Source of the DNA: Candidatus Melainabacteria bacterium 17Bon1m | GTDB lineage: Bacteria; Cyanobacteriota; Vampirovibrionia; Obscuribacterales; Obscuribacteraceae | Reading direction: 5' to 3' | Assembly (NCBI GenBank): GCA_032128875.1 | Contig: JAVLKG010000001.1 | Location: forward strand, 256,001 to 320,000 | DNA: 64,000 nucleotides | Part shown: positions 1-64,000 of the stretch, piece by piece | Layout of the letters: each line of letters starts with the position of its first letter | How positions within the stretch are numbered: position 1 is the stretch's first letter | Notes under the pieces: generated by a model | What the model saw: the letters and a program-made list of their open reading frames with translations, nothing else | Database searches by the model: none | Told to the model about the DNA's origin: nothing | Made by a program: the position numbers and the translations under genes

Positions 1-493
1 CCTTTTCTCTCAGTGGTTTTGCCTCATCTGGACGCCCTGCTTTTTCCAGTAGCTTGGCGTAGCGAATGTACACCGCGGCAGTGTTGTCGTTCTTGTTCTT
101 CGCTTCCACCAACGCGACGCTTTTCTTCATCGCATCAATTGCTTCATCGAACTTCTTTTGCTCTTCGAGAGATTTCGACAAGCGCTCCCAATTCCAGTTC
201 GTTTCCTTGCACAAAGGCAGTTGTTGCAAATACTTCTCTGCGAGGTCGTATCTGTTTTTAAGCTCGTAGTGAGAAGCGAGCTTTTCTAACGGCTCTTCTA
301 ATTCTGGCGAGTTCTTCGGAAGTGACGCTTCTTTGTCGGCTAGATTTTTGAGTAGCGTTTCTTCGCTTTCAACCTTTACAGTTTCAGTTTGCTTGCTGAT
401 TGAAACTTCTTGCCGCGCGCCACTGCACGAAGACAATGCGAGAACAGACGAGAATAAAACTGCGAAAACTACCGATTGCCGAATTAGATTCAT
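1..493 (-). CDS. Partial TPR-like lipoprotein, runs off the window start
   Basis: Read manually: GGAG SD then ATG at 493; MNLIRQSVVFAVLFSSVLALSSC (lipobox-like), then helical TPR-like segments (FDEAIDAMKKSVAL, YAKLLEKAGRPDEA); no stop before base 1. Confidence 0.7.
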   Translation of the reverse strand, partial: MNLIRQSVVFAVLFSSVLALSSCSGARQEVSISKQTETVKVESEETLLKNLADKEASLPKNSPELEEPLEKLASHYELKNRYDLAEKYLQQLPLCKETNWNWERLSKSLEEQKKFDEAIDAMKKSVALVEAKNKNDNTAAVYIRYAKLLEKAGRPDEAKPLREK

Positions 494-633
494 CAATGAC
501 TCCGACCAACAACTCCAAACACCCCGAAGGCCAACGTCTATTATGCCTGCTCGGGTCGGTTTTAGGTTGGCAACATTGCGGCAACATTGCGCCTATATAT
601 TGTGCGGACAATCTCCACTAGCGAGAAACGCCC

Positions 634-1905
634 GTGCCTCACGATACTAGCTACGAGCAAGCGGTCACCCCGCAGCAAGCCGGCAAAACACCGCCACGCG
701 AGACAGAACAAGACGACAGCAAACCAGAGTCGGCGAGCCCTTGGAACTCTTCCAGTCTACTTTCTGCATCAGGAGAACTCTTTTCAAAAGCCACTAAAGC
801 TATTCCGAGCCAATTTCCGAATGTTGAAGTCCAGGGCGATGTTCCGTCGCAACAGTTGAAGCCTTCTCAACAAACCGACTTTAGCCCTGGAATCAGACTT
901 CCTGACAGTCCCATCGTAGAAAAGACAATTCAGAAGATAAAGGATTCGCCTGATCCTGTGCTTGAAGTAGTCAATTTGCTTGCAGGCGGTTTGAGCAACG
1001 TGCGCGGCGCGAAGATCTATCAAACTGTTTACGGTGACTACCAATTGCAGATGTCGACGCATCGGCGCACGACTGACAGTCTGGTTGATAAGTCAATGGG
1101 ACCATTTAGCTCTGGTCCTGTGACGATGGACACCGAGTTCGGCATGCGTGCTTCATTGCGTCCTACTGTAAGTGGCGGTGCGATGTTGCAGTTGAACAAT
1201 TTTTATGGTGTTCACCCGAGTGTGGAAGGTCCCATGAAGAGCCGCGCCGTGCTACCGGGTGGTGCCACTCTTTTCAAAGGCAGCGATGGTGATTACCACA
1301 TGGCAGTTAATGGGCAAGCCGCATGGGGACTGCGTCGAACTCACTGGACGAAGTCACGCAACATAACGATTGATCCAGAGAATGTACGCGATCCGTTTTT
1401 GAGCAGAATGATGCGTGATGCGAAGGACATTGATCGCACACTCGCGGACTTGTTGAAGGTGCAGCAAGCGCAAGATATTTTGAGTATAGGCATTCATCGA
1501 GCTGCCTCGGGCGTGCCAGGCACAGAGCAGTTTGATATGCAGATCCGGTCTCGAAGAGAGAAGCATGTACCGCTTGAAGAAGCCGCCTCGGAGGGGTTAC
1601 CGGTCAAAGTAAAAAGCCTTGACCTCGCAACCGACGTATCTGCTGCACTTTCGTACAGTCGTGACGCTGGAATCGCTTTGAACGATATCAACGGAGTAAA
1701 AATCAACGTTGAGACATTTGGGTTAAAACAAGTAGCAGCCCCAACCAAGCTCACCTTTGGCAGAGATGCTGCAGGCAAAGCTTCGGTGGGAGTGCAATTT
1801 GTTATGCATGATGCGGAAGGCAAGCCGTCCGCGCCGATGAGTTTTTCAATTCCGTTTTCACGGATTATTCAAGAAGTGGAAAAGCGGAAGCCACACACCC
1901 GATAG
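634..1905 (+). CDS. Hypothetical protein, 423 aa
   Basis: Long ORF with low-complexity N-terminus; no recognised motif. Confidence 0.7.
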   Translation: MPHDTSYEQAVTPQQAGKTPPRETEQDDSKPESASPWNSSSLLSASGELFSKATKAIPSQFPNVEVQGDVPSQQLKPSQQTDFSPGIRLPDSPIVEKTIQKIKDSPDPVLEVVNLLAGGLSNVRGAKIYQTVYGDYQLQMSTHRRTTDSLVDKSMGPFSSGPVTMDTEFGMRASLRPTVSGGAMLQLNNFYGVHPSVEGPMKSRAVLPGGATLFKGSDGDYHMAVNGQAAWGLRRTHWTKSRNITIDPENVRDPFLSRMMRDAKDIDRTLADLLKVQQAQDILSIGIHRAASGVPGTEQFDMQIRSRREKHVPLEEAASEGLPVKVKSLDLATDVSAALSYSRDAGIALNDINGVKINVETFGLKQVAAPTKLTFGRDAAGKASVGVQFVMHDAEGKPSAPMSFSIPFSRIIQEVEKRKPHTR

Positions 1906-1977
1906 AATTCGCGAGCCCGATGAAAGCCGCGCGTCCGATAAAAGCCGCACACCCGATAGAATTCGCGCTCCCGCTGA
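1888..1977 (+). repeat. Five degenerate 18-bp tandem repeats
   Basis: aagccacacacccgatag / aattcgcgagcccgatga / aagccgcgcgtccgataa / aagccgcacacccgatag / aattcgcgctcccgctga. Confidence 0.8.
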
Positions 1978-1984
1978 ATGCTGC

Positions 1985-2009
1985 GTAGGGGCGATGCAAT
2001 GAATCGCCC
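1985..2009. repeat. GTAG-type REP-like palindrome (family 1)
   Basis: GTAGGGGCGAT-gcaatga-ATCGCCC between convergent genes; relatives at 5784, 7517, 19367, 24909. Confidence 0.75.
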
Positions 2010-2026
2010 GGCCTCAACAAATCACT

Positions 2027-3502
2027 CTACCCGATGATCTTCGATGCCATCTCGTGCCAGACAGCCAAATCTTGTGAATCGCCGTCGAAATCTCCCGCAT
2101 GGACAGGTTGTTTTCGCTCACGTTTCTCGATTCTCTCTGTTCGCTCTGAGCGTTCTTTTCGATCTACAAGCTGAAGACCTGCGTCTTCCGCAAGCTTTCG
2201 CGCTTGCTGCGCATGATGCATTGGCTTGGCAGTCTTCGCCTTATTGCGATTCACGCTGTGATGCTCCGGTCGACTTTGATGCCCGCGAGAATCAAAGGAT
2301 TGTTTGCGAGACTGATGTCCGGTCGTCTCTTTAGTTTTTGCTTCCGATTTCGGCTTCTTCGCTTTCTTTGACTCTTCTCGAATCTTGCCAAACGGACTGT
2401 TAGGATCCAGCGAGCGACCAGTTACTTTTTCGATTTCGCGAATCAAATAACGTTGATCGTTGCTGACGAAGGAAAGCGCTATTCCAGAGCGGCCTGCGCG
2501 TCCGGTGCGACCGATACGGTGAACGTAATCAGCAGCGCCGAGCGGAAGGTCGAAGTTGATTACCAGGCTGATTGCCGGCACATCGAGCCCGCGAGCGGCG
2601 ACGTCGGTAGCAACCAATACGGTTATGTCTCCAGAGCGAAACTTCCGCAGAGTCGCTTCCCGCTTGTTCTGCGAGATATCGCTGTGAATTTCACCGGCTC
2701 TGATATTCTCTGAGTTCAGCTTTTTGCAAATTTTAGATGCGCGGTGTCGCGTTTTTGTGAAAACCAGAACAGTGTTGTGAACTTCATCTTTGTTGCTGAG
2801 AAGTTCGATGAGCAGCGGAGTCTTGCCTTCTTCATTTACAAGGTGAATGCGCTGATCAATCGATGCTGGCTCGACGCGATTGGTGTTGACGAATATATTC
2901 ACCGGATCGGTGAGAAACTCTTCGCCTTGTTTTTCAACGGCTTTGTTGATGGTGGCAGAGAACATCACCGTTTGGTGCTGCCCTTTGACCATGTCGACAA
3001 TTCGCCGCACTTGCGGAGTAAAGCCCATGTCTAACATGCGGTCCGCTTCATCCAGCACCAGTGTTTGCACGCGGCTCAGATCGACGTTGCCTTGCTCAAT
3101 GTGGTCATTCAGTCGTCCAGGGGTGGCGACAATCACGTCGACACCTTTCTTGAGCGTGCGTATTTGATGGAACATACTGACGCCACCATATATAGTGGCG
3201 GTACGGACACCGCACTTGTTGGCAAATCTAATGATCTCGTCATTGACTTGGACAGCCAATTCTCTTGTGGGAACCAGAATCAATGCGCGAGGCAATGGCT
3301 TAGAACCGCTGCGCATTCCATTAATGATGGGGAGCGCGTATGCAGCTGTTTTGCCAGAGCCAGTCTCCGCCGACGCCATAATGTCACGTCCGGCGAGGAT
3401 TGCTGGAATAGTCTTTTCTTGGATTTCGGTAGGTTCTGTAAATCCGATCTTTTCCAAGTCATTGGAAAGTCGCTCGGCCAGGCCAAGTTCAATAAATCTC
3501 AT
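2027..3502 (-). CDS. DEAD-box ATP-dependent RNA helicase (RhlE-like)
   Basis: Q motif PTEIQ, AETGSGKT, PTRELA, TPGRL, DEAD, SAT, ARGLD, HRIGRTGRAG; basic C-terminal tail. Confidence 0.97.
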   Translation of the reverse strand: MRFIELGLAERLSNDLEKIGFTEPTEIQEKTIPAILAGRDIMASAETGSGKTAAYALPIINGMRSGSKPLPRALILVPTRELAVQVNDEIIRFANKCGVRTATIYGGVSMFHQIRTLKKGVDVIVATPGRLNDHIEQGNVDLSRVQTLVLDEADRMLDMGFTPQVRRIVDMVKGQHQTVMFSATINKAVEKQGEEFLTDPVNIFVNTNRVEPASIDQRIHLVNEEGKTPLLIELLSNKDEVHNTVLVFTKTRHRASKICKKLNSENIRAGEIHSDISQNKREATLRKFRSGDITVLVATDVAARGLDVPAISLVINFDLPLGAADYVHRIGRTGRAGRSGIALSFVSNDQRYLIREIEKVTGRSLDPNSPFGKIREESKKAKKPKSEAKTKETTGHQSRKQSFDSRGHQSRPEHHSVNRNKAKTAKPMHHAQQARKLAEDAGLQLVDRKERSERTERIEKRERKQPVHAGDFDGDSQDLAVWHEMASKIIG

Positions 3503-3761
3503 ATCAGTTTCCTTCGCAAATTCTGCGGAATTTGCTGTGTGCGAACCTGCGGTTCGCTGAGCGGCAGATGCAGCCTCTCAAGAAGGAACTGGAGAGCCTC
3601 TGCGGTGTTTAAGACCGCGAACATGTTGCCTTAATCGGTTGTCAGCATAACACGTATCTGCCGCCTGGAAAGCAATTTGGGAAATGCTTAGAGACATCGC
3701 TACACATAAGCTCTTTTGTTATGTGCTTCTCACAAATGCCTTGGCTGAAAAGCTAACCATC

Positions 3762-5102
3762 CTAATGCGCGTGTTTTCGCCTGTCATGGACGTTCCAAGT
3801 GAGAGCCAGTAGGGCAATCGAAAGGACAGCGGCTGTAATAATGCTGATGAATCCTACGTTCCAGCCATGATGTTGCACGATAAGACCGATGCCCAGCTCG
3901 GCGAGTGTGGCGCCAAGATAGCCAAATAGTCCGGTTAAACCTGCTGCGGTACCGACCGCTTTTTTCGGTACGAGGTCGCAAGCTGCGACGCCAATGAGCA
4001 TGACCGGACCATATATGAGAAATCCTATAAGTAGCAGGGCGACAGTGTCGACCGCAACATTGCCTTTAGGATTTAGCCAATAAAGCAGAATGGCGCCCGC
4101 GATCAGGCTCATGGAAAACACCATCACAGGCGAGCGCCGACCATGAAAAAGCTTATCGCTAGCCCATCCGCAGAAGAGCATGCCCGGAATTCCTGCCAGT
4201 TCATAAATGCTGGATTGCCAGGCGGAATCAGTAATGCTGTAGCCTTTCACTTCTGTGAGATATGTAGGCGCCCAGTTGAGAACGCCGTACCGCACGAAGT
4301 AGACGAGAACGTTTGCTGCCGAAAAAATCCACAAGAACTTGTTATTTAGCACGTATTTGAAGAGAATTTCGGAGCTGCTGAGCTCCTTTTCCCTGTCTTC
4401 GACGCCGGTGGACGGGTAATCGTCTTTGAACTCTTCGATGGGAGGCAATCCAACTGACTGCGGGGTGTCACGCATGAAAATGAAAACGAGCAACCCGATG
4501 ATTATCGAAAGCACTGCCGGGACGAAGAAAGCGCTCTTCCACGAGCCAAAGCTTGTTATCGCGTAGCTGGCAATAACGGGTGCGAGCATTCCGCCGACGT
4601 TGTGAGCGAGGTTCCAGATCGCCATTTTTGTGCCGCGCTCGCGATCGGAAAACCAATGAACCATGGTTCGTCCGCACGGTGGCCATCCCATTCCCTGAAA
4701 CCAACCGTTCATCGCCCAAAACGCAACCATCAAATACAAGCTAGGAAGGAAGCCGAAAGCTAGATTTACAACTCCGGAAAGAATGAGTCCAGTCGCTAAA
4801 AAGTATCTCGGATTGGATCGGTCGGAAACGTTGCCCATCAAGAATTTGCTCAGTCCGTAAGCAATCGTGAGCGCAGACGCAAGCAATCCGACATCGCCTT
4901 TTGTCAATCCCAATTCGCTGATGAGGAGTGGCTTTGCGACATTGATATTCGATCTGACAAGGTAGTAGCCCGCATACCCTACAAAAATCGTGCTGAGAAT
5001 TTGTGCGCGGTAGCGTTGATACTCACCGTCGACCTTGTCTTCCGGCAGCCGATCGACGAATGGCGCTGGTTTGTAGAGTTTTGAAACGAGCGTCAGGGGC
5101 AT
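3762..5102 (-). CDS. glpT: Glycerol-3-phosphate:phosphate antiporter (MFS, OPA family)
   Basis: GYAGYYLVR, YGLSKF, SDRSNPRYF, QGMGWPPCGRTMVHWFS, WNLAHNVGG, DLVPKKAVGTAAGLTGLFGY. Confidence 0.88.
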   Translation of the reverse strand: MPLTLVSKLYKPAPFVDRLPEDKVDGEYQRYRAQILSTIFVGYAGYYLVRSNINVAKPLLISELGLTKGDVGLLASALTIAYGLSKFLMGNVSDRSNPRYFLATGLILSGVVNLAFGFLPSLYLMVAFWAMNGWFQGMGWPPCGRTMVHWFSDRERGTKMAIWNLAHNVGGMLAPVIASYAITSFGSWKSAFFVPAVLSIIIGLLVFIFMRDTPQSVGLPPIEEFKDDYPSTGVEDREKELSSSEILFKYVLNNKFLWIFSAANVLVYFVRYGVLNWAPTYLTEVKGYSITDSAWQSSIYELAGIPGMLFCGWASDKLFHGRRSPVMVFSMSLIAGAILLYWLNPKGNVAVDTVALLLIGFLIYGPVMLIGVAACDLVPKKAVGTAAGLTGLFGYLGATLAELGIGLIVQHHGWNVGFISIITAAVLSIALLALTWNVHDRRKHAH

Positions 5103-5200
5103 GGCTCTTTTGAGTGCGGAAAGCTAAAGTCTGTTGGCTTATTGTTCTGTTCTTCGCGTCAAAATGTTAGCATGGGAACAGTCGTCTTTTTGAAGCGCAG

Positions 5201-5746
5201 ATGAATAGAGAAGCATTCAATTACGCACCTTTCTATTGCGAGGAAAACATCTGGCATCTCTGCCAGGAAGCGGATTTTCGCGCGTACGATAAAAACGTTG
5301 TATTTATCTCCAATCCTAGATTGACGTGTGCATTGTGGAATCAGCGAGCTCGCAAGGCGGAGAACGAACCTGTTCTGTGGGACTACCACGTCATTATGTT
5401 GTTCAAGAAGCAGGGATGGAAGGTGTTCGATTTGGACACGTTGCTTCCAACTCCAACTCCTGTCGTCGACTATCTACGCGGCACCTTTGGAGAACTTGCC
5501 GTGCCGGATGAGTTTCGCCCCTTGTTTCGCGTAATTGATGCTGATGAGTATGTGAAAGTGTTTTCGTCAGACCGTTCGCACATGAAAAATCCTGATGGAA
5601 CGTGGCATGTTCCACCACCACCTTGGCCTGCGATTGAACGCAATGAGCGTTCAAATCTAATGGAACTTATCGACATGGAAAAGAAGAATGTCGGTCAGGT
5701 GATGGATCTTTTTCAGCTTGAAGTCGCTTTTACTATCGATCTGTAG
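5201..5746 (+). CDS. Protein N-terminal glutamine amidohydrolase (NTAQ1/WDYHV1 family)
   Basis: YCEENIW, VVFISN, VLWDYHVI, FDLDTLLP, FSSDRSHM, PPPWP: family motifs with Cys-His-Asp triad. Confidence 0.92.
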   Translation: MNREAFNYAPFYCEENIWHLCQEADFRAYDKNVVFISNPRLTCALWNQRARKAENEPVLWDYHVIMLFKKQGWKVFDLDTLLPTPTPVVDYLRGTFGELAVPDEFRPLFRVIDADEYVKVFSSDRSHMKNPDGTWHVPPPPWPAIERNERSNLMELIDMEKKNVGQVMDLFQLEVAFTIDL

Positions 5747-5783
5747 TGGTGCGTTGTATGCGCCTTTATACATCGTTGGAAGC

Positions 5784-5835
5784 GTAGGGGCGACGCCATG
5801 CGTCGCCCGGCGGGCGGCATGAATGCCGCCCCTAC
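5784..5835. repeat. Inverted pair of GTAG-type REP elements (REPIN-like)
   Basis: GTAGGGGCGACGCCATGCGTCGCCC followed by GGGCGGCATGAATGCCGCCCCTAC, between convergent genes. Confidence 0.85.
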
Positions 5836-5850
5836 ATCTGGTGGCAGAAT

Positions 5851-7443
5851 TTATTTGTCGGCCCGCGTAAACAGCCCTTGCCCGTTATTGTTCAAGTTAT
5901 CGATCATCACACTTACAGGTCGTCCGTCTGTGCCAATCGCAAACGTAATTGCACTTACTCCCCACAAATCTTCGCTTTCCATTTCCCATGTGAATGTGTC
6001 ACGATCGTAGTGTTTGATCGGCTTTACTAGATTGTTTCCGAGCATCATGGTGAGCCCATCTCCCGAGGCGGTGATTTTGAGATCACCATAAAAATCGTTT
6101 GAGTAAGTTCCAACGTAAGTATCTAATTTTTGCGCTGGTGTCGGTGATTTCGGTGGTTTGCTTAGGTTGCCAACCGACAATCCAAATTCAGCTGGGTCTT
6201 CGAATATCTGCTTGAACAACTGCATCCAATCCTGGGTTGTCTTGCCGTATGACGCCAGGTCTGTAAAAGTTGCCGTCATGCCTTCTGCTACACCGATAGG
6301 GAAGCCATTCGTCAGCACACAAATACCTAATTTTTCAGACGGTATCATCTTAACGTTGGTCGCAGCGCCCAGCTGGAATCCACCGGAGTGCGAGAGCACG
6401 CGCCGCCCGCGTTTGTCGAATGAAACATTGAATCCCAATCCGTAAAACTCGGGCATTCCATTGATTGGACTACGACCGGACACCATCTGCGGTGTGTGTG
6501 TTTCTTCCACTGCATTCTCATCGACGATCTGCTTACCTTCAAATTTTCCGTTTTCGATTTGCAGACGCATCCACTTAGACATGTCGTTTACGGAAGAACT
6601 TACGCCACCTGCAGGAGATTGAGGATCTGGCGTGCGTTGATGTTTGTGCACCCATTTACCGTCAATACGCATGTGACCCATAGCTTTGTTGGGGGCGTTC
6701 ATGAAATCTGCAAACGACGAACTTGTTGAAATCATACCGATCGGCTTGTAGAGCTTTTCTTTGCTCAGCTCTTCCCAGCTCGTTTTGGCGGCCTTAGCTG
6801 TTGCGACTCCAGCTTCTGTCAGTCCGTAATTTGTATATGCATATTTTGAGCGAAAACTGCTGGCCGGTTTTTGGTATCGCAAGCGGTGCAAAATTTGCGC
6901 GCGATCGTAGCCGATATCTTCTAGTATGTCAGCAGCATGTGCCGGCAAACCACTGCGATGTGAGTATAAATCCCGAATAGTTATATTGGCTGTTACCCAG
7001 GGATCTGACAATGCAAATGATGGATCGAGGTCACTTATTTTGGAATCCCACGAAACAATCTTTTCTCCAACCGCCGCCGCTACGACCGTTGAACCGACCG
7101 ATTTGGAAATTGATGCTAGTTGAAAAACGGTGTCGGGATCAATTTTCTCCGCTTTTCCCACCTCGCGAACACCATAGCCCTTTGCAAAGACGAGCTTATC
7201 GTTGTGGACAACTGCTATTGCCAATCCCGGTAAGATGTTGTGGTCGATTTGTTTTTGCGCGAGTTTGTCGATTGCATCAATCGCACTTTGAACTTCCGCA
7301 TCGGTTATCGTCGGTTGTGCATAGTCAAGATTGAATTTGAGCTTAGGCTGCTCCTCTGCTGTTGCCGGCGATGGCAGAATGCCGGATTGCGCGATTGTCA
7401 ATGACAGCGCAAGAAGCGCAGCGGTGATTTTGCGGAGATACAT
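5851..7443 (-). CDS. Secreted serine hydrolase, beta-lactamase class C/AmpC-like family, with DUF3471-like C-terminus
   Basis: Signal peptide; FQLASISK (SxxK), LYSHRSGL, YAYTN (YxN), HSGG; YVGTYSNDFYG tail domain. Confidence 0.92.
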   Translation of the reverse strand: MYLRKITAALLALSLTIAQSGILPSPATAEEQPKLKFNLDYAQPTITDAEVQSAIDAIDKLAQKQIDHNILPGLAIAVVHNDKLVFAKGYGVREVGKAEKIDPDTVFQLASISKSVGSTVVAAAVGEKIVSWDSKISDLDPSFALSDPWVTANITIRDLYSHRSGLPAHAADILEDIGYDRAQILHRLRYQKPASSFRSKYAYTNYGLTEAGVATAKAAKTSWEELSKEKLYKPIGMISTSSSFADFMNAPNKAMGHMRIDGKWVHKHQRTPDPQSPAGGVSSSVNDMSKWMRLQIENGKFEGKQIVDENAVEETHTPQMVSGRSPINGMPEFYGLGFNVSFDKRGRRVLSHSGGFQLGAATNVKMIPSEKLGICVLTNGFPIGVAEGMTATFTDLASYGKTTQDWMQLFKQIFEDPAEFGLSVGNLSKPPKSPTPAQKLDTYVGTYSNDFYGDLKITASGDGLTMMLGNNLVKPIKHYDRDTFTWEMESEDLWGVSAITFAIGTDGRPVSVMIDNLNNNGQGLFTRADK

Positions 7444-7516
7444 GGGAAGCCTCTTGTTTTCCAGTGACCTTAGATAACTTGATGATCTTAGATCACGAAG
7501 CGTGGACTGTAAAAAA

Positions 7517-7537
7517 GGGCGACGCCATGCATCGCCC
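7517..7537. repeat. REP-like palindrome (family 1)
   Basis: GGGCGACGCCATGCATCGCCC. Confidence 0.7.
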
Positions 7538-7617
7538 CCCCAGATCTTATATAGGTTCTATCGCCCTGATGTTAACCGTCTCTGTAGGCAGATTCCATCG
7601 CCCTTACTACTGACCAA

Positions 7618-8076
7618 TTACGATTCAGGACCGTCTGGAATTTCAGCTTCCACCAATTTTGTTAGAAGTGTGAGCGATTCTTGCCAGCCGAGATAACAAC
7701 CGTCTGGCGGAATCATCTCTGGAATACCTTCCTGAGTAATTACCACGTCTGTACCGACTGACACTTTCTTGAAGAGAATGGTCGTCATCATCTCGCCGGG
7801 AAGGTTGTTGCCTTCAAACTTGTCGGTGTAGCGAAGTTTCTCGCCTGGCTTCATCTCGACGAACGTGCCACCAAATGCATGGGAGGCGCCGGTGCTGAAA
7901 TTGGTGAAGGACATTCTGTAGCTGCCGCCTTCGCGTGCATCCATTTCATGAACCTTGCCCGTGAAGCCATTCGGTGGCAACCACTTTGCCATCGCATCTG
8001 GATCAATGAACGCTTTGTAGATTCGGTCTGCGGGCGCGCGAAGCACGCGATGCAATTTTACGGTGTTTCCTGCCAT
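7618..8076 (-). CDS. SRPBCC/AHSA1-like protein
   Basis: Start set at MAGNTVKLHRV (AAGG SD); RIYKAFIDPDAMAKWLPP, GGSYRMSF, CYLGWQESL. Confidence 0.9.
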   Translation of the reverse strand: MAGNTVKLHRVLRAPADRIYKAFIDPDAMAKWLPPNGFTGKVHEMDAREGGSYRMSFTNFSTGASHAFGGTFVEMKPGEKLRYTDKFEGNNLPGEMMTTILFKKVSVGTDVVITQEGIPEMIPPDGCYLGWQESLTLLTKLVEAEIPDGPES

Positions 8077-8192
8077 GGGTTGGTCCTTTCGCAGTGTTGT
8101 AATGGACGGTGGATCATAGCAGGATCGATTTGCGCAAAACACCCCTTCCCGCGGGATTAAAAGTGATTACTGCCTTGATTGGGCTCCAGCAT

Positions 8193-8681
8193 CTATCGCA
8201 CGAATTGCATCATCCTAGGCGCGAGCGCTGGTCCCAAGATGCTTATCGCACGCACCGCCGCTGGAAATAGTGCAGGATTCGATACACAGATTCCAACTAT
8301 TCCGACAACAACTGCGATGGCGAGCGCCGCTTTCAATGCCTCCTTTGCTTCCTCGGACAAATCCAGGATGTCTTCCGGATTTGGTATCCAGTCAGGTTTG
8401 CCAGGATTGTCGCCGCCAGGATGTTTATCGCCGCCCTTTCCCATTGGAATAATTGGCTTGATCGGATTGATTTTGCCTAAGTAGTGGTCCCCGTCAACCT
8501 GCTTCAAATGAAGATTATCGAGCAGCTCCTTAGCATCGGCAAATCCAAGATCTCGCAGTTGTTCTTTTGGTAGTTGTTTCACGCGGTCAACGTCGTTTTT
8601 CGTTAACGTGAATTCCAGCGGTTTTTGTTCGAATTGCAGTTGTCCATGGCTGCCTTCAAAAGCTTCAATTCTGGCGCTCAT
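8193..8681 (-). CDS. Hypothetical protein with hydrophobic C-terminal segment
   Basis: GAGG SD before ATG; one TM-like helix. Confidence 0.55.
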   Translation of the reverse strand: MSARIEAFEGSHGQLQFEQKPLEFTLTKNDVDRVKQLPKEQLRDLGFADAKELLDNLHLKQVDGDHYLGKINPIKPIIPMGKGGDKHPGGDNPGKPDWIPNPEDILDLSEEAKEALKAALAIAVVVGIVGICVSNPALFPAAVRAISILGPALAPRMMQFVR

Positions 8682-8948
8682 TTTGTAAAACCTCGCTCGC
8701 CTCTGCCTGGTTTCTATACTTTCGGCAATCTCTGGGTCGCAGCTCGGTCTTTAACAGGTCAATTTTGGGTCACTTGTTTAATTGTTCGTTCGAGTATCTT
8801 AAAACTGAAAGGTATTAGCTTTTAACGGTCGAATTTTGACCAATCCAGACTCTATTCGCAGAACAAATGCAATTGAACCGGTAATGTAGGCTGCTGACGA
8901 TGAGCCATCTTACGATGGTGCGAGTGAAGAACTCAACCATGGAACCAG

Positions 8949-9455
8949 ATGGCGTTTTCTATGAGAGATAACCAGCAAAGGCACTATAATAAAATTGATT
9001 TGTCGCTTCACAAGAATCGAATTGTGCAATGGTGCTCTGACTATTTGAATGGTTTTCGTGGCTGGAGTGACGACTATGATTTCCCAGGCGCCGCGACACT
9101 TTGCGCCATACCGCTAATCTCAGTGATTCAGGATGCTATGACAGAGAATAGTCAATCGTTTTCTCGTCCTGAGGACTTTAAGAAAAACGTGATTGCGCGC
9201 TTACGTGATGTCGACGAATGGCGCCTTGAAGGCGGAACACTCATTCGCAGATTTTCGGAGCAGTACGAGATGGATGTAGCTATTTCGATAACTACGGACG
9301 CCAAGTTTAAAGATGTAGAGATTGTCAAACAAGCTTTTGAAGGAAACAAGATAGTATACGTCCCGCTGTCGGTCGGCTATTTTCATTTGTACTCAGTTGA
9401 TGTTTTAGACGACAGAAAGGTTTGCAGACAACTTGTGAATGGTTGGCTTTCTTAA
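8949..9455 (+). CDS. Hypothetical protein
   Basis: 168-aa ORF with protein-like composition, convergent with next gene. Confidence 0.55.
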   Translation: MAFSMRDNQQRHYNKIDLSLHKNRIVQWCSDYLNGFRGWSDDYDFPGAATLCAIPLISVIQDAMTENSQSFSRPEDFKKNVIARLRDVDEWRLEGGTLIRRFSEQYEMDVAISITTDAKFKDVEIVKQAFEGNKIVYVPLSVGYFHLYSVDVLDDRKVCRQLVNGWLS

Positions 9456-9506
9456 AGTAGGTCAAATCTCAGTTTTTTGATTTCGAGTCTCTTAAATTTG
9501 AGCGAT

Positions 9507-11354
9507 TCAATTTTGATTGTTTTCCAAACTAGTGATTAGCCTGTTTGTCTCGTCTCTTTTGACGATTCGAAACTCTTCGAAGTATTTGTCAGATGCCGTT
9601 TTTAGATCGGCAAGGGCCGCAGGGTAATTCTTTTGTGCAAGTTCAATCTGCGCTCTCAGCGCATAGTTGTCCGCGAGCATTTTTGCTGGTATTGCTGTTT
9701 TGAATAGCTGCGCTGCTGCCTCGACCTGACGATTTTTAAGTAAATACTCAACCTTTTCTTGTGAAACCAAGTCGCCGACTTCTGGATTAATGGTTCTTCT
9801 TATATACGTCTTTTCCTTCGCAATGGCTTTGTCGATCCACGAAAGTGCCATAGGAAAATTTCCTTCCGCTGCGTAAATCTTCGCTTGTGCGCGCATGAAT
9901 AATTCAGAGTTGCTTTTCTCTTTCCACTTTTGAGCTAGATCCTTTGCCTCCTCTGTTTTTCTGCCTGAAAGTAATCCAACAATATAGCTAAACCATTCTT
10001 CTTCATCTCGCGGATGCCATTCAACACATGCTTGCTCGGGGTGCTTTAAGCGTCCTTCGAGCAATTCCACAGTGTACAGACTCCCAAAGCCACCTTTAAA
10101 CCAAGTGAGTTCTAACAATCCTGATGGAACCTTATACCCTTCAATGGTTCCGAATTTCGGGTCGAGTTGTGTGGCTGGGACAGTCACTTTTTCCATAGTC
10201 AGAAAAGAGCGGCAATCTTCTTGCGTAATAGAGCAGTCCGTTGTATTTAGCCGTATCACCAATTTTAAAGCTTTACCGGAAGCATTGCGTTCCGGCCCGA
10301 CTTGAACCATATTGATGGACGTCAATTTGGGATCCGGCAAGTAGAAGCGAAACGAACCATCTGAGTTCTTTTCAAAGCTGTCGGCATGCAGTGCTTCTTT
10401 CAGTTTTTCTGGATTGAATGCGTCCTTTTGCGTTGCAAGGAATTTGATCAGTTCACAGATTTGGCATTTGTTTGTTACTGGAGGAGTTAGGTCAGCCTTG
10501 GTCGGCGTTGGACTTCCTGTCTCACACCTTCCAGCGCTTTCAAGGCAAACCTTCATAGCATCTTCTTTGCCTGTCCCTGCAAAATATCTAGCTGCTATTA
10601 GATAGTCTGAGCGAGCGCTTCCAAGCTTTCCATTCTTCTCTTCACTCAGAGCTAGTACATAACGATAGACACTCTCAGATAAATAGCTCTGTGGATTGTT
10701 AACCAATGCAGAAAAAATTGCTTCGGCATCTTTCGTTTTACCGTGTTCCAAAAGAACAACTGCGGCCGGAAATTTATATTGGGTTGATAATAGTTTTTCC
10801 GCATCCAATAAGGCCTCTGGAACTCGGTCCGCAGCAAGAAATAGCCTCATCCTTGTATTTAGATACTCTTGTAAGTTGTACGGGTTTTTACCGTCCCCCC
10901 TTTGTTCATCGAGGGATTTTTGTGCCGCTACGACACTTTTGCTGATCTCGGTAATGGCTTCATCAAAGTGTCCACTTGCTGCTAAATTACCGGCTCTGTA
11001 TGCTTCAAATTTGCCAGCGTCAAACCAACCGGTTAAACACCAGGCCTTAAATTTGTCATCTTCATCTGTTCGAAGATGGCGATTTACATGCTCCCATCTC
11101 TCCGAGCCCATCAGCTGTTGAAAGATGCTGTCTTTTGCAATTGCGGACGGAAGGTCTTTGTGAGACAAGCCAACAAACGCTTGTTGATCTTCTGTTTTTT
11201 CTTTCGCGTTTGGATCTGGTATATAGATGCCTGGCGCTGCCCACGCGACGTCAGTAGTTGCGGCAGCAAAAGCTATGGCAACACCTGCTACCAAACAAGC
11301 TCGTCGAAAATTGGCGTTTGATGCCATTGGCTCCCTAACCCAATCCGCAGCCAT
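9507..11354 (-). CDS. Secreted TPR-repeat protein
   Basis: Signal peptide (probable start MASNANFRR); TPR-like helices (GHFDEAITEISKSV, GNFPMALSWIDKAI, KNYPAALADLKTA). Confidence 0.8.
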   Translation of the reverse strand: MAADWVREPMASNANFRRACLVAGVAIAFAAATTDVAWAAPGIYIPDPNAKEKTEDQQAFVGLSHKDLPSAIAKDSIFQQLMGSERWEHVNRHLRTDEDDKFKAWCLTGWFDAGKFEAYRAGNLAASGHFDEAITEISKSVVAAQKSLDEQRGDGKNPYNLQEYLNTRMRLFLAADRVPEALLDAEKLLSTQYKFPAAVVLLEHGKTKDAEAIFSALVNNPQSYLSESVYRYVLALSEEKNGKLGSARSDYLIAARYFAGTGKEDAMKVCLESAGRCETGSPTPTKADLTPPVTNKCQICELIKFLATQKDAFNPEKLKEALHADSFEKNSDGSFRFYLPDPKLTSINMVQVGPERNASGKALKLVIRLNTTDCSITQEDCRSFLTMEKVTVPATQLDPKFGTIEGYKVPSGLLELTWFKGGFGSLYTVELLEGRLKHPEQACVEWHPRDEEEWFSYIVGLLSGRKTEEAKDLAQKWKEKSNSELFMRAQAKIYAAEGNFPMALSWIDKAIAKEKTYIRRTINPEVGDLVSQEKVEYLLKNRQVEAAAQLFKTAIPAKMLADNYALRAQIELAQKNYPAALADLKTASDKYFEEFRIVKRDETNRLITSLENNQN

Positions 11355-12222
11355 GGCAAACTTGCTTGACGTACGGCTTTCCGTTATTGAGTGATTTTAC
11401 GATATTGGCTTGCTGATTGCTTTTTTGAGTCCAGCCGAAAAGTTGATACCACTTTTGCAATGCGACATGCCCAACTATACGCTTTTCTTTTGGAAGTTTA
11501 TCGAATTGCATAATCGCGCGAAGTTGATATGTTTCAGCTCTTTTGAAATCATATGTGCTCCGCTTATTAGGATCCGTGAATAAACCGGCCATTTGCTGCA
11601 ACGTGTATGCTGTTGTTTCAATGACACTTTCGTCTAGTCCTCTTGCGTTTTCCAACGCGCGGAGCTGTTCGTCCAAGTCAGCAGTTTGTTTGTTTGCTTC
11701 TTCTGCTGCACCGATCTGATTGTAGAAATTGATGAGGCTAACAAGATATTGCAAACGTTCCCTGGAGCCGATCGGAAGTTTGATGGCGAATTCTAGCCCA
11801 ATGGTTGCTGCGCGCCGCGCTTTGACCTTGTCGTATGGAGCCATCTCGAAAGCATAATTGCTCATGAGCCCTGGGATTATAAGCTCGGGAGCTCGGAACG
11901 TTTTTGCAGACTCGATTGCTCGGGTAATTGTCTTTTCTGCCTGTACAATTTGACCAGTCAGTATGTACACACGAGCTAGATCACCGAGTCTGACTGGGTA
12001 ATCCTCGATCAAAGTGCCATGTTGTTTTTCGTACTCTTGAAGATCCTTTTCTGCCAAGTTGATCTGCAACTTTTGGTCAGCCGTTAGAGCCTTAGGTGAG
12101 TTAACGCTCGGATTTACCGCGGTCCTTGGTTGCTTAGGGGCGTCTTTCGCAAGCGATGTATGTCCCGCTATTAGAAGCCCGACATTTATTGCGCACAACG
12201 CTCGCGCTGTCTTCGCCTTCAT
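11335..12222 (-). CDS. Secreted TPR-like protein ending in CHGCGLG
   Basis: Signal peptide; LARVYILTGQIVQAEKTITRAI; terminal CxxCG motif. Confidence 0.75.
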   Translation of the reverse strand: MKAKTARALCAINVGLLIAGHTSLAKDAPKQPRTAVNPSVNSPKALTADQKLQINLAEKDLQEYEKQHGTLIEDYPVRLGDLARVYILTGQIVQAEKTITRAIESAKTFRAPELIIPGLMSNYAFEMAPYDKVKARRAATIGLEFAIKLPIGSRERLQYLVSLINFYNQIGAAEEANKQTADLDEQLRALENARGLDESVIETTAYTLQQMAGLFTDPNKRSTYDFKRAETYQLRAIMQFDKLPKEKRIVGHVALQKWYQLFGWTQKSNQQANIVKSLNNGKPYVKQVCHGCGLG

Positions 12223-12298
12223 GACTAACCTCGATGTATCGATATAGTTAGTTTGCCTGAAAGCGCAGATTCACGCAAGATGAGGCAAACTATTTGTG

Positions 12299-12733
12299 CT
12301 ATTCCTCTCGTTGTAGTTGACCGTTCACATGTATCTTGCTTCCGTCTGCATCTGTCGTGAAGCATTGGAAGCTGATGGTATCAATGTGATTTTGGCTTGA
12401 TCCGTAGCCCGTCATAATCAGCAAAGGTTTAAATCTGTTTGACGAAAATGAGGCCACAAAAACGTCCGGCGTTGTCTTATTATTTCTGTCTGCATAAGCT
12501 TCGAGGGTCGCTTCACCTATTGAAACTTCATCAGGAAAGCCCACCAGTGCCCCTCGAACTTTTACGCTTCCGTCTTTCTCTTTTGTGAAACTGAGCCTTT
12601 TGATGGTGACAAAATTCGTTTCTTTGCTGGTGAAGTTACCAGTCCACTTCTCTGGATAATTAGCTGCAAGCCCTAAGGACGGAGTTCCCAATGATATTGC
12701 TGCAATTGCAGCAGAAATGAATGCCCCTTTCAT
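12299..12733 (-). CDS. Secreted hypothetical protein
   Basis: GGAGG SD, signal peptide MKGAFISAAIAAISLG. Confidence 0.75.
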   Translation of the reverse strand: MKGAFISAAIAAISLGTPSLGLAANYPEKWTGNFTSKETNFVTIKRLSFTKEKDGSVKVRGALVGFPDEVSIGEATLEAYADRNNKTTPDVFVASFSSNRFKPLLIMTGYGSSQNHIDTISFQCFTTDADGSKIHVNGQLQREE

Positions 12734-12837
12734 ATCCCCTCCAGAGGTTGTCGTCGCCTAATCATACTATTTGGTAAGTATTAAGGGGTATTGCATCCGC
12801 AAATCGAACTTCACTTTGCGAAGGAATTTAAAAAAGA

Positions 12838-13056
12838 CTATCTGTCTTTTGAAAGTGAGATTCTGATTCGCAGGTCTAGAGCACTTGCGGTTCTTACAAG
12901 CATCGGAAGTGAGTGTCCTTCATAGTCAGAATCCTCTAGTCGACTTATCACTGACTGGGTCGTACCTGTCAGGTCTGCAAGTCCTTTCTGACTTAATCCT
13001 GCTTCTTTTCGCGCCTCGTAAATCATCACTGCTATTTCAGAACTGAGGCGCTCATT
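12838..13056 (-). pseudogene. 5'-truncated XRE/HTH_3 regulator (HigA-like antitoxin remnant)
   Basis: NERLSSEIAVMIYEARKEAGLSQKGLADLTGTTQSVISRLEDSDYEGHSLPML; family-like sequence extends upstream of the first usable start codon and then meets a stop. Confidence 0.65.
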
Positions 13057-13143
13057 TGATTTAGTGGTTGTTTAGGTCTAGCAATGAGAGGTGGTCGGCC
13101 AGCCTTTCTGGTTGCCTGCAAACATTCGAGAGAGGTCGTGAAA

Positions 13144-13228
13144 TGGCGGAGATGGCATGGACTCGAACCTGCAACGCTTTCGCGCGCCTGTTTTCAAGAC
13201 AGGCTCCTTTCCAATTCGGATCATCTCC
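13144..13228 (-). tRNA. tRNA-Ser(TGA), divergent, CCA encoded
   Basis: GGAGATG/CATCTCC acceptor, CCTGT-CTTGAAA-ACAGG, long variable arm, GGTTCGAGTCC with bulged T-stem, G73. Confidence 0.88.
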
Positions 13229-13233
13229 GTAAT

Positions 13234-13306
13234 TGCCAACGACTGGAATCGAACCAGTTTCGTGCCGTCTTCAGCGGCTCGTGTTGACCACAATCACCAC
13301 ATTGGC
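13234..13306 (-). tRNA. tRNA-Phe(GAA), divergent, no CCA
   Basis: GCCAATG/CGTTGGC, GCCG-CTGAAGA-CGGC, ACTGG-TTCGATT-CCAGT. Confidence 0.85.
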
Positions 13307-13307
13307 A

Positions 13308-13381
13308 TGGCGCGTCGACCTCGATTCGAACGAGGACCAGCAACTTTGGAGGTTGCGCGGCTACCGTTACCTCATCGACGC
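13308..13381 (-). tRNA. tRNA-Trp(CCA), CCA encoded
   Basis: GCGTCGA/TCGACGC, GCAAC-CTCCAAA-GTTGC, CCTCG-TTCGAAT-CGAGG, G73. Confidence 0.9.
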
Positions 13382-13382
13382 A

Positions 13383-13458
13383 TGGAGCACACGAGCCGAT
13401 TTGCACGGCTGCGTAGCGGGGTTGCAATCCGCCGGCTTGCTGTCTTGCCTACGTGTGC
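13383..13458 (-). tRNA. tRNA-Cys(GCA), divergent, CCA encoded
   Basis: GCACACG/CGTGTGC, GCGGA-TTGCAAC-CCCGC, AGCCG-TGCAAAT-CGGCT, U73. Confidence 0.85.
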
Positions 13459-13459
13459 A

Positions 13460-13535
13460 TGGAGCCGTCAGCAGGAATTGAACCCGCAACCAATCGCTTA
13501 CAAGGCGATTGCTCTACCAATTGAGCTATAACGGC
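13460..13535 (-). tRNA. tRNA-Thr(TGT), CCA encoded
   Basis: GCCGTTA/TGACGGC, GCTC-AATTGGTA-GAGC, ATCGC-CTTGTAA-GCGAT, GCGGG-TTCAATT-CCTGC. Confidence 0.95.
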
Positions 13536-13588
13536 GTGTGTTGAACGTCAGATTGTTGAAACCTCGTGAGTTGGTTAGATAAAACAAT

Positions 13589-13660
13589 TGGAGGCAGTAG
13601 GAATCGAACCTACCTGGAGCTGGTTAAAAGCCAGATACATAGCCAATCTGCCATGCCTCC
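13589..13660 (-). tRNA. tRNA-Lys(TTT), no CCA
   Basis: GGAGGCA/TGCCTCC, CTGG-CTTTTAA-CCAG, GTAGG-TTCGATT-CCTAC. Confidence 0.88.
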
Positions 13661-13683
13661 GCAAAAGTTTCTGAAAAAAAATT

Positions 13684-13778
13684 GGGCGTGTGCAACACGC
13701 CCCCACGCTCTGGAAGAGCCGGCTGGAAGCCAGCGCTCCGGCCGATTTAGAAGCGGGCGAGCCGCCGGCGCTCCCAGG
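13684..13778. repeat. Cluster of REP-like elements (families 2 and 3) inside the tRNA array
   Basis: GGGCGTGTGCAACACGCCCCCAC and GCGAGCCGCCGGCGCTCCCAGG; same units at 32924-33029 and 62592-62671. Confidence 0.8.
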
Positions 13779-13783
13779 AAAAA

Positions 13784-13856
13784 AGCCCCTGCCAGGATTT
13801 GAACCTGGACCCTTCTGGTTCGTAGCCAGATGCTCAATCCGTTGAGCTACAGGGAC
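13784..13856 (-). tRNA. tRNA-Arg(ACG), no CCA
   Basis: GTCCCTG/CAGGGGC, GCTC-AACGGATT-GAGC, TCTGG-CTACGAA-CCAGA, CCAGG-TTCAAAT-CCTGG. Confidence 0.93.
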
Positions 13857-13917
13857 AATGCCGGACCTAAAGGCTCAGCTTTGGTCCGGGTTTCTCGGCG
13901 GCCGCCGTAGAAATGAT

Positions 13918-13988
13918 AGCCCACCATCGGATTCGAACCGATATCTCCGCCGTGGCGCGACGGGGTTCTGCCATTGAACCAGGTAGGC
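13918..13988 (-). tRNA. tRNA-Gly(GCC), divergent anticodon loop, no CCA
   Basis: GCCTACC/GGTGGGC, GTTC-AATGGCA-GAAC, CCGTC-GCGCCAC-GGCGG, ATCGG-TTCGAAT-CCGAT, U73. Confidence 0.85.
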
Positions 13989-13991
13989 GAA

Positions 13992-14062
13992 TTGCCACAG
14001 CAGGAGTCGCACCTACACCACTCGCTTATCAGGCGAGCGCTCTACTGTTGAGCTATGCAGCA
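13992..14062 (-). tRNA. tRNA-Ile(GAT), divergent, no CCA
   Basis: TGCTGCA/TGTGGCA, GCTC-AACAGTA-GAGC, CTCGC-CTGATAA-GCGAG, GTAGG-TGCGACT-CCTGC. Confidence 0.85.
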
Positions 14063-14066
14063 CTAA

Positions 14067-14138
14067 TGCCCGATGAAGGATTTGAACCTTCAACCCTCTC
14101 CTTGTAATGGAGTAGCTCTACCGTTGAGCTAACCGGGC
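14067..14138 (-). tRNA. tRNA-Val(TAC), no CCA
   Basis: GCCCGGT/ATCGGGC, GCTC-AACGGTA-GAGC, CTCC-ATTACAA-GGAG, GAAGG-TTCAAAT-CCTTC. Confidence 0.9.
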
Positions 14139-14141
14139 GAA

Positions 14142-14214
14142 TGGAGACTATCGGAATCGAACCGATGACCTTCTCGTTGCAGGCGAGTTGCTCTGCCGTC
14201 TGAGCTTAGTCCCC
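14142..14214 (-). tRNA. tRNA-Ala(TGC), divergent, no CCA
   Basis: GGGGACT/AGTCTCC with G3:U70 identity pair, CTCG-CCTGCAA-CGAG, ATCGG-TTCGATT-CCGAT. Confidence 0.9.
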
Positions 14215-14223
14215 ATGTTTTCT

Positions 14224-14238
14224 CGATTTTCAGGGTGC
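14224..14238 (-). promoter_or_regulatory. boxA-like antitermination motif
   Basis: GCACCCTGAAAATCG, 9 nt before the first tRNA; resembles the G(A/C)ACCTTGAAAA rrn boxA type. Confidence 0.45.
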
Positions 14239-14520
14239 GATGTTTCCGAAGTGAACAGATGAAAGTGCGAAGTGTTCAAAATGAGTATGGGTGAGTTCAA
14301 AAGTTATGCGACTAAATTTTTTCTGACACCTCCCTGCGCTAGAGCGAGCTAGGACAATGGCACCACTAATGGTGACACTGCAGATTAAGAAGCGAATTTA
14401 TTCACACGACGTTGATCGGTCAGCAAAGCTGCGATTGCGCGCTAACGCAAATCAATCAGCAAATGCTTGATCGAAGAATGTCTAGTTATCGGGATTCCCG
14501 TGAATAGAGAGCCTTAAAGA

Positions 14521-14548
14521 CAAAAATGCCTGGGCTCTTTACCCAGGC
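14521..14548 (-). terminator. Intrinsic terminator (attenuator) between leader ORF and tRNA array
   Basis: GCCTGGG-TAAAGAG-CCCAGGC-ATTTTTG. Confidence 0.85.
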
Positions 14549-14590
14549 TCTGCGGAGTTAGATACCAATCAATCTCATCGCATTACTGGG
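14542..14590 (-). promoter_or_regulatory. Antiterminator hairpin, mutually exclusive with the terminator
   Basis: CCCAG-taa-TGCG-atg-AGAT-tgattggt-ATCT-aactc-CGCA-gagc-CTGGG: three nested helices; 5' arm lies in the last leader codons, 3' arm is the terminator 5' strand. Confidence 0.75.
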
Positions 14591-14691
14591 ATTTTCACGC
14601 GCACGTTTGCCGTGCCGCCGCAAAACACTGGACGTCCGGAGTCGGCGCGCCATGTGCGTTTGGTGGTTGAGCAAATAATTGATTTATTCAT
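14575..14691 (-). CDS. Putative 38-aa attenuator leader peptide
   Basis: AAGGTG SD 6 nt before ATG; MNKSIICSTTKRTWRADSGRPVFCGGTANVRVKIPVMR*; stop codon inside the antiterminator. Confidence 0.75.
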   Translation of the reverse strand: MNKSIICSTTKRTWRADSGRPVFCGGTANVRVKIPVMR

Positions 14692-14759
14692 AGTCTGCAC
14701 CTTAGTGTCCTTTATGATCATTAGTGATCATAAAGTCGGCCCGAAGACCGACTAAATTC

Positions 14760-14788
14760 AACATACCACAACACCCCTGACGCCGCAA
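14760..14788 (-). promoter_or_regulatory. Sigma70-like promoter of the leader/tRNA operon
   Basis: TTGCGG-17 nt-TATGTT with extended -10 TG; predicted start near 14753 at a UUCG-capped hairpin. Confidence 0.6.
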
Positions 14789-14791
14789 GAA

Positions 14792-15925
14792 CTATTTTTG
14801 TTTCGTTCTTTCTAATAATGCGTTGTAGTCATCTTGCCACTCAGGCTTCTGAGTGTTTTGCTGTTTCGCTCGCTTATCTACCGCAATATTGTAGATTTTC
14901 AACGCTTCCACATCATCGCGTTTCAGTTCACAAAAGCGCGCCATGGTAATGAACATTCGCTCGCTCTCGTTTGTGCGTTTCAACAATTCGTTTTTGATTG
15001 CGTTAAACGCATCGTATTTCCTTTGTTTTAAAAGGGCGTAAGCCAGCGCAATTTGAACGTCAGTCAATCCGGCATTTTCGTCCGTTAGTTCTTTGATGTG
15101 TGCACTCGATTTTTGCGCATAATCTTCCGCCAGCGAATAGTGCTTAGAACTGTTTGCAATGAGAGCCAATCTGTAGAGCCCAAGCGCAGCACGCACATCA
15201 CCTACGGGCATTTGTTGTGCTTCGCTCGCCAGCTTGTCTAGCGACTTTCCGAATTCTTCTAATGTGTCAACGCTTACATTGGAAGATGGATCTGCTTCGG
15301 GATTTTCTTCGTTAAGAGAGGTGAGCGGATCGCCATACTTCAGTTGCTCGCCATCCGCGATTGACTTGAATTCATCAAGTTGTTTCAGCGCCGCATCGAC
15401 GCCGTCACAGTGTTTCTTGAGCTGCGCAGTGTAATCTTTTGGCACCGTGTTGTTTATAAGCGATTCAATAATCGCTTTGGTATCAGTACTCGTTCCACCT
15501 GCGGTGGCATTTTGATTCTCAATTTCCTTCTCGAAAAATTGCTTGAGCATTTGCGGGCTTCTCGCGTACAATTCCGCGGAGTTTTTCGCGTAGTTCGGAT
15601 CCATAATCAATTCGAGTTGCATTCTGATCAACATCTCTCGAATGATTCGCGCACTCTCATCCGGATGTCCCGCCTTCAACTGCGCAAGAGCATTTTGAGC
15701 TTGCATGGCAGGTGTTGCCGGCACAGATAATGTTGGTCCAGGCGTCGTTTGTTCCGGTGTCGTTTGTTCAGGTGTCGCCGGCTCAGCCGCTGTCGCAATC
15801 GATAAAGCAAACGAGCAATAGAGCAATCCGCAAATCAGAGCCGTCAGTGTGCGTTGTTTGAACCGCATGAATTCTCTCCCGAATGCACAGGGCATCAGGT
15901 AAGAATATAACAAACTCTTCGACAA
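14792..15925 (-). CDS. Secreted helical/TPR-like hypothetical protein
   Basis: Probable start MRFKQRTL (GGAG SD), signal peptide, PEQTT tandem repeat, TPR-like C-terminus. Confidence 0.75.
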   Translation of the reverse strand: MSKSLLYSYLMPCAFGREFMRFKQRTLTALICGLLYCSFALSIATAAEPATPEQTTPEQTTPGPTLSVPATPAMQAQNALAQLKAGHPDESARIIREMLIRMQLELIMDPNYAKNSAELYARSPQMLKQFFEKEIENQNATAGGTSTDTKAIIESLINNTVPKDYTAQLKKHCDGVDAALKQLDEFKSIADGEQLKYGDPLTSLNEENPEADPSSNVSVDTLEEFGKSLDKLASEAQQMPVGDVRAALGLYRLALIANSSKHYSLAEDYAQKSSAHIKELTDENAGLTDVQIALAYALLKQRKYDAFNAIKNELLKRTNESERMFITMARFCELKRDDVEALKIYNIAVDKRAKQQNTQKPEWQDDYNALLERTKQK

Positions 15926-15937
15926 TGCGATTTTGAA

Positions 15938-16288
15938 TTAGCTCTCGTCGTCAATTGCCGGAGCGAGATCTCGAATCCTGCGTGTTGCAGACTCTCTACG
16001 TTGTGAGAGTTCGGATGGTGTCGAATTCAAAAACTGGAGTATAGAGTCCCAGATCCCGGAGACCGCGTTAGAAATTATGGATATTAGGTTCGCAAACGAA
16101 GGAACTGAATCTTTCCAATTTCGCTCGAGCCAGTTTGAATCAAGTTTTGGCATGTGCACAGTTTCTGGGAAATTCACAACTTCAAAGTCGGTGAATTCAC
16201 GACTTCCACACGTCCGGCAAATCTTGTTTTCGGCCAGTGTTCTGAACTGACACTTATTGCAAATTTTTATCTTCATTTTGGTAACCAC
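15938..16288 (-). CDS. Hypothetical protein with N-terminal zinc ribbon
   Basis: CNKC...CRTCGS. Confidence 0.6.
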   Translation of the reverse strand: MVTKMKIKICNKCQFRTLAENKICRTCGSREFTDFEVVNFPETVHMPKLDSNWLERNWKDSVPSFANLISIISNAVSGIWDSILQFLNSTPSELSQRRESATRRIRDLAPAIDDES

Positions 16289-16409
16289 GTCACACTTTCA
16301 AGTTTGACTGCTGTGACCGCAACTTTGTTCCATGTTTATCTGCCCGTCACTTAAAGGGAACAAAATGCCCTGATCGCTTGTCTCCCAAGCGAAATTAAGG
16401 ATTAGTGCT

Positions 16410-16877
16410 ATGAGAAAGCAAAAACAAAGCGTTTTGTTTTTCAGTTGTCTATTGGTCGGGTTAACGTTTGCAATGGGTCAGCCATCATTTGCGGCGCGCC
16501 AAGACGACGGTGAAGACAAGCCGAGCAAGCTTTCGAGAATTTTTAGAGGTGTTGCATCCTTTTATGGAAAAAAGTTTCACGGAAAGAAGACCGCTTCAGG
16601 AAAGCCGTTTGACATGAATGCATTCACGTGCGCGCACCCGAGTTTGCCTTTCGGAACACCGGTGTTAGTGCAAAACGAGAGTAACGGTGCGCAGTGCCAA
16701 GTCGTTGTAACGGATAGGGGACCCTATGCACATAACCGATGCATCGATTTATCGAAAGCTGCTGCCAGAAGACTTGGTATCACCGGAGTAGCGAAGGTGG
16801 TCTGCAAGACTGGGCGCTTTATCAAGAATGGGCTCGACAGCGATGGACCGCCGAGACAAACGGCTTCCAGCAGATAG
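16410..16877 (+). CDS. rlpA: RlpA-family DPBB lytic transglycosylase-like protein
   Basis: GVASFYG, HGKKTASG, AHPSLPFGT, VTDRGPY, IDLSKAAA. Confidence 0.9.
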   Translation: MRKQKQSVLFFSCLLVGLTFAMGQPSFAARQDDGEDKPSKLSRIFRGVASFYGKKFHGKKTASGKPFDMNAFTCAHPSLPFGTPVLVQNESNGAQCQVVVTDRGPYAHNRCIDLSKAAARRLGITGVAKVVCKTGRFIKNGLDSDGPPRQTASSR

Positions 16878-16893
16878 AGCTTTTTCCCGTGAT

Positions 16894-17685
16894 TTACGCT
16901 GCTAGCTTTTCTTCCAAGAATTTTGAAAATTCAGTAAATGCGTCTTTCAAATCTTCGTAGTGTTCTGCTGCCTCAACCCAATCGCCGTCGCTGAGCATAT
17001 CGTTGAGCTCTCTGCAAAATTTGCAGATGGTGCGCGCACCCACGTCGGCGCTGGCTGAGTTCAACTCTTGCAAGACGCGGAAACACTGAAATTTGTCGTG
17101 CTCACTCAAAAGCTTCTCGAGCGTTTCCACGTAATTCTGAGCGCTGGTCAAGTAGTTGCGCAGCAAATTGCTGAAATTCTCATCACCGAAATTCTCGAGA
17201 ATTCGCTTCAAATCTTCAGGGTCAAGCCAGATGCCTTCGTAATGCGTGAGGTCGATATCCTCATTGCTCGCAGCTGTCTCCACGTTCTTCTGCAGCCAAT
17301 GATTGACCTTCACGTAGAGAAAGTCTCTATCGATGGGCTTTGCGATGTGGTCGTCCATGCCGGCGTCCAGGCATTTCTGCTTGTCAGCATCTGAAGAAAG
17401 CGCAGTGACCGCGATAATCGGCGTGTGCCCGCCGCTCGCTTTTTCCATCTGTCGGATGATTTGCGTAGCTTCGAGCCCGTCCATCTTAGGCATATGGACG
17501 TCCATCAGGATAAGGTTGTAATGGGTGCTTTTTACCGCCTCGACCGCTTCCCGCCCGTTTTCGACCGTGTCACAGTCGAAATTAAACTTGTCCAAAAGCA
17601 GCAGCAGCACCTTTGTGTTGACCTTATTGTCTTCGGCAATAAGTATTTTGGCTGGTGAGTCTTTTCCGGCGGTCGCTTCTGGCAT
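16894..17685 (-). CDS. Response regulator receiver plus HPt-like domain
   Basis: ILIAEDN, LILMDVHMPKMDG, IIAVTA, AGMDDHIAKP; four-helix C-terminus (LNSASADVGA) in which the usual HPt His is not evident. Confidence 0.88.
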   Translation of the reverse strand: MPEATAGKDSPAKILIAEDNKVNTKVLLLLLDKFNFDCDTVENGREAVEAVKSTHYNLILMDVHMPKMDGLEATQIIRQMEKASGGHTPIIAVTALSSDADKQKCLDAGMDDHIAKPIDRDFLYVKVNHWLQKNVETAASNEDIDLTHYEGIWLDPEDLKRILENFGDENFSNLLRNYLTSAQNYVETLEKLLSEHDKFQCFRVLQELNSASADVGARTICKFCRELNDMLSDGDWVEAAEHYEDLKDAFTEFSKFLEEKLAA

Positions 17686-17881
17686 CCTGATTCGTCCGTT
17701 TGAGTTGCCAACCTTATACCAGATTTGGACTTTCCCTACCTTACCGTTGGGCTGAAGCGCACCCCTGTGGGCGTATGGAGCGTCACATCTTGTAGTGTTT
17801 GCCCGGCGGAGGCGCTCTAAAAAGTAAAGGGATCGCGGCTGGCTTTCTAATTTATGATTGTGCTTTTCAGGCGGTAATCCC

Positions 17882-18520
17882 ATGATCGTACAAAAGCAAG
17901 AGATTGATTTAGCGACCTGGGCGCGCGCCCCGCACTTTGAATTCTTTCGAGAATTTCTTGAACCCTGCTACGGCATTACTTTTCGCGTCGATTGCACCGA
18001 TGGTTACACGTATGCAAAGGCGAAAGGGTATTCATTCTTTCAATATTGTCTGTTCTGGACGCTGACGGCTGCGCAGAGCATTGAAGCGTTTAAGTTGCGC
18101 ATTGAAGAAGACAGGCTTGTTCGCTACGAGCGCCTTGATGCCGGCTCAGCCATTGATCGTCCAGATGGTACGTTTGGATTTGGGCATTTTTTATATGATG
18201 CAAATGGGACCAAGTTTTTGACAGAAGCGAAGGAGGAGGTCGCGCGTGTTCGCAATACAACTAAATTGCTGCGACCTGAGGTCAATAACATAATTCGTTA
18301 TTCGGCGTTGCCGTGGATCGATTTTACGTCTATTACTCATGCGCAGAAGTTCGCTCAAGCTGACAGCTGTCCGCGCATTACATTCGGCAAAATGACTGAG
18401 GTCAACGGATGCAGGAGCATGCCCATTGCTGTTCATGTCCACCATGCGCTTGTTGATGGTCGGGATGTGGGACTGTTTGTGGAAAAGCTCGAACAGTTCA
18501 AAATTAGCGACTATGAATAA
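17882..18520 (+). CDS. Chloramphenicol acetyltransferase type A family protein
   Basis: IDLATWARAPHFEFF, SALPWIDFTS, PRITFGK, catalytic VHHALVDG. Confidence 0.9.
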   Translation: MIVQKQEIDLATWARAPHFEFFREFLEPCYGITFRVDCTDGYTYAKAKGYSFFQYCLFWTLTAAQSIEAFKLRIEEDRLVRYERLDAGSAIDRPDGTFGFGHFLYDANGTKFLTEAKEEVARVRNTTKLLRPEVNNIIRYSALPWIDFTSITHAQKFAQADSCPRITFGKMTEVNGCRSMPIAVHVHHALVDGRDVGLFVEKLEQFKISDYE

Positions 18521-18645
18521 ATTGTTGCGTTCCGAATTCCTGCTGCAAAACCGGTTAGTATCAGATTAGACGCCGTGTTTTGAAGCGGCAAAACGTGCTC
18601 AAATGAGCCGTGTATTTGCGCGTCTGGAGTGCAATAGAAAAATAA

Positions 18646-19290
18646 ATGACAAGAAAACAAATGCAGATTGGTGCAATTTATTTGGATAAAAACAGCGGAA
18701 AGCCGCTGGTTGTCTTGCATGACCCGGAGGGTAAATTGATAATGCCGATTTGGGTCGGTATGTCTGAGGTGCGAGCGATTAGCTTGGCTGCAAGTAAGGA
18801 AGCCGCTAGTAATGGTGTGCCTGGGGACGAGTTGGGCGGTACGGAGTCCTCTAGAGCCGGCGAACCTAACGACGATGTGATGAGCGAAATCAGCAGCGGC
18901 GAATCATCGGGCCTGGCAGTGCCACGTCCTCGACCTTCTGTTTACGAAGTGTTTTTGTCGGCAGTTGAAACAATGGGCGGGCGTGTAAGAGAGGTTTCGA
19001 TCGAGGCGAACAAGGAAGATGTCTTCACCGCTTGGGTGAGTTTAGAACCGGCGTTTGACCCCGTGCCGATGGAAAACATAGTAGAGCGTATCGAGGCGCG
19101 CCCGGCAGATGCGGTTGTTCTCGCGAGTATTTCCGGAGCGCCGCTTTTCGTGTCGTCGGATTTGTTTGACCAGGCGGAAGTAAAAGCGCAGGCGCCGATG
19201 GATGAAAAAGAAACTGAGAAATTCAAAGAGTTTCTCAAAGATCTCAAACCATCCGATTTTGCAAAGTACATTGGAAGAGATCCGGAATAA
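18646..19290 (+). CDS. Bifunctional nuclease family protein (DUF151)
   Basis: MPIWVGMSEVRAI, PRP, EARPADAVVLA, FKEFLKDLKPSDF; about 40-aa acidic Gly/Ser insertion. Confidence 0.85.
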   Translation: MTRKQMQIGAIYLDKNSGKPLVVLHDPEGKLIMPIWVGMSEVRAISLAASKEAASNGVPGDELGGTESSRAGEPNDDVMSEISSGESSGLAVPRPRPSVYEVFLSAVETMGGRVREVSIEANKEDVFTAWVSLEPAFDPVPMENIVERIEARPADAVVLASISGAPLFVSSDLFDQAEVKAQAPMDEKETEKFKEFLKDLKPSDFAKYIGRDPE

Positions 19291-19366
19291 GACAACCAAT
19301 GGACTGAACCTTAACGTCGGCAGGATGCCTTCTGCAGGCGAAAAGATGGCGGTCTAAGAACAAGCC

Positions 19367-19391
19367 GGGCGATGTATGTCATCGCCCTTAC
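19367..19391. repeat. REP-like palindrome (family 1)
   Basis: GGGCGATGTATGTCATCGCCCTTAC, overlapping the P450 stop. Confidence 0.7.
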
Positions 19392-20611
19392 GCTTTGACT
19401 AACAGGTGTTTTGGTCCGCGAAGCGCGAGTGGGAATTTGAAGTCCACTTGCTGATCAACCATTTTTAGATTTGGGAAATTGGAGAACAGGCTCGTCAATG
19501 CAATTTCGCATTCCGCCTCGGCAAGTGAGGCACCGATGCATCTGTGGATGCCTTCACTAAAGCTGATGTGTCGGTTATGGGCGCGCGTAATATCGAAGAC
19601 ATGTGCGTCTTTGAATTCTTTGTCATCGCGATTTGCACTTCCCAGGAGTATCCAAACCATATCTCCTGCCTTTATTGTTTTGCTGCCGACTACGACGTCC
19701 TTGTTGGCGAGACGTGGTACCGCTTGCGCTGGACCGTCATAGCGTAAAACCTCTTGTACTGCGGAAGTGACCAGCTGTGGGTTTTCTATTAACTTGGCTA
19801 ATTGTTCCGGATTACGCGTCAGGTTTAGAACCGCATTTGATATCAGGTTGACGGTGGTTTCTTGTCCGGCAACCAAAAACAGAATCAAGTTGCTGAGCAG
19901 CTCTGCGGTGTTTAAGCGACTGCCTTCTTCCTCTGCACTGATAAGCATGCTGAGCATGTCATCGCGTAAATCTTTTCGTCGTTCTTCGATCAGTGGTGTC
20001 AGATATCTTCGCAGTTCGATAATTGCGCTTCCACTGGTCCAAACCGAAGGGAAAGAACGATTGCCACCAGCGATAGAAACGAGCATGTTTGACCATTTCT
20101 TCAGGAGCTCGCGGTCCGACACGGGGATACCCATGATCAGCGCTATAACTGTAAGCGGAAGTGGAAATGCGTAGTCAGCAACCAGGTCAAACTCGCCTTT
20201 CTCCTTGGCGATGTTGATGAGTTCGACGGCGGTCTCTTCTATCTCCGGTTTTAATCGATTCACCGTAGATGGTGCAAAAGTTCGTCCGACCAAGGATCTT
20301 ACGCGGGTGTGGTCTGGGGGATTGAGGTTGAGCAACCAGCTGCTTGATGTTTCGCGCAAAGCTTTGAACGGTGGGAAAAACAATGCCCACTTTGGATTGG
20401 GCGAATGCTTCCACCTCTGGATTTGTTTCTCAAAATCAGAGCTTCGCAGAATTAACTGTGCCTCTGCATATGTGCTTACAATCCAGACCTTCGAGGCACC
20501 ACACCACCACACAGGTTCTGCTGCACGCAGGCGGCTATACAAGGGGTATGGATCGTTGAGCTCGGCTTGAGCGCGAATGGTTAGTGGGTTTTTCAACGCA
20601 ATGGCAGGCAT
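19388..20611 (-). CDS. Cytochrome P450
   Basis: PPDHTRVR, AGQETT, EVLRYD, FSEGIHRCIG heme signature. Confidence 0.95.
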   Translation of the reverse strand: MPAIALKNPLTIRAQAELNDPYPLYSRLRAAEPVWWCGASKVWIVSTYAEAQLILRSSDFEKQIQRWKHSPNPKWALFFPPFKALRETSSSWLLNLNPPDHTRVRSLVGRTFAPSTVNRLKPEIEETAVELINIAKEKGEFDLVADYAFPLPLTVIALIMGIPVSDRELLKKWSNMLVSIAGGNRSFPSVWTSGSAIIELRRYLTPLIEERRKDLRDDMLSMLISAEEEGSRLNTAELLSNLILFLVAGQETTVNLISNAVLNLTRNPEQLAKLIENPQLVTSAVQEVLRYDGPAQAVPRLANKDVVVGSKTIKAGDMVWILLGSANRDDKEFKDAHVFDITRAHNRHISFSEGIHRCIGASLAEAECEIALTSLFSNFPNLKMVDQQVDFKFPLALRGPKHLLVKA

Positions 20612-20703
20612 GGAATTTTGGTCTGCTAGATAACAGTCCAAGTTTACTCCACTGCCGGAGGTCGTCCGTTAGATGTGTGTAACCGACGGCGATACTACGA
20701 ACA

Positions 20704-20913
20704 TTAGCGTGCAGAGCGGTCATCCTTGGGTGAAGTCCTCGGGTTGAGAACGTCAACAGTATCGCTTTGGACTGCTGTTCCATCCTCGGAATAACCCTTC
20801 GTCGGGTTGCCCGGAGACTTTGGCCACAGAACGGCAAGCGCCATTACAAATATGAACGCGACTGACATTAAGATCATGCCTAACGGCGCACGGCTATCAT
20901 TTGCTACTTTCAT
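20704..20913 (-). CDS. Small single-TM protein
   Basis: GAGGTG SD; hydrophobic helix. Confidence 0.55.
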   Translation of the reverse strand: MKVANDSRAPLGMILMSVAFIFVMALAVLWPKSPGNPTKGYSEDGTAVQSDTVDVLNPRTSPKDDRSAR

Positions 20914-21008
20914 CTTTCACCTCAAGTTTTGTACTTACAAGCTTTGCCTTTTGTTGACCCAACGCTGTGAAATTGGTTCCTCTTCAAGTTTTTTCGCATG
21001 TAGAACCG

Positions 21009-21527
21009 CTAGCTAGCTCTGCGTCGCCTTTTCGCCTCTTCTACCTTCTTATTCTCTGCCAGCCTGGTCAGTCGTATTTTTCTTCGTTGTACTTTCTCTG
21101 CCAGAGCATCGAGATCAACATTAGCTCGTTTCAGTTTTGGCAATAATTCTTTTTCTTCTTCTTCCACGTGGTGCTCGATCATTTCCTTCAGAACTGCGAC
21201 TTTTGCACCGAAGTTGATTTCAAAACCGTCCATTTGAATCAGGTCAGCAAGCAGAACTTTTACAAGTTTGTGCTCTTCAAACGCTTCGATGGTTTTTTCT
21301 TCCAGAATTTCTATGATCTCCGGATAAACCATGTCCTCTTCAATCAGGCTGTGAATGGTAAGCTCCGTAACAATTTCATTTACCAAACTTTTCTGCTTCT
21401 CTATTGATTCAGCTTTGTCAAATTCGTTAAAAAGTTGTTTTACTTTGCGGTGATCTGCCTTTAGCATTGTCACGATTTTAGGTTCACTGAAAATTGACCG
21501 CACAGCGTTACTAATGTCGTTATCCAT
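21009..21527 (-). CDS. Hemerythrin/HHE cation-binding protein
   Basis: ADHRKV, HSLIEEDMVYP, EEHKLV, HHVEEEEKELLP. Confidence 0.9.
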   Translation of the reverse strand: MDNDISNAVRSIFSEPKIVTMLKADHRKVKQLFNEFDKAESIEKQKSLVNEIVTELTIHSLIEEDMVYPEIIEILEEKTIEAFEEHKLVKVLLADLIQMDGFEINFGAKVAVLKEMIEHHVEEEEKELLPKLKRANVDLDALAEKVQRRKIRLTRLAENKKVEEAKRRRRAS

Positions 21528-21776
21528 ATGGTTTCCTCTTCATTTTGGCTTGCTCAAAAGGAGACCTGAGAAGCTGTCGAATGTTCCTATTTCGTCTAAT
21601 TCGAGTGTCACATTTGGATGCCTGCCCACCGATTTAGCTGTCGGTTTGCCTTGTGTACTTGGAGCTTAAAGTGTGGGCTCAAGCGTTGGGTCTATGTGTT
21701 CACAAGATTTGTACTGTTCTAGTTTCCAGGTTGTTTGAATAGTGGACTGATCTGAAGTTTCCCGCTATCCTCTCTG

Positions 21777-23141
21777 ATGTTTTCCCAAAAAGAGATAAGA
21801 ATCATGAGAACGAACAATGTGAAACGCCAAGCGACGTTGGTTCATGTATTAATGCTCTTCTTTTGGGTCTGCTCGTTGAGTTGCATGCGCCCCCAATCGG
21901 TACTTGCAGTGACACCGACGTCCGATGTGCTAAGTGATGGTGAAAGAACCACAGATCCCTGGTCGACAAATGGGAAATCTCAGGAAGAATATAAGCAGCT
22001 TTTGTCCATTCGAACTCATAGCCTAAAGCTTAATCCAAAAAATCCAACTGAGCTAAATGCCAGAGCTGATGCGTATTTACATTTGAAAATGTCTAAAGAA
22101 GCTTACGACGACGCTAATGCCTCCATCTCGCTCAAATCTAAAGATCCAGAGTTGGTTGAGAAAGCTTTCTGCATTAGAGGGCAAGCTCAAATACAGCAAC
22201 AACAGTACAATCGCGCACTTGATGATTTGAATAAAGCCTGCTCTTTGGATAATGAAAGTGGAGAAGCGTTTTATTTTCGTGGGATGGCGAAAGAAAAGCT
22301 TGGACAGTTGGCTGAAGCAATCAAGGATTATGCGAGTGCGCGGTCGTTCGGATATACCGCAAAAGGTTTCGACGTAGACTTTTCTCGTTTCATGGAAACG
22401 ATGCAGCGCCAAATCAAAAAGGGTTGGTTTCCGCCAAAAGGAGAGGAGAGCAAGAGAGTAGTAACTGTTTTCAAATTGGCTCGTAACGGAAGTATGTCAG
22501 ATTTGAGAATCAGCCAATCTTCTGGCGTTGCTGCTGTGGATGCAGCTGCGAAAAGAGCTGTTGAAAGTGCGTTTCCTTTTGGACGACTGCCGCTTGGTGT
22601 CCCGAGACATGTTGACGTTGAATTCAAGTTTGACTACAACGTCTTCAGTGGAGGCGATCGTATTTCTGGTGTCAAAACAACTGCTCCTCCAGCAGGTTTT
22701 TCATATCTTGACCATACAACTAAGCAATGGAATCAAGCAGAAAGCGATGCTATGAAGGAAATGCAGGAAGCTCAAAAGAAAAATGATGATACAGCATTAT
22801 GGAGAGCGCAGTTGAAACTTGCTGACATTTACTCTGATAGAGGTAAGTATGAAGCCGCAATAGCGCTGTATCAGGGAGCGTTGCAAGCGTTGAAAAAGGA
22901 TCCAGCCAAGAACTGGGATTACGGTAAAGCTCTCGGGCATTTGGCAATTGTTTACTCACTTCAAGGCAAAAATGCTGAAGCAATGCTTCAGTTTGAGAAT
23001 TCGCTTTATGTGATAGATAAGGAGCCGGGATATCCCCAACATGAAGATGTTGTGCGAATCTTAAAAGAGTACGCGAAAGTTCTCTATAAATCGAACAAGA
23101 GAGAGGAAGCCAACAAAATCTATGCGCGATTGAAAAAATAA
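21777..23141 (+). CDS. Secreted TPR - TonB C-terminal - TPR protein
   Basis: TPRs flank QIKKGWFPP...VVTVFKLARNG...SSGVAAVDAAAKRAV...PFGRLP...VEFKFDY. Confidence 0.85.
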   Translation: MFSQKEIRIMRTNNVKRQATLVHVLMLFFWVCSLSCMRPQSVLAVTPTSDVLSDGERTTDPWSTNGKSQEEYKQLLSIRTHSLKLNPKNPTELNARADAYLHLKMSKEAYDDANASISLKSKDPELVEKAFCIRGQAQIQQQQYNRALDDLNKACSLDNESGEAFYFRGMAKEKLGQLAEAIKDYASARSFGYTAKGFDVDFSRFMETMQRQIKKGWFPPKGEESKRVVTVFKLARNGSMSDLRISQSSGVAAVDAAAKRAVESAFPFGRLPLGVPRHVDVEFKFDYNVFSGGDRISGVKTTAPPAGFSYLDHTTKQWNQAESDAMKEMQEAQKKNDDTALWRAQLKLADIYSDRGKYEAAIALYQGALQALKKDPAKNWDYGKALGHLAIVYSLQGKNAEAMLQFENSLYVIDKEPGYPQHEDVVRILKEYAKVLYKSNKREEANKIYARLKK

Positions 23142-23205
23142 TGTGTTCACTGCGCCGGCTTTTGTAGCGCGTTAGAATTCGATTCTAGTTTTCGATTGAA
23201 AGATC

Positions 23206-24774
23206 TTAGCCTGCCACCACGGGCAATGCATCGCAGACGAACTTGGTTTCGTCCTCAGCATCAAACGCCGGATCTATGGCAAGCAGTTTTTCGTGCACCA
23301 CTTTCTCTTCATCGTGACGTTTGAGCTTGTGCAAGCAGAGTCTCAATCCAATGAGACTTTCTACAAGATCGACCGCCTTTTTCCCAAGGAATTCTTCTTG
23401 CATGCCGATGAGTTTTGTAAATTCACGTTCGGCTTCTTCAAAGTTTTCCTCTCTGCATAAGAGCACTGCATAGATATATAAGCATTCAGAGCAATAGAAG
23501 TAGTCTAATTTCTCGCTGCCGTTTTCAATTGATTTCTCATAGTGTTCTATCGCTTTCTTTGCGCATGTCATTGCTTCTTTGAGCATGCCCAGCTCGAACG
23601 CAGTTTTGGCAAAATTCGAATAACTGTTGAATAGACTGTCGAAATCATCGCTCTGCTGTTTATCGAGCCAAGCGACCTTCTTTTCAAAAATAGTCTTCAT
23701 GTCAGTGAGAGACTCGCCAGCTTCGAGAAGAACCGCGCCGAGCATTTTCGCTGTGAGGAGGAACATATCCCCGCCATCATTCAGCATTTCAGCTTCACGC
23801 AAAGCGGTTTTGAATGCTTTCTTTGTTGATTTGAAATCTTCTCTGCGAAGATGTGTGTCCGCGAGTTCCATCTCGCGCTGCCACTTTTTGAAACGAATCT
23901 CGTCTTGCACTTCTTCTGCACCGTAAAGAAGGTGCTTCGTATCAAAGATTTTTGACAGCCACTCTAGCGCACCAGGAGTCTGCTTCCACGCGGGCATTGA
24001 GATAAGGGCAAATTGTTCGTCCCAGTCTGTGAGCAAACTATCCGCATCCGTATGCTCTTCTTCGTCCATTTCATCGAGCTCATCTGTGAGGATGACGGCA
24101 ATCATCACACTATCGTTTAGCGCGACGGAAAGGGCACTGCGCGATTGAATGCAATCACCCATCTCCTTAAATTTCACGAGCGCATTCATGTAGTACCAAT
24201 GTGCGAGCGGCACTGGATCTCTTTCTACTTCCGCGCGCGCCTCTGCGGTTTTGTTTGCGCAAATCAACTGCGTTGTTAGTGCCACGAATAGTGCGTCTAG
24301 GTTGTCTTGATTCAACCACAGTAGATCTGTGCTGGACTGCAGCTCTTGCAATTCTTTGAGTGCTTCTTCCTGCTTGCCATTTCTCAACAGGGCGTCAGCA
24401 AATTCGAGGGTAATGGCGGCATAGATCATGTCACCTTTGAGACTGTTACCTTTAGTGGTTTTGAACTGTTGGTCGATGCTGTTTTTCTGTGCTTCTCGGT
24501 AGTGTTTTTCCTTCTCGGAAAACTTATCGCTGGAGCGTGCCAACACGAGATTCGCTATGCCCAAATCTGGCTTGCCATCCTTCAAAATCCGATTAGCAAT
24601 GTCGATCCGCTTTGCGCTATCAGGTTCGCCCATGAGCGTGAGGATGTCTTCTGATGCGTCGGCAAGCTCTTTGCTGTCAGGATCGGAGTTGTCGAACAGC
24701 TCGAAAAATCTGAATGCTTCGGTTTCTGCGGCACCACGCCAAAATTCTTCAACCGGGGAAACGGTATTTGCCAT
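23206..24774 (-). CDS. TPR-like helical protein
   Basis: Long acidic helical ORF with TPR-like repeats. Confidence 0.75.
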   Translation of the reverse strand: MANTVSPVEEFWRGAAETEAFRFFELFDNSDPDSKELADASEDILTLMGEPDSAKRIDIANRILKDGKPDLGIANLVLARSSDKFSEKEKHYREAQKNSIDQQFKTTKGNSLKGDMIYAAITLEFADALLRNGKQEEALKELQELQSSTDLLWLNQDNLDALFVALTTQLICANKTAEARAEVERDPVPLAHWYYMNALVKFKEMGDCIQSRSALSVALNDSVMIAVILTDELDEMDEEEHTDADSLLTDWDEQFALISMPAWKQTPGALEWLSKIFDTKHLLYGAEEVQDEIRFKKWQREMELADTHLRREDFKSTKKAFKTALREAEMLNDGGDMFLLTAKMLGAVLLEAGESLTDMKTIFEKKVAWLDKQQSDDFDSLFNSYSNFAKTAFELGMLKEAMTCAKKAIEHYEKSIENGSEKLDYFYCSECLYIYAVLLCREENFEEAEREFTKLIGMQEEFLGKKAVDLVESLIGLRLCLHKLKRHDEEKVVHEKLLAIDPAFDAEDETKFVCDALPVVAG

Positions 24775-24862
24775 CGCTGCTCTCCGCTGGGCGAAAGGGA
24801 AGTATAAGGCAACTATTGTACGCTGTTGGCAGCGTTGGGGCGATGACGCGCATTATTTTAGC

Positions 24863-24933
24863 GTGGGGGCGCGTTGCACGCGCTCTGTTTTCTAGATGCA
24901 TCCAAGCCGGGCGACGCATGGCTTCGCCTCTAC
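24863..24933. repeat. REP-like elements (families 2 and 1)
   Basis: GTGGGGGCGCGTTGCACGCGCTC and GGGCGACGCATGGCTTCGCCTCTAC. Confidence 0.75.
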
Positions 24934-25010
24934 AATCGCCGCTGTAATAGCCAAGAGGCTAGAATAACAACGATTTCGCCCGATTCTTAGGCAAATAGAG
25001 AACTGAAAAC

Positions 25011-26042
25011 ATGAAAGCAGCTGTCATTCGAAGCTTCGGCGGTCCTGAGGTCTTCTCGGTCGAGGAGATGCCGACACCCGTCGCAGGTCCTGGTCAGGTG
25101 TTGGTGAAGGTGCACGGCGTCTTGGTCAATCGCCTCGACCACTATATCCGCAACGGCGACATCACCCAGTCGCTGCCTTTTCCGCATGTACTCGGTCTTG
25201 ACGCTGTTGGCGAAATCGCCGTCTTGGGCGAGGGAGTCACGAAGTTTCGTATGGGCGATCGCGTCATCACTGCTCCAGGTTATCCAGCGGACCCGAAAGA
25301 ATACAGCTTCCGACCCATGACTCTCGCGCCAAGTTATTCCATGCGAGGGTTGCAGCTGCCCGGCACATATGCGCAATATGTTGCAGTGCCTCAGGAATTC
25401 GTCATTCCCGATAGGACGGGGCTTGCGACCGAGATAGTTGCGGCACTGCCCGTGCCGCTGATGACGGCGGTCAACGCCGTGCAAAAGGTCGGCGGCGTGA
25501 AGTCGGGAGACTTTGTTCTAATCCACGCGGGCGGCTCGTTGACAGGTTATATGGGCATCCAGGTTGCGAAGGCCCTGGGCGCACGCGTTGCTGCTACTGC
25601 GCGAAGCATTGAAGCGCGGGAGATGGCTGGAGCCGCGGGGGCAGAGCTGGTCGTTAATGTCAGCGATGCCGATTTCAACGATTGGATTTTGAAATGGACG
25701 GATGGTCGCGGCGTTGATGTGGCGGTTGATAGTCTTGGCGGAGACACTTTCGAGAAAACAATCAACGCCGTGAAAAAAGCCGGAGTCATTGTGGCGATGG
25801 GCTTTATGTCCGGCTCCGAAGTGAAGTTCGACATCAGAAGTCTGTTTTTCCAAGAGAAACAGATCCGCGGCTCGCTCACCGCGGACATTGAAGATCTCGC
25901 ACCATGGCTTGATCTTGTTCGCAAGGAAGTCATCAAACCTAAAATCGACTGCACGCTCCCATTGAGTGAAGCTGCAAAAGCGCACGAATTAGTTTCACAA
26001 AACAAAGCCAAGGGTGCTGTAGTCCTTTTGCCCTGGGCGTGA
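25011..26042 (+). CDS. MDR-family NAD(P)H quinone oxidoreductase/alcohol dehydrogenase-like protein
   Basis: MKAAVIRSFGGPEV, PHVLGLDAVG, GTYAQYV, GRGVDVAVDSLGG; catalytic Zn cysteines absent. Confidence 0.9.
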   Translation: MKAAVIRSFGGPEVFSVEEMPTPVAGPGQVLVKVHGVLVNRLDHYIRNGDITQSLPFPHVLGLDAVGEIAVLGEGVTKFRMGDRVITAPGYPADPKEYSFRPMTLAPSYSMRGLQLPGTYAQYVAVPQEFVIPDRTGLATEIVAALPVPLMTAVNAVQKVGGVKSGDFVLIHAGGSLTGYMGIQVAKALGARVAATARSIEAREMAGAAGAELVVNVSDADFNDWILKWTDGRGVDVAVDSLGGDTFEKTINAVKKAGVIVAMGFMSGSEVKFDIRSLFFQEKQIRGSLTADIEDLAPWLDLVRKEVIKPKIDCTLPLSEAAKAHELVSQNKAKGAVVLLPWA

Positions 26043-26088
26043 TCAAAAGCGTTCTTGGCGGGCACCAGAACGTGCGGAAACACTATAG

Positions 26089-27657
26089 ATGCATCAGGTA
26101 GAGATCTTAGCCATACTGTTAGCGGTTGTGGGCGCAGTGGGCGTCGTCGCAGATCAGTTTCGCGCGCCTTTGCCCATAATGCTCATTTTCTCCGGCGTGT
26201 TGATCTCGCTTGTGCCTTATGTCCCGCCGATGCATCTAGATCCTGAGGTGGTCTTCTTCATCGTCCTGCCACCACTGTTGTACATGGACTCTTTTCAGAC
26301 ACCATGGAAAAAGCTAAGGGACGTCGGCGATTTGATTTCAATGCAGGCAGTTGGATTAGTCATTGCCACTATATTCGGTGTCGCTGCCGCTATACGACTG
26401 GTCGTCCCGCAGATGCCGTGGGCTGTTGCGCTTGCGTTGGGCGCAATCGTTTCTCCCACTGACGCCGTGGCTGTCTCTGCCATGGCGAGAGGGACGCATA
26501 TCCCCCGCAGAACGATGGATATTATAAAAGGCGAGAGCCTTGTCAATGATGCAACCGGCTTGGTTGGATTTCAGTATGCGGTTGCAGCCGCGGTGACTGG
26601 CACTTTCTCGCTGGTTAATGCGAGCGAGACTTTTCTCTATCTTTCCATTGGCGGAGTTGCTGTAGGACTTGTGCTTGGTGGCGTTCTCAGCAAAATCAGA
26701 ACCGACCTCAGCCACCGACCTGCAGAAATCATCGCGTCTTTGCTGTCACCATTTGTGGTGTATCTTGCCGCAGAGCATTTGAATGTATCCGGCATTCTTG
26801 CCGTGGTAACCGCGGGGTTGTTTCTGGGGATGCGCAGTCCCAAAATGCTCTCATCGCCCGCGCGCGTTCAAGCTATGGCAAATTGGGAAACCATCACCTA
26901 CATATTGAATGGTTTGACATTTTTGCTGATTGGCTTGCAGGTTCGACCAATCATGGAAAAGGTTTTGACTACGCCTTCGATGCATCTTTTCCTCTGCTCG
27001 CTCGTCGTGATTGTCAGTTTGTTTTTGATTAGATTTGTTTGGACGTTCGCGACTGTCTTGCTGTTTAAAACATTCACGGGCCATGGTGCTCCCGATTTCA
27101 AACACCTCTTCATCTTTTCGTGGTGCGGAATGCGCGGGGTGGTTTCACTTGCTGCTGCGCTTTCCTTGCCATTCAAACTCCAAGACGGGCAGCCGCTTCC
27201 CTTCAGAGATCTGCTGATTTTCATTACGATCGTTGTGATTGCTTTTTCATTGTTTGTGCAGGGTGGAACATTGCCCGCGCTTCTGCGCCGATTTGGTTTT
27301 TCCAATGAAGACGATAACAGTGACGAGGTTGAGCGAAAAATCAGATTGAAACTTTCACGTGAAGCATTGAGAGCTCTTGATGAAGAGGCGACTCGCTCAG
27401 GTATTGATAGAACCGATCCGATTTTTCAGGAAGTTATCAACTCTTATGTGCTGACCGCGACTTCAAACATGCAAGCGCGCGATGCTGAGCAAACTGAGTT
27501 GGCGCAAAAACTGGAAGGTATCGCTATAAAGTCCCAACGCGATTTGCTGATTCGTTTGCGCGAACACCACGATGTTGATGAAGCAGTGTTTCAGTCATTG
27601 CAGCGCGAGCTGGACCTCGCCGATATTCAACGCCTGCCGACCGAGCGCCGGTCGTAG
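26089..27657 (+). CDS. Na+/H+ antiporter, CPA1 (NhaP/YjcE type)
   Basis: LPPLLY, GAIVSPTDAVA, GESLVNDATG, GMRGVVSLAAAL. Confidence 0.93.
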   Translation: MHQVEILAILLAVVGAVGVVADQFRAPLPIMLIFSGVLISLVPYVPPMHLDPEVVFFIVLPPLLYMDSFQTPWKKLRDVGDLISMQAVGLVIATIFGVAAAIRLVVPQMPWAVALALGAIVSPTDAVAVSAMARGTHIPRRTMDIIKGESLVNDATGLVGFQYAVAAAVTGTFSLVNASETFLYLSIGGVAVGLVLGGVLSKIRTDLSHRPAEIIASLLSPFVVYLAAEHLNVSGILAVVTAGLFLGMRSPKMLSSPARVQAMANWETITYILNGLTFLLIGLQVRPIMEKVLTTPSMHLFLCSLVVIVSLFLIRFVWTFATVLLFKTFTGHGAPDFKHLFIFSWCGMRGVVSLAAALSLPFKLQDGQPLPFRDLLIFITIVVIAFSLFVQGGTLPALLRRFGFSNEDDNSDEVERKIRLKLSREALRALDEEATRSGIDRTDPIFQEVINSYVLTATSNMQARDAEQTELAQKLEGIAIKSQRDLLIRLREHHDVDEAVFQSLQRELDLADIQRLPTERRS

Positions 27658-27713
27658 CTCAAGTAGGTCATTCTTGCAGAATGAGCACCTAGCATGGTTG
27701 CGTTCGCATTAGA

Positions 27714-28331
27714 TTACTTGCGCAGTTCGAGCCCGTTGAGCGCGAAGTCAAAATACCCTTGTAAGTGTTTCTTCAACTCACCTTTGGGTCTTCCCGTGCG
27801 AACCCAATGATATTGTTCGCACAAAATCGCCAAGTCCAAAAGATGAGCAATCCTGCAGCGGTCGATGTCTTTTCGGTAAACGCCGGTTTCCTGCCCTCGC
27901 TGAATGATGTAGTCGAGGCAGATGGTCATCGGCTCCGGTTTGCACGCGGACACGCTTTCGCGTTCCATTAAAGGACTAAAGCGCTGATTGCAAAATACAT
28001 CCAACAAACGGAAGTTTTTCTCAGTCCACTCGGCGACGTCTACGCAGAGTTTTTCAATCATCTCGTTGACGGGTAGTTGCTGGGCCCGCAGGCTCTCGAC
28101 ATAGGCGAGGGCTTCTTCGGTGCCTTTGCGTTTTATCTCGAGCGCGATCTCCTCCTTCGACTTGAAATATGAGTAGAAGGTCACTTTGGCGACGTCAGCT
28201 TCAAGCACTATGTCGTCGATTGTTGTGCCTGAATAGCCATGTTTCGTAAAAAGAAGCGTCGCCGCATCAATTAATGTCTGGCGCCTGTGCTCTTTCTTGC
28301 GATCTTTTCGTGATAATTCAGTGCTATTCAT
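27714..28331 (-). CDS. TetR/AcrR family regulator
   Basis: GYSGTTIDDIVLEADVAKVTFYSYFKSKEE; divergent from RND operon. Confidence 0.93.
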   Translation of the reverse strand: MNSTELSRKDRKKEHRRQTLIDAATLLFTKHGYSGTTIDDIVLEADVAKVTFYSYFKSKEEIALEIKRKGTEEALAYVESLRAQQLPVNEMIEKLCVDVAEWTEKNFRLLDVFCNQRFSPLMERESVSACKPEPMTICLDYIIQRGQETGVYRKDIDRCRIAHLLDLAILCEQYHWVRTGRPKGELKKHLQGYFDFALNGLELRK

Positions 28332-28339
28332 TTGACAAG

Positions 28340-28371
28340 CATAACACGGTATGAAAACATACTAGAGTATG
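28340..28371. promoter_or_regulatory. Two tandem palindromic candidate TetR operators
   Basis: CATAACACGGTATG (28340-28353) and CATACTAGAGTATG (28358-28371). Confidence 0.6.
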
Positions 28372-28433
28372 GTTTTTTAATCTTGGTGAAGGGCAGACCT
28401 TTGCTCTTCAATAATTAGTCCTTTCTGGTAACC

Positions 28434-29693
28434 ATGGCATCCCAGTTCAAATTATTACCAATATTCCTTTTTATATGCTTTGCCGCGTTTTTCTGCACGG
28501 CTTGCAACGAAACGCCCAAGCAGATGGGAATGCCGCCGGCGATGGTGGCGATAGAACCTGTGCGCGTTGGACCATTCAAAGAAAAGTCCGACTATCTCGC
28601 CAATTTGAAATCGCGCAAATCCATCACGCTTTCACCCAACGTGGAAGGGCACATCGAAAGCATCGAAGTGACCGCCGGTCAGGTTGTTGCGGCGGGCACT
28701 CGCATCATGCAGATTGATTCGCGAATGCAAACCGCACAGACCCATGCTGTCGCTTCTGCTGCAGACTCGGTCAATTCCGACCTCGCCAATGCCCAAGCCA
28801 CGCTACGCTCGCTCCAGAACACGTTGTTGAGCAAGCAGGCGAATGTCGATTACACTCGTTCGCAACACAAAAGATATGGCACCCTGCAAACGGAAGGTGC
28901 TGTTTCGCAAGCGGAGTTAGACGCCTGGAGCAACAATTACAAAGCCGCTGTTGCCGAAAGAGATGCTGTCCAACAGCAGATTGAAGCGCAGAAGATGACG
29001 GTTCAAAAATACGAGCGCAGTCACAATCAAGCTGTCTCTAACCTGCAAGCGCAGAAAGAAAATCTCAAGTACTACAATATCGTCGCTCCGTTTAGCGGCA
29101 CTATTGGCGACATTCCAGTGAAGTTGGGCGACCGGGTCACGTCGGACACAGCGTTGACGACGCTGACTGAAAATCATCCGCTCGAAGTGTACATCTCGAT
29201 TCCAGCAGAAAAGGCCAGCCTCATGCAGAAAGGCATGAAGGTTCAACTTGTGAGCACTGATGGTGTCGATTACGGAAGCAGCGAGCTGATTTTTATCTCA
29301 CCGACCGTGGACCCGAATAGTCAGACTGTTCTTATCAAAACGCTCTATCCGAATACGAAGAGCATGCTGCGCGCGGATCAAACTGTGCGGGCGCAGGTTT
29401 TGTGGAAAACGCGCGAAGGCATTTCGGTTCCGACTTCTGCGGTTATGCAGGCGGCAGGAAAATATTTTGTCTTCACCGCTGTGGAAACCGCCGGCAAGCT
29501 CAGCGCCAAGCAGGTCGAGATTGAAGTTATTGGCATCGAGGGCGATGCGTATCAGGTTAAAAGCGGTTTGAAGAAGACCGACAAGATAGTGACGACCGGC
29601 ATTCAGCGACTTGCTGACGGCGCACCGATTATGGAAAAACCATCTGGTGTGAAACCCGACAGCACGGCGCAAACCACTCAGAGCATTCATTAG
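28434..29693 (+). CDS. RND efflux periplasmic adaptor (MFP) subunit
   Basis: Lipoprotein-like N-terminus, lipoyl half-motifs, IVAPFSGTIG, ISPTVDPNSQT. Confidence 0.93.
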   Translation: MASQFKLLPIFLFICFAAFFCTACNETPKQMGMPPAMVAIEPVRVGPFKEKSDYLANLKSRKSITLSPNVEGHIESIEVTAGQVVAAGTRIMQIDSRMQTAQTHAVASAADSVNSDLANAQATLRSLQNTLLSKQANVDYTRSQHKRYGTLQTEGAVSQAELDAWSNNYKAAVAERDAVQQQIEAQKMTVQKYERSHNQAVSNLQAQKENLKYYNIVAPFSGTIGDIPVKLGDRVTSDTALTTLTENHPLEVYISIPAEKASLMQKGMKVQLVSTDGVDYGSSELIFISPTVDPNSQTVLIKTLYPNTKSMLRADQTVRAQVLWKTREGISVPTSAVMQAAGKYFVFTAVETAGKLSAKQVEIEVIGIEGDAYQVKSGLKKTDKIVTTGIQRLADGAPIMEKPSGVKPDSTAQTTQSIH

Positions 29694-29717
29694 CGCTGAG
29701 TTTTCGAGGAAACCAAC

Positions 29718-32700
29718 ATGTTCGTCAACTTTTTCATCAGCCGCCCGATTTTTGCTTCAGTTTGCTCGCTGGTGATTGTAATCGCGGGTTTGGTGTCTAT
29801 TCCCAACCTTCCGATTGCGCAATTCCCAGACATTGTTCCGCCGCAAATCAAAGTTACATCCGCGTACACTGGCGCCAGCGCCAGTGCGGTAGAAGCATCT
29901 GTCACCAACATTCTCGAACAACAAATAAACGGTGTTCGCGGAATGAAGTATCTGACGTCCAGCAGCGGCAACGACGGGACGAGCACCATCAACGTCACCT
30001 TCGACCTCGAGCGTGATATCGATGCTGCGGCAGTCGACGTGCAGAATCGCGTCGGCTCTGTTCAGGGGCGCTTGCCTGACGAGGTCAAAAAGACCGGCGT
30101 CACTGTTGATAAAGTTTCAACCACAATTATCTTCGCGGCTGCGCTCTCGTCTGACCGGCATGACGCGCTCTATTTGAGCAATTACGCAGACTTGTATATC
30201 AAGGATGCTTTGAAACGCGTCAAGGGTGTGGGCGATGTCACCATATTTGGTGAGCGCAAATACTCGATGCGTATTTGGTTAGACCCGACTAAGCTGAACA
30301 ATCGAAAGATAACTACAGCCGACGTAACGCGCGCGCTGCAGAGTCAAAACGTCCAGGTAGCCAGCGGTTCTATCGGTAAGGCGCCTTACCCGAAAGGGCA
30401 ATCTTTTGAAATTAGCACGCGGGTTGTCGGCCGTTTGCGCACGCCTGAAGAGTTCGCAAATATCGTCATCAAAGGTGGTCCTTTCGGCTCCGTCGTCAAA
30501 ATCAAAGACGTCGGGCGGGTTGAGCTAGGCGCGGAAAATTATGGAACATTCTTGCGCTACAAAGGCAAAAACGCCGTCGGTATTGCAATCTATCAATTCC
30601 CTGGCGCCAACGCGCTTGATGTCGCTCGTGACGCGAAAGTAGAACTTGCAAAGCTGACTCAAAACTTGCCGCCGGGTATTCAATGCGAAATAGCGTTCGA
30701 CACGACGCGCGCCGTTGAAGAGTCGATTCACGAGGTGGTTAAAACCCTCGGCGAAGCTATCTTCCTTGTAATTCTCGTCATCTTCCTTTTCTTGCAGAGC
30801 TGGCGGACGACAATCATTCCGGCAATCACAATTCCGGTTTCTTTGGTGGGTACCTTCGCCGTCATGAAGGCGATGGGCTTTTCCATCAACACATTGACGT
30901 TGTTTGGTATCACGCTCGCCACTGGACTAGTGGTTGACGACGCGATCGTTGTCATTGAAAACATCGCGCGCTTGATGGAAGAGAAGAAAATCTCGGCTGT
31001 CGAAGCAGCGCGACAAGGCATGAAAGAAGTCACCGGCGCAGTTATTGCGACGGCACTCGTGCTGGCAGCGGTGTTCATTCCGGTCGCATTTTTCCCGGGC
31101 ACAACCGGTCAGTTGTACAGGCAGTTCGCCTTGACATTGGCAATATCTGTGGCGATCTCGGCTTTTAATGCCTTGACTCTTACGCCTGCTCTTTCGGCGT
31201 TGCTGTTGAAAAACGAGCATGGCCGCTCAAATTGGTTCTTCTCTAAAATCAATTGGTTTCTAGATTCGCTGCGCGACTTTTTCGAGTCGACATTGGGCTT
31301 CTTGCTGAAGTTCAAGCCCGTCGTGGTTGTCGGCTTTATCGCGTCGCTCGCCTTGACCGCATTCTTGTACACCAAGATTCCGACCGGGTTTTTGCCCGAC
31401 GAAGATGTCGGCTATTTCATGATTATCGTGCAGGGACCTGACGGCGTTTCGCTCGACTACACCTCCAATGTTGTGGCAAAAGTCGAAAAAGTCGTGAGCA
31501 CAATCCCGGCAATCAGCGGTGTTTTTGCCGTCGGTGGATTCAGCTTCTCTGGCAATAATTCCAGCAACGCGATTGTATTCTGCACGTTAAAACCCTGGAA
31601 CGAACGGCACAAAGAGCAAGATTCCGCCAATGGCATTATCGCCTCATTGCGCGGACCGCTGTTTGGTATTGACGAGGCATTCTGTATTCCGTTTAACCCA
31701 CCGCCTATTCAAGGCTTGGGCAATTTCGGCGGCTTTGCTTTCGAGTTGGAAAACACCCAGCGCTTGCCCCTCGAAGAGTTTTCCAAAATCTCTGACGGCT
31801 TCCTTGCTGAGGCGCGAAAGAGTCCGCTGCTCACCGGGATTCAGACTACATTCCGGATGAATTCCCCTCAGCTGATAATTGACGTCGACCGCGACAAGGT
31901 TGAATCTCTCGGAATTGACGTCGGTGATATCTTCAACACATTGCAGGTATTCATCGGTTCGCTTTACGTCAATGATTTCGATTATTTGGATCGTTCGTAC
32001 CGAACCTATCTGCAGGCGGATAGTCAATTCCGCAGCAATCCCAAGGACATAGACCAACTGTACGTCCGCGCGCCAGGTGTGTCCGGTGCCGCTGGTGCTA
32101 TGGTCCCGATTTCGAATTTCATCACGAAGAAAAATACGACTTCGCCGCCGACGATTTCGCACTACAACATGTTCAAGTCGATTGAAGTCAACGGTGCGCC
32201 CGCGCCTGGCGTAAGCTCTGGACAGGCAATTGCGGAGATGGAAGCGATTGCGAAGCGAACACTTCCGCGTGGTACCAGCTTTGAATGGACGGGAATTTCT
32301 TTGGAAGAAATTCAGTCCGGCAACCTGGCGATTTTGATCTTTGCACTTGGACTTTTGTTCGTATTTCTCGTGTTGGCAGCTCAATACGAAAGTTTGATGG
32401 ACCCGTTGATTATTTTGTTTGCGGTACCGCTGGCGGTGCTCGGTGCAATCGGTGCGCAGATGATGCGCGGATTGCAAAACGATATTTTTTGCCAAATCGG
32501 TCTTGTTATGTTGATTGGATTGGCTAGTAAAAACTCCATCCTCATCGTTGAGTTCGCCAACCAGTTGCACGCGAAGGGTCTCTCGTATCACAAAGCGATT
32601 GTTGACGCGGCGCTCACACGTCTGCGACCAATTTTGATGACGTCGTTGGCTTTCATCTTCGGGATTTTGCCGCTGGCGATTGCTGAGGGCGCGGGTGCAA

Positions 32701-32903
32701 ACGGCCGGCACTCGCTCGGAACAACCGTTATGGGCGGCATGATTGTTTCGACAATCTTGAGCTTGTACGTCGTGCCTGTTCTGTATCTCGTCTTCAAGTC
32801 AATCAAGGGCATGTTCATCAAAGAACCAAAGCTGACGATTCCACCCGACGACGACGTGAACACCAGCGTCTCCGGCGATCTGCCGAACAAGAAATTCTCG
32901 TAA
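29718..32903 (+). CDS. RND efflux permease, HAE1 (AcrB/MexB-like)
   Basis: FFISRPIFA, GLVVDDAIVVIEN, GLASKNSILIVEFA, RLRPILMTS. Confidence 0.97.
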   Translation: MFVNFFISRPIFASVCSLVIVIAGLVSIPNLPIAQFPDIVPPQIKVTSAYTGASASAVEASVTNILEQQINGVRGMKYLTSSSGNDGTSTINVTFDLERDIDAAAVDVQNRVGSVQGRLPDEVKKTGVTVDKVSTTIIFAAALSSDRHDALYLSNYADLYIKDALKRVKGVGDVTIFGERKYSMRIWLDPTKLNNRKITTADVTRALQSQNVQVASGSIGKAPYPKGQSFEISTRVVGRLRTPEEFANIVIKGGPFGSVVKIKDVGRVELGAENYGTFLRYKGKNAVGIAIYQFPGANALDVARDAKVELAKLTQNLPPGIQCEIAFDTTRAVEESIHEVVKTLGEAIFLVILVIFLFLQSWRTTIIPAITIPVSLVGTFAVMKAMGFSINTLTLFGITLATGLVVDDAIVVIENIARLMEEKKISAVEAARQGMKEVTGAVIATALVLAAVFIPVAFFPGTTGQLYRQFALTLAISVAISAFNALTLTPALSALLLKNEHGRSNWFFSKINWFLDSLRDFFESTLGFLLKFKPVVVVGFIASLALTAFLYTKIPTGFLPDEDVGYFMIIVQGPDGVSLDYTSNVVAKVEKVVSTIPAISGVFAVGGFSFSGNNSSNAIVFCTLKPWNERHKEQDSANGIIASLRGPLFGIDEAFCIPFNPPPIQGLGNFGGFAFELENTQRLPLEEFSKISDGFLAEARKSPLLTGIQTTFRMNSPQLIIDVDRDKVESLGIDVGDIFNTLQVFIGSLYVNDFDYLDRSYRTYLQADSQFRSNPKDIDQLYVRAPGVSGAAGAMVPISNFITKKNTTSPPTISHYNMFKSIEVNGAPAPGVSSGQAIAEMEAIAKRTLPRGTSFEWTGISLEEIQSGNLAILIFALGLLFVFLVLAAQYESLMDPLIILFAVPLAVLGAIGAQMMRGLQNDIFCQIGLVMLIGLASKNSILIVEFANQLHAKGLSYHKAIVDAALTRLRPILMTSLAFIFGILPLAIAEGAGANGRHSLGTTVMGGMIVSTILSLYVVPVLYLVFKSIKGMFIKEPKLTIPPDDDVNTSVSGDLPNKKFS

Positions 32904-32923
32904 ATAGCGTGGGCGCATTATTC

Positions 32924-33029
32924 GTGGGGGCGTGTTGCACACGCCCGTTTTTTATGGCGTATTGCTTGCGCCTGGGAGCGCCGGCGGCTCGCCGGCTTTG
33001 GGAATCGTGGGGGCGTGTTGCACACGCCC
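32924..33029. repeat. REP-like mosaic (family 2 - family 3 - family 2)
   Basis: Two identical GTGGGGGCGTGTTGCACACGCCC flanking CCTGGGAGCGCCGGCGGCTCGCCGGC. Confidence 0.85.
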
Positions 33030-33120
33030 GTTTCAATTCCCGCCAGTGCTGTCTTAAGCAACATCGTCCACGCCGGGCATAACTGTTACAGAGCTTGCTC
33101 CGTCAGCGCTTCTATGAGCA

Positions 33121-33711
33121 ATGCGGTTTGATAACAGGAGGAGTGTCGTGCTAGGTCAAGGTCTATCTATCGCTGTAGCTTCCCTGCTGGGATATATGAT
33201 TTGGGAGGCAGCAAAGCAATGCGCTCGGGCTCCGTTTAGCGATAGCGAGAATTATTTTGGAACGGACCCCTTTCGTCCTCGGCAGTTAATTGTGAAGGAT
33301 GACCTTGGGGCTGCGAAGCAGAAATTGAGTAACGCTCTGCTCGAGCTCGAATTTATGAACAGGTGGACCATTCGTGAAAATGCCCCGAGAGGCAATAACG
33401 TGTTTGCGGAAATGCCGATTAAACACGGGCGAGAGAAGTTTTTTCTGCATTTAAACGCTGTCTTTGCACCTATTTCAAACGGATGCGACATTCGGTTGGT
33501 TTATCGATTGAAAGCCTACCGCTTTCCTGAGTCAGAATCGTATGCAGAAATGCCGCGGCGATTGCTGATGAGTGTTGGTGAACGAGTATGTTTAGAAACC
33601 AATTCGAAGTTGCTGAAAACCTTTGGCATGTTGGGCGAAAACGCTATGCGCGAAAAACCGTTTGACCTTAATGAGTATCTGAAGCATATGGTCAAGCCAT
33701 TCAGACGTTAA
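33121..33711 (+). CDS. Hypothetical protein with N-terminal TM
   Basis: AGGAGG SD points to a GTG start near 33148. Confidence 0.6.
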   Translation: MRFDNRRSVVLGQGLSIAVASLLGYMIWEAAKQCARAPFSDSENYFGTDPFRPRQLIVKDDLGAAKQKLSNALLELEFMNRWTIRENAPRGNNVFAEMPIKHGREKFFLHLNAVFAPISNGCDIRLVYRLKAYRFPESESYAEMPRRLLMSVGERVCLETNSKLLKTFGMLGENAMREKPFDLNEYLKHMVKPFRR

Positions 33712-33796
33712 TGACTTTTGAGCGTTCCTCCTAAATACTTCATTCTCAGGGTATTCATCTAAACGTAGTACTGTCGGCTTTTGACGAGAAACTTTT

Positions 33797-34510
33797 ATGA
33801 AAGCTTGTATTTCTAGGATTTTAATAGCTGTCGCCCTGCTTTCTTGCGTGAGCTTTTCGCCAGCCTTTGGAGACTCGGCGCTGATTAAGGGTAGCGTTCA
33901 ACGAAACGTTCAAAACCAAAGCACAGCGGGCGACGTGAATACTTCTGAGACGAGGCAGGCTGAAGCTGTTCCGCAAGAAAACCCCGCCGACTCTAAAGCC
34001 AAACTCGGCGCCACTGCTGATGACCAGCCGCCTTTAGATATTCAGGCAGCGAAAGAAGGTCAAATTACTAAGGAGCTTAGAGACAAGACTTTTCAATTGC
34101 AGAACAGTCAATCTGCGATTCAACTCCAGAGCAGTCAATCCGCCGCCCAGCTTGGCGTGCAGCAGCAGTCTACGCTGCAAGCGCGAGCAAATGGCGGCGA
34201 GGAAGTTTATGGTTGCCTTGGAGCGCTCCTCAATATGTTGAATGGTGCGATTCTCAAGATTTTTCCGCAAAGCGATTTGAATAATTTAGGGGTTCAACCC
34301 GGCGACCGCATTATTGGAGTTAACGGACATCAGTATGATTTTAGAACCATCATCAAGGAGATGGTCGGAACACCTGGCACTATCATAGAAATGGATATTC
34401 AAACTCCAACCTGTGAAGTGAGACATCTTCAGGTGCGCAGAACGGACGCCAGGCTTTTACCACAGACTGGTATGTATAAGCAGCTAACTAAACGAAATCG
34501 GTTTTGGTAG
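33797..34510 (+). CDS. Secreted protein with C-terminal PDZ-like domain
   Basis: Signal peptide; GCLGA...IFPQSDL...GVQPGDRIIGVNG...GTPGT. Confidence 0.8.
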   Translation: MKACISRILIAVALLSCVSFSPAFGDSALIKGSVQRNVQNQSTAGDVNTSETRQAEAVPQENPADSKAKLGATADDQPPLDIQAAKEGQITKELRDKTFQLQNSQSAIQLQSSQSAAQLGVQQQSTLQARANGGEEVYGCLGALLNMLNGAILKIFPQSDLNNLGVQPGDRIIGVNGHQYDFRTIIKEMVGTPGTIIEMDIQTPTCEVRHLQVRRTDARLLPQTGMYKQLTKRNRFW

Positions 34511-34802
34511 GCGGCGCTGTAAACACGTTACTATTTGCCTTTGCGTCCATGTGAGGCAGAGCCGCTGATTTTTCGTTTGCTTCCAGACCTTTTATATCGT
34601 CAGGGCCTATCTGAGACACATTGAACAACTGATATAAGTCTGGCCAACATTCAGCAGCGATGAAGATTCCTGCGTTACGGGATGTGGATATTTTTTGTGC
34701 GCGGGCGGTGGCAGATTGCATGCTGCCTCTGAAATATTCGTAGCCGTCGACTTTGACTATCCACGACTCACCGTCTTTTTCGAGTGCGATTGATTTCTGC
34801 AT
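34488..34802 (-). CDS. Hypothetical protein
   Basis: 104-aa ORF with plausible composition; short 3' overlap with convergent gene. Confidence 0.5.
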   Translation of the reverse strand: MQKSIALEKDGESWIVKVDGYEYFRGSMQSATARAQKISTSRNAGIFIAAECWPDLYQLFNVSQIGPDDIKGLEANEKSAALPHMDAKANSNVFTAPPTKTDFV

Positions 34803-34976
34803 TTATCCATTCCAAAGCTAGTGGCATGCACGTGGGACCAGCTCGGGGGAGAATAGTTCCCTCGAAATAGGTATATTTAATTTTTCTGATGATTTTTCCC
34901 AAAACCATCGCAGGACCCACACCGTTTTCCCAAAAGCGGAGAGCTGAACAATAGGATTGATTGAAAACTCCTTTAT

Positions 34977-36092
34977 ATGGGAGCTTTTCCCGACTTGATG
35001 CGTCCCCCAGATATCAAGTCACCCGGAGCATTTATGAGAGACATTCATTCACTGGCTGTAGGAGCCGCGTTTAGCGCGTTGTTCGTAGGTTTGACCCCAG
35101 CACTGGCTGCTGACGAGCCGCTGTCCGTGCGGAAGCAGGAAGACCAGCAAGTCATAGACTCAACTCAACACTCTTCCCAACAAACCGTTCCCACGCGAAG
35201 ACGCTCTGGTTCTTCACAGTTTGCGCTGACACTCGCCGGTGGCGGCGCCCGCGGAGCAGCGCACGTCGGGGTCTTGAAGGTGCTGGAGAAAGAAGGTTTG
35301 CGCCCGGATTTTGTTTGTGGAAACAGCGCGGGAGCCATGATTGGCGGACTTTATGCCGCAGGCATGCCCGTTTCCGAGATTGAGAAACTCGTTCTCTCTA
35401 AAGAATTCCAGAAAGCGTATTTCCCACTCAACCGCAAGGTGCAATTCTTTTCTTATGGATTCAAATACTTGATGGCACGGTCCATCTTAATTCATCCCCA
35501 AATCGGCATTTACAGTGGAAAGTCACTGAGCAAATTTGTCCAGAAGCACCTACCTCCGAACGTCAAGAACATTGAAGATACACCCATTCCATTCTCCGCT
35601 GCAGCTGTTGACTTATATACAACGAAGGCGGTTTGGCTCAACAAGGGCGATCTGAGCACGGCAATTAGAGCGAGCAATTCGGTACCCGGGTTCTATCGTC
35701 CTGTGCAAGTGGGCGAACACCTTCTTGTCGACGGTGCATTGAAGACTAATTTGCCGACCGAAATTGCAGAAGCGCAGGGTTCGCCAACTGTAGTCGGCGT
35801 GCGACTCCAGTCATACCTGGGTCGCGTTGAGAAGAAGGAATACGACACTCTCTTGGATTACGGCGACAGGCTCGCCAACATCGTGCTCGCCGGTACCGAA
35901 TTGCAGGGCGCAGGCGAAGCCGATATCTTGATCGAGCCAAAACTACCGTACATGAAACTCACTGCCTACAGGGCTGATGAGCTGCAACACGCGATTGAAG
36001 AAGGCGAGAGAGCCACTCGGAAAATTCTTCCGCAACTTCGCGAGCTGCGAAATCAAAGAGCCGCCGCGGCACCATCGGGGCAGAGTTATTAG
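34977..36092 (+). CDS. Patatin-like phospholipase (probably secreted; start likely 35034)
   Basis: GGGARG, GNSAG (GxSxG), DGA. Confidence 0.92.
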   Translation: MGAFPDLMRPPDIKSPGAFMRDIHSLAVGAAFSALFVGLTPALAADEPLSVRKQEDQQVIDSTQHSSQQTVPTRRRSGSSQFALTLAGGGARGAAHVGVLKVLEKEGLRPDFVCGNSAGAMIGGLYAAGMPVSEIEKLVLSKEFQKAYFPLNRKVQFFSYGFKYLMARSILIHPQIGIYSGKSLSKFVQKHLPPNVKNIEDTPIPFSAAAVDLYTTKAVWLNKGDLSTAIRASNSVPGFYRPVQVGEHLLVDGALKTNLPTEIAEAQGSPTVVGVRLQSYLGRVEKKEYDTLLDYGDRLANIVLAGTELQGAGEADILIEPKLPYMKLTAYRADELQHAIEEGERATRKILPQLRELRNQRAAAAPSGQSY

Positions 36093-36110
36093 ATAAAGCA
36101 GAGACTCTCT

Positions 36111-36671
36111 CTAAACGTGGAAGTATCCCGGAACTCTTAAAATATTCGAGTCGCGTCCGGTTGGATGAATGCCCTGTTGGTCAACGCTGATGTTGAAATC
36201 GTAGGAGCGATTTGACGGTGTGCCGTCGCTCTCCACGTAATTCCATTTGTCGTTTTCGCGTCTCCACGTCCGTCCGTTTTCGTAGAACTCGGAAACGTTA
36301 CAGGCAATGTCTCGACGCAATACCGCAAAGCTGTAGATGTTCCGCAGGTATTCGTCGCGGTAAACGAACTCGTTGATACGCCCGTTTTTGTCTAACACAA
36401 AGATGTCGCCATCAGAGTTTTCCTGCTTCTTTCCCGCGTCCGGATGATTCGTGCCTGTCTCGCAGAGAAAGTTGTCAAAATAATTTCGATCCAAACCTGT
36501 CAATTCCATCGGCAACAGCACTGTTTCGCCGTTGATGACGAGCGAGCTCGAACTGTTAGTCTGGTTCGCTTCCATCGATTGCGTCGGAAACTCGCCCCAG
36601 TCTATTTTTATAGGCGCCGCTGTCTCAATGCCTTGCGGTCTGATCGAGTCGAGTCTTTCTGGCGATGCCAT
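36111..36671 (-). CDS. Hypothetical protein
   Basis: AGGAAGG SD; no motif recognised. Confidence 0.6.
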   Translation of the reverse strand: MASPERLDSIRPQGIETAAPIKIDWGEFPTQSMEANQTNSSSSLVINGETVLLPMELTGLDRNYFDNFLCETGTNHPDAGKKQENSDGDIFVLDKNGRINEFVYRDEYLRNIYSFAVLRRDIACNVSEFYENGRTWRRENDKWNYVESDGTPSNRSYDFNISVDQQGIHPTGRDSNILRVPGYFHV

Positions 36672-36816
36672 ATGACCTTCCTTGGTTTTGCTAGTAATGC
36701 GTGGGGTTATTGCAAGATAAACCCCCGCTATGACATTGGTTTGACAGTGGAAGCGACATTCTCAAGGGGAATATAATGGCTAGGCTTTGGTTTGAGAGAC
36801 GGCGAGCTATTAAGAT

Positions 36817-38172
36817 TTGGCAAAGGACAAGCACAAAGAATTAGCCAAGCTGGGAGCGGAAACGCTCGCAACTGCCTTGCTCGATCTCGCCGATTACAAC
36901 GACGCGGCGGAAGCCGTGGTTGAGCGACTTCTTGCGAGTCCAAAGGAAAACGCGAAGACTTTTTCGAAAAGGCTGTCGAGCATAAGGCGCCGACACCACC
37001 TCATTTCGTGGGGCGAAACTGGCGCCTTTGCGCGCGAGTTAAAAGATCTACTTAAGGCGTTGGAAGCTTCTGCGCCAGAACCGAAGGACGGAGTTTTGTC
37101 AGTTGCTGCGTTCTATGAAGCAGACGCGGAAATTTTTGAGCAGTGTGATGACTCCAATGGAAGCGTTGGTGGAGTGTTCAAATTCGATGCAGCCGATTTA
37201 TTTTCCTCATTTGCTTCCCGTTGCGATGACAAAGACTGGCTTCTAGAGCAAGTAATCAAACTCAATAAGAGTAATGGTTATGGTGTTCGTGACGTTCTAT
37301 TTGAAAAAATGTCGCTGTTCTTACCTGAAGACCATTTGCGCAAAGCTGTCAATCGACTGTGGGAAGAGGACAACGCAGAAAAGACCGATCGATATGGCTC
37401 TAGGTGGCTCACTGCTATTGAGCAATTAGCCTGGCAGTTAAAAGACCCGTTGCTTTTGGAAAAGGTCAAGCGCTCACAATCTAACGGTGAGCTTCCAACG
37501 GCTTTTCTCATTGATATTGCCAAACTTCATTTCGAATGCGGCGATTTGAATGCTGCACTTGAGTGGCTAACACGTTTTCCAGCGGATAAGTCGTTTAGGG
37601 TTCACGAGCGAGATGAGCTTTTAATTGCAATCTATCAAGGTCTTAAAAAGCCGAGAAAAGTTGCTGAGACTTCGTTGAAGGTTTTCAAAAGAGATCGAGA
37701 TATCGAGTCACTTAACCAATTGGTGCGCGCTGTTGGAGAGGAAAAGCGTGCTGAAATTGTGGACGAAAGTGTAAAAACAATTTTGAAGGCGCGAGAGTTT
37801 AGTACGAGCGATGCAGAGTTTCTCATAGAAACCAATCGCATTGACGATGCTGAGAATTACATTCTTGCGCATGCGACGAGGCTCAATGGCGATCTTTATG
37901 CCGGCTTACTGGACTTAGCGAAGTCGGTGTTAAAGCATGATCGTCTTGTCGCAGCTTACGTTATTTATCGAGCGTTGCTCGATTCCATTTTGGCGCGAGC
38001 TAATTCTAAGTATTACCATCATGGTGTCAGTTACCTGAAAAAGCTTGATTCTCTTGCGAAGAAGATTAGCGACTGGAAAGAGATTGAGCCACATTCCAAG
38101 TATTTAGAGTACCTGCGCCAAAAACATAAACATAAGTCGAGTTTTTGGTCACAGTACGCTCCGCAGAAATAG
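36817..38172 (+). CDS. DUF6880-like helical protein
   Basis: EQCDDSNGSVGGVF, YGVRD, YRALLDSILARA..KYYHHGVSYL, HKHKSSFW. Confidence 0.8.
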   Translation: MAKDKHKELAKLGAETLATALLDLADYNDAAEAVVERLLASPKENAKTFSKRLSSIRRRHHLISWGETGAFARELKDLLKALEASAPEPKDGVLSVAAFYEADAEIFEQCDDSNGSVGGVFKFDAADLFSSFASRCDDKDWLLEQVIKLNKSNGYGVRDVLFEKMSLFLPEDHLRKAVNRLWEEDNAEKTDRYGSRWLTAIEQLAWQLKDPLLLEKVKRSQSNGELPTAFLIDIAKLHFECGDLNAALEWLTRFPADKSFRVHERDELLIAIYQGLKKPRKVAETSLKVFKRDRDIESLNQLVRAVGEEKRAEIVDESVKTILKAREFSTSDAEFLIETNRIDDAENYILAHATRLNGDLYAGLLDLAKSVLKHDRLVAAYVIYRALLDSILARANSKYYHHGVSYLKKLDSLAKKISDWKEIEPHSKYLEYLRQKHKHKSSFWSQYAPQK

Positions 38173-38184
38173 AGAGGTTGCGCT

Positions 38185-38901
38185 GTGCCGAATGATTCTT
38201 ACTTCCCGGTCGAGACATTCCCGGCAGACCGGCTCTTTGTCGAGCCCACGCAAGGTCAACTTATGCAGCTTTTGCAGCCTTACCTGCGGCAAGATGAAAC
38301 TGTTCTTTGGCAAGGACAACCGAATCCAACCATTGAGGCTGGCCGTTATAAAGTTTCCCCATTACAGAGAAGGTTTCTCTTTGCGGCTTCTGTAGCTCTA
38401 ATGGCACTGGCGACTTATACGTTTTTGACACCACCGCCGCTGGGCGTTCTCGTCGGCATGAAGTTAGCATTTGTGTTTTTGTTCGGTCTTCCTGGACTGT
38501 TTCTTTTCGCTGTTTTTCTCTCTTCGTTCGAAAATCTAGATCGCTTGGTGCCGCGGAATACCTTTTACGTGATTACAAACAAGCGAGCGATTAGATTTTT
38601 CCCGGAGCGTTCTTCGTTTCAAGAAGACTTTGTATGGAAGGTCGAGAGCTTTTATCCCCAAGAGATAAGCATTGCTGCCTCATATCAAAGCTTTGATAAG
38701 GGCAAGTTCTACAACATAAAGTTTGCTAGAGATCCGCAATCAGAAGCTGACGACGTATGGAGTGGTTTTAACAGCATCGAAGATCCGGAAGTAGTAATCG
38801 AAGCTCTTCGCGAAGTGCGAAAGCTCAATCCGGATGTTCCGAAAGGTCGGTATGACGATTTTGTTCCGCAATTAGGTCTTGAAGCGAAAAGCAAAAGCTG
38901 A
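38185..38901 (+). CDS. Two-TM membrane protein (PH-like C-terminus)
   Basis: DETVLWQGQP, two TM helices, YVITNKRAI. Confidence 0.7.
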   Translation: MPNDSYFPVETFPADRLFVEPTQGQLMQLLQPYLRQDETVLWQGQPNPTIEAGRYKVSPLQRRFLFAASVALMALATYTFLTPPPLGVLVGMKLAFVFLFGLPGLFLFAVFLSSFENLDRLVPRNTFYVITNKRAIRFFPERSSFQEDFVWKVESFYPQEISIAASYQSFDKGKFYNIKFARDPQSEADDVWSGFNSIEDPEVVIEALREVRKLNPDVPKGRYDDFVPQLGLEAKSKS

Positions 38902-39026
38902 GGTCGCTGTTGCCTTTTGGCGTGGCGGCACGTTGCACACGCTCGTTTTTCAATCCTGCGACTTACTGCGAACTCTCTTGTATACTGCCCGTAGTTGATA
39001 CCGCGCGCGAAGAGATTAAGAAAACC

Positions 39027-39572
39027 ATGAACTTGTCGAAGAAAGCGCAACTGCTTGCAATTGCAATCATTCAAGGAGCATTCTTTGCTAGCTGCACGCC
39101 TTCCGCAATCTGCGCGCCGGTTGATCCCGCGCAGATGCAAAAGATGATTGCCAAATCCAAGGAGCTGCGCGAGGTTCAAACTAAATTTGAAGAACTTGGC
39201 GCCGCAAGACCTTCGAGCATCAAATCGAAGGAAGATGCGGAAAACAGAATCGCTGTTTTGGACCAAGTGATGAAGGCTACAAACGAGCAAAGCAAAATGA
39301 TCCGCGAGAATGGTGGCACTGCACAGGATTTGGAAGTCTTCGCAAATTTGCAGGGCATGCAAAAACGCTCGAGAGAACAACTGCTGTTTTTGAAGAAACA
39401 TTTTGGAAATTGGAAAGTGGTTGGCGATGAGGTTGAATACACTGTTCCAAAAGCTGAACTCGACGCCTTCAACAATTCAATTCACGAATTCAATGAAATT
39501 CGAATTAAACAGTTTGACCTGCTTCGAGCACGAGCAGAAGCGCGAAAGAAGCAGAACGGCGCATCAAATTAA
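39027..39572 (+). CDS. Secreted helical hypothetical protein
   Basis: Start set at MNLSKKAQLL signal peptide. Confidence 0.7.
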   Translation: MNLSKKAQLLAIAIIQGAFFASCTPSAICAPVDPAQMQKMIAKSKELREVQTKFEELGAARPSSIKSKEDAENRIAVLDQVMKATNEQSKMIRENGGTAQDLEVFANLQGMQKRSREQLLFLKKHFGNWKVVGDEVEYTVPKAELDAFNNSIHEFNEIRIKQFDLLRARAEARKKQNGASN

Positions 39573-39712
39573 CATCTAGCGCTCTGTTCGGCAGGCTGAT
39601 GTGGTGCCTTGTCATGAGTTTGTGTCAGCGGAGTGTGGGTTACCATATGAAGCCTATAGTGTGGCAGCCCTTGCGGCTCATCCTTGTAGTCATGTGGATA
39701 CAGGCGGATTCA

Positions 39713-40807
39713 ATGAAAAATATAAAGTGGGTAAAGACCGGTTTTGCGCTTTTGATGAGCTTCTCGGCTCTGTCGGCAGTAGTGCCGCCAGCATTCGCGG
39801 GTGAAAGCACGATGCCTTCATCTTGGGTCGAAAACATCTCTCCCGAGCTGGCAGCCAAATACGCATACACCGAAGATGGCGAATTTACCCAGGCTCTCAA
39901 GATTCCAACATATGAGTGGATGCCTGTCGGCGTCTCTCCCAAAGTTGTTGTTATTGGCATTCATGGACTGACTTTGCATGGACGCCGGATGCGCGTGTTG
40001 GCTCGCAGCCTCGCCGTCAACGGAGTGGGCTTCATCTCGCTGGACATGCGCGGATTCGGACGCTGCAAATTCGATGAAAAGCATCAATTCAGCACGCCAG
40101 AAAACGACCGCACCAAAATCAATCACCACAAGAGCTACGATGACATCGTTCAATTGGCGACTTTGGTAAAACAAAAATACCCTGATGCCAAAATCGTTGC
40201 GCTTGGCGAAAGTCTCGGTTGCACCTTCTGCGTTCACCTCGCCGCAGAGCATCCGGAAATAATTTCCGGAATCATACTTTCCGCGCCAGCAGTTCGTCTC
40301 AACAAGGATATGTATGCGGGCAGAGGGCAAATCGTGCAGGGTGTTAAGGCTGCATTGCTGCCGCATCACGAAGTTGACTTGACTAGTTTTTTCACCGAGC
40401 TTTGTTCAAAACGAGCAGACATTCAAAAGGAAATGGCTGACGACCCGATGGTTCTAAAAGAACTCACGCTCGAGGCGTTGGTTTCAACCGATGCTTTCTG
40501 TGATAAAACCGCTGACTTCGGCAAAGCTACTGATCCCTCCCTTGCGGTGCTCATCTTGCAGGGTAGCGCTGATGGATGTGTTTCTCCCAAGCATGTAACC
40601 GATCTGATGAACTCAATGCGTTCGACCGATCAATGTCTTGATTGGCGAGGAAACTTTGGGCACCTGCAATTGGAAACTACTTTCATGCAGGCGGAGACAA
40701 TCTCAGCGATTGCGAATTGGATGCAATCACATACCAAAGAACGCAAGGAAAAGCTCAAACAGTTCGAACAGCAGATTACGGACTTGGGCGGAACGGTTTT
40801 GAAATAG
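39713..40807 (+). CDS. Secreted alpha/beta hydrolase (lysophospholipase-like)
   Basis: IHGL, DMRGFG, GESLG nucleophile elbow, LQGSAD, GH. Confidence 0.9.
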   Translation: MKNIKWVKTGFALLMSFSALSAVVPPAFAGESTMPSSWVENISPELAAKYAYTEDGEFTQALKIPTYEWMPVGVSPKVVVIGIHGLTLHGRRMRVLARSLAVNGVGFISLDMRGFGRCKFDEKHQFSTPENDRTKINHHKSYDDIVQLATLVKQKYPDAKIVALGESLGCTFCVHLAAEHPEIISGIILSAPAVRLNKDMYAGRGQIVQGVKAALLPHHEVDLTSFFTELCSKRADIQKEMADDPMVLKELTLEALVSTDAFCDKTADFGKATDPSLAVLILQGSADGCVSPKHVTDLMNSMRSTDQCLDWRGNFGHLQLETTFMQAETISAIANWMQSHTKERKEKLKQFEQQITDLGGTVLK

Positions 40808-40917
40808 AAAATGAGAAGGACTTACCTGAAGTTTTCAAACCGATGAATTTCTGCTGCATAATCCGCGAATCGAAATGGGCTTAATGAACCAAGTTCCGTC
40901 GCCCAATTCATGTTCCT

Positions 40918-41835
40918 TTAGAGCTTGTGAAGCAACCGAACACTTACTAGTTTCGATGCGTCGTCGATCCCGTTATCGTCAGTAGACATTTCATAAAACG
41001 GATGAGAACGATTGCGCAGTGGGAGGATATGCACAAAGGTTCCTTGCGACCAACCAAGCACCTCGACATCTACAGTATCCTCAGCCATGAAGAGCATACC
41101 TTCGAATGTTTCGATGAAAACTTTTCCATCTTCAAGTTCGCTGACAAGATCTCGACTCTCCAGTGAGTATCTTCGCGCAATCTCGTAGGCAGGTTCCGTC
41201 AATCGGCTTGGAAGGCTTCCTTTGGAATAGCTGGTGCCGTGTTTCCAATCCCATTGTTTAAAAACTCGCTTTGCCGTAGCTATTTCTTCAGGTGTTGCCT
41301 TTAGAATCACCGAAATGCTCGCAGTTATGGCACTCCGAGATTCCCGTCCATTTGTCTCCTGCTGAGTTGTTGTATTTGTGGCTGCACTCCCAGAAACACG
41401 TGATCTAATCTCCCTAGCTTTAGCTCTTAATGCTGCAGCCTCGTCATTCTTGCTCAACTTTGTCAACGCTTTTGCATAGAAATCAAGGCTTGACGCAAAC
41501 TCCAAGCTGTTAACGCCGTGAATAGATTGCAGGCAGACGCAGTATTGCCGCAAGATCGGTTCCATCTTCTCAATCTCATTTCGAGCGCTGTAAATGCTGA
41601 TTAATAGGTAAAGTGATTTTGCCTTCGCGTGCGGCGAGATTGATATAGCTAACGCCTTCAATGCAAGATTTTCGGCTTGAGAATACTCTTGATTTTTAAG
41701 TGCTAGCGATGCCCTTGATGAAAGTTCTCCTAGTTCATCTCCGTAAGCGGCAGAAGTAAAAAGTGCCAAAGCAAATAGCGAAACAGAACAGACTGCTCTT
41801 TTGTGCCACCGCGCAAATACTTTCTCGTTTTTCAC
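40918..41835 (-). CDS. Secreted TPR-containing protein
   Basis: Signal peptide; EYSQAENLALKAL, YAKALTKLSKNDEAAALRAKAREI. Confidence 0.7.
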   Translation of the reverse strand: MKNEKVFARWHKRAVCSVSLFALALFTSAAYGDELGELSSRASLALKNQEYSQAENLALKALAISISPHAKAKSLYLLISIYSARNEIEKMEPILRQYCVCLQSIHGVNSLEFASSLDFYAKALTKLSKNDEAAALRAKAREIRSRVSGSAATNTTTQQETNGRESRSAITASISVILKATPEEIATAKRVFKQWDWKHGTSYSKGSLPSRLTEPAYEIARRYSLESRDLVSELEDGKVFIETFEGMLFMAEDTVDVEVLGWSQGTFVHILPLRNRSHPFYEMSTDDNGIDDASKLVSVRLLHKL

Positions 41836-42154
41836 AACTGTTTTCGATTTAGAAAGTCTATATTTTTCAAACGACCATTTAGCAGTGCAAAAGAGTTCCG
41901 CTAAAAACCTCCGATGGCAGTTTCCATCGAACTTTGAGAGGCCTTTTTGATTGAGTCTTTATTTAGGGGCGCCATTTAGAGATATTCCCCTCCCTGCTGT
42001 TCTTGCAACCAGCTTCGTAGTCACCATTTGGTAGTAAATGATAACGATCTAAGATGCATGCGGCATTAGCCTAAAGGGCATAGGGCTTGCGGCGGTTAAG
42101 CTCACTCCGAATTCAGGGAATAATGACAAAGAGGCTTGGCTTACGGAAACTAAT

Positions 42155-43054
42155 TTGTTAATACACGCCGACTTACCTGAACAGCACCGAAGGCACCTTC
42201 TCTGGTTCGTTGAGAATGAGGGAAGGGTTTTGGGATGGCAGTCTATTGGCGGCAGCGATTTGCGCGTGGCTAACATACCAAAGGGAATCTATAAGCCAGC
42301 TTGGTCAAAATATGCTCTCAGTGTAAAACAGACTCTAAACAGTCTTTATGCCGACCGTGAGCCTACATCGCAAGATTCTGGATGGTCATATCTCTACTAT
42401 CAGGAAGAACAAGAAGGGAAAGATCCTGAATCGCTACCATCGAATCGAGCAATGGCTGAATGTATTGCAGATGGAATTCCAATTGGAGTATTGCGCCAAA
42501 AGACCGCTAAACCAAATGTGACCTATCAGGTGTTGGGAATTGCAAACGTTCTTGGAAAAGCTGCCGGCTACTATCTGCTCCAAAGTGAAGGACAGCTATT
42601 AAAGCCAGCCCGAAATTCGGAACTCGGTTATCTGGTAACAGAAGGAAGTTCCGTCGCTGAAATCAGTGATGATATGCGACTATTTCGAATTCGTTCTGTA
42701 GTTCAGCGTCAAGGCCAGCCTAGATTTCGCCAACAGCTGATGCAGTTGTACGACAAGCAGTGTGCTGTTAGTCGCTGCGATGTAGCAGATGTTTTGGAAG
42801 CCGCTCACATTCTTCCATATCGTGGTCCGCATACAAATGACCTCTCGAACGGAGTAATCCTTCGAGCCGATCTTCATATTCTCTTTGACGAGGGGCTGCT
42901 CGCGATTGACGCTTCTTCTCTATCCGTGCAACTTGCTCCTTCAATCTTGAACAACAGGTTTTACTCTGAATTTCAGGGACTGGAACTTCATCCGAGTGCG
43001 GAGAAAATTGATCCCGAATTGTTGCGTGCGCATCGTCACTATTGCGGCTTTTGA
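42155..43054 (+). CDS. HNH endonuclease (HNH_2) with SRA/PUA-like N-terminal domain
   Basis: RQGQPRFRQQL...CAVS...LEAAHILPY...NGVILRADLHILFD; N-terminal KGIYKP..YALSV..LYAD. Confidence 0.88.
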   Translation: MLIHADLPEQHRRHLLWFVENEGRVLGWQSIGGSDLRVANIPKGIYKPAWSKYALSVKQTLNSLYADREPTSQDSGWSYLYYQEEQEGKDPESLPSNRAMAECIADGIPIGVLRQKTAKPNVTYQVLGIANVLGKAAGYYLLQSEGQLLKPARNSELGYLVTEGSSVAEISDDMRLFRIRSVVQRQGQPRFRQQLMQLYDKQCAVSRCDVADVLEAAHILPYRGPHTNDLSNGVILRADLHILFDEGLLAIDASSLSVQLAPSILNNRFYSEFQGLELHPSAEKIDPELLRAHRHYCGF

Positions 43055-43055
43055 C

Positions 43056-43925
43056 TTACAGATATGTCGCTTCCCAAATAGCAGTCGCGTAAGATTGCAC
43101 CACGAATTTTCGGACCTCCGGAGGTTTCTCCGGGGCGCCATAAGTCGAGTGAAGCGTTTGAATGTCACTCAATGTTTTCGCGTCTAGCTTACGTTTCTCG
43201 AAAAGTTCAACTCTTTTGCCCAAGTCAATGAGCGACAGGCAATTTGCTAGCCTTTCCGCGTTGCTGCCAAACAGTTTGGACGGCCGTGCGCTGCCCTGTC
43301 CAACACAGAACTGACCATTGCCAACTTCGACATAATTTGCGGTGTAATGAAATTCGTCCTCTTTTGTCTTAAGCGCGCTTATTTCGGTTTTGTATTTCCC
43401 GAGTGACCTATGGACACTGAGCGTTTCTTTCTCCAAATGTCTCAATCGCGCTGCCGCTGTTTTTTCGAGATCGAGTTCGCCTTTGGACTTCTGCTTCCTT
43501 TTTCGGAAGCCAAAATCGTCATAGGGATTGTGATGCTCAAGATAATCCCCCAGCAAAAACAATAGAACGCGATATCCATTCACTTCATTTAGGTAGCCAT
43601 CGTCAATCCGAAGCAATTCAAATCCTAAGTATTCGCAAATGTAGTTCTTCTTTGAGTCGCGGTCGTGAGTGTCGTTGCCATCGTAATGTTTTGGTCCATC
43701 AAATTCGATTGCGAAACGTACTTTGTTATCTTGAACCACAATAAAATCAAAATGAGCCTTACACCCATAATCAAAGTATTCATCTTCAAGTCCGCTATGG
43801 TCTAACTCCAGGACGTCTCCGAGTCTAACTTTCGGAAAAACTTTGTAGGAGTAAGCGAGTTCCAGTTGCGACAACATGTTGTATGCCTGTTGTTCGCTGA
43901 AATTCAAGAAACAATTGATACCCAT
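43056..43925 (-). CDS. DUF2726 (Vsr/PD-(D/E)xK-like) domain protein
   Basis: VFPKVRLGDVL, HFDFIV, AIEFDGPKH, RDSKKNYIC...LLRI. Confidence 0.85.
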   Translation of the reverse strand: MGINCFLNFSEQQAYNMLSQLELAYSYKVFPKVRLGDVLELDHSGLEDEYFDYGCKAHFDFIVVQDNKVRFAIEFDGPKHYDGNDTHDRDSKKNYICEYLGFELLRIDDGYLNEVNGYRVLLFLLGDYLEHHNPYDDFGFRKRKQKSKGELDLEKTAAARLRHLEKETLSVHRSLGKYKTEISALKTKEDEFHYTANYVEVGNGQFCVGQGSARPSKLFGSNAERLANCLSLIDLGKRVELFEKRKLDAKTLSDIQTLHSTYGAPEKPPEVRKFVVQSYATAIWEATYL

Positions 43926-43991
43926 GCGTATCCCTCCCTGCTCGACAGTAAAGTCGATCTGTCCAGGGCTGGAAATGTCGAATTACACAGA

Positions 43992-45881
43992 CTATTTCGA
44001 AATACTCTCGTACAGGTCAATCATCGGCTGTTGGTTGAGGTGAATGTAGCCTTTGCCGGGCGAATCCAAGTCGTAAATAAGCTGAATCACGAGTGCAAAA
44101 GTGAGGACGAGCGCGAATTGCGTTGGGAAACTCCGCCTTCCGGTAATCCCGAATTGAAAGCCTATTACAAACATCGAAATGCACGACGACAGCACTAGAA
44201 TCATCCACACGAAAGTGGGGATTCGGAAGTTTGTGCCGAAAGCAATGCGCTTGTTCTGATACTCGACAATGTCCGTGATGCCCTCGGAAAAGAGTGCATA
44301 AATGTCGTTGCTATCCTTCGCCGCCAATTGTTCCGCCTGAGTCCACATCATGCTCGTAATCGCCGCCGTGCGCGCCCGCAGCGAAGCCAGCTGCTCTGGA
44401 TCGCCATAGACATCGCCAATGCTCATTCTGCATTCAACGTAATCACGCAGCAATGACCGCGTGAGGGTTCTATGCGGCTCAGGCACAAGACCTGCGCGCA
44501 TGTACGTCGTCTGAATGGCATTAACGTCACCCATCAGCGCGTCTCTGCGCAAGTCATAGCGGCTTGCAGCAGCTCCGAAAGTCAGCGCGAGAATGAATGC
44601 GAGCAGTGCGAGCACCGCGCCCGATACGGCGCTTACAGCAGCCTCTGATTCACGCTCATTCTCCGGCAGTCTTGCGCGACGAGTACCGAGCCACTGCCCC
44701 GCTTCAATCGAAGCGAAAGTGACAATAATTTGCAGTACGAAGATGCCCCAGAGCGGAACATCCCCAAGAAAATCACCGCTTTCGTCTTTGAGCGAGACCT
44801 CGCGAGTCGACGGCATGATGACGTCGGGTGTTTCAAACTTGCCGGTGGCAAGCCCCTTGGTTGCGGCGTCCAGCAAAGTCTGATCTATCGCTTGTTTAAT
44901 CGGCACCACAGTTTGTGTGTACCCGTGGTCGTGAGACCATTTTGCGCCAAACTCCAGAATGCCGAGAGCCTGTTCATCTAAGTGGAGATCGATTTCCTTT
45001 AGCGACTTTGCGTTGAAATTCGGGTCTTCCTTTGCCGCTGCGTTGAGACAAGCGTTCGTGAAGCCAAACTGTGAATCATCGACATACCACTGATTGACGC
45101 GCGTGCGAGCGTTGTTGAAAAACTCCCACGACTGCGCGATGGCTTGCAAGAATTTGATCGCCGCCTGTCGATTGTTCGCGATGAATTTGTCGGAGACAGA
45201 GACCAAGTAAATCGCGCGGTGCGAACTCAGCAGGCGCGCAGATTTGTCTTCTTGGAAGAGCGAGATGTCCGGCTCCCACACTGCGACTGCGTCGAATTTG
45301 CCCCACTTCTCGCGCCCGCCGGCACCGACTAATTTCTGAATCTCGAAGATGTCCATGTTGACATGCTGGACGTCCTTGTCCGGGTTGAGTCCGGCGGCTT
45401 GCTCTTTCATGGTCGCTTCACGGTGACCGATGGTTCCGAAAGTGCAGGCGACCGTCTTGCCCTTCAGGTCTTTGATTTCTTTGATGGGTGACTCAGGTGG
45501 GACCATCAGCGCCGCGGGGATGTAATGCAGGCGCCCCAAGACTTTCCACTTGCCACCCCGGGCGAGCAGGTTGTTGACCGACTGACCGCTGGAGAACATG
45601 ACGTCAATGTCGCCTCTGAGGGCGGCGGCGACTTCGGGTTCGCCGTAGCTGAAAGGTACGAATGTCGGGTCAAGACCAAGCGTGTCAAGGACGTTGGTGC
45701 GCTTTAGAACCTCAACCAGCTGACCTTGTGTCGATGTCGCCAACTGCCAGCCAATGCGAATTGGGGTTCGCTCTCGCGATGACTTCGCGCTCGGCAACGA
45801 GGTGGAGATGAAGAAAACCAGCAGCAGGAGCGCGACTCCTGACAGGATGGCGGTATAGACTTTGTCTTTCATGGCAGGCAC
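43992..45881 (-). CDS. SsuA/NMT1-type substrate-binding domain fused to DUF4239 bestrophin-like membrane domain
   Basis: IRIGWQ, IKDLKGKTVA, DAVAVWEP; then LALLAFILALTFGAAASRYDLRR...NAIQTTYMRA...DLDSPGKG. Confidence 0.82.
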   Translation of the reverse strand: MPAMKDKVYTAILSGVALLLLVFFISTSLPSAKSSRERTPIRIGWQLATSTQGQLVEVLKRTNVLDTLGLDPTFVPFSYGEPEVAAALRGDIDVMFSSGQSVNNLLARGGKWKVLGRLHYIPAALMVPPESPIKEIKDLKGKTVACTFGTIGHREATMKEQAAGLNPDKDVQHVNMDIFEIQKLVGAGGREKWGKFDAVAVWEPDISLFQEDKSARLLSSHRAIYLVSVSDKFIANNRQAAIKFLQAIAQSWEFFNNARTRVNQWYVDDSQFGFTNACLNAAAKEDPNFNAKSLKEIDLHLDEQALGILEFGAKWSHDHGYTQTVVPIKQAIDQTLLDAATKGLATGKFETPDVIMPSTREVSLKDESGDFLGDVPLWGIFVLQIIVTFASIEAGQWLGTRRARLPENERESEAAVSAVSGAVLALLAFILALTFGAAASRYDLRRDALMGDVNAIQTTYMRAGLVPEPHRTLTRSLLRDYVECRMSIGDVYGDPEQLASLRARTAAITSMMWTQAEQLAAKDSNDIYALFSEGITDIVEYQNKRIAFGTNFRIPTFVWMILVLSSCISMFVIGFQFGITGRRSFPTQFALVLTFALVIQLIYDLDSPGKGYIHLNQQPMIDLYESISK

Positions 45882-45999
45882 AGCTCGTCACGCGGTAGGG
45901 TGCCCTATTATGACAGTAAATGCCGAGGTTAGAGGTGAAAAGCGCCTTGCACAAACATGTTATGGTTTTAGGCATTCCCTAATCATTGAAAGGTTTATT

Positions 46000-46716
46000 T
46001 TGAAAAACCTCCAAGAGCTTTGCCCGCAATACAAAAATGCAAGGCTTGAAAAACTGCAATTGCTAAACTTCGTTTTTGCGGAGATGGATCCACCGTGCCG
46101 GTCATTTGCCGATTTAGGCGGCAACTGGAATGTGGACGGATGCTACACGCATTTTGCTCTAGATCAATACGACATCGAAAAAGCGTTTTTGATCGACACA
46201 GACTTTTCAGATTCAACGATCGAACGATCAAAGTCTTACAAGAATCTTCAGGTAGTGCGTGGAAATTTCGGCGATGCTTCGACTATAGATGCGATCGGTT
46301 CTGTCGACGTCATATTCCTCTTTGATGTGCTGCTGCATCAGGTAAGACCGAATTGGGATGAGATTTTGCGACTGTACTCAACCAAAACAAAAGTGATGGC
46401 TATTTACAATCAGCAGTTCACGAATTTTCAAAGCACTACGAGGCTTCTTGATTTGGGTTGGGACGAATACTTTGCGAATGTGCCGCACACCCGCGAAGAG
46501 TACGCGACCTTGCTGCAAAAAACTTACGAGATACACCCGATCCACAATCGCCCTTATCGAGACCTGCATAATTACTGGCAATGGGCAATTACCGATGATG
46601 ATCTGATTGCGACTGCTCGGAGACTTGGTTTTTCACTGGGCTACTACGCAAACTGTGGACAATTCGGAAATCTGCCTCAATGCGAGGAGCATGCATTCAT
46701 TTTCAGTTGCGGATGA
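46000..46716 (+). CDS. Class I SAM-dependent methyltransferase-like protein
   Basis: SFADLGG, LIDTD, GNFGD, DVIFLFDVLLH; TTG start after GAAAGG. Confidence 0.65.
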   Translation: MKNLQELCPQYKNARLEKLQLLNFVFAEMDPPCRSFADLGGNWNVDGCYTHFALDQYDIEKAFLIDTDFSDSTIERSKSYKNLQVVRGNFGDASTIDAIGSVDVIFLFDVLLHQVRPNWDEILRLYSTKTKVMAIYNQQFTNFQSTTRLLDLGWDEYFANVPHTREEYATLLQKTYEIHPIHNRPYRDLHNYWQWAITDDDLIATARRLGFSLGYYANCGQFGNLPQCEEHAFIFSCG

Positions 46717-46872
46717 GGTATCTCGAGCGCCGCGGGAATGGTGGTAACGCGCAAGAAACATGGAAGTTCTCGCGGATTTGCAGGGCATGCAGAATGCATC
46801 GCTACTGCACAATTCCACATTAATAAAACACATTTTCTCTGCTGCAATGTAATTTTTTGCGGAGCTTGAGCT

Positions 46873-47478
46873 ATGGAAGAAAATGAAGACGAATTTCTAT
46901 TGGATGAAGATTTTAGCGATTTTGATTACGGATACTCCGTCTCTGAGCCTTGCGCTTCGTATGATGTGACTATCGAAAGTCGAAGTGTCAAAGATCCTCT
47001 AGTAGAGAAGGCTCCTCCACTAATTGACGACATTGCGGTGAACAAGTGGTTGTCTAGACCGTTTCGATATTCCAAGCGCGGCAAGAACTGGGAGTACTAT
47101 CAACAAATTGGAAGGGAAGGAGAACAGAGAGTCTTGGAATTTGAAAAAGCGCGATTGCGAAAAGCGAACCGCCCCGACTTGGCCGAGAAAGTTCGAACCA
47201 CAGAAGAAGAAGTTGCAGATATTTTTGACATTCACTCGTTTGATGCCGATGGCGAGCCAATTTTCATCGAAGTGAAAACAACTGATGAGAGCAGCTTGCA
47301 CCCATTCATTGTTAGTGAGCGGCAAATTGCAGCTTCTGAATTACACGGAGAAAAGTATCGGCTCTATCGCGTCTACAAAGTCAGAAGCGCGGCTGAGTTT
47401 TTCGTTCTGCGCGGACCGCTGAGTATGAGTTCTCGAACAGCGGTAAAGGCTCTTTGGTGTTGGCCTGAAAGTCACTAG
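46873..47478 (+). CDS. DUF3883 PD-(D/E)xK nuclease-domain protein
   Basis: IGREGEQRV, FDIHSF, FIEVKTT, YRLYRV. Confidence 0.88.
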   Translation: MEENEDEFLLDEDFSDFDYGYSVSEPCASYDVTIESRSVKDPLVEKAPPLIDDIAVNKWLSRPFRYSKRGKNWEYYQQIGREGEQRVLEFEKARLRKANRPDLAEKVRTTEEEVADIFDIHSFDADGEPIFIEVKTTDESSLHPFIVSERQIAASELHGEKYRLYRVYKVRSAAEFFVLRGPLSMSSRTAVKALWCWPESH

Positions 47479-47788
47479 CCTTCTTTCGAATTAATGACCT
47501 TTGGGTTATGAGACCAACAGGTTGATGATTTGCCCTTGAGAATTCCAGTTTACGACCTCATGGTTCGTAGCCATGCGTCCCCCCATCGGTTTACTTCTGG
47601 TATCTGCTTGTCAATTGGCGATTGAGTCATGGCATCTTCGCAGAGCGAACACGATTTTGGAGACACTATTGTAGTCCCAGGTGGACGATTCTTCCGTGGG
47701 ATAGACTTGCCCTGTCTCTTGGATGACCCGCCACAGGCATGGCAATAACCAACTTGCCAGATTTGACAACCGGCCTTATCGTTTAAGC

Positions 47789-48178
47789 ATGAAGTCTTTT
47801 CTCGCATTATTGCTCTGCCTAATTACTGTTTGCCCGTTGGTTCAAGCTCAGGGCTTGCCAGGGACGAGCTCGTTGAATCGATCTCCGCGTGGCGGAACAT
47901 CGGCCGGTGGTCCGCTTTTGCCTGGAAAGACGGATGCCGAGCGCTGGTCATTTCTACAGGCGCACGAACGATCCTTCCTTGGAAAGTCCAAGCACGAAAT
48001 CGTCACTATCATTGGAAAACAAGGTGGTCCAGGCTTGGAAAGAAATCAGCTCGTGGATCAATTGACCGAAGGAAAGCCAAGAAGAGCGGGCAAGGTCGCG
48101 CACGTCGAATTGGCAATCACTTTTGACGACAATCAAAAGTGCTGTAAATACGCCATCGTGGCAGTGAATTGGCTTTAA
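47789..48178 (+). CDS. Secreted hypothetical protein
   Basis: Signal peptide MKSFLALLLCL; LGKSKHEIVTIIG (SmpA/OmlA-like pattern). Confidence 0.6.
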   Translation: MKSFLALLLCLITVCPLVQAQGLPGTSSLNRSPRGGTSAGGPLLPGKTDAERWSFLQAHERSFLGKSKHEIVTIIGKQGGPGLERNQLVDQLTEGKPRRAGKVAHVELAITFDDNQKCCKYAIVAVNWL

Positions 48179-48413
48179 TACCCACCTTGCTCATCTTGGT
48201 CCTGAGAATCGGATCTTGTTTTAAGCGACGTTCTAGCTCAGCATGTGCCTCAGCCCAGTCAGCGGCATAGGTTGGTTGGGTTGATTTTTTGTCTTTCATT
48301 CGCCCGAAAATCACACCCACAAGTAGCGACCACTTTCGAGAACTAGTGTTTTCTCTATCGCAGAGATGGACATGCCGAATTAAGATTGAAGCTAGCCCAT
48401 TGTCAAAAGTTTT

Positions 48414-49433
48414 GTGGTGTTTGCTATGTTGTACAGCCGAGTTCACTTGATGCTCATGTTGGCGCTTATTCTGTATCCCGTATCCGTTCATGCACAAGGG
48501 CGAGGGGACTTTTTCGAGCGTGAAAAAAGGTTGACGGCAAATCTCAATCAGATAAAAGTGCACAAGGACTCCCACTCTAAAACAGGGGTGTATATTCCGG
48601 AAAATCTGGACGATGCTCTCAAAGAACTTGATTCGATGTTTCCTGAAGCAACCAAGAAAGCTATCAGAAGTGCACCCAAAGAAGACATGATTGTTTTTCA
48701 TCATGGACTCGGCACGTGGCTTCGCAATAACTGGCAACTTTGGGGGGGAGGGCGACTAGCGAAGTATTTTAACTCGGTAGGAATCTATCATCCCGACGAC
48801 ATTTCCGGCACGATATTTGATGCTTACTGGTCGAAGCTTAATGGCAAGTCTGAGGATGTCTCGGCAAAAGCGGCATATTACAAATCCTATTGGGATGGAC
48901 TGCGGCCGGTAGTAGCTGTTGGTATCAAGATTCCAGCAACGGTTAGGGAGCTATCAATGCAAAGCCCAAGCGGTAAAACCGTGTTCGTTCGCGACATTAC
49001 TCCATTAGCCCCCGTCACCGTTCTGTCTATATGTAGCAACTCTGATGTAGATTCTCCCAGAATAATGCAGGCATTGACAGAACTAAGGTCAGATTACAAA
49101 ACAACTGACGTGAGTTTAATCACAGTGGTCACCGATAGCTCGCGTGGTGCGATGATTAAGGTTGCGGACATGGCAGCAGAAAAAGCAATAACTGCAAGTG
49201 AGCTTGTCGAGAATCTAAGGCGTTCGAAGGTGATGCAATATGAGGCTCACTCAAATTTCGTGCTACAACTTCGGGTTGCGCTTAAACTTGACGCCATCAT
49301 AATTCCGCAAACGCTAGTAATTGACAGAAACGAGACAATTGTTAAAAGGCTGAATGGCTTCAACAACGATTCGAAAAGCGCACTTGCAAAAATCATCGAT
49401 GAGGTGCTCTCAGGGGCGCGCACTAAAATATGA
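48414..49433 (+). CDS. Secreted DUF6794 protein with degenerate thioredoxin-like C-terminus
   Basis: YIPENLDDA, HHGLGTWLRNNW, HPDDIS; IPQTLVIDRNETIV, no CxxC. Confidence 0.75.
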   Translation: MVFAMLYSRVHLMLMLALILYPVSVHAQGRGDFFEREKRLTANLNQIKVHKDSHSKTGVYIPENLDDALKELDSMFPEATKKAIRSAPKEDMIVFHHGLGTWLRNNWQLWGGGRLAKYFNSVGIYHPDDISGTIFDAYWSKLNGKSEDVSAKAAYYKSYWDGLRPVVAVGIKIPATVRELSMQSPSGKTVFVRDITPLAPVTVLSICSNSDVDSPRIMQALTELRSDYKTTDVSLITVVTDSSRGAMIKVADMAAEKAITASELVENLRRSKVMQYEAHSNFVLQLRVALKLDAIIIPQTLVIDRNETIVKRLNGFNNDSKSALAKIIDEVLSGARTKI

Positions 49434-49844
49434 GAGGCACCACTACATGTGGTGCCTCTCGCGATATTGCCTTAGAAAATGGTATGTCCGAACTCGGTCA
49501 ACGTACGTTATCAAAAAGAGGCGTTGTTGCCATCATTAAACACTAATTTTTGACTTCGCCGGAAACCATTTCATCGGGCCCGTACTCAGTGTTTATGCGG
49601 TTCTTGTCTATTTCAATTTCCATTTTTATTATGATAAATCGATTCGAGCCCCCCGTAATTTGTTAACCATTTTTTCAGCATTTCATTAGGTGCGTTGGTG
49701 CGCCTAGAAGACGGCAGCAACAAGATAGTTTCTGAAATTATTAGTACGCGGATGCCACAATTGCAAATCTCCTCTTTTAGGATGAAGCGAACTTCCTCTA
49801 AGGCTGCTAAGTTTTCATTGTCGGTTTAAGAAGTTAGCAGACCC

Positions 49845-50264
49845 ATGAATCAAAGTTCTAGAAAAACAGCAGGCACGAACATTGAATGTCCGATTTCGCG
49901 GTTGCTAGAAATCATTTCGGCTAAATGGACAGTTGAGATTCTAAGAGAAATCTCTATCGCCCCGACGCGCACAAGACAATTCCTGCGCTTGATTCCTGGG
50001 CTGAGTATGAAGAGTTTGCAGTTTCGCTTGAAAGAACTCGAGAGGTTTGGATTGCTTGAGCGAATCGAATATGACCAATTACCCCGGCATGTCGAGCATT
50101 CAATTACAGAGCGCGGTAAGAAGGCAATTGCTATCTACATGTCGATAAAAGAGCTTGCAGACGAAGTATTTCCTGTGGCTTGCCAATGCCCGATGGGGCA
50201 AATCGACGCTCAACAGGGCTGCAGTGATGCAGTTTGTCCTAACAGACCAGTTGATCGCTTTTAG
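49845..50264 (+). CDS. HxlR-family winged-helix regulator
   Basis: CPISRLLEIISAKWTVEILREI, LKELE, PRHVEHSITERG; Cys-rich tail. Confidence 0.9.
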   Translation: MNQSSRKTAGTNIECPISRLLEIISAKWTVEILREISIAPTRTRQFLRLIPGLSMKSLQFRLKELERFGLLERIEYDQLPRHVEHSITERGKKAIAIYMSIKELADEVFPVACQCPMGQIDAQQGCSDAVCPNRPVDRF

Positions 50265-50371
50265 GCGACAATCCGCTCGAACGCTAGGCGACAATTGGCT
50301 TGACGATTTTTTAGGCGTCAATCGGACTGACGCTTGTAGGTCACAACCGGTCTGAAGACCATAGCTGCATT

Positions 50372-51805
50372 CTATTCGGTCAGCTGCGGAACCTTGCTTT
50401 GCAGATAGGCAAGCACGTCTGACGCTGAATATGACTTCTTGTCGTTTGAAAGCAGGTTTTTGACAGAAGCCAGGTGTTTGCCAGCGGTCACGAGTGGGGG
50501 CTCCTTGTAGCCATCACTCTGAATTTGCGCAAAACCTACCGTCGACATAAGCCCGTTGCACAAGCACTTCCTTCCGCAGGTTTCTTCTTCCAGTCCCTCT
50601 TTGCGCACATATGCCTCAACAGGCTCGCCCGGGCAGCGAAAACCGACGCTTCCGTTCTCCTTCTTGTAGGCTTGGCGCAAATATCCCAAATCACAAATAC
50701 GCCGCCGGTCAAGATAGATTTGTTCGTTGGACAGTGAATCTTCGAGACGCACGACTTTGAAGGGGTACTTCGAAGCTGAGGCGACGGGGTCGGTAAAAAC
50801 TTCTGGCTCGCCGTTTTTTACCAGATCAATGACTTGTTTTTTTATATCGTCTGTTATTCCAGACTCGTCGCAAAACGCGAAAATGCTTCCGGCCTGAATG
50901 CCGTTGGCGCCAGACTCGAGCGACTTCTGAAAGCCTTCGGGAGTGCCATATCCTCCTGCTAGCCAGAAAGGCAAGCCAATCCGTTTGAAGGCTTCGATGT
51001 CGATCTCGTCTTTGGGTCCATAAATTGGTTCACCGCGCTCATCCGTTTTTATGCCTCCACGAGGAGGAGCATTGTGTCCGCCTGCGCAGTGATGCTCGAC
51101 AACAAAGCCGTCCACGCTGCCACTTGCTTTTTTCGATAAAGATTGTGCCAGTACCGCGGATGAGACAATTGCCAAAAACAGAGGACGCTTCAAATTCGTT
51201 GTAGCCAGACCATATCTTTGTGGATCAAATTTCACTTCATAATGATCGTCGGCGTCGCGCCCTTCAACGTCGATTTTCAAACTGACGGCCTGCATTTGAC
51301 TGAGTTGGTCGAGAATGCCCGGTATGGACTTTGGAATACCTGCACCCATCAATACGTAATCTACTCCAGCCAGCATGGCACCAAATAGCGACGGCAAGGT
51401 AGGCAGGTCTATTTTTGTCAGATAGTTGATTCCGACTACGCCGTCGTGTCCTTCTTTGGCAAGAAACACTTCAACAAAATTAGCCAGAATCGTCAATCCG
51501 ATCAGATCTTCATTGGAGTTGAGTCCATGCATGGGCACTGTCTTATACGGCTCACGCTCAGCCTTTCCACCTTCTATGAAATAAGTGTTGAGAACTTGCT
51601 GGGAGATCTTCTTAATAGGAAATTGTTCGATTGCTCTGCGAAAGTGCCCAAGCTTATCGCCGTCTTGCAGGCGCCTTGCCAGAATCGTATCGATCATCGT
51701 ACCCGAGACCACTCCAAGTTGCCCGGACTGAGAGACTGCCTTTGCCAATTGATAGTTTGATACGGCAACGCCCATGCCACCTTGAATGATCTTGGGATAA
51801 AACAT
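50372..51805 (-). CDS. Nitronate monooxygenase/FabK-like FMN oxidoreductase
   Basis: IIQGGMGV, MGAGIP, AGGHNAPP, WLAGG, CDLGYL, CLCNGL. Confidence 0.9.
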   Translation of the reverse strand: MFYPKIIQGGMGVAVSNYQLAKAVSQSGQLGVVSGTMIDTILARRLQDGDKLGHFRRAIEQFPIKKISQQVLNTYFIEGGKAEREPYKTVPMHGLNSNEDLIGLTILANFVEVFLAKEGHDGVVGINYLTKIDLPTLPSLFGAMLAGVDYVLMGAGIPKSIPGILDQLSQMQAVSLKIDVEGRDADDHYEVKFDPQRYGLATTNLKRPLFLAIVSSAVLAQSLSKKASGSVDGFVVEHHCAGGHNAPPRGGIKTDERGEPIYGPKDEIDIEAFKRIGLPFWLAGGYGTPEGFQKSLESGANGIQAGSIFAFCDESGITDDIKKQVIDLVKNGEPEVFTDPVASASKYPFKVVRLEDSLSNEQIYLDRRRICDLGYLRQAYKKENGSVGFRCPGEPVEAYVRKEGLEEETCGRKCLCNGLMSTVGFAQIQSDGYKEPPLVTAGKHLASVKNLLSNDKKSYSASDVLAYLQSKVPQLTE

Positions 51806-52541
51806 ACTTCTAGGCTCCTTCACTATCCGCTCGACAGGAATGACTGGGTCTGCGTGATTGTCTTCCTGTCTGCCTTCCAATCATGGTCAAAGCCTAGCAA
51901 AGACCGAACAGTTCAACCATGATTACCTTGAGGTGCCCACCCTTTGATGATGCTGGCAATCAGCTTATGTAGGCATTCTCGCGCAGTGTATCGGAGTGAT
52001 AACAACTACTTTTCACGCTTTTAAATGGGCGTTGAAGAACACTCAAGGTGGTGGTTACCTGAAGGTTCTCACCCTCGTGGTGATATGGTCGAATTGCTCG
52101 TATATACAGGTTCTTCTTGCTGATACCGCGGCGGAATCAATAGGCAACGATGCTTCGCAGCTACGATTAAGTGTCCCAACTCATCCCTGAGAACGATCGA
52201 GCAGTCATACCCGGGAATGATGAAGCCAGTCGGCAGAGACGTTCTCGCACAGCCCAGGCGCTTTTCAGGCGCGATCAATATCAAACATGTGAGACGCTTG
52301 TTCAGAACAGAAAAGATTTGAAACCCTCTACTATTGCCTGGTTTGAACGAATCTGCCCTTTTGTGCACACGAGTGAATTATAAAGTTTGTGGAGAAAGTC
52401 GCAGTTTTGTAAAACCAGAAAGGCACTGGTCATCTATGTTTTCACTCTGTTGCTATGATATCGCCGTGAGCGCGAAGCGAGTAAAAAACGAATCGATTAA
52501 ATGCAGGTCGCTCTCGGTAACCCAGAAAGAAGGTGTCTCAT

Positions 52542-52634
52542 ATGGAAGCATGGACTATTGTCGCTGTAGTGGTTATACCGGTCGTGGTATTTCTTGGTGT
52601 CATCGCGACGGTCAGATACATCGGCGCCAATTAG
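52542..52634 (+). CDS. 30-aa single-TM small protein upstream of the respiratory operon
   Basis: GAAGGTG SD; MEAWTIVAVVVIPVVVFLGVIATVRYIGAN*. Confidence 0.6.
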   Translation: MEAWTIVAVVVIPVVVFLGVIATVRYIGAN

Positions 52635-52767
52635 GGCGTCGCACAAGCTATAGATCTTTCAGCATTTAGGGACGACAGCAGTGTTGTTGTTATCCCGGTT
52701 CAAGCTTGTTTCGGCAAGCTGAAAAATGTGTGTGCAGAAAATTACGAATCACAGCATTGAGTGAGTC

Positions 52768-53934
52768 ATGGACCCAACGACAATAATTCCTAATTATCAA
52801 CCGTTGCCTCTGCCTGCGCCGCTATGGTTATTGCAGACATTGCTCGTGGTTGGATTCTTTTTGCATGTCATTCCTATGAATATGACATTGGGCGGCTCGA
52901 TGCTGTCGAGTTTTCTGTTGATAAAGGGCGGCAGCGATAAGACTTCTTACGCATTCCGCGCAGGAAAAGGCTTGGCTTCAGCGCTGCCCATATGCATTTC
53001 GTTTGCCATCACCCAGGGTATTGTTCCACTTCTGTTTTTGCAGTTGCTGTACGGACCAGCCTATTACACTTCCTCTATTGTTATGGCTGTTCCCTGGATT
53101 TCTCTTTTGGGGCTCTTGTTAATTTGCTATTACGGCACTTATTTGATCACATATCGCGTGTTGCATACTAATGAACACGCCGATGGAAGTGGTATCAAAG
53201 CCGGTGCCATAATGCTGCTGGTCGCGCTTGGGCTGGCGGGGATTGGATTTCTATTTTCCAATAACATGACGCTCATGCTCACGCCTGAAAAGTGGGTACA
53301 ACTCTACAAGTCCAGCGCTTCCGGGTTGCACCTCAACTTGGGCGAACGCCAACTTTGGCCGCGTTATTTGCACTTCGCTCTGTCCGCAGTCGCTGTCGGT
53401 GGATTGACGCTCGGCGCTTTTGGACTTTATTTCAGCAAGCGAGAGCCGGAATATTCCACCTGGCTGATTAAGACTGGTTCGCGAATTGTTGCGGGCATAA
53501 CAGCTCTTCAAGTACTTGTGGGATTTGCTTTCCTCTTTGCCCTTCCATCTGTGGCGACGAAAAATCTTCTAGGTGGCGAACCAATTGGAGCACTTTCGTT
53601 AGCTGTTTCTGTAGCACTGTCTGTGGTGGTCCTCGTATCCACCAGTATTGCAGCAGTTACTGGCAGTAACAAAGCATTCTTAACGGGCATGCTCTCGACG
53701 ATTGTTGTGATTCTCACCATGATTGTCACCCGCCACATGCTTCGCGTTTACAGCCTGCACCCGCATTTCCGGCCTGATTCGTTGCCGGTTTCGGTTCAAT
53801 GGGACATCCTGATTGCTTTCCTTGTCTGCGCTGCGGGTTTGATTGCCTACCTTACCTGGCTAACGCGTACAGTTTGGAGAGCGTTCAATCCTCCTGAAAT
53901 TACCTTCCAGCCAAAGGTGGAGACAACAGTATGA
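52768..53934 (+). CDS. Polytopic membrane protein, partner subunit of cytochrome bd-like oxidase
   Basis: About 9 TM helices; FFLHVIPMN, GIVPLLFLQLLYG, RYLHF; ATGA overlap with Rieske gene. Confidence 0.7.
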   Translation: MDPTTIIPNYQPLPLPAPLWLLQTLLVVGFFLHVIPMNMTLGGSMLSSFLLIKGGSDKTSYAFRAGKGLASALPICISFAITQGIVPLLFLQLLYGPAYYTSSIVMAVPWISLLGLLLICYYGTYLITYRVLHTNEHADGSGIKAGAIMLLVALGLAGIGFLFSNNMTLMLTPEKWVQLYKSSASGLHLNLGERQLWPRYLHFALSAVAVGGLTLGAFGLYFSKREPEYSTWLIKTGSRIVAGITALQVLVGFAFLFALPSVATKNLLGGEPIGALSLAVSVALSVVVLVSTSIAAVTGSNKAFLTGMLSTIVVILTMIVTRHMLRVYSLHPHFRPDSLPVSVQWDILIAFLVCAAGLIAYLTWLTRTVWRAFNPPEITFQPKVETTV

Positions 53935-54434
53935 ATACACCAGAGAAAGAATCTGCCGTAGCGAGCGAAGACAACAGTCCAGAAGTCCAGAGCGCTGATG
54001 TGTCGCGCTCCTGCTTTCTGCGAGGTTCGGTTGGGCTGTTCGCGCTTGCCTGGAGCATCATGGCGGCTTATCCTCTCTACCTCTATCTGAAGCCTTCCGG
54101 GAAAGACGAGTCGGCAGAAAGTCATGTCAGCAGCGTGGATCTCGGTCAGAAAGATTCCATAGTCCCTGGTGGCGGCAAAAACTTCAGATTCGGCAGTACA
54201 CCGGCGATCATCACGCGGTCTATCGATGGAGACTTTCATGCATTCAACGCTATCTGCACTCACCTGGGCTGTACCGTCCAATACCGAATGGAGAAAAAGG
54301 AAATTTGGTGCGCTTGCCATGGTGGCTGCTATGACGCCAGCACTGGAAAAAATATTTCCGGACCCCCGCCAAAACCGCTCAAGCCTCTAAAAGTTGATCT
54401 GGTTAACGACAAAATTATTGTTTCCAAAGCCTGA
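53931..54434 (+). CDS. Rieske 2Fe-2S subunit of cytochrome bc complex
   Basis: CTHLGC, CACHGG, GPPPKPL, N-terminal TM. Confidence 0.95.
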   Translation: MNTPEKESAVASEDNSPEVQSADVSRSCFLRGSVGLFALAWSIMAAYPLYLYLKPSGKDESAESHVSSVDLGQKDSIVPGGGKNFRFGSTPAIITRSIDGDFHAFNAICTHLGCTVQYRMEKKEIWCACHGGCYDASTGKNISGPPPKPLKPLKVDLVNDKIIVSKA

Positions 54435-54446
54435 GATGGTGCCCCT

Positions 54447-55529
54447 ATGACGAGTAGCAACCTACCTACGAATAAAATTGGCAATTGGCTGGAGGACCGC
54501 CTTAAGCTGAGCGCTATTGCGCAAATGGCTCAGAAAAAGGAAGTGCCGCTGCATAAGCACTCTATTTGGTACTACATGGGTGGAATCGCCATGTTGTTTC
54601 TGGCGGTGCAGTTTGTCACCGGTATTCTGCTGATGGTTTATTACGTGCCTGACCTGGAGTCAGCGCACGCGAGCATTCTAAAAATCAATTCGCAAATTCA
54701 GTTCGGGTGGTTCATAAGATCATTGCACAGCTGGGGTGCCAACCTCATGATTGCCGTGGTCTTTTTGCATTTGTTCAGCTCGTACTTCATGAAGGCATAC
54801 CGCAAACCACGCGAGATTACCTGGCTGATTGGAATGCTTTTGCTAGTCATTACTATGGCTTTCGGTTTTTCCGGATACCTGCTCCCCTGGGACGACATTT
54901 CATTTTTCGCCACCAAAATCGGACTCGACATAGCTTCCAAGACTCCTCTTATTGGACCGACCTTGGCGGAACTTTTGAGAGGTGGAGAAAACATCGGGCA
55001 GTCGACGATTTCTCGCTTCTTTGTCATTCACGTCGCAATTCTTCCTCTCGTCTTGCTCGGGTTGCTTGCTGGTCACCTGGTGCTTGTGCAAATGCACGGC
55101 ATGAGCAAACCTCCAGGTATCGACACTCCCGAAAAACCATGCGCCAAAGAAAAGTTTTTCCCGAATTTCTTTCTGCGCGACTTGCTGGTTTGGATTCTCT
55201 CTTTCAATGTTCTGGCAGTGCTTGTCACCCTCGCACCCTGGGGCATCGGACCAGAAGCAGATCCTTTCGCTCCCGCCCCGCTCGGAATCAAGCCAGAGTG
55301 GTATTTCCTGTCAATGTTCCAGTTCTTAAAACTAATGCCCGCTTTCGTCGGTCCTTTCGAAGGAGAGCTGGTCGGCATCTTTCTCATAGCAGCTGTAGCC
55401 GGCGCACTAGTTATGGTGCCATTCTGGGACGACGGTAAGTCCGAAGGAAGATCCACTCTTGCAACGATGTATGGATTGGCTGTGCTTATAGGCTTCATAG
55501 CCTTCACAATATGGGGTGCGATCTCATGA
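54447..55529 (+). CDS. Cytochrome b (b6-like plus subunit IV-like in one chain)
   Basis: RSLHSWGA, FLHLF, GYLLPWD, FVIHV..GH, IKPEWYF. Confidence 0.95.
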   Translation: MTSSNLPTNKIGNWLEDRLKLSAIAQMAQKKEVPLHKHSIWYYMGGIAMLFLAVQFVTGILLMVYYVPDLESAHASILKINSQIQFGWFIRSLHSWGANLMIAVVFLHLFSSYFMKAYRKPREITWLIGMLLLVITMAFGFSGYLLPWDDISFFATKIGLDIASKTPLIGPTLAELLRGGENIGQSTISRFFVIHVAILPLVLLGLLAGHLVLVQMHGMSKPPGIDTPEKPCAKEKFFPNFFLRDLLVWILSFNVLAVLVTLAPWGIGPEADPFAPAPLGIKPEWYFLSMFQFLKLMPAFVGPFEGELVGIFLIAAVAGALVMVPFWDDGKSEGRSTLATMYGLAVLIGFIAFTIWGAIS

Positions 55530-56905
55530 ATTATCCGATTTGGGTTGTTCCAATTTTTGGTGGCGGTTGGATCATTGGAATTATCGCCATTGTTCACGTT
55601 TTTCTCTCGCACTTTGCAGTTGGTGGTGGCGCCTTCCTTGCACTCACGGAAGAGCTTGCCTACAGAAGAAAAGACGAAAATCTGTACGCTTACTTGCGCC
55701 AGCATTCGCGCTTTTTCATGCTTTTGACGAGCGTGGCAGGTGCCGTGACCGGCGTCGGTATCTGGTGGGCAATCAGTCTTGTAAACCCTGATGGCACGGC
55801 TGTCTTGATTCAGAATTTCACGCTCGGCTGGGCGGTGGAATATGTCTTTTTCGTTGCCGAGCTGGCGACTGTTTTTGCATACTATTACACCTGGGACAAA
55901 CTGACCAAAGAGCAGCACCTGAATCTCGCGCGCATGTATTTTGGATTTTCAGTTATGACTCTTGTGGTCATCAATGGCATCCTCACTTTCATGCTGACGC
56001 CCGGACACTGGCTTGAATCGCGTTATTGGCTGGAAGGTTTTTTCAACGCCACTTACTGGCCGTCGTTGGTCTTGCGATTGCTCATTATGTTTGCGCTTGC
56101 CGGCATGTATGCCATGGTGACATCGAGCCAAATCAAAGATCAACAAACCAGAGAATATGTTGTGCGCTTTTGTGCGAAGTGGCTGTTGCCCATATTCTTT
56201 ATTGGTCCGGTTGCCGGATACTTCTATTTGGCAAATGTGCCGCAAGCGGCAATCGAAACCGTCTTCAACGGCGTTCATGCTTCGGGCGTGGGGAATTTCT
56301 CGGTTTTGGCAAGAGCTTTGTACCTGAGTCTTATTCTCTCCGGCACGGTAATTGTTTTCGCATACATCGGACCATACTTGAACCCTCGCGGATTGACTGT
56401 GCGCATTTCGATTCTTTTCCTCATATGCGGTCTCACCGTAACTGGTATTACCGAATGGATGCGAGAGCTTTTGCGTAAACCATACGTGGTCTATGGATAC
56501 ATGTACTGCAATGGCATAAGAAAAGAGTCTGTGGACAAGTTGAATGAAGGAGGGTTTTTAGCCCAGAGCAAATGGTCCACCATAACGGCTCTCCCTCATG
56601 GACAAAACGACATCGAGTTGGGAAGAAACATCTTTCGCTATCAGTGTATGAGCTGCCATACGGAAAATGGTTATCGAGGCATGAAGAAACTCTTGGGCGA
56701 ACGCGATCGTGACGCGATCGAAGGTTTTCTAAAAACCATCAAGAGCCGCAAGAAAGAAGATAATCCATATTTGGGAATAATGCCGCCGCTGGTAGGCAAC
56801 GATGACGACTTACAAAAACTGGCTTCGTACTTATGCACCATAAACGGGCAAGCAGAGCCAAGTCCTGCAGTAAGCTCGAAAGCCGGGGCTAATTCTCAAT
56901 ACTAA
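55526..56905 (+). CDS. CydA-like cytochrome bd-family subunit with C-terminal c-type cytochrome
   Basis: HVFLSHFAVGGG, GAVTGVGIW, WAVEYVFF, EWMRELLRKPY; CMSCH and distal MPP. Confidence 0.88.
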   Translation: MNYPIWVVPIFGGGWIIGIIAIVHVFLSHFAVGGGAFLALTEELAYRRKDENLYAYLRQHSRFFMLLTSVAGAVTGVGIWWAISLVNPDGTAVLIQNFTLGWAVEYVFFVAELATVFAYYYTWDKLTKEQHLNLARMYFGFSVMTLVVINGILTFMLTPGHWLESRYWLEGFFNATYWPSLVLRLLIMFALAGMYAMVTSSQIKDQQTREYVVRFCAKWLLPIFFIGPVAGYFYLANVPQAAIETVFNGVHASGVGNFSVLARALYLSLILSGTVIVFAYIGPYLNPRGLTVRISILFLICGLTVTGITEWMRELLRKPYVVYGYMYCNGIRKESVDKLNEGGFLAQSKWSTITALPHGQNDIELGRNIFRYQCMSCHTENGYRGMKKLLGERDRDAIEGFLKTIKSRKKEDNPYLGIMPPLVGNDDDLQKLASYLCTINGQAEPSPAVSSKAGANSQY

Positions 56906-56909
56906 GGCA

Positions 56910-56947
56910 CCAGCCATTCTCCATTCTCTCGAATGGAGAATGGCTGG
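56910..56947. terminator. 17-bp perfect hairpin between convergent genes
   Basis: CCAGCCATTCTCCATTC-TCTC-GAATGGAGAATGGCTGG. Confidence 0.7.
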
Positions 56948-56985
56948 AAGCTGGCTAGGTTTAGCTCAATGGCTGATGGGAAAAC

Positions 56986-57537
56986 CTAGCCAGGGCTTTG
57001 TGTCGACCCGTCACCGTTGCCAACTTGTTGGCTTGGCAGCACAGGGATCTTTCTCACACTTTCCTTATAGCCTGGTGCCTTCGGCAGTTTAATCGAAAGC
57101 ACACCGTTCTTGTAAGATGCCTCCGCCTTATCGGTGTCAACACAGTTTTCAGGTAATGGTATTGATCTGCTGAAAGAACCGTATCTTCTTTCCATGCGAT
57201 AAATACCTTTTGAGTTTTCCTCCTTCTCTTCTTTCTTTTCACCACTAATGGTTAAAGTGTCTCTGGACATCGAAATGTCGATATCCTTTTCCGTCATGCC
57301 TGGAACTTCCAGATTGATCTGAAATTCCTTTTCTGTTTCATGCACATCAAGTACTGGCGAGAAGCGACTTTCCATTGATCCCAATGTGTTCAGATTGAAT
57401 GCACGGTCGAAAAGTCTTTCCATCTCACGCCATGGGCTGTCGAAGTCGCTCCATACTGCAGGCATCGATGCGTATTCATCCGATCTGCGAATTGGGACTG
57501 CCTTTCGCCCCCATGGAATTAGATTATTCAGTGTCAT
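56986..57537 (-). CDS. Hsp20/alpha-crystallin small heat-shock protein
   Basis: GGAGG SD; EVPGM, LTISGEK, ERRYGSFSRSIPLP, ASYKNGVLSIKLPK. Confidence 0.95.
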   Translation of the reverse strand: MTLNNLIPWGRKAVPIRRSDEYASMPAVWSDFDSPWREMERLFDRAFNLNTLGSMESRFSPVLDVHETEKEFQINLEVPGMTEKDIDISMSRDTLTISGEKKEEKEENSKGIYRMERRYGSFSRSIPLPENCVDTDKAEASYKNGVLSIKLPKAPGYKESVRKIPVLPSQQVGNGDGSTQSPG

Positions 57538-57566
57538 AGTGTTTACCTCCCCAGAACAATTTTTAG

Positions 57567-57692
57567 CTACTCGCATGCGAATTTTGTCGCAGCAGCAATC
57601 CGCAAAACGCTGAGTTGCTCAGCTTTTGTTTCAGAACATCCAGCTAACAAATATTGTTCGAAAAGTTCTTTGGTGAATACCGTCGCATCCAT
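57567..57692 (-). CDS. 41-aa small ORF upstream of hsp20
   Basis: GGAGG 8 nt before ATG; MDATVFTKELFEQYLLAGCSETKAEQLSVLRIAAATKFACE*. Confidence 0.5.
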   Translation of the reverse strand: MDATVFTKELFEQYLLAGCSETKAEQLSVLRIAAATKFACE

Positions 57693-58045
57693 AATTCATA
57701 CCTCCGCCAGGCGAAAGTTTGCTTTTATCGATGAAACTCAAATCGTTGTTTGTGCGCATTTGAATTAGGTTTTCTACTTAGATTGATAACACGCCGCAGA
57801 AAAAATTGATTCGGCGATAATGAAATTTTCAAAATGTTTTACAGGCGCTACAATGCGCTGGCTGCGCCTGTTTTGAGGCGCTCAGTCACACGACTTTTTG
57901 CGTGATTTGATAATTTTGTACCGCGGTAATCGATGTGAGGGATGGGATTTGCAGAAAGAAACATGAATGTTGGCAAAGTTCTAAAATTGATATATAAATC
58001 TAGCTCGATTACTGCATATTTTCTTGACTGTATAGGAGGAAGCTC

Positions 58046-58396
58046 ATGAAACAAACTCAATTCTTGTTAGCAACAATTTCTGCGTTGATTGTTGCTCTTC
58101 CAGTATCGGCAAAAATTTCTGCCACAGTCGATCTTCCTGCAGAGGCAAAGCGTGGTGAATCGGTGACAGTCTCGGTGAAGACTGAGCCAAAATTGAAGTG
58201 CAAAATTCAGGCACAGGATGCAGGTCTTACACAAGTGCTAAAACTCACCGATCAAGATTCGGATTCTACCGGCAACGCCAGTTGGAAATTCGATGTTCCA
58301 AAAGACTACAAAGCAGATGAACTGCCAGTGATTGTAACTGTCAGCAAAGACAAAGAGGAAGAAAAGGTTACTCGTTCTATCAAGGTCAAGAAATAG
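58046..58396 (+). CDS. Secreted beta-rich hypothetical protein
   Basis: GGAGA SD, signal peptide, Ig-like strand pattern. Confidence 0.75.
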   Translation: MKQTQFLLATISALIVALPVSAKISATVDLPAEAKRGESVTVSVKTEPKLKCKIQAQDAGLTQVLKLTDQDSDSTGNASWKFDVPKDYKADELPVIVTVSKDKEEEKVTRSIKVKK

Positions 58397-58404
58397 ACCC
58401 AGCA

Positions 58405-58440
58405 AGCAGAGAAGGCAGAAGAAATCCTGCCTTCTCTGCT
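58405..58440 (+). terminator. Intrinsic terminator-like hairpin
   Basis: AGCAGAGAAGGCAG-8 nt-CTGCCTTCTCTGCT followed by pyrimidine-rich run. Confidence 0.7.
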
Positions 58441-58514
58441 CTGTATTCTCTTTCTTTTGTAACCGCGCGGCGCTAGGTGCTAATTCTGCGCTCCACCTTA
58501 ATAGGCACTTTTGT

Positions 58515-59972
58515 CTAGATCTTCTCGAAATCTATAAATCCTTTTGCGGCGTTTGTTGACAGCAACCGTACTTTGATTTTGTCGCCGACATCGACGCCTT
58601 TGTGGTTTTTCAACAACCGACCTTCCGCCGATGGCTTCGAAATCCGCACATAGACACCGTCTTCTTTGACGCCTGTGACTATCGCTTTGAAGACTTCGCC
58701 GAGTCGCGAACTCAGCAATACCGCGGCAGCCGCTTTACGCATGAATCGTTCGACGTTGTTGGCTGCTGACGCCATCTTCGTGCAATGACTCGCAATTGCC
58801 TCCAGCTCTGCTTCGGAATAAGGGCAGTCTCTCCCGTCAATGACCGCCTTCAACAAGCGCTGTGTCACCACATCCGGAAATCTTCGATTTGGCGCTGTGC
58901 TGTGCGTGTAATCATGCACAGCAAGCCCAAAATGTCCCTCGTGCTCATCACCAGATTTCACGACGACATACTCGCCGGGACCAAGTAGTTTTAGAACAGA
59001 CAAAGACAGATCGCTGAAGTGAGTTGGGTCGGCGATGCGACGCTTCTTCAGAAAGTCGGAAAGCGCTTTGGGGCTCGGCTCGTCTGGCAATGTTTCACCA
59101 ACCGCCTTTGCCAACTCAACGATGCGCGACCATCTCCTCGGTTTGCGCACAATGCGCCGCAAGGAGTACGTCCCTTTCGTATCCAACAGACCGGCGACTG
59201 CACTGTTCGCTGCCACCATGAAGTTTTCTACTAACTCGCGTGCGTCATTGCTGTCGACTGTTTTGATATCCACGACCCTTCCGTTGACTGCAACGGGCGC
59301 TGCTTCAATGCGCTCTATGTTTAGCGCACCCGCTTCCATGCGCAAGTCTTCTAAAAGCTCCGATTGTTCCCTCTGTAAACGCAGTTGTTCAGCGAGTTTT
59401 GGAACGGGATTGAGCAGCGGGAGTTCGTTTTCTTCCGCGCCACCATCGAACCATTTGCCCATGCTCGAATAATTGAGCTTTGCGTAGTTGCGTACTATAG
59501 CGCGATAGACATCAACAGACACCAATTTCCCTTTGGGGCTTAGCACCATATCTACCACCACTGCAAGCTTGTCACCACCGGGCATTAGTGAGGTGACCTC
59601 GTTGGACAGTTTCTCGGGAAACATCGGGAAATTCATCACGCCTGCGTATACCGTCGTTGTGTTGTTTGCGGCGTGAACATCGAGTGGCGAATCCTTCACA
59701 ACAAACGCATCTACATCGGCGATGCCTACCATTACTCGCGTATTGCCATCAGGGAGTTTTTCCGCATACTCGACTTGGTCAAGATCCAACGAATCCGCAT
59801 TGTCGATCGACGACCACAGCAGATGCCGCAAGTCTTTAGTGTCGTCAGTTTTCGGCAGCTTGTCCGAAATCGCATTCACTTGAGCGATGACTTCGGGTTC
59901 GAAATCTGGTGTGAAGCCGGCGTCCGTCAGAGCTTTGTGTGCCATCTCTTTAAGGTCGGGCTTGGTGACCAT
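58515..59972 (-). CDS. RNB-domain exoribonuclease (RNase II/R family)
   Basis: SIDNADSLDLDQ, VGIADV, LVENFMVAAN, HFGL..YTHSTAPNRRFPD, S1-like tail. Confidence 0.93.
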   Translation of the reverse strand: MVTKPDLKEMAHKALTDAGFTPDFEPEVIAQVNAISDKLPKTDDTKDLRHLLWSSIDNADSLDLDQVEYAEKLPDGNTRVMVGIADVDAFVVKDSPLDVHAANNTTTVYAGVMNFPMFPEKLSNEVTSLMPGGDKLAVVVDMVLSPKGKLVSVDVYRAIVRNYAKLNYSSMGKWFDGGAEENELPLLNPVPKLAEQLRLQREQSELLEDLRMEAGALNIERIEAAPVAVNGRVVDIKTVDSNDARELVENFMVAANSAVAGLLDTKGTYSLRRIVRKPRRWSRIVELAKAVGETLPDEPSPKALSDFLKKRRIADPTHFSDLSLSVLKLLGPGEYVVVKSGDEHEGHFGLAVHDYTHSTAPNRRFPDVVTQRLLKAVIDGRDCPYSEAELEAIASHCTKMASAANNVERFMRKAAAAVLLSSRLGEVFKAIVTGVKEDGVYVRISKPSAEGRLLKNHKGVDVGDKIKVRLLSTNAAKGFIDFEKI

Positions 59973-60283
59973 CGTGGTGTCCTGTTTGTGAAACCTAAGA
60001 ATCTAGATGCCGTCAATATTGCCCTGATTCTTATTGCGCGATTTCGGGTCGATTAATTTGTATGATTTTACAGTATTGCCCTACCCGCTGAGGGGGTAGG
60101 TAGAAGCGAGGAGCTTTAGGGCAATCTCTGGAATAACTATGTCCAGAATTGCGCTGCCGAGCCGGGTCTGCGCAATTGTGCTATGATGTCAGTATGATGT
60201 TTGTGAAAGTGCGCAAGGCGTAGGCTTGAGAATCTTGTGAACTGCCGCTATTTACACTCGGTCTGGTGCTACCGTGACACGAG

Positions 60284-60673
60284 GTGAATAAAATGGCAGT
60301 ACAAGAGCCTTTTTCGTTTGTTGAAGATTCGATCTATAGTAATTCCGCTGTTCATCCACCTAACGACTATAAGCAGGAGAACGATACTTCTATCTGCATG
60401 ACGGAAATGAGCAGGCTTTTGTTTGCGCCTGCTAATTTCCTTCAACGACTGAGTTTGAGCAGAGATGTTGAATTGCGAATTGCAGTCGTTGATTACAAAG
60501 ACGCACCGGATGAAGTGCTGTTTTTTCTGGCAGACGATGAAAGTCCGGACGTTAGATATGCACTAGCTGAAAACCATAATATCAGCATAAATGTGCTCAA
60601 AAAGCTGAGCGCTGATCCTAACCCATATGTTGCTGATCGGGCTGAGCGTACGCTGTTGCGCCGTACGGCGTAG
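60284..60673 (+). CDS. Leucine-rich-variant/HEAT-like repeat protein
   Basis: LADDESPDVRYALAEN, LSADPNPYVA. Confidence 0.7.
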   Translation: MNKMAVQEPFSFVEDSIYSNSAVHPPNDYKQENDTSICMTEMSRLLFAPANFLQRLSLSRDVELRIAVVDYKDAPDEVLFFLADDESPDVRYALAENHNISINVLKKLSADPNPYVADRAERTLLRRTA

Positions 60674-60774
60674 CTTGTTCTCGAAATACGTGAGCTTCTT
60701 TGCTTTCACTTGCATTGGTGATTAATTCAGCTACTGCATTAGAAACCTTTTTTGATTGATGCCGTCTTCGCACC

Positions 60775-61182
60775 ATGAACAGATCAGAAATCAACATATT
60801 GCTTGTCGAAGATTTACCCTTGCTGCAAACCGTATTTAAGAGACAGACGCAGAAGTTGGGTTTCACACGTGTGACCATTGCCCCTGATGGAGCGAGCGCC
60901 GTCGAATTGGCGCGAAACAAAAATTTTTCGATGATTTTTATGGACGTGAATTTGCCCCATGTAGACGGAATTGAGGCCACTCGAAAGATACGTCAGCAAG
61001 AACTTCCCGGGCACCGTGTGCCGATTATCGGTTTGACCGCATACGGAGACCGAGAGGCCTGTCTTAGCGCCGGCATGGATGATTTTTTGCAGAAACCAGT
61101 ATTGCTCGAAGAGCTTTTCGGCGTCATCGATAAATGGGCTCGATCTGCGGTTGCAGAGCCAGCAGAACGAAGAAACAGCTAG
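60775..61182 (+). CDS. Single-domain response regulator
   Basis: ILLVED, IFMDVNLP, GLTA, AGMDDFLQKP. Confidence 0.92.
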   Translation: MNRSEINILLVEDLPLLQTVFKRQTQKLGFTRVTIAPDGASAVELARNKNFSMIFMDVNLPHVDGIEATRKIRQQELPGHRVPIIGLTAYGDREACLSAGMDDFLQKPVLLEELFGVIDKWARSAVAEPAERRNS

Positions 61183-61223
61183 GGAAACTAGCAAAGCACA
61201 GCGAAGAAACGCGTTCTCTCGCT

Positions 61224-61544
61224 CTAACAGTCCACTTGGTCCTCAATTGCTTTTCGACGTCGTTTGCGTTTTGGCGGCGAACATTTCTCGAGTTCTACAG
61301 AAATCTTTTTCGCTAAGAGCATCGCTTCTTTGAACTCGGTCGAGCTCTTTCCGTACACGAGTCTGTTAAACGCAATTGCTTGTGTCACGCATTCACGAGC
61401 TTTTGCTAAGTTGCCGCTCTCTAAGTAAATAGTGGAAAGACGATGAAATGCTTCGGCGCGTAATAGTGGTGCTGCAGACGTTTTGATAATGTTCTCGAAA
61501 AAGTCAGGACGATGTGACGTAGAGTCTTTGATAGATGCATTCAT
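61224..61544 (-). CDS. Small TPR protein
   Basis: AEAFHRLSTIYLESGNLAKARECVTQAI; GGAG SD. Confidence 0.7.
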   Translation of the reverse strand: MNASIKDSTSHRPDFFENIIKTSAAPLLRAEAFHRLSTIYLESGNLAKARECVTQAIAFNRLVYGKSSTEFKEAMLLAKKISVELEKCSPPKRKRRRKAIEDQVDC

Positions 61545-61801
61545 TCAACTATTCTCCAAAACCATGGAGAATTGCAAAATCTTCATGTCCTACCAGTATG
61601 CTCCTTACCTCACCCATTAAGTATCCCCCAGCTAAGCTCGTAACGCGGTAATAAGCCGCGCTGGAAAGATGCTCAAATGTCTTCAGAAAACTGCCGCGCC
61701 ATTATATGTGGTGGCAGAATGTTTTTGCTGGTTTTTGCGTTTCACGCAATTGGAGATGCGGGCTAATCTTTATCAATTGCTGCCCATCGATGGAAAGCTG
61801 G

Positions 61802-62089
61802 TTAAGCAAACCCGAATTTATACCATTTGCCCGCCGGCGCACATGTTTCGACAATCGAGATGCTGATGTTGCGCCCTGACGAGTTCTGTCCTTGAAGCAT
61901 GCTCACTGCACTGCGTGCCTCTTCTTCGGTTCTTAATACCAAATAGGCATAACCTCTGTTCTTTCCAGTTTTAGATTCTAAGGGCACTTCAAAAGACACC
62001 ACATGACTCAAAAACGGCAGAACCAACTCACGCACAGAACTTTCGTCGGCATCCACATCCAAATTGCCAATCAAGATTTTGCAACTCAT
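61802..62089 (-). CDS. RRM RNA-binding protein (Rbp-like)
   Basis: RNP2 ILIGNL, RNP1 RGYAYL. Confidence 0.85.
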   Translation of the reverse strand: MSCKILIGNLDVDADESSVRELVLPFLSHVVSFEVPLESKTGKNRGYAYLVLRTEEEARSAVSMLQGQNSSGRNISISIVETCAPAGKWYKFGFA

Positions 62090-62140
62090 TTCGCTTTCAC
62101 CTGCATCTCTAGCACCTCAATGCATCTCACCTAAGACCGA

Positions 62141-62350
62141 GTGCAAATAGAGGCAATTTCAATAGGTAACAGGCCTAGCGAATGGCACGGTTTTTACAAA
62201 CTTCTTCTGACATCATATCACAGCGCCCACGGGCTGGGAAGGGACCATATTTTGGAGGGGTGCATGCTGTTGGTCAACGCGAAGGATGAGGAGAAAGTCC
62301 GAGGATCTCTAGTAAACAAAGGATTCAACGATTATCTTGTGCCTTCGTGA
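62141..62350 (+). CDS. Possible small hypothetical protein
   Basis: 69-aa ORF filling the gap; no motif. Confidence 0.35.
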   Translation: MQIEAISIGNRPSEWHGFYKLLLTSYHSAHGLGRDHILEGCMLLVNAKDEEKVRGSLVNKGFNDYLVPS

Positions 62351-62371
62351 GACTGTAAGTCCTCAAAATTA

Positions 62372-62398
62372 AAGCCATTCTCGTGTGGAGAATGGCTT
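62372..62398 (-). terminator. Terminator directly after tRNA-Leu
   Basis: AAGCCATTCTC-5 nt-GAGAATGGCTT then T-rich run on the minus strand. Confidence 0.75.
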
Positions 62399-62481
62399 GG
62401 TGGGCGAGGTGGGACTTGAACCCACACGTATTGCTACACTAGATCCTAAGTCTAGCGCGTCTGCCATTCCGCCACTCGCCC
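62398..62481 (-). tRNA. tRNA-Leu(TAG), canonical, CCA encoded
   Basis: GGGCGAG/CTCGCCC, GCGGAATGGCAGACGC, CTAGA-CTTAGGA-TCTAG, variable arm, GTGGG-TTCAAGT-CCCAC. Confidence 0.97.
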
Positions 62482-62591
62482 GTTTTAGTGAATGCGGTTA
62501 CCGCCTCCAAGAGGCGGGGAAACCATGACAGCATAACATAATGACAGCCGGGGAAGTCAGGAGTGGGTTGCGAGGGTAAAACAGCCCAAAA

Positions 62592-62671
62592 GCCAGCGAG
62601 CCGCCGGCGCTCCCAGGAGCAAAACGCCGACGGTCGAGGCCGAAAGAAGAGCGCGTGCAACGCGCCCCCAC
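62592..62671. repeat. REP-like elements (families 3 and 2)
   Basis: GCCAGCGAGCCGCCGGCGCTCCCAGG and GAGCGCGTGCAACGCGCCCCCAC. Confidence 0.8.
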
Positions 62672-62673
62672 GA

Positions 62674-63648
62674 TTACTGTTCGTTAAACACGCTGCCGGC
62701 GTGGTCGCGTTTCCACTTGGAGCCGACATACGATACGAACTCACCATTGGCGTCGCGCTGTTGGACAAACCCATCACCGTTCGAGATGGCGCGCAGAACA
62801 ATTGATTCTTTGCCTGATGCATCGACGGCGTACATGTGAACATAGTTGTTCGGCGAACCTTCGGCAATCGGCGTGACTGCAAGTCTCACGTTGAGGCTGT
62901 TTCCATCAGCATCTGTGATTGTCATTGTCGTTTGCCCAGCTGCAACGAGCGCCTTCACGGCTTTGAGCTGGTCTTCCGGACTGGAGTTAGGGCTGGTTAG
63001 CGTAGTCTTCAGCGCTTCAATTGCTGGGTCCGTTGTTGTGTCTGTCCCTGTAGGCGTCTCAGTTGACGTCTCGGTAGGAGTCTCCGTCGGTGTTTCCGTT
63101 GGAATCTCTGTCGGTGTTTCAGTCTGAACTTCAGCCGCCGGATGCGGATATTTATCTAACGAAATCGGCGCCTCAGGTGCGATTTGCCCGGTCGCAGACA
63201 ACTGACCGTAGTGGAAGCCCCAAGCCGTTGCGGCATCACCCTCAAGCGGCGTGCTGCCCTGGGCGAGCCCGTAGACTTCGGATAACGAAAGGCTCTTGTC
63301 CTGGGTAACCTTCAACTGTTCGTTGCGTCCGTCCATCAAGACTGCTGCTGCGAATCGTGTCGGCTCCTCGTCATAGTCCGCGTTGACGCCACTGACTTCG
63401 CCGTAATCGAGCGTGCCATCCTTGTTGTCGTCAATCGCTTCGAATTCGGACAAAACCATTACCGGAAGCTGATTCTTGAACACCATCGCATCTGTCGCCG
63501 ATGCGCGTGCTTCTTTGCTATCGAGCAATCCCATAGCTCCGATCATCTCGGAGTATTCGCTGCGAAAACCGCCGTCTTCGGGGTTTGCGAACGATCTGTA
63601 GCTGACGTCGGTAAAGGCTTCGTTGACGTGGGAGGTTTCGAGGGCCAT
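62674..63648 (-). CDS. Acidic protein with EF-hand-like loop and TETP linker repeats
   Basis: GGAG SD before MALETSH; DDNKDGTLDYGE; (TETP)n. Confidence 0.75.
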   Translation of the reverse strand: MALETSHVNEAFTDVSYRSFANPEDGGFRSEYSEMIGAMGLLDSKEARASATDAMVFKNQLPVMVLSEFEAIDDNKDGTLDYGEVSGVNADYDEEPTRFAAAVLMDGRNEQLKVTQDKSLSLSEVYGLAQGSTPLEGDAATAWGFHYGQLSATGQIAPEAPISLDKYPHPAAEVQTETPTEIPTETPTETPTETSTETPTGTDTTTDPAIEALKTTLTSPNSSPEDQLKAVKALVAAGQTTMTITDADGNSLNVRLAVTPIAEGSPNNYVHMYAVDASGKESIVLRAISNGDGFVQQRDANGEFVSYVGSKWKRDHAGSVFNEQ

Positions 63649-63792
63649 TGGTAAGCTCCATAAACGACGTGCCTGAAGGGCATCGTTTGGCAAAAGTGGG
63701 GGCAAGGGGGGTTGGTAGCCGGAATTCTAGGGGGACGGCATGACATTCGTTTGACAGCCTGAAAACAGGCGCCTGTGGCCGTTGTGTGTCCG

Positions 63793-64000
63793 CTACTTAC
63801 TCTCCAAGCATGTATTTATCGTGGAGTTGGATTGAAGGTCAGTCACTGAAAGTCCCGCCTTCTGAATACGATCCAATATCATCGCGCTGTATACCCATTG
63901 CTCTTCATCTTCGAGCCCGAGGTTACCGTCCAGCGCTGTGAAGTCGTTTGCAAGCGCGTCCAGTTCTTGCGCAGCGTCGGCTGCCGGCGGTTTCCTCATG
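63793..64000 (-). CDS. 3' end of a hypothetical protein starting beyond the window
   Basis: Open frame from the window end to a stop at 63793. Confidence 0.5.
   Translation of the reverse strand, partial: MRKPPAADAAQELDALANDFTALDGNLGLEDEEQWVYSAMILDRIQKAGLSVTDLQSNSTINTCLESK

What the first reader, a model, noticed from the sequence alone, without database searches (positions are those of the whole stretch)
13144..14788. Candidate tRNA-pool surveillance operon: leader-peptide attenuator controlling a matching 11-tRNA backup array
Seen, in order on the minus strand: promoter (14760-14788), SD plus 38-codon ORF (14575-14691), overlapping antiterminator/terminator (14521-14590), about 300 nt of structured spacer with a boxA-like motif, then 11 tRNA genes whose amino acids are the ones that fill the leader. 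Established: his/trp-type attenuators use leader codons to sense one or a few aminoacyl-tRNAs, normally upstream of biosynthetic genes. A cryptic tRNA operon induced by translation stress is known in Anabaena PCC 7120, but there it is controlled by the protein repressor TrcR. Inference: the operon is silent while ribosomes reach the leader stop. Loss of any of the 11 tRNA species (anticodon nucleases, toxins, starvation) or drug-induced stalling would free the antiterminator and produce replacement tRNAs. I do not know of a described multi-tRNA attenuator controlling a tRNA array, but I cannot search to confirm novelty.
Basis: partly seen in the sequence, partly recalled or inferred. Interest (0 to 1): 0.95.

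Follow-up and report, generated by a model that had tools for sequence, protein, structure and literature searches.

The report
Leader-peptide switch before spare tRNA genes
A tiny translated test gene with a switchable transcription stop sits in front of a cluster of spare tRNA genes in an uncultured freshwater bacterium and is written in the codons those tRNAs read, so the cluster is probably switched on when ribosomes falter, a control not yet described for tRNA genes.

Summary
The core observation holds. On the minus strand lie a conserved extended -10 element, a 5' hairpin, an SD, a 38-codon ORF (14691-14575), an intrinsic terminator (14548-14528 plus T run) and 11 supernumerary tRNA genes (14215-13144). 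The genome is an Obscuribacteraceae (Melainabacteria) MAG. I verified the same promoter-leader-terminator-array module in 19 genomes of 6 genera. It was not found in 297 genomes of other families of the class.

An invariant CCCAG lies 5-11 nt before the always-UGA stop. It pairs with the terminator's 5' arm to close an antiterminator as stable as the terminator. A terminating ribosome would cover it.

Leader codons match the array. In this window 26 of 37 codons are read by array tRNAs (0.38 expected). All 11 array anticodons are represented. A relative with about 22 array tRNAs has 21 represented in 37 codons.

Not confirmed: the structured spacer, the boxA-like motif, and the first tRNA as Cys (it is Ala).

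There are no expression data, so function is inferred. My literature searches found no description of such control of tRNA genes. Earlier notes of this scan report the same kind of device on other DNA, mostly phages. My reading is a new variant of ribosome-mediated attenuation.

The parts
14760..14768 (-). Extended -10 promoter element (TGgTATGTT). The predicted start of transcription is near 14753.
   Evidence: Conserved as TGnTAnnnT in g1, g4, g7, g47, g34 and g30. Sequence conservation among relatives begins abruptly here. It did not pass the tool's strict sigma-70 scan.
14783..14788 (-). -35-like TTGCGG, 17 nt upstream of the -10
   Evidence: Seen in the sequence. Present only in the nearest relatives, so it is probably dispensable.
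14734..14753 (-). 8-bp hairpin at the 5' end of the transcript (AGTCGGTC-TTCG-GGCCGACT)
   Evidence: 89% of cells are paired across 17 sequences, and 4 of 8 pairs show changes on both sides.
14710..14735 (-). Perfect palindrome inserted between the 5' hairpin and the SD. It creates an extra in-frame ATG at 14721.
   Evidence: Present only in this genome and its closest relative L002. Role unknown.
14698..14703 (-). Shine-Dalgarno-like AAGGTG, 6 nt before the ATG
   Evidence: A GGAG/GGA-type motif lies at the same place in 17 of 17 leaders.
14575..14691 (-). Leader ORF, 38 codons plus TGA (MNKSIICSTTKRTWRADSGRPVFCGGTANVRVKIPVMR)
   Evidence: An intact ORF of 33-42 codons occurs in 17 of 17 leaders, always ending in TGA, and indels keep the frame. 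26 of 37 codons are read by array tRNAs, against 0.38 expected.
14586..14590 (-). CCCAG, the 5' strand of the antiterminator helix P1, inside the last codons of the leader
   Evidence: Near-invariant at the DNA level, and in a different reading frame in g30. It pairs with CUGGG with probability 0.81-1.00 in 15 of 15 truncated transcripts. The 5 core pairs form in 16-17 of 17 sequences.
14551..14582 (-). Nested hairpin P2 enclosed by P1. It contains the UGA stop codon.
   Evidence: The MFE of the CCCAG..CUGGG segment is the P1-closed structure in 16 of 17. There are compensatory GCGA/UCGC to GUGA/UCAC changes. The sequence differs in g34 and g30 but the fold is the same.
14516..14548 (-). Intrinsic terminator: GCCTGGG-TAAAGAG-CCCAGGC, then ATTTTTGTCTTT
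   Evidence: All 8 pairs form in 17 of 17 sequences. Hairpin energy is -13.8 to -14.8 kcal/mol.
14216..14515 (-). Spacer between the terminator and the first tRNA. Its length varies among relatives: the first tRNA lies 147-334 nt after the start of the terminator stem.
   Evidence: It is not more structured than shuffles.
14226..14239 (-). Conserved motif CGCACCCTGAAAAT shortly before the array; function unknown
   Evidence: Seen by eye in relatives of five genera; no count made. It lies about 8 nt before tRNA-1 in g1 and about 85-115 nt before it in g4, g7 and g34.
14141..14215 (-). tRNA-Ala(UGC), with C33. ARAGORN calls it Cys.
13784..14138 (-). tRNA-Val(UAC) 14138-14067, Ile(GAU) 14062-13992, Gly(GCC) 13988-13918, Arg(ACG) 13856-13784
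13675..13790 (-). Dispersed repeat inserted between tRNA-Arg and tRNA-Lys. It includes a terminator-like hairpin at 13702-13684 followed by 8 T.
   Evidence: There are 169 hits on both strands genome-wide, about 85 loci.
13144..13660 (-). tRNA-Lys(UUU) 13660-13589, Thr(UGU) 13535-13460, Cys(GCA) 13458-13383, Trp(CCA) 13381-13308, Phe(GAA) 13307-13233, Ser(UGA) 13228-13144

Best explanation
This is a ribosome-dependent transcription attenuator that gates a supernumerary ('backup') tRNA array.

Shown in the sequence:
- A promoter with an extended -10 would start a transcript that carries a 5' hairpin, an SD and a 38-codon leader ORF.
- The last codons of the ORF hold CCCAG. This pairs with CUGGG, the 5' arm of an intrinsic terminator 26 nt downstream of the stop.
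- That pairing closes an antiterminator (P1 around a nested hairpin P2 that contains the UGA stop).

Inferred mechanism:
- If a ribosome translates the leader quickly and sits on the last codons or the UGA, it covers CCCAG and melts P2. The terminator then forms, and transcription stops before the tRNAs.
- If the ribosome is late, stalled anywhere in about the first 28 codons, or never starts, P1/P2 forms first. The terminator arm is sequestered, and RNA polymerase runs on into the array.
- The leader contains at least one codon for every tRNA in the array and is enriched in such codons. A shortage of any of these decoding capacities should therefore open the switch, whether it comes from tRNA cleavage, lack of charging or general ribosome inhibition. 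The new tRNAs should then close it again, which makes a negative feedback loop.
For: ARCHITECTURE
- Searches show the parts.
- The region 14500-14760 folds better than all 200 shuffles (z -4.07).

CONSERVATION
- Leader DNA was found in 11 of 12 other genomes of the genus.
- The terminator pattern occurs in 19 of 103 other genomes of the family and 0 of 297 genomes of other families of the class.
- I verified leader plus array in 19 genomes of 6 genera.
- Pattern hits elsewhere were never followed by tRNAs. This held for 0 of 8 viral hits, the four metagenome hits L031, L033, L034 and L037 and the BLAST-derived locus L059, and the four genome hits L069, L072, L084 and L085.

TRANSLATION
- All 17 leaders have an SD and an ATG, and are 33-42 codons long.
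- All 17 end in TGA, 5-11 nt after CCCRG and 26-31 nt before the terminator stem.
- Indels keep the frame.
- CCCAGG sits in another frame in g30, so it is constrained as RNA.

SWITCH
- Before the 3' arm is made, CUGGG pairs with CCCAG with probability 0.81-1.00 in 15 of 15 leaders.
- The antiterminator energy is -14.4 to -23.4 kcal/mol against -13.8 to -14.8 for the terminator. The unconstrained MFE of the segment is P1-closed in 16 of 17.
- With a ribosome at the stop, the terminator forms in 16 of 16.
- The terminator is paired in 17 of 17, and the P1 core in 16-17 of 17. The 5' hairpin and P2 show changes on both sides of pairs.

CODON MATCH, THIS WINDOW
- 26 of 37 codons are read by array tRNAs, against 0.38 expected (binomial p 6e-5).
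- The five other frames give 12-20 of 36-37.
- The chance of 26 or more is 1.75e-4 in 200,000 windows of real genes and 7e-4 in 12,757 small ORFs.
- Synonymous choice gives 26 of 31 against 20.6 expected (z 2.4).
- 11 of 11 array anticodons are represented, against a null mean of 7.2 (P 0.004).

CODON MATCH, OTHER LINEAGES
- Enrichment has p<0.01 in 16 of 17 pairs.
- g34, with about 22 array anticodons and an unalignable peptide, has 21 of 23 and 21 of 22 represented (P 0.0006, and 0 of 5000).
- g7 has Ile(UAU), Gly(UCC) and Arg(UCU) in its array and ATA, GGA and AGA in its leader.
- 2 of 720 permutations of arrays among 6 genera reach the observed match.

BACKUP STATUS
- The genome has 68 tRNA genes. 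Every array anticodon is also encoded elsewhere, at only 56-77% identity.

PRECEDENT FOR THE PHYSIOLOGY
- The Anabaena L-array is silent and is induced 100-1000-fold by ribosome-targeting antibiotics (PMC8421152, abstract and section 19 read).
Against: - There is no evidence of transcription, of a 3' end at the terminator, or of read-through. The three RNA-labelled runs that hold the locus give uniform depth on contigs of up to 137 kb, so they look like DNA.
- At equilibrium the full-length naked leader favours the terminator in 14 of 16 leaders. Antitermination therefore has to be kinetic.
- P1 and the terminator are nearly invariant, so they give no covariation.
- The matching is one-directional. 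11 of 37 leader codons here have no array tRNA (AAT, AAC, ACC x2, GCC, GAC, TCC, GGA, CCA x2, ATG).
- Arrays that lack tRNAs keep the corresponding codons in the leader: G005 and G012 lack Ala and Val, G109 lacks Ala, Val and Ile, and G009 lacks Thr to Ser. L038 and L039 have AGA codons without Arg(UCU).
- The g30 leader is not significantly enriched (18 of 32, p 0.14), and 4 of its 17 anticodons are unrepresented.
- The pairs are related by descent. Only about 3-5 lineages are independent, so summed statistics overstate the case.
- The null uses this genome's codon usage for all lineages. Some tRNA calls come from relaxed ARAGORN settings with three rule-based corrections of mine.
- In this genome a REP-like terminator hairpin (13702-13684) sits inside the array. 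It could uncouple the last six tRNAs from the leader.
- The conserved motif at 14239-14226 has unknown function. I cannot exclude that it is a second promoter.
Confidence: 0.6

Rival explanations
1. This is a general translation-competence sensor. The same attenuator responds to any slowing of leader translation (antibiotics, ribosome damage, starvation), as do the uORF attenuators of antibiotic-resistance genes. The codon match with the array would be a by-product or a minor refinement, not the sensed variable.
For: - Naked RNA folds into the antiterminator co-transcriptionally, so any failure to translate should turn the array on.
- The Anabaena L-array responds to many ribosome inhibitors and stresses.
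- Leaders retain codons whose tRNAs are not in the array.
- The g30 leader is not enriched.
- The peptide sequence is only weakly constrained: 21, 22 and 27 of 38 columns vary at codon positions 1, 2 and 3.
Against: - A pure rate sensor needs no particular codons. Yet array-read codons are 0.70 of the leader against 0.38 expected.
- Rare classes such as Trp, Cys and ATA are present exactly where the array has the tRNA.
- 21 of 22 anticodons are represented in 37 codons in g34, against 0 of 5000 null windows.
Confidence: 0.25
2. The leader and the array are independent units. The ORF plus terminator is a small stand-alone gene or sRNA, and the tRNAs are transcribed from their own promoter in the spacer, for example near the conserved CGCACCCTGAAAAT motif.
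For: - A spacer of 147-334 nt separates the terminator from the first tRNA.
- A motif of unknown function is conserved shortly before the array.
- At equilibrium the terminator is favoured.
Against: - The promoter-leader-terminator block stays attached to arrays of quite different content and in different genomic neighbourhoods in 6 genera.
- No sigma-70-like site is found in 12800-15000.
- The stop codon is always placed next to the antiterminator strand.
- The codon match with the array has no explanation under independence.
Confidence: 0.08
3. This is a sequence-specific arrest peptide, like ErmCL, TnaC or SecM. The nascent leader peptide stalls the ribosome in response to a particular small molecule or antibiotic, and codon identity is irrelevant.
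For: Within genus g1 parts of the peptide are conserved (KRTWRA, VFCGG, KIPVMR) and a Pro lies near the C-terminus.
Against: - The peptides of g34, g30 and g7 share no motif with g1 beyond a few residues.
- The C-terminal conservation is explained by the RNA strand CCCAG, which is in another frame in g30.
- All three codon positions vary about equally.
Confidence: 0.05

Closest known systems
Leader-peptide transcription attenuators of amino-acid operons (trpL, hisL, leuL, pheL, thrL and the multivalent ilv leaders); named from established knowledge, with PMC1183508 and PMC3082878 seen only as listing and abstract
   Same: A short translated leader, an intrinsic terminator, and an antiterminator that shares a strand with the terminator. 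The position of the ribosome decides which structure forms, and leader codons report the supply of charged tRNA.
   Different: - The regulated genes are tRNAs, not biosynthetic enzymes.
- There are no runs of one regulatory codon. The leader instead samples 11 (here) to 21 (g34) different anticodon classes.
- I found no anti-antiterminator (1:2 pairing), so absence of translation should give read-through rather than super-attenuation.
- The antiterminator strand lies next to the stop codon.
Ribosome-mediated attenuation of antibiotic-resistance genes (bmrCD, vmlR, msrD/mef, yxjB); seen as listings and abstracts
   Same: A uORF precedes a terminator, and ribosome stalling in the uORF frees an antiterminator. 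The output helps translation to survive the stress.
   Different: Those systems sense drug-bound ribosomes on specific peptide or codon contexts and control protein genes. Here the leader composition mirrors the tRNAs controlled, and the peptide is not conserved between genera.
Anabaena sp. PCC 7120 trn operon (an L-array) and its repressor TrcR (PMC8421152: abstract, section 19 and passages; PMC10272220: passages)
   Same: Supernumerary tRNAs, divergent from the housekeeping set and arranged in an array. The host belongs to the sister lineage of the cyanobacteria. That array is silent until translation is impaired, which is the behaviour predicted here. The g34 relatives carry a long array of about 25 genes of that type.
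   Different: Control in Anabaena is by an RHH repressor that binds direct repeats over the -10 and the start site. No such repeat is found in this window (0 matches with up to 1 mismatch). The authors state that TrcR is restricted to cyanobacteria. Here the sensor is cis-acting RNA plus a ribosome.
T-box riboswitches
   Same: Transcription attenuation that reads tRNA status.
   Different: A T-box binds uncharged tRNA directly, has no ORF, and controls aminoacyl-tRNA synthetase and amino-acid genes. No T-box or any other Rfam cis-regulator matches 12800-15000 at E up to 1, apart from chance-level hits on the tRNAs themselves.

Membership tests
Ribosome-dependent (leader-peptide) transcription attenuator | A short leader ORF with a ribosome-binding site upstream of the regulated genes | tested here: met
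   38 codons with an SD 6 nt before the ATG. An ORF of 33-42 codons is kept in 17 of 17 leaders of 6 genera. Translation itself was not observed.
Ribosome-dependent (leader-peptide) transcription attenuator | An intrinsic terminator between the leader and the regulated genes | tested here: met
   Stem at 14548-14528 plus a T run. It is paired in 17 of 17 sequences.
Ribosome-dependent (leader-peptide) transcription attenuator | A mutually exclusive antiterminator that shares a strand with the terminator | tested here: met
   CCCAG pairs with CUGGG with probability 0.81-1.00 in 15 of 15 leaders. Its energy is comparable to that of the terminator in 17 of 17. This is prediction only; the strands are invariant, so there is no covariation.
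Ribosome-dependent (leader-peptide) transcription attenuator | Ribosome position on the leader selects the structure | tested here: inconclusive
   The geometry fits. The stop codon lies 5-11 nt after CCCRG in 17 of 17, and the terminator forms in 16 of 16 when the footprint at the stop is masked. No functional test is possible with these tools.
Ribosome-dependent (leader-peptide) transcription attenuator | Regulatory codons cognate to the product of the regulated genes | tested here: met
   It is met in a new form. There are no codon runs, but 26 of 37 codons are read by the array tRNAs and 11 of 11 anticodons are represented.
Classical trp-type attenuator | An anti-antiterminator (1:2 pairing) that gives termination when the leader is not translated | tested here: not met
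   The naked truncated transcript still pairs CUGGG with CCCAG (P 0.81-1.00, 15 of 15).
Classical amino-acid operon attenuator | Controls amino-acid biosynthesis or transport genes | tested here: not met
   Eleven tRNA genes follow on the same strand. The next ORF on the strand after them is a small HTH_3 ORF at 13029-12838.
L-array / inducible supernumerary tRNA operon (Anabaena trn type) | A tandem array of tRNA genes that duplicate the housekeeping set | tested here: met
   11 tRNA genes lie within 1.07 kb. All their anticodons are also encoded elsewhere in the genome, at 56-77% identity. The g34 relatives have about 25 genes.
L-array / inducible supernumerary tRNA operon (Anabaena trn type) | TrcR-type direct repeats over the -10 and the start site | tested here: not met
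   The paper's repeat pattern has 0 matches in the window with up to 1 mismatch.
L-array / inducible supernumerary tRNA operon (Anabaena trn type) | Silent in normal growth and induced by translational stress | not testable with these tools
   No usable RNA data.
T-box riboswitch | A match to the T-box covariance model (specifier loop, T-box sequence) | tested here: not met
   No Rfam hit other than tRNA-related ones at E up to 1.

The most novel reading that the evidence does not exclude
The leader is a deliberately composed 'codon sampler': one test codon or more for each backup tRNA. The cell, or the mobile array itself, would then continuously assay the decoding capacity of each of those tRNA species and replace exactly the set that can be replaced. 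That would make a closed-loop tRNA homeostat, which would work as an innate counter-measure to anticodon nucleases and other tRNA-targeting toxins. Taken with this scan's unchecked notes of similar leaders before phage tRNA arrays, it would be a widespread and so far undescribed principle of tRNA gene regulation. In Obscuribacteraceae it would have arisen independently of the TrcR repressor used by cyanobacteria.
Probability: 0.4. Interest if true: 0.9.

Novelty: new variant of a known kind. Interest (0 to 1): 0.8.

Why it matters
Bacterial tRNA genes are usually described as growth-rate-controlled or constitutive. The one studied inducible tRNA array, in Anabaena, uses a protein repressor whose own signal is unknown.

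A cis-acting device that lets the ribosome itself report decoding trouble, and answers with more tRNA, would be a direct and mechanistically transparent feedback between translation and tRNA supply. It would explain how horizontally spread 'spare' tRNA arrays stay silent yet useful.

It would also give a testable model for resistance to tRNA-cleaving toxins and ribosome-targeting antibiotics in an uncultured sister lineage of the cyanobacteria.

Finally, it would provide a compact, portable sensor of multi-tRNA sufficiency for synthetic biology.

Tried and rejected
- EXPRESSION. One run search and one laying of runs X4-X6 and X17. X4-X6 are labelled RNA, but they cover the whole 3 kb at uniform depth on contigs of up to 137 kb, so they behave like DNA. 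X17 holds only short pieces that overlap tRNAs of a relative. No conclusion on transcription can be drawn.
- PROMOTER SCAN. 0 sites in 12800-15000. This neither supports the upstream promoter nor reveals an internal one.
- EQUILIBRIUM FOLDING of full-length leaders. It favours the terminator in 14 of 16, so it does not by itself show a switch. RNAalifold of the 16-sequence alignment returned only the 5' hairpin and the terminator.
- STRUCTURED SPACER AND boxA. Not supported.
- Rfam. No cis-regulatory family matched.
- TrcR-type repeats. None.
- VIRAL CONTIGS. 8 pattern hits, and 0 of 8 are followed by tRNAs. Hits outside the family in metagenomes and genomes are ordinary terminators or coding sequence.
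- OTHER tRNA ARRAYS OF THIS GENOME (C3, C4). I read their upstream regions by eye. I saw no leader-plus-terminator module of this kind, and the terminator pattern occurs once in the genome. I did not analyse them further.
- ARG(UCU) AS A TRACKING CHARACTER. All arrays that have it also have AGA in the leader (L015, L040, L041). However, L038 and L039 have AGA without the tRNA, so it is suggestive only.
- LEADER/ARRAY PAIRS LEFT OUT of the final tests.
  - L016/L025: the array has only six tRNAs; it scored 17 of 35 against 0.27 expected.
  - L030: the contig ends inside the array; 13 of 36 against 0.23 expected.
  - L029: no array on a 1.2-kb contig.
  - L068: nearly identical to L061.
  - Duplicate records of the same leaders.
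- SUPPLEMENTS. The supplementary files of the two Anabaena papers could not be seen. They hold the promoter maps and the TrcR alignment.

Full report
WHAT IS THERE

The window is G000:C1:256001-320000 of a 7.55-Mb assembly in 35 contigs. Records that hold the same conserved element are titled Candidatus Obscuribacterales, Obscuribacteraceae or Melainabacteria MAGs. The organism is therefore an uncultured member of the non-photosynthetic sister lineage of the cyanobacteria.

ARAGORN finds ten tRNA genes on the minus strand at 13233-14215. Rfam finds ten, including an eleventh gene at 13147-13228 (36.1 bits), but misses the Trp gene. With a relaxed threshold ARAGORN calls the eleventh gene Ser(UGA).

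ARAGORN calls the first gene Cys. It has the anticodon UGC in a 7-nt loop and a G3:U70 pair (read from the sequence). Its orthologue is called Ala(UGC) in many relatives.

The array is therefore Ala-Val-Ile-Gly-Arg-Lys-Thr-Cys-Trp-Phe-Ser. The genome has 68 tRNA genes by default ARAGORN. Every array anticodon is also encoded elsewhere, and the array copies are only 56-77% identical to those genes. The array is thus a divergent, redundant set.

THE LEADER

Upstream of the array, on the same strand, lie the following parts.
- An extended -10 element (TGgTATGTT, 14768-14760).
- An 8-bp hairpin at the predicted 5' end of the transcript (14753-14734).
- A palindrome specific to this genome and its nearest relative (14735-14710).
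- AAGGTG, 6 nt before an ATG.
- A 38-codon ORF (14691-14575, ending in TGA).
- After 26 nt, an intrinsic terminator (14548-14528, 8 bp with 6 GC, followed by ATTTTTGTCT).

The strict sigma-70 scan finds no promoter anywhere in 12800-15000. The region 14500-14760 folds better than all 200 shuffles (z -4.07).

The 305-nt spacer between the terminator and the first tRNA does not fold better than shuffles (z -0.51). A recalled boxA consensus has no match on that strand in the spacer.

CONSERVATION

The leader DNA is found in 11 of 12 other genomes of the genus, most strongly over the ORF and terminator.

The terminator pattern occurs in 19 of 103 other genomes of the family. It occurs in none of 297 genomes of the other families of the class.

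I looked at each hit. In 19 genomes of six genera the pattern is preceded by the leader ORF and followed by a tRNA array.

Hits elsewhere are never followed by tRNAs. This covers one family genome, four metagenome contigs, three further genome loci and 8 of 8 viral contigs.

Among species of the genus, alignable sequence begins abruptly at the -10 element, and the upstream neighbours differ. The promoter, leader, terminator and array are therefore inherited as one unit.

The arrays differ in content.
- 7 to 12 tRNAs in g1, g4, g7 and g47.
- 17 tRNAs in g30.
- About 25 tRNAs in g34, which is a long array of the kind called an L-array in PMC8421152.

IS THE ORF TRANSLATED, AND IS THERE A SWITCH?

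All 17 distinct leaders that I could pair with an array share these features.
- An SD-like motif and an ATG.
- 33-42 codons.
- A TGA stop.
- The stop ends 5-11 nt after a CCCAG/CCGGG motif.
- The stop ends 26-31 nt before the terminator stem.

Indels keep the frame.

CCCAG is almost invariant at the DNA level. In g30 it lies in a different reading frame. It is therefore constrained as RNA, not as peptide.

Folding of the transcript up to the terminator loop, before the 3' arm exists, pairs the 5' arm CUGGG with this CCCAG. The probability is 0.81-1.00 in 15 of 15 leaders, whether the RNA is naked or a ribosome is placed at codon 10, 20 or 26.

The resulting antiterminator is helix P1 around a nested hairpin P2 that contains the stop codon. 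It is the unconstrained MFE of that segment in 16 of 17 leaders. Its energy is -14.4 to -23.4 kcal/mol, against -13.8 to -14.8 for the terminator hairpin. P2 keeps its fold in g34 and g30 although its sequence differs. It shows compensatory changes within g1.

The terminator is paired in 17 of 17 sequences and the P1 core in 16-17 of 17. These strands do not vary, so they give no covariation.

With the footprint of a ribosome at the stop codon masked, the terminator forms in 16 of 16. At equilibrium the complete naked leader also prefers the terminator in 14 of 16. Read-through must therefore depend on the order of folding during transcription.

I found no upstream segment that sequesters CCCAG. 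Unlike trp, failure to translate at all should turn the array on.

CODON MATCH

I used strict wobble rules: G34 reads C/U, U34 reads A/G, I34 reads U/C/A, and C34 reads G.

In this window, 26 of the 37 leader codons after the start are read by the array's 11 anticodons. The genome's long ORFs give 0.38 expected (binomial p 6e-5).

Controls:
- The five other frames give 12-20 of 36-37.
- 200,000 windows of real genes reach 26 with frequency 1.75e-4.
- 12,757 small ORFs reach the same fraction with frequency 7e-4.
- None of 100,000 mononucleotide shuffles reaches it.

Most of the signal is at the amino-acid level: 31 of 37 residues, P 0.0046. The synonymous choice adds to it: 26 of 31 against 20.6 expected, z 2.4.

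All 11 array anticodons have a cognate codon in the leader, including Trp and Cys (null mean 7.2, P 0.004).

Across lineages:
- Own-array enrichment has p<0.01 in 16 of 17 pairs. The exception is g30, with 18 of 32 and p 0.14.
- Every array anticodon is represented in 13 of 17 pairs.
- The g34 leaders cannot be aligned with g1 as peptides. They represent 21 of 23 and 21 of 22 anticodons in 41 and 37 codons (P 0.0006, and 0 of 5000).
- The g7 array has Ile(UAU), Gly(UCC) and Arg(UCU), and its leader has ATA, GGA and AGA.
- When arrays are reassigned among one representative of each of six genera, 2 of 720 permutations match as well as the true assignment.

LIMITS OF THE MATCH

The match runs in one direction. 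Eleven codons of this leader have no array tRNA.

Arrays that lack Ala/Val (G005, G012), Ala/Val/Ile (G109) or the distal half (G009) keep the corresponding codons in their leaders. L038 and L039 have AGA without Arg(UCU).

The lineages are related, so perhaps three to five observations are independent.

I used one genome's codon usage for all lineages. I also relied on relaxed ARAGORN calls with three rule-based corrections: a mis-registered Val, a mis-registered Ala, and one aberrant call dropped (one search shows the basis).

The pairs left out of the final tests are listed under Tried and rejected.

MECHANISM

Shown in the sequence: the parts, their conservation, the geometry, the predicted alternative folds and the codon statistics.

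Inferred:
- A ribosome that reaches the last codons or the UGA in time covers CCCAG and opens P2, so that the terminator forms and the array stays silent.
- A ribosome that is late, stalled within roughly the first 28 codons or absent lets P1/P2 form first, and RNA polymerase continues into the tRNAs.
- Because the leader samples each array tRNA's codons, a shortage of any of them should induce the array, and the new tRNAs should shut it off again.

Whether the natural trigger is loss of particular tRNAs or general translational stress cannot be decided here. The latter is what induces the Anabaena array 100-1000-fold (PMC8421152, section 19).

No expression evidence could be obtained.

In this particular genome a dispersed REP-like hairpin with a T run (13702-13684, about 85 loci genome-wide) has been inserted between tRNA-Arg and tRNA-Lys. 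It might terminate part of the read-through.

COMPARISON WITH WHAT IS KNOWN

The device works like a leader-peptide attenuator. It meets that family's structural criteria. It differs in three ways:
- It lacks codon runs.
- It lacks an anti-antiterminator.
- It controls tRNA genes.

It resembles the uORF attenuators of antibiotic-resistance genes in its default-on logic.

It shares its cargo and its predicted physiology with the Anabaena trn operon. That operon, however, is controlled by the RHH repressor TrcR at promoter repeats. Neither paper's text contains leader, attenuat-, terminator or uORF, and the repeat pattern is absent here.

It is not a T-box.

Six full-text searches found no paper describing attenuation or a leader peptide in front of a tRNA array or tRNA gene cluster. 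'tRNA gene cluster' together with 'leader peptide' gave 0 papers. Of the 34 papers holding 'tRNA array' and 'attenuat-', the 15 listed are unrelated by their titles and abstracts.

Earlier notes of this scan report leader-peptide attenuators before tRNA arrays in at least 65 other genomes, mostly phages. None concerns this sequence or this lineage. These are unchecked AI notes and are not counted as evidence here. They do mean that this scan has seen the kind before on other DNA.

VERDICT

This is a real, conserved cis-regulatory module. It is most likely a ribosome-dependent attenuator that gates a backup tRNA array, with a leader composed to sample the array's codons.
- Confidence that it is an attenuator: about 0.85.
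- Confidence that codon matching is functional tRNA sensing: about 0.55.
- Confidence in the whole statement: 0.6.

It is a new variant of a known kind of mechanism, applied to a class of genes for which I found no published description.

Noticed in passing
window 13675-13790 (hairpin 13702-13684, minus strand): A dispersed REP-like palindromic repeat (GGGCGTGTTGCACACGCCC and variants). It gives 169 hits on both strands, about 85 loci, in the genome, and 79 of them have a T-rich tail. One copy is inserted between tRNA-Arg and tRNA-Lys, and assembly graphs of public runs branch there. A similar hairpin sits inside the C4 array.
   Followed up: partly
G000:C3:1007950-1010320 (locus L095): A second tRNA array is interleaved with protein genes. 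One ORF has an Acb2/Tad1 hairpin domain (PF24729, E 1e-14), a family of phage anti-defence sponges. Another is an RNA ligase (PF09414, E 1.4e-16). This looks like a phage-derived counter-defence and tRNA-repair island.
   Followed up: partly
G000:C4:285800-286804 (locus L096): A third tRNA array (Asp, His, Tyr, Leu, Gln and others) lies behind a good TTGACA-17-TATAGA promoter, a 5' hairpin and an Ala/Phe-rich ORF that runs into the first tRNA without a terminator. It is not the same kind of leader.
   Followed up: no
loci L040, L060, L061, L086 (arrays of relatives): Several array tRNAs are aberrant. Some have 8-nt or 6-nt anticodon loops, which ARAGORN reports as '???' (gtca, gcca, gt). One call is Phe(AAA). 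The Ile(UAU) genes are 90-94 nt long, with extra sequence after the anticodon.
   Followed up: no
window 14141-14215: The array tRNA-Ala(UGC) has C33 instead of the near-universal U33, here and in several relatives. Other relatives keep U33. This may matter for decoding or for nuclease recognition.
   Followed up: no
window 14710-14735: A perfect palindrome of about 26 nt (TTTATGATCA..TGATCATAAA) lies between the 5' hairpin and the SD. It is present only in this genome and its nearest relative and creates an extra in-frame ATG at 14721. It could be a protein-binding site or a small insertion.
   Followed up: no
window 14226-14239 and relatives: The motif CGCACCCTGAAAAT recurs between the terminator and the first tRNA in relatives of five genera (g1, g4, g7, g34; seen by eye), at variable distance from the tRNA. 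Its function is unknown: a processing site, a binding site or a promoter element.
   Followed up: no
window 12838-13029 (minus strand): A small ORF with an HTH_3 (XRE-type) domain lies directly downstream of the array on the same strand (PF01381, E 3.5e-8). It is not related to the RHH repressor TrcR.
   Followed up: no
runs X4-X6: Three runs labelled TRANSCRIPTOMIC RNA-Seq cover the locus at flat depth on contigs of up to 137 kb. They behave like genomic DNA.
   Followed up: no

Follow-up and report, generated by a model that had tools for sequence, protein, structure and literature searches.

We consider it moderately probable that a short unit upstream of an 11-gene tRNA array in Candidatus Melainabacteria bacterium 17Bon1m is a ribosome-mediated leader-peptide transcription attenuator, which would control whether transcripts begun at a stable-RNA-type promoter extend into the spare, diverged tRNA genes of that array. 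The unit lies in a 64,000-nucleotide stretch of DNA (the window; positions 256,001 to 320,000 of contig JAVLKG010000001.1), and all of its elements are on the minus strand. Thirty-one distinct loci, all from one family of Obscuribacterales, share the same layout: a -10-like element, a 5' hairpin, a Shine-Dalgarno (SD) sequence, a leader open reading frame (ORF), an antiterminator helix, a terminator, a boxA-like motif, and a tRNA array. These loci come from 29 species genomes of the family and 2 metagenome contigs, and they include 17 close homologues and 14 diverged loci. From 5' to 3' on the minus strand, the elements in the window are as follows.

14760..14770, minus strand: putative extended -10 element TGTGGTATGTT (TG-G-TATGTT), proposed from its conservation
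14735..14752, minus strand: 5'-terminal hairpin GTCGGTCTTCGGGCCGAC of the leader transcript, predicted in a 261-nt fold
14698..14703, minus strand: Shine-Dalgarno sequence AAGGTG, 6 nt 5' of the leader ATG
14575..14691, minus strand: leader ORF of 38 codons plus TGA (MNKSIICSTTKRTWRADSGRPVFCGGTANVRVKIPVMR), with homologous ORFs in 31 of 31 loci
14586..14590, minus strand: antiterminator 5' strand CCCAG, within leader codons 34 to 36
14551..14582, minus strand: middle helix TGCG/CGCA and inner hairpin around the TGA stop, from predicted folds
14516..14548, minus strand: intrinsic terminator stem-loop followed by ATTTTTGTCTTT, from a terminator scan and paired 100% in 17 of 17 sequences
14452..14471, minus strand: conserved spacer hairpin ATCAAGC...GCTGAT in the terminator-to-array region, from the spacer alignment
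14220..14239, minus strand: boxA-like motif CGCACCCTGAAAATCGAGAA, conserved in the spacer alignment and ending 5 nt before the first tRNA
13144..14215, minus strand: array of 11 tRNAs, Ala(UGC), Val(UAC), Ile(GAU), Gly(GCC), Arg(ACG), Lys(UUU), Thr(UGU), Cys(GCA), Trp(CCA), Phe(GAA), and Ser(UGA)

The leader ORF extends from its ATG at 14691..14689 to its TGA at 14577..14575. An earlier note, made from this DNA alone, had described a terminator overlapping the end of this leader together with an antiterminator that excludes it, and both are present. The terminator consists of GCCTGGG (14548..14542), the loop TAAAGAG (14541..14535), CCCAGGC (14534..14528), and ATTTTTGTCTTT (14527..14516); according to the terminator scan, its stem contains 8 pairs, 6 of them G-C, and the hairpin has an energy of -14.8 kcal/mol. 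Leader codons 34 to 36 read ATC CCA GTA, placing CCCAG at 14590..14586, and this sequence is complementary to the CTGGG at 14546..14542 in the terminator 5' arm, which is thus common to both structures. Some form of the two nested helices that the note placed around the stop, TGCG (14582..14579) with CGCA (14554..14551) and AGAT (14575..14572) with ATCT (14563..14560), appears in the predicted folds, and these helices are compatible with either outer structure.

The incidence of the unit is confined to the family within the genomes sampled. The leader ORF comprises 33 to 43 codons and ends in TGA in 31 of 31 loci, and the remaining frames are open in 5 (+1) and 4 (+2) of the 31. An SD-like motif lies 5' of the chosen start in all 31 loci, having served as one selection criterion for the 14 diverged loci. 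The unit always directly precedes a co-oriented tRNA array, although the neighboring genes differ between loci. The peptide itself is poorly conserved and differs between clades, with variabilities of 39/37/48 at the three codon positions and no match in Pfam. A covariance model of the unit finds one copy in the genome and no true copy outside the family in 150 other sampled genomes of the phylum, where the matches (4 of 150) were all plain terminators without tRNAs; 1 of its 30 matches within the order (L084) was false. Pattern scans also returned plain hairpins lacking a leader or tRNAs, which made up 9 of 23 matches in genome contigs, located in other phyla or elsewhere, and 9 of 17 in metagenome contigs. 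The host is a nonphotosynthetic relative of cyanobacteria.

In the window, the outer antiterminator helix is only 5 bp long, and 60% of mononucleotide shuffles also produce one of at least 5 bp between the 9-nt terminator arm and the 24 nt preceding the stop. Comparison over loci supports the mutual exclusion of terminator and antiterminator proposed in the note. The antiterminator helix is present in 31 of 31 loci, with lengths of 5 bp in 11, 7 bp in 12, and 8 bp in 8, and the 7- to 8-bp versions in 20 loci are each reached by 1 to 8% of shuffles. In all 31 loci, the antiterminator strand begins 9 to 14 nt 5' of the stop, and the terminator arm begins 24 to 31 nt 3' of it; in 30 of 31, the antiterminator is the unconstrained minimum free energy (MFE) structure of the nascent RNA. 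In 30 of 31 loci, the 5' strand takes the form CCCAG, CCCAGG(T), or (A)CCCGGG, and CCCRGG is maintained although it falls in two reading frames, xxC-CCA-GGx in certain clades and CCC-AGG or CCC-GGG elsewhere. Judged by these sequences, the strand is conserved as RNA and not as peptide.

The terminator is present in all 31 loci. The same 5' arm, AGCCTGGGT, occurs in every locus and can pair with either of two partners, while the terminator loop varies and the 3' arm contains an A/G change opposite a U of the 5' strand. Pairing in the middle helix is 91%, with one covarying pair (CG in 9, UG in 4, UA in 2). In diverged clades, the sequences of the middle and inner helices change and the architecture is kept, and the innermost helix does not keep its register (79% of cells paired). 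Among the 17 close homologues, compensatory double changes are absent from the outer helix, and covariation is not significant, with 112 of 500 shuffles reaching the observed percentage paired. RNAalifold applied to a 202-nt alignment predicts the terminator and no antiterminator.

The note had also expected an antiterminator that is both conserved and energetically competitive; it is conserved in all 31 loci, but in the window it does not compete at equilibrium, where the terminator is favored by 6.1 kcal/mol (probability of the terminator, 0.996). Over loci, the median energy gap between the antiterminator and terminator states is 3.4 kcal/mol, and in 9 loci the gap does not exceed 2 kcal/mol. 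Naked RNA would always fold to the terminator, so the antiterminator could act only kinetically. The refolding barrier is estimated at 7.6 kcal/mol in the window and at 6.8 to 9.5 kcal/mol over loci, and a rough Arrhenius estimate gives the window antiterminator a lifetime of tens to hundreds of milliseconds, which would be only marginally long enough. The antiterminator of the trp attenuator is likewise weaker than its terminator and acts by forming first.

The position of the stop suggests how a ribosome would set the balance. A ribosome covers about 12 to 15 nt on either side of its P site, and a terminating ribosome would cover the antiterminator strand, because this strand starts within 9 to 14 nt of the stop in every locus, but would leave the terminator uncovered. 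This comparative geometry supports the proposal that a ribosome at the stop would favor termination and that an upstream stall, by leaving the CCCAG strand free, would favor read-through. A search of 13 of the 31 loci for a 1:2 protector or pause hairpin found none that was conserved: in these 13, the probability of upstream pairing of CCCAG lies between 0.00 and 0.93 (0.03 in the window), without a common partner, and RNAalifold yields only a 4-bp helix within the leader. With no protector helix found, absent translation should yield read-through and not superattenuation.

In the proposed mechanism, RNA polymerase would start near 14753 and transcribe the 5' hairpin, the SD sequence, and the 38-codon leader. 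As the terminator 5' arm emerged, its CUGGG would pair with the CCCAG of codons 34 to 36 to form a three-helix antiterminator, the lowest-energy nascent fold. During smooth translation, the ribosome at the TGA would cover CCCAG together with the 5' strands of the nested helices, leaving the arm free to form the 8-bp terminator, and transcription would stop at 14527..14516 with the array off. If the ribosome were held farther upstream, with its A site no later than about codon 30, or if none were loaded, the antiterminator would form first and delay the terminator until polymerase had passed the T-run; polymerase would then meet the boxA-like element and transcribe the array. New array tRNAs would restore translation of the leader and thereby end their own synthesis. 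Sequence and comparison establish the elements, with their geometry and conservation, and the codon match; translation of the leader, the choice of promoter, regulated termination, and the nature of the signal are inferred. Over 12800-15300, three runs labelled as RNA, all of one sample, do not differ from the DNA run in their large contigs (7.9 kb; 9.3-19.3 kb) or in their flat depth, and they are silent on transcripts, 3' ends, and read-through.

The putative promoter TGTGGTATGTT is the sole conserved promoter-like element preceding the leader unit, and it is kept in a GTTGTGGTATGTTG-like form in main-clade loci despite their differing upstream genes. The 5' hairpin GTCGGTCTTCGGGCCGAC is also kept across main-clade loci. 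A similar hairpin, of weak likeness, lies 3' of the 16S rRNA promoter; pairwise alignment of the array promoter and 5' hairpin with the 16S promoter region was weak, and this likeness was not relied on. On neither strand of 13000-15000 did a consensus scan detect a sigma-70-type promoter; it missed the proposed -10 because there is no good -35, and its null result therefore neither backs the proposed -10 nor reveals a promoter in the spacer. The spacer alignment likewise contains no conserved -10-like element between the terminator and the first tRNA. The core of the boxA-like motif, ACCCTGA.AA..GA, which may be of the rRNA-operon leader antitermination type, is common to the array spacer, the tmRNA leader (27 nt 5' of the tmRNA gene), and the 16S leader of the same genome, and in the latter two it lies inside transcribed leaders, downstream of their promoters. 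With this motif and without a conserved -10-like element, the spacer between the terminator and the tRNAs looks transcribed, although a second promoter for the array could be hidden at the boxA-like motif.

It is improbable that the unit has no regulatory role, such that the leader is an independent small gene or a nonfunctional ORF, the terminator is constitutive, the array has its own spacer promoter (possibly at or near the boxA-like motif), and the CCCAG/CUGGG pairing plays no part in termination. The chance-level pairing in the window, the strong equilibrium preference for the terminator, the nonsignificant covariation, and the placement of a conserved motif just before the first tRNA are all consistent with this alternative, but the pairing occurs at a fixed distance from the stop in every locus, is 7 to 8 bp long in 20, and is the nascent MFE in 30 of 31. 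A gene of independent function also fits poorly with a peptide so little conserved and without a Pfam match, or with a unit that always precedes a co-oriented array among differing neighbors, and the motif before the tRNAs recurs past the promoters of tmRNA and 16S rRNA. Less probable still is that a trans-acting factor sets the balance in place of the ribosome, either an RNA-binding protein, an uncharged tRNA acting as in a T-box, or a small RNA binding the invariant AGCCUGGGU and the conserved loop. A strictly invariant arm, a loop (UAAAGAG) nearly so in the main clade, and a stop that is TGA in 31 of 31 loci would suit such a factor; against it, the terminator loop differs in diverged clades, Rfam matches at the gathering score in the window and 17 related loci are to tRNAs only, with no T-box, and a conserved ORF with an SD sequence and a fixed stop-to-strand distance is instead explained by a ribosome.

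The tRNAs downstream of the unit differ from the remaining tRNAs of the genome. For every array anticodon but Ser(UGA), aragorn at default settings finds one or more additional copies elsewhere in the genome, with a second Ser(UGA) seen at a relaxed threshold only, and no array tRNA exceeds 77% identity to another tRNA of the genome. By sequence, they are spare copies diverged from the housekeeping set. Array size is 11 tRNAs in the window and 17 to 26 in diverged relatives, with a range of 8 to 26 over the 31 loci. There is no comparable leader or terminator upstream of the other tRNA clusters of the genome (C3, at ~1,008,000, and C4, at ~286,300). An HTH_3 ORF past the array (12838..13029) was rejected as a local regulator, being absent after the arrays of other loci.

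The codon content of the leader matches the array. In the window, 26 of 37 leader codons are read by array tRNAs under strict wobble, versus a background of 0.39 (P = 1.2e-4), and 30 of 37 are read under relaxed wobble, versus 0.52 (P = 2.4e-4). The enrichment is specific to the reading frame: in the window, the array-read fraction is 0.70 in frame and falls to 0.41 and 0.34 out of frame, and in a pool of 20 loci, array-read codons number 499 of 738 in frame versus 357 of 693 and 323 of 683 off frame. Leaders also fit their own arrays better than permuted arrays, with only 84 of 40,320 permutations reaching the observed fit under strict and 66 of 40,320 under relaxed wobble, though P values from these loci overstate independence because the loci are related. 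Trp codons occur in 27 of 31 leaders (0.38 expected) and Cys codons in 30 of 31 (0.26 expected), and the only complete array without tRNA-Trp (L031) has a leader without a Trp codon. An AGA near the leader start co-occurs, imperfectly, with tRNA-Arg(UCU) in the array. The match is weak or absent in some diverged loci, as in L085 (28 of 42 versus 0.68) and in L090 and L091 (P = 0.2 to 0.4). A test of derived codons, in which single-nucleotide variants were array-read in 29 of 64 cases versus 23.0 expected under strict wobble and in 40 of 64 versus 33.1 under relaxed wobble, was too weak to use. Tandem runs of one codon are absent, and about ten amino acids are sampled, mostly one to four times each; the leader in the window has no codons for Leu, Glu, His, Tyr, or Gln. 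Given the enrichment of array-read codons and the near-universal Trp and Cys codons, slow decoding of such codons would be the likeliest signal, arising most likely from shortage of, or damage to, the matching charged tRNAs.

The same switch might instead respond to any slowing of translation, whether by ribosome-targeting antibiotics, ribosome shortage, or poor initiation, with the resulting uncoupling leading to read-through and the leader codons being incidental or loosely tuned. We regard such a generic sensor as unlikely, though far from negligible. The geometry would suit any stall 5' of about codon 30, or the lack of a ribosome, no protector helix having been found in the 13 loci examined, and the L-array of Anabaena is induced by general translational stress, according to the available parts of PMC8421152 and PMC10272220; the weak codon match in several diverged loci and the weak derived-variant test point the same way. 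These are set against an enrichment confined to the leader frame, the better fit of leaders to their own arrays than to others, the near-universal Trp and Cys codons, and the imperfect association of AGA with tRNA-Arg(UCU), and on balance the codon statistics lean toward tRNA- or codon-matched sensing over general stress sensing.

The note had seen in this geometry both classical attenuators and the antibiotic-responsive leaders of ABC-F or hflXr type. The first comparison holds: the leader ORF with its SD sequence, the terminator, the antiterminator, the position of the stop, and the cognate codons are all found here. The second does not, since there is no conserved arrest peptide and the unit is followed by 11 tRNAs and not by a resistance or ribosome-protection gene; because the peptide is not conserved across clades, an antibiotic-type arrest peptide appears unlikely. 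In the antibiotic-responsive upstream-ORF attenuators, as represented in the available parts of reports on bmrCD (PMC4191407), mef/mel (PMC4335068), and erm leaders (PMC8274638), a ribosome stalled on a short upstream ORF similarly blocks a terminator and switches on a stress-relief gene, but the present unit lacks a conserved arrest peptide, keeps CCCRGG in two frames, and has tRNAs as its targets.

The nearest known kind is the attenuator of amino-acid operons, such as trp and his and the multivalent thr and ilvGMEDA of enterobacteria (textbook accounts and, in part, PMC1183508). Shared with these are a short, SD-led ORF followed by a terminator, an antiterminator that uses the terminator 5' arm, a stop placed for masking by the ribosome, and leader codons that report the supply served downstream. 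Unlike them, the unit controls tRNA genes and not biosynthetic enzymes, its leader samples about ten amino acids without tandem codon runs, the 13 loci examined yielded no conserved 1:2 protector, and a boxA-like element lies past the terminator. T-box riboswitches also couple the state of tRNA to a choice between terminator and antiterminator, but their targets are synthetase and biosynthesis genes, whereas the targets here are tRNA genes, there is no T-box match in Rfam, and sensing would proceed through the translating ribosome and not through direct binding of tRNA. The boxA-type antitermination of rRNA leaders shares the core of the motif; here, the motif is downstream of the regulated terminator, so termination would be decided before polymerase could be modified.

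The trn operon, or L-array, of Anabaena sp. PCC 7120 belongs to a related lineage and, as described in parts of PMC8421152, also consists of spare, diverged tRNAs whose expression is expected under translational trouble only. In the available portions of PMC8421152 and PMC10272220, its control is by promoter repression, involving direct repeats and TrcR, and the words leader, terminator, and attenuat- have 0 occurrences. The arrangement here differs from that account in having a leader ORF and a terminator/antiterminator between the promoter and the array. The -10 region TGTGGTAT (14770..14763) is, by eye, identical at 7 of 8 positions to the TrcR site TGTAGTAT given in the accessible part of PMC10272220, and by analogy with TrcR control in Anabaena, promoter control may be the main switch in the present unit.

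Why some bacteria carry long arrays of spare tRNAs, and what triggers them, has been answered only in part, with the repressor TrcR tying one array to translational stress in Anabaena (PMC10272220, in part). A literature search found no description of a leader-peptide attenuator gating a tRNA array. The 31 natural variants, in which helix length runs from 5 to 8 bp and array size from 8 to 26 tRNAs and some leaders contain a Trp codon and others do not, are usable as controls. More tentatively, the leader may be a "test translation" of the codons that the array serves and the unit a homeostat of decoding capacity. Depletion of or damage to housekeeping tRNAs, whether by the anticodon nucleases of competitors, by phage-triggered defence, or by toxins, would stall the leader, the antiterminator would win, and sequence-diverged spare tRNAs would be made; once decoding recovered, the ribosome would again reach the TGA stop and the array would be turned off. 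If so, the unit would be the first known case of leader-peptide attenuation of a tRNA operon, L-arrays would gain a defined trigger, a leader that samples array-read codons would be a direct and self-correcting sensor of decoding capacity, and a textbook mechanism so far concerned with amino-acid supply would extend to the supply of tRNA.

The feature lies entirely on the minus strand, and its parts run 5' to 3' on that strand.

Parts of the leader and array in the window
14770..14760 (-), conserved -10-like element, TGTGGTATGTT
14752..14735 (-), hairpin, GTCGGTCTTCGGGCCGAC
14703..14698 (-), Shine-Dalgarno sequence, AAGGTG
ATG 14691 to TGA 14577..14575 (-), leader open reading frame of 38 codons
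14548..14516 (-), terminator from the terminator scan (8 pairs), GCCTGGG / TAAAGAG / CCCAGGC followed by ATTTTTGTCTTT
Terminator to first tRNA (-), spacer of 300 nt
14215..13144 (-), array of 11 tRNA genes

Because leader codons 34 to 36 read ATC CCA GTA, CCCAG (14590..14586) is complementary to CTGGG (14546..14542) in the terminator 5' arm. This pairing, from which the earlier note derived a mutually exclusive terminator and antiterminator, is an exact match in the sequence, and the nested TGCG/CGCA helix and inner hairpin that it placed around the stop codon are seen in predicted folds. Taken alone, the window's pairing is no more than chance: 60% of mononucleotide shuffles also pair the 9-nt arm with the 24 nt upstream of the stop over 5 bp or more. 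Whether the antiterminator can compete depends on the stage of transcription. In nascent RNA whose terminator 3' arm is not yet made, unconstrained folding gives the antiterminator hairpin as the minimum (-15.4 kcal/mol), but it loses to the finished terminator, which is the better state of the full-length RNA in the window by 6.1 kcal/mol (P = 0.996). The refolding barrier from antiterminator to terminator is 7.6 kcal/mol (findpath estimate), which on a rough Arrhenius calculation would keep the antiterminator in place for tens to hundreds of milliseconds, barely sufficient.

The leader region was recovered by DNA search from 15 of 41 related genomes, including 11 of the 12 of the same genus. 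When the species genomes were scanned exactly for a degenerate terminator pattern, 23 matches appeared, comprising 14 copies of this element, all from Obscuribacterales or Melainabacteria metagenome-assembled genomes by title except for one labelled Planktothrix sp., and 9 unrelated hairpins; in metagenomes, 8 of 17 pattern matches were real and 2 of these were new. Of 107 genomes of the order, 30 had a match to a covariance model built on a 94-nt region; one match (L084) is false, and 14 are new, diverged loci belonging to other genera in the same family. In a phylum-wide sample of 150 other genomes, the model found no true copies, its four matches there being plain terminators. The comparison set totals 31 distinct loci.

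All 31 loci have a Shine-Dalgarno-led open reading frame of 33 to 43 codons with its TGA 24 to 31 nt upstream of the terminator arm, an invariant arm (AGCCTGGGT), and a complementary strand that begins 9 to 14 nt upstream of the stop and pairs over 5 bp (11 loci), 7 bp (12 loci), or 8 bp (8 loci). A tRNA array follows wherever the contig is long enough; that of locus L044 is too short and carries no tRNA. The geometry proposed from a single sequence is therefore repeated in 31 natural replicates. The antiterminator is the minimum-free-energy structure of the nascent RNA in 30 of them, the exception (L079) having a U-U mismatch. The energy of the antiterminator minus that of the terminator has a median of 3.4 kcal/mol (range, 0.3 to 9.5; at most 2 in nine loci), and the antiterminator of the window is among the weakest in the set.

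Several further elements occur around the leader. A perfect 10-bp palindrome (TTTATGATCA / TGATCATAAA; 14711-14734, minus strand) between the 5' hairpin and the Shine-Dalgarno sequence is confined to the window, with an imperfect copy in the closest relative (L002); it contains an in-frame upstream ATG that would make a 48-codon frame and is not kept in other loci. In many leaders (L005, L013, L070-L094), AGATCA is directly repeated, immediately upstream of the start codon and at codons 3 to 5 (Arg-Ser), and is degraded to AAATCA in the window; AGA near the leader start tends to accompany a tRNA-Arg(UCU) in the array. Every one of the 31 leaders stops at TGA, despite differing preceding codons.

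The leader could in principle act through its peptide, as in arrest-peptide (erm-type) sensors, or through its RNA. In the main clade, L070, L086, and L087 the frame divides the conserved CCCRGG as xxC-CCA-GGx (x-Pro-Gly/Val), whereas L085, L088, and L078 translate it as CCC-AGG (Pro-Arg) and L090 as CCC-GGG. Peptides diverge strongly among clades, and variation within the main clade is spread near-equally over the three codon positions (39/37/48 extra states). The constraint thus falls on the RNA strand and on an open frame rather than on a peptide, which argues against an arrest-peptide sensor. All 31 loci keep the leader frame open, against 5 and 4 loci for the other two frames.

Evidence from covariation, proposed in the earlier note as a check, fell short: formal tests of the antiterminator were not significant, the structure is absent from the RNAalifold prediction, and outer-helix changes are one-sided and wobble-preserving. 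In the main clade a single pair of the middle helix covaries (CG 9, UG 4, UA 2), and diverged clades have other sequences there with unchanged architecture. The terminator loop is variable, and the 3' arm has an A/G change opposite a U of the 5' arm; an arm with two partners that stays fixed while loop and 3' arm vary is what a double constraint would predict, an argument rather than a proof. Directly downstream of the T-run, a conserved AAGGCTC/AGGGCTC can base-pair with the GAGCC that runs from the terminator loop into the 3' arm.

A ribosome covers about 12 to 15 nt on either side of its P site. With TGA in the A site, it would cover the antiterminator 5' strand together with the 5' half of each nested helix, leaving the terminator free, and when halted with its A site no further than about codon 30 it would leave the antiterminator 5' strand uncovered. 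No consistent upstream partner for this strand emerged in the 13 of 31 loci folded, so a leader without translation should also read through.

The array of the window encodes tRNAs for Ala, Val, Ile, Gly, Arg(ACG), Lys, Thr, Cys, Trp, Phe, and Ser(UGA), two aragorn calls having been corrected via the register of the anticodon stem and, for the first tRNA, also via its G3:U70 pair. These tRNAs read 26 of the 37 leader codons under strict wobble rules, against 0.39 in the 23 long open reading frames of the window (binomial P = 1.2e-4), or 30 of 37 against 0.52 (P = 2.4e-4) if U34 reads four-fold boxes. The excess is limited to the leader frame, both in the window (0.70 versus 0.41 and 0.34 off-frame) and pooled over 20 loci (499/738 in frame versus 357/693 and 323/683). 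Arrays of diverged loci hold 17 to 26 tRNAs, including Leu, Met, Tyr, Glu, and Asn and in some cases Asp, Pro, His, or Gln, and their leaders contain residues matching the added tRNAs. With eight clade representatives, the excess for a leader's own array was reached by 84 of 40320 array permutations (strict) and 66 of 40320 (relaxed). Of the 31 leaders, 27 have a Trp codon and 30 a Cys codon (0.38 and 0.26 expected, respectively); L031, the sole complete array lacking tRNA-Trp, has a leader lacking Trp. Enrichment per locus is modest in the diverged clade (P from 0.007 to 0.84) and absent from the L085 leader, a derived-variant codon test was weak, and P values for the codon match overstate independence because the loci are kin.

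At default settings the genome has 68 tRNAs, and all anticodons of the array apart from Ser(UGA) recur at least once outside it, a second Ser(UGA) being seen at a relaxed threshold only. Since, in addition, no array tRNA exceeds 77% identity with another tRNA of the genome, the array is spare and diverged, as are the long arrays (L-arrays) of Anabaena described in PMC8421152. In its tRNA-Ala(UGC) (14141-14215, minus strand), as in the tRNA-Val(UAC) of L015, C33 replaces U33, which led aragorn to call both Cys; L019 and L045 each have a tRNA with an 8-nt anticodon loop (aragorn output 'gtca'). A short multi-copy repeat (13675-13783) lies within the array between tRNA-Arg and tRNA-Lys, at a contig depth 5 to 20 times that of its flanks and with many joints and loose ends, and includes a terminator-like hairpin (13702..13684, minus strand); the same gap spans 3 to about 750 nt in relatives. 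Directly downstream of the array is a 63-amino-acid HTH_3 (XRE-type) frame (12838-13029, minus strand; Pfam E = 3.5e-8), which was not found after other arrays within the flanks examined.

Transcription of the array might also be controlled from the spacer or at the promoter. The spacer contains a conserved hairpin and a conserved motif, CGCACCCTGAAAATCGAGAA (14220-14239, minus strand), ending 5 nt upstream of the first tRNA. Its core, ACCCTGA.AA..GA, recurs in the same genome at G000:C1:953814, 27 nt upstream of the tmRNA gene (Rfam tmRNA, 119.5 bits), and in the 16S rRNA leader (L096, ~1395-1415), where a TTGACA-17-TATGAT promoter precedes it by about 60 nt. We take the motif to be a putative boxA-like element of stable-RNA leaders, whose presence would fit a spacer transcribed from upstream; the same site may conceal a promoter. 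At the upstream promoter, the conserved -10 region, TGTGGTAT(GTT) (14760-14770, minus strand), is identical at 7 of 8 positions to the reported operator of TrcR, TGTAGTAT, which lies over the -10 box in the trn operon of Anabaena (PMC10272220). That operon is described as under promoter repression that involves direct repeats and an RHH repressor, TrcR (PMC8421152, PMC10272220), and leader, terminator, and attenuat- have no occurrences in either article, supplements aside. Given this identity, a promoter-level switch may coexist with the attenuator.

Full-text literature searches found no description of a leader peptide or attenuator before a tRNA array. The arrangement reported in the earlier note is confirmed; regulation itself we infer. 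The element is most likely a ribosome-mediated attenuator gating the spare tRNA array, and its signal is probably slow decoding of the array's own codons.

Follow-up and report, generated by a model that had tools for sequence, protein, structure and literature searches.

The locus examined here, on contig C1 of Candidatus Melainabacteria bacterium 17Bon1m (7.55 Mb in 35 contigs; the window analysed is the 64,000-nt stretch C1:256001–320000, and positions without a contig label refer to it), raises the question of why a small open reading frame (ORF) should carry an amino acid inventory that mirrors the set of tRNA genes located downstream on the same strand. The ORF comprises 38 codons and a stop, occupies 14575–14691 on the minus strand, with the ATG at 14691–14689 and the TGA stop codon at 14577–14575, and translates as MNKSIICSTTKRTWRADSGRPVFCGGTANVRVKIPVMR, which reproduces exactly the translation quoted in the first-pass annotation of this DNA. 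That annotation had proposed that a ribosome stalled within the ORF would free an antiterminator, and that the ORF would thereby sense the tRNAs encoded by the array. The reading is supported by the predicted fold and pairing of the transcript, by a second array in the same genome, and by the manner in which leaders and arrays co-vary across genera.

The array consists of 11 tRNA genes on the minus strand between 14215 and 13147 (ARAGORN and Rfam), spanning 1.07 kb. Its first half (13784–14215; ARAGORN, Rfam) contains genes for tRNA-Ala(UGC) (14215–14141), tRNA-Val(UAC) (14138–14067), tRNA-Ile(GAU) (14062–13992), tRNA-Gly(GCC) (13988–13918), and tRNA-Arg(ACG) (13856–13784), and the second half (13147–13660; ARAGORN, Rfam) those for tRNA-Lys(UUU) (13660–13589), tRNA-Thr(UGU) (13535–13460), tRNA-Cys(GCA) (13458–13383), tRNA-Trp(CCA) (13381–13308), tRNA-Phe(GAA) (13307–13233), and tRNA-Ser(UGA) (13228–13147), all on the minus strand. 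The Cys and Trp genes have no match to the Rfam tRNA model, though they are called by ARAGORN; the Ser gene is found by Rfam (36.1 bits), and by ARAGORN only at a lowered threshold. ARAGORN calls the first array gene Cys(GCA), in a register that is off by one base. In this gene a G3:U70 pair is present, the anticodon loop reads CCTGCAA, and the most similar of the housekeeping tRNAs is tRNA-Ala(TGC), with 0.77 identity; on these features we read it as a probable Ala(UGC) with an unusual C33.

The two halves are separated by a gap (13661–13783, minus strand) of dispersed, REP-like repeats, among them the hairpin GGGCGTGTTGCACACGCCC followed by T8 at 13702–13684. The gap holds a terminator-like site, gives 126 blastn matches genome-wide, and is a point where contigs of other sequencing runs end. 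A “Gly(TCC)” gene in the gap, which would fit the GGA codon in the leader, was considered and rejected; it appears only at a lowered ARAGORN threshold, lacks Rfam support, and falls within the dispersed repeats.

All 11 array tRNAs duplicate isoacceptors that have separate single copies elsewhere in the genome, and are only 56–77% identical to these housekeeping copies. In being supernumerary duplicates they agree with the tRNAs of the L-array of Anabaena sp. PCC 7120, to which we return below. A tRNA array unit is defined by at least 20 tRNA genes at a density of at least 2 per kb (PMC4758250); with 11 genes in 1.07 kb, the present array reaches the density and falls short of the number. Homologous arrays of relatives hold 23–24 tRNA genes. 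In the RNA-Seq-labelled runs X4–X6, from the same sample as the probable source, the locus lies on contigs of 8–19 kb with even depth, and by length and evenness of depth these look like DNA. Run X17 contains only tRNA-sized pieces, at 90–95% identity.

The segment between the array and the upstream end of the ORF region is organized as expected for an attenuator. A promoter-like extended −10 element (TGgTATGTT, 14760–14768, minus strand) is conserved in 15 of 15 aligned loci, and it is from this conservation that we infer a promoter; a strict sigma-70 consensus scan of 12800–15000 returned no sites. Alignment and predicted fold place a stem-loop, AGTCGGTCTTCGGGCCGACT, near the 5' end of the presumed transcript (14734–14753, minus strand). 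A Shine-Dalgarno-like TAAGGTG (14698–14704, minus strand) lies 6 nt 5' of the ATG, and relatives have GGAG or AAGG at equal distance. Beyond the ORF, GCCTGGGTAAAGAGCCCAGGC and a subsequent T-run (14516–14548, minus strand) form a putative intrinsic terminator with eight pairs, six of them G-C.

Folding of the RNA without the terminator's 3' arm predicts a second, mutually exclusive pairing. In this fold, CCCAG, TGCG, and GAG (14574–14590, minus strand), which make up codons 35–38 and the stop of the leader, pair with CTC, CGCA, and CTGGG (14542–14557, minus strand), and the latter strand overlaps the 5' arm of the terminator. Pair counts in 16 aligned loci from five genera agree with the predicted antiterminator: 92.8% of the pair cells are paired, vs 28–48% in slid controls. 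Three pairs are changed on both sides, e.g., TGCG/CGCA to TGTG/CACA in two loci, and further paired changes are present in G018 and G089. In shuffled controls, the observed pairing was reached in 15 of 500 cases and the covariation score in 11 of 500. For the terminator, 100% of the cells are paired in the 16 loci; since the stem is almost invariant, it provides no covariation signal. The stop codon lies within the antiterminator 5' strand in every leader examined, a layout that corresponds to the geometry of trp-type attenuation.

The composition of the leader had been counted by hand in the first-pass annotation, and our recount reproduces every one of those figures. The array amino acids (A, V, I, G, R, K, T, C, W, F, and S) make up 31 of the 38 leader residues (31 of 37 without the initiator), and 24 of 26 in codons 3–28, while E, H, L, Q, and Y are missing from both the leader peptide and the array. 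Under strict wobble, array anticodons read 26 of the 37 non-initiator codons, and 30 of 37 if U34 is allowed to read four ways. A background test against genome usage and random ORFs, as the annotation had called for, gives a result that is moderately unusual when taken alone. The in-set fraction of 31/37 compares with a genome background of 0.589 (binomial p=0.0011); among 41,297 random ORFs of 30–50 amino acids from the same genome, 2.0% equal this fraction, and only 0.23% do so while also containing all 11 amino acids. For codons, 26 of 37 are array-read vs a usage-weighted genome background of 0.377 (p=5.9e-5). Given the amino acids, synonymous choice contributes less (26 of 31 vs 20.4 expected, p=0.012); the codon match owes most to amino acid composition, and the synonymous preference is weak. 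GC-rich conserved stretches of the leader may in addition be constrained at the RNA level, with a possible skew of its composition toward R, G, A, C, and W.

The Asn, Asp, Pro, and Met codons that no tRNA of the array reads find an explanation in the relatives. The annotation had suggested looking for the corresponding tRNAs there, and Met, Asn, Asp, and Pro tRNAs do occur in the homologous arrays, which accounts for these leftover codons. Pro35 and Met37 also fall within the RNA-constrained antiterminator strand. At a single locus, the composition match is thus suggestive and not decisive, and the decisive support comes from other loci.

The first of these is in the same genome. A second array at C4:286272–286804 encodes tRNAs for Asp, His, Pro(UGG), Tyr, Leu(UAG), and Gln, the Pro(UGG) gene having an odd T-loop (Rfam 45.6 bits). 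Upstream of it is a second leader ORF, (V)FRTLLQQQDYRKQPQGLHLVLEANLGVVHDHEYLYLQHRLFS, in which D, H, Y, L, and Q contribute 24 of 42 residues against a background of 0.24 (p=4e-6), an enrichment that is equalled by 0.02% of random ORFs. The two leaders have complementary compositions: when residues of leaders 1 and 2 are cross-tabulated with array sets 1 and 2, Fisher's test gives p=5e-8, or p=7.7e-7 with Pro included in set 2. The second leader is conserved in nine of 12 genomes of the genus. A third tRNA cluster (C3:1007950–1010321) has neighbours that are phage-like in appearance, and no matching leader was found for it.

About six genera of Obscuribacterales together provide 12 leader-array pairs for comparison. 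In all 12, each array amino acid is found in its leader; the chance of such full coverage ranges from 0.0035 to 0.41 per pair (0.033 for leader 1 of 17Bon1m), and these per-pair values are not independent of each other, the genomes being related. Four genomes, from four genera, carry both array types, and the Fisher p values for the corresponding cross-tabulations are 7.7e-7, 5.4e-6, 5.2e-4, and 7.7e-5. At the level of anticodons, a cognate codon is present in the array's own leader for 125 of 138; among the remainder, C34 isoacceptors and Val(UAC) predominate. The six leaders with a tRNA-Trp gene in the array contain one Trp each, and the other six contain none. The tRNA-Tyr gene belongs to the type-2 array in three genera and to the type-1 array in two others, and Tyr codons are in the corresponding leaders. 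Similarly, Asn and Glu counts in the leaders follow array membership, and Leu is enriched where tRNA-Leu is present.

The correspondence extends to isoacceptors. An ATA codon is found in six of six leaders whose array has Ile(UAU), and in none of the six others. AGR codons are present in all six type-1 leaders whose array has Arg(UCU); the leader in 17Bon1m contains none. A relative with a single array of 24 tRNA genes for 19 amino acids has a 43-residue leader in which all 20 amino acids are represented. Across genera, the leaders share little sequence order while the coverage is retained, and this conservation of composition in place of sequence makes a conserved small protein, or an arrest motif of specific sequence, less likely.

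The match is not perfect. Long arrays have sets that span most amino acids, and for this reason their in-set fractions fall short of significance (p=0.08–0.5). Several genomes of the same genus have lost tRNA genes while the codons persist in the leader. The leaders of G005 and G012 contain Ala and Val in the absence of Ala and Val tRNAs from the arrays. In G009, the array shows only six tRNA genes, and the leader retains T, C, W, F, and S (19 of 35 residues in the set, p=0.07). The G069 leader has Phe and Leu, for which no tRNA was found in its array, and leaders of genus g48 contain His with arrays devoid of tRNA-His. AGR codons also occur in some leaders of the same genus whose arrays show no Arg(UCU).

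The leader is maintained together with the array. DNA around the leader is matched in 15 of 61 genomes of relatives, counting 17Bon1m itself; these include 11 of the 12 other genomes of the genus and represent three other genera. An array is present downstream at every leader locus found, and the upstream genes vary between loci. The ORF is intact and preceded by a Shine-Dalgarno site at 15 of 15 loci, and the aligned indels are multiples of three.

Based on these observations, we propose a trp-type transcription attenuator that depends on the ribosome, has the ORF as its leader, gates the supernumerary tRNA array, and senses the tRNAs of the array itself, and we assign this reading a probability of roughly 0.7. 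Transcription would begin at the extended −10 promoter near 14760, giving a transcript with the 5' hairpin, the Shine-Dalgarno site, and the 38-codon leader. In the antiterminator, the final four codons plus the stop would provide the 5' strand, and the terminator's 5' arm would provide the 3' strand. An undelayed ribosome would cover the 5' strand, so that the terminator forms and the transcript ends near 14520. If instead the ribosome waits at any of codons 2 to about 29 for want of a usable decoder, the 5' strand would remain free, the antiterminator would form first, and RNA polymerase would read through. The polymerase would then pass a boxA-like element, after which it is probably Rho-resistant, and transcribe the 11 tRNA genes. 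As the leader has at least one codon per array tRNA, a shortage of any of these tRNAs would raise the whole spare set, and the circuit would constitute a feedback loop on decoding capacity. The sequence elements and their conservation, the covariation of the antiterminator, and the co-variation of leaders with arrays are observed, whereas leader translation, termination, readthrough, and the role of the boxA-like motif are predicted. Candidates for a natural trigger may be tRNA-cleaving toxins, phage attack, or other translational stress.

Part of this behaviour would also be expected from a general sensor of translation speed without tRNA specificity, which opens when ribosomes slow down or fail to load, as under antibiotics or stress, and in which the composition match is a by-product of shared ancestry. 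By the predicted geometry, any stall before about codon 30, or the absence of a ribosome, should favour the antiterminator, and each amino acid occurs only one to five times in the leader. The comparison with Anabaena is also relevant. The L-array (trn operon) is described as silent and induced by translation impairment or inhibitors (PMC8421152), under control of the repressor TrcR bound to direct repeats in the promoter (PMC10272220, PMC8421152). It is the only long tRNA array that has been studied experimentally, and it responds to general translational stress (PMC8421152). Both arrays belong to the cyanobacterial phylum, 17Bon1m as a member of its non-photosynthetic Melainabacteria (Obscuribacteraceae), and consist of supernumerary duplicates of housekeeping tRNAs, which in Anabaena are kept silent until translation is impaired. 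A sensor of speed leaves two observations unexplained, i.e., that leader residues track array membership where arrays are split or rearranged, and that the two leaders within one genome are complementary in composition. We regard this alternative as unlikely. While a protein repressor controls the Anabaena array, the array in 17Bon1m is better read as subject to cis-acting attenuation with apparent tRNA specificity.

Another possibility is that the ORF is an independent small gene or small RNA that has its own terminator and travels with the array, the array itself starting at a conserved motif near 14230. The terminator is strong and invariant, with about 300 nt between it and the start of the tRNA genes. 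The motif in question, GCACCCTGAAAATCGAG (14222–14238, minus strand), is placed 7 nt 5' of the first tRNA gene; another copy in 17Bon1m lies 30 nt before tmRNA, a promoter-like distance. The motif could be a promoter element for stable RNAs that gives the array its own start. Members of the motif family are found in 90 of the 104 family genomes, far above a reversed-pattern control, and they also occupy positions where boxA elements sit: about 110 nt before 23S rRNA in 17Bon1m, after the spacer tRNA-Ala, and, as a variant, 83–91 nt before 16S rRNA in three of three relatives examined. The existence of cyanobacterial “Box A” antiterminators and their positions in rRNA operons are described in two papers (PMC3088681, PMC12967839). 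Because the positions are the same, we designate the motif boxA-like; the likeness is one of position.

By analogy, the motif may render readthrough transcripts Rho-resistant through Nus-type antitermination. The boxA elements of rRNA operons are likewise short conserved motifs ahead of long untranslated RNA genes, and boxA elements also occur ahead of CRISPR arrays. The difference is that the motif at the present locus is downstream of a conditional terminator, and would for that reason be carried by readthrough transcripts only. An independent gene is further at odds with a peptide whose sequence varies across genera while its composition tracks the array, with the absence of any match when the leader was compared with Pfam (0 families), and with a stop codon that always falls within the antiterminator strand. 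Taken with the copies in the 16S leader and the 23S spacer, these features make an unrelated transcription unit distinctly improbable.

The attenuators of amino acid operons, such as trpL, hisL, and the multivalent thr and ilv leaders, are the closest known relatives of the proposed switch. Both have a short leader ORF with cognate regulatory codons and mutually exclusive antiterminator and terminator hairpins, between which the position of the ribosome decides. At the present locus, an ORF with a ribosome-binding site lies upstream of the array on the same strand, a terminator lies in between, and an antiterminator overlaps the end of the ORF; the match of regulatory codons to what the operon supplies is statistical, with the exceptions described above. 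Classical attenuators control genes for amino acid biosynthesis or transport, whereas here the regulated unit holds tRNA genes only, and the locus is therefore a variant and not a classical member of the class. The leaders also differ in that classical ones have a run of one or a few residues, and the present leader has 11 amino acids (20 in the relative with a single array), mostly with one to five codons each. A 1:2 “pause” hairpin is a part of the amino-acid-operon attenuators that is not established at this locus, and the boxA-like element after the terminator is a feature of this locus that sets it apart from them. Where a tRNA is represented by one codon, the stall signal is weaker than that from the runs in classical leaders.

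The same relationship suggests a reading in which the leader reports on amino acid starvation, with the array being induced when levels of charged tRNA fall as amino acids become limiting. It is well established from the trp and his leaders that an attenuator of this kind cannot distinguish a missing tRNA from an uncharged one. Extra tRNA gives, however, no relief of amino acid starvation, there is neither a biosynthetic nor a synthetase gene in the regulated unit, and the leader codons track isoacceptors, e.g., Ile(UAU) and Arg(UCU), beyond amino acids. A role in starvation is very unlikely. That the resemblance between a spurious ORF and the array is due to chance is the least credible explanation, to the point of being negligible, since the 2.0% of random small ORFs that are as rich in the 11 amino acids have to be set against a match that recurs at another locus of the genome and across genera and that extends to isoacceptors, in an ORF conserved with its Shine-Dalgarno site and in-frame indels.

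Other regulatory systems share single features with the proposed attenuator. T-box riboswitches likewise respond in cis to the state of tRNA, through antitermination, but they bind uncharged tRNA directly and have no leader ORF; a search of 12000–16000 in the window against Rfam at E≤1 gave only tRNAs and sub-threshold noise, with no T-box and no known leader. The erm and cat resistance genes are controlled by translational attenuation through stalled leader peptides. As in the present proposal, stalling of a ribosome on the leader changes the fold of the RNA that follows, but in erm and cat the stall is caused by a drug and the output is translation of a resistance protein, whereas the stall at the present locus would be due to missing tRNAs, with transcription of tRNAs as output.

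The similarity to erm may be closer for the second array type, in which an intrinsic terminator is absent. A further reading frame, ORF2, starts at an invariant CGATCATG inside the second leader, in a different frame and behind AGGAG. Within the genus, ORF2 shows third-position substitutions and is rich in Ala and Phe and poor in Leu. At all four loci outside the genus, a frame is open into the first tRNA gene, that of G018 being unlike the others. In Pfam, the second leader has 0 families and ORF2 a single sub-threshold match (E=0.42). In the consensus fold, the Shine-Dalgarno site of ORF2 and its start codon are base-paired to the beginning of the leader, ORF1. Stalling of a ribosome on the leader might thus unmask ORF2 in the manner of erm, and translation of ORF2 could protect the transcript as far as the tRNAs; this mechanism is modelled on the fold and is put forward as a suggestion.

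We consider the odds to be somewhat better than even that these loci represent a family of self-referential leaders in Obscuribacterales, in which a mini-gene acts as a roster of the amino acids, and some of the isoacceptors, of its own array. An ancestral array of about 24 genes would have been split and reshuffled, and the roster split along with it. The family would apply one logic through two read-outs: a trp-style terminator and antiterminator with the boxA-like element, and an erm-style unmasking of ORF2, whose translation into the first tRNA gene may block Rho. The arrays would serve tRNA homeostasis or provide a backup against tRNases.

The logic of attenuation is known for genes of amino acid synthesis, and for tRNA genes we have not found it in print. 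A search of the literature exclusive of supplements, Melainabacteria included, returned no published account of leader-peptide or attenuation control of tRNA arrays, and “leader”, “attenuat”, and “terminator” have no occurrence in the main text of PMC8421152 or PMC4758250. The one studied case of control of an accessory tRNA array uses a protein repressor. If the proposed mechanism is correct, stable-RNA genes would have a class of regulation new to them, in which an attenuator acts in cis, reads decoding capacity, and feeds back on tRNA supply. It would also favour the view of spare arrays as reserves that are induced when stress, for instance from anticodon nucleases or phage attack, depletes tRNAs. 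A specific prediction is that omission of one tRNA should open only the array whose leader lists that tRNA. The leaders would also offer a simple guide for annotating which array tRNAs are meant as functional.

The regulatory elements can also be used as search patterns. With up to three mismatches to the terminator pattern, 22 loci were screened in the 104 family genomes; seven have arrays, and the 15 without are taken as chance matches. When GTDB species genomes were searched with a degenerate antiterminator-terminator pattern, 37 loci matched. Arrays follow downstream at 19 of them; the remaining 18, with zero to two tRNAs, are likewise taken as chance matches. Among the 19 array loci, 17 are labelled Obscuribacter*, Melainabacteria, or “Cyanobacteria bacterium”, and one is labelled “bacterium”. 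The last, with the label Chloroflexota, has a near-identical counterpart in a Melainabacteria locus.

A second spare tRNA array with its leader region lies outside the window, on contig C4 of the same genome (positions 285955-286804; loci L021 and L022), and has the gene order Asp-His-Pro-Tyr-Leu-Gln. This array has its own promoter, TTGACA-N17-TATAGA, is preceded by a 5' hairpin, and carries a leader of 43 codons enriched in Asp, His, Tyr, Leu, and Gln; together with the leader, it is kept in 9 of the 12 genomes of the genus. Starting within this leader (ORF1), in a different frame, is a second open reading frame, ORF2 (L022, 1771-2000, and the equivalent place in loci L023-L030), which is rich in Ala and Phe, poor in Leu, shows third-position substitutions, and remains open as far as inside tRNA-Asp. 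In the consensus fold, the start of ORF1 pairs with the Shine-Dalgarno site and start codon of ORF2. The arrangement may represent an erm-like switch combined with Rho protection. For a third tRNA cluster, on contig C3 (1007950-1010321; Asp, Gly, Cys, Tyr, and Gln, with Ser and Met on the opposite strand), a matching leader was looked for and none was found; the surroundings contain small phage-like ORFs.

The main 11-gene array is interrupted by a gap (window 13661-13783) built from units of approximately 30 nt. They belong to a REP-like, palindromic repeat that is dispersed through the genome, where blastn gives 126 hits. One of these units resembles a terminator (hairpin followed by T8), and the gap in the C4 array holds the same hairpin type. 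Assembly contigs from other sequencing runs end at the gap in the main array. Despite their RNA-Seq label, runs X4-X6 probably contain DNA, because window region 11500-16500 is found there on 8-19-kb contigs of even depth.

Several tRNA genes in the arrays are irregular (window 14141-14215; L035, 3019-3088; L113, 2240-2325 and 2806-2869; L104, 1474-1541; L022, 2150-2221). The irregularities include C33 in an Ala gene, 8-nt anticodon loops, A34 anticodons (ACA and ATT) in genes that share one homologous position, and the T-loop GGCAGCA in a Pro(UGG) gene. Such genes could act as decoys, could have decayed into pseudogenes, or could be variants that resist toxins. Among the relatives, the 24-tRNA arrays of L133, from a record titled as a Chloroflexota MAG, and L128, from a Melainabacteria MAG, are nearly identical, and their leaders, each containing all 20 amino acids, are the same. 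The two MAGs carry labels of different phyla; this likeness reflects either a binning error or a recent transfer.

A boxA-like motif (window 14222-14238; further copies at C1 953813, C16 2138, and C11 193434) precedes the tRNA array, tmRNA, and 23S rRNA, and in relatives also 16S rRNA. Across 104 genomes from this bacterial family, 90 contain a member of the motif family, which may act either in antitermination or as a promoter element.
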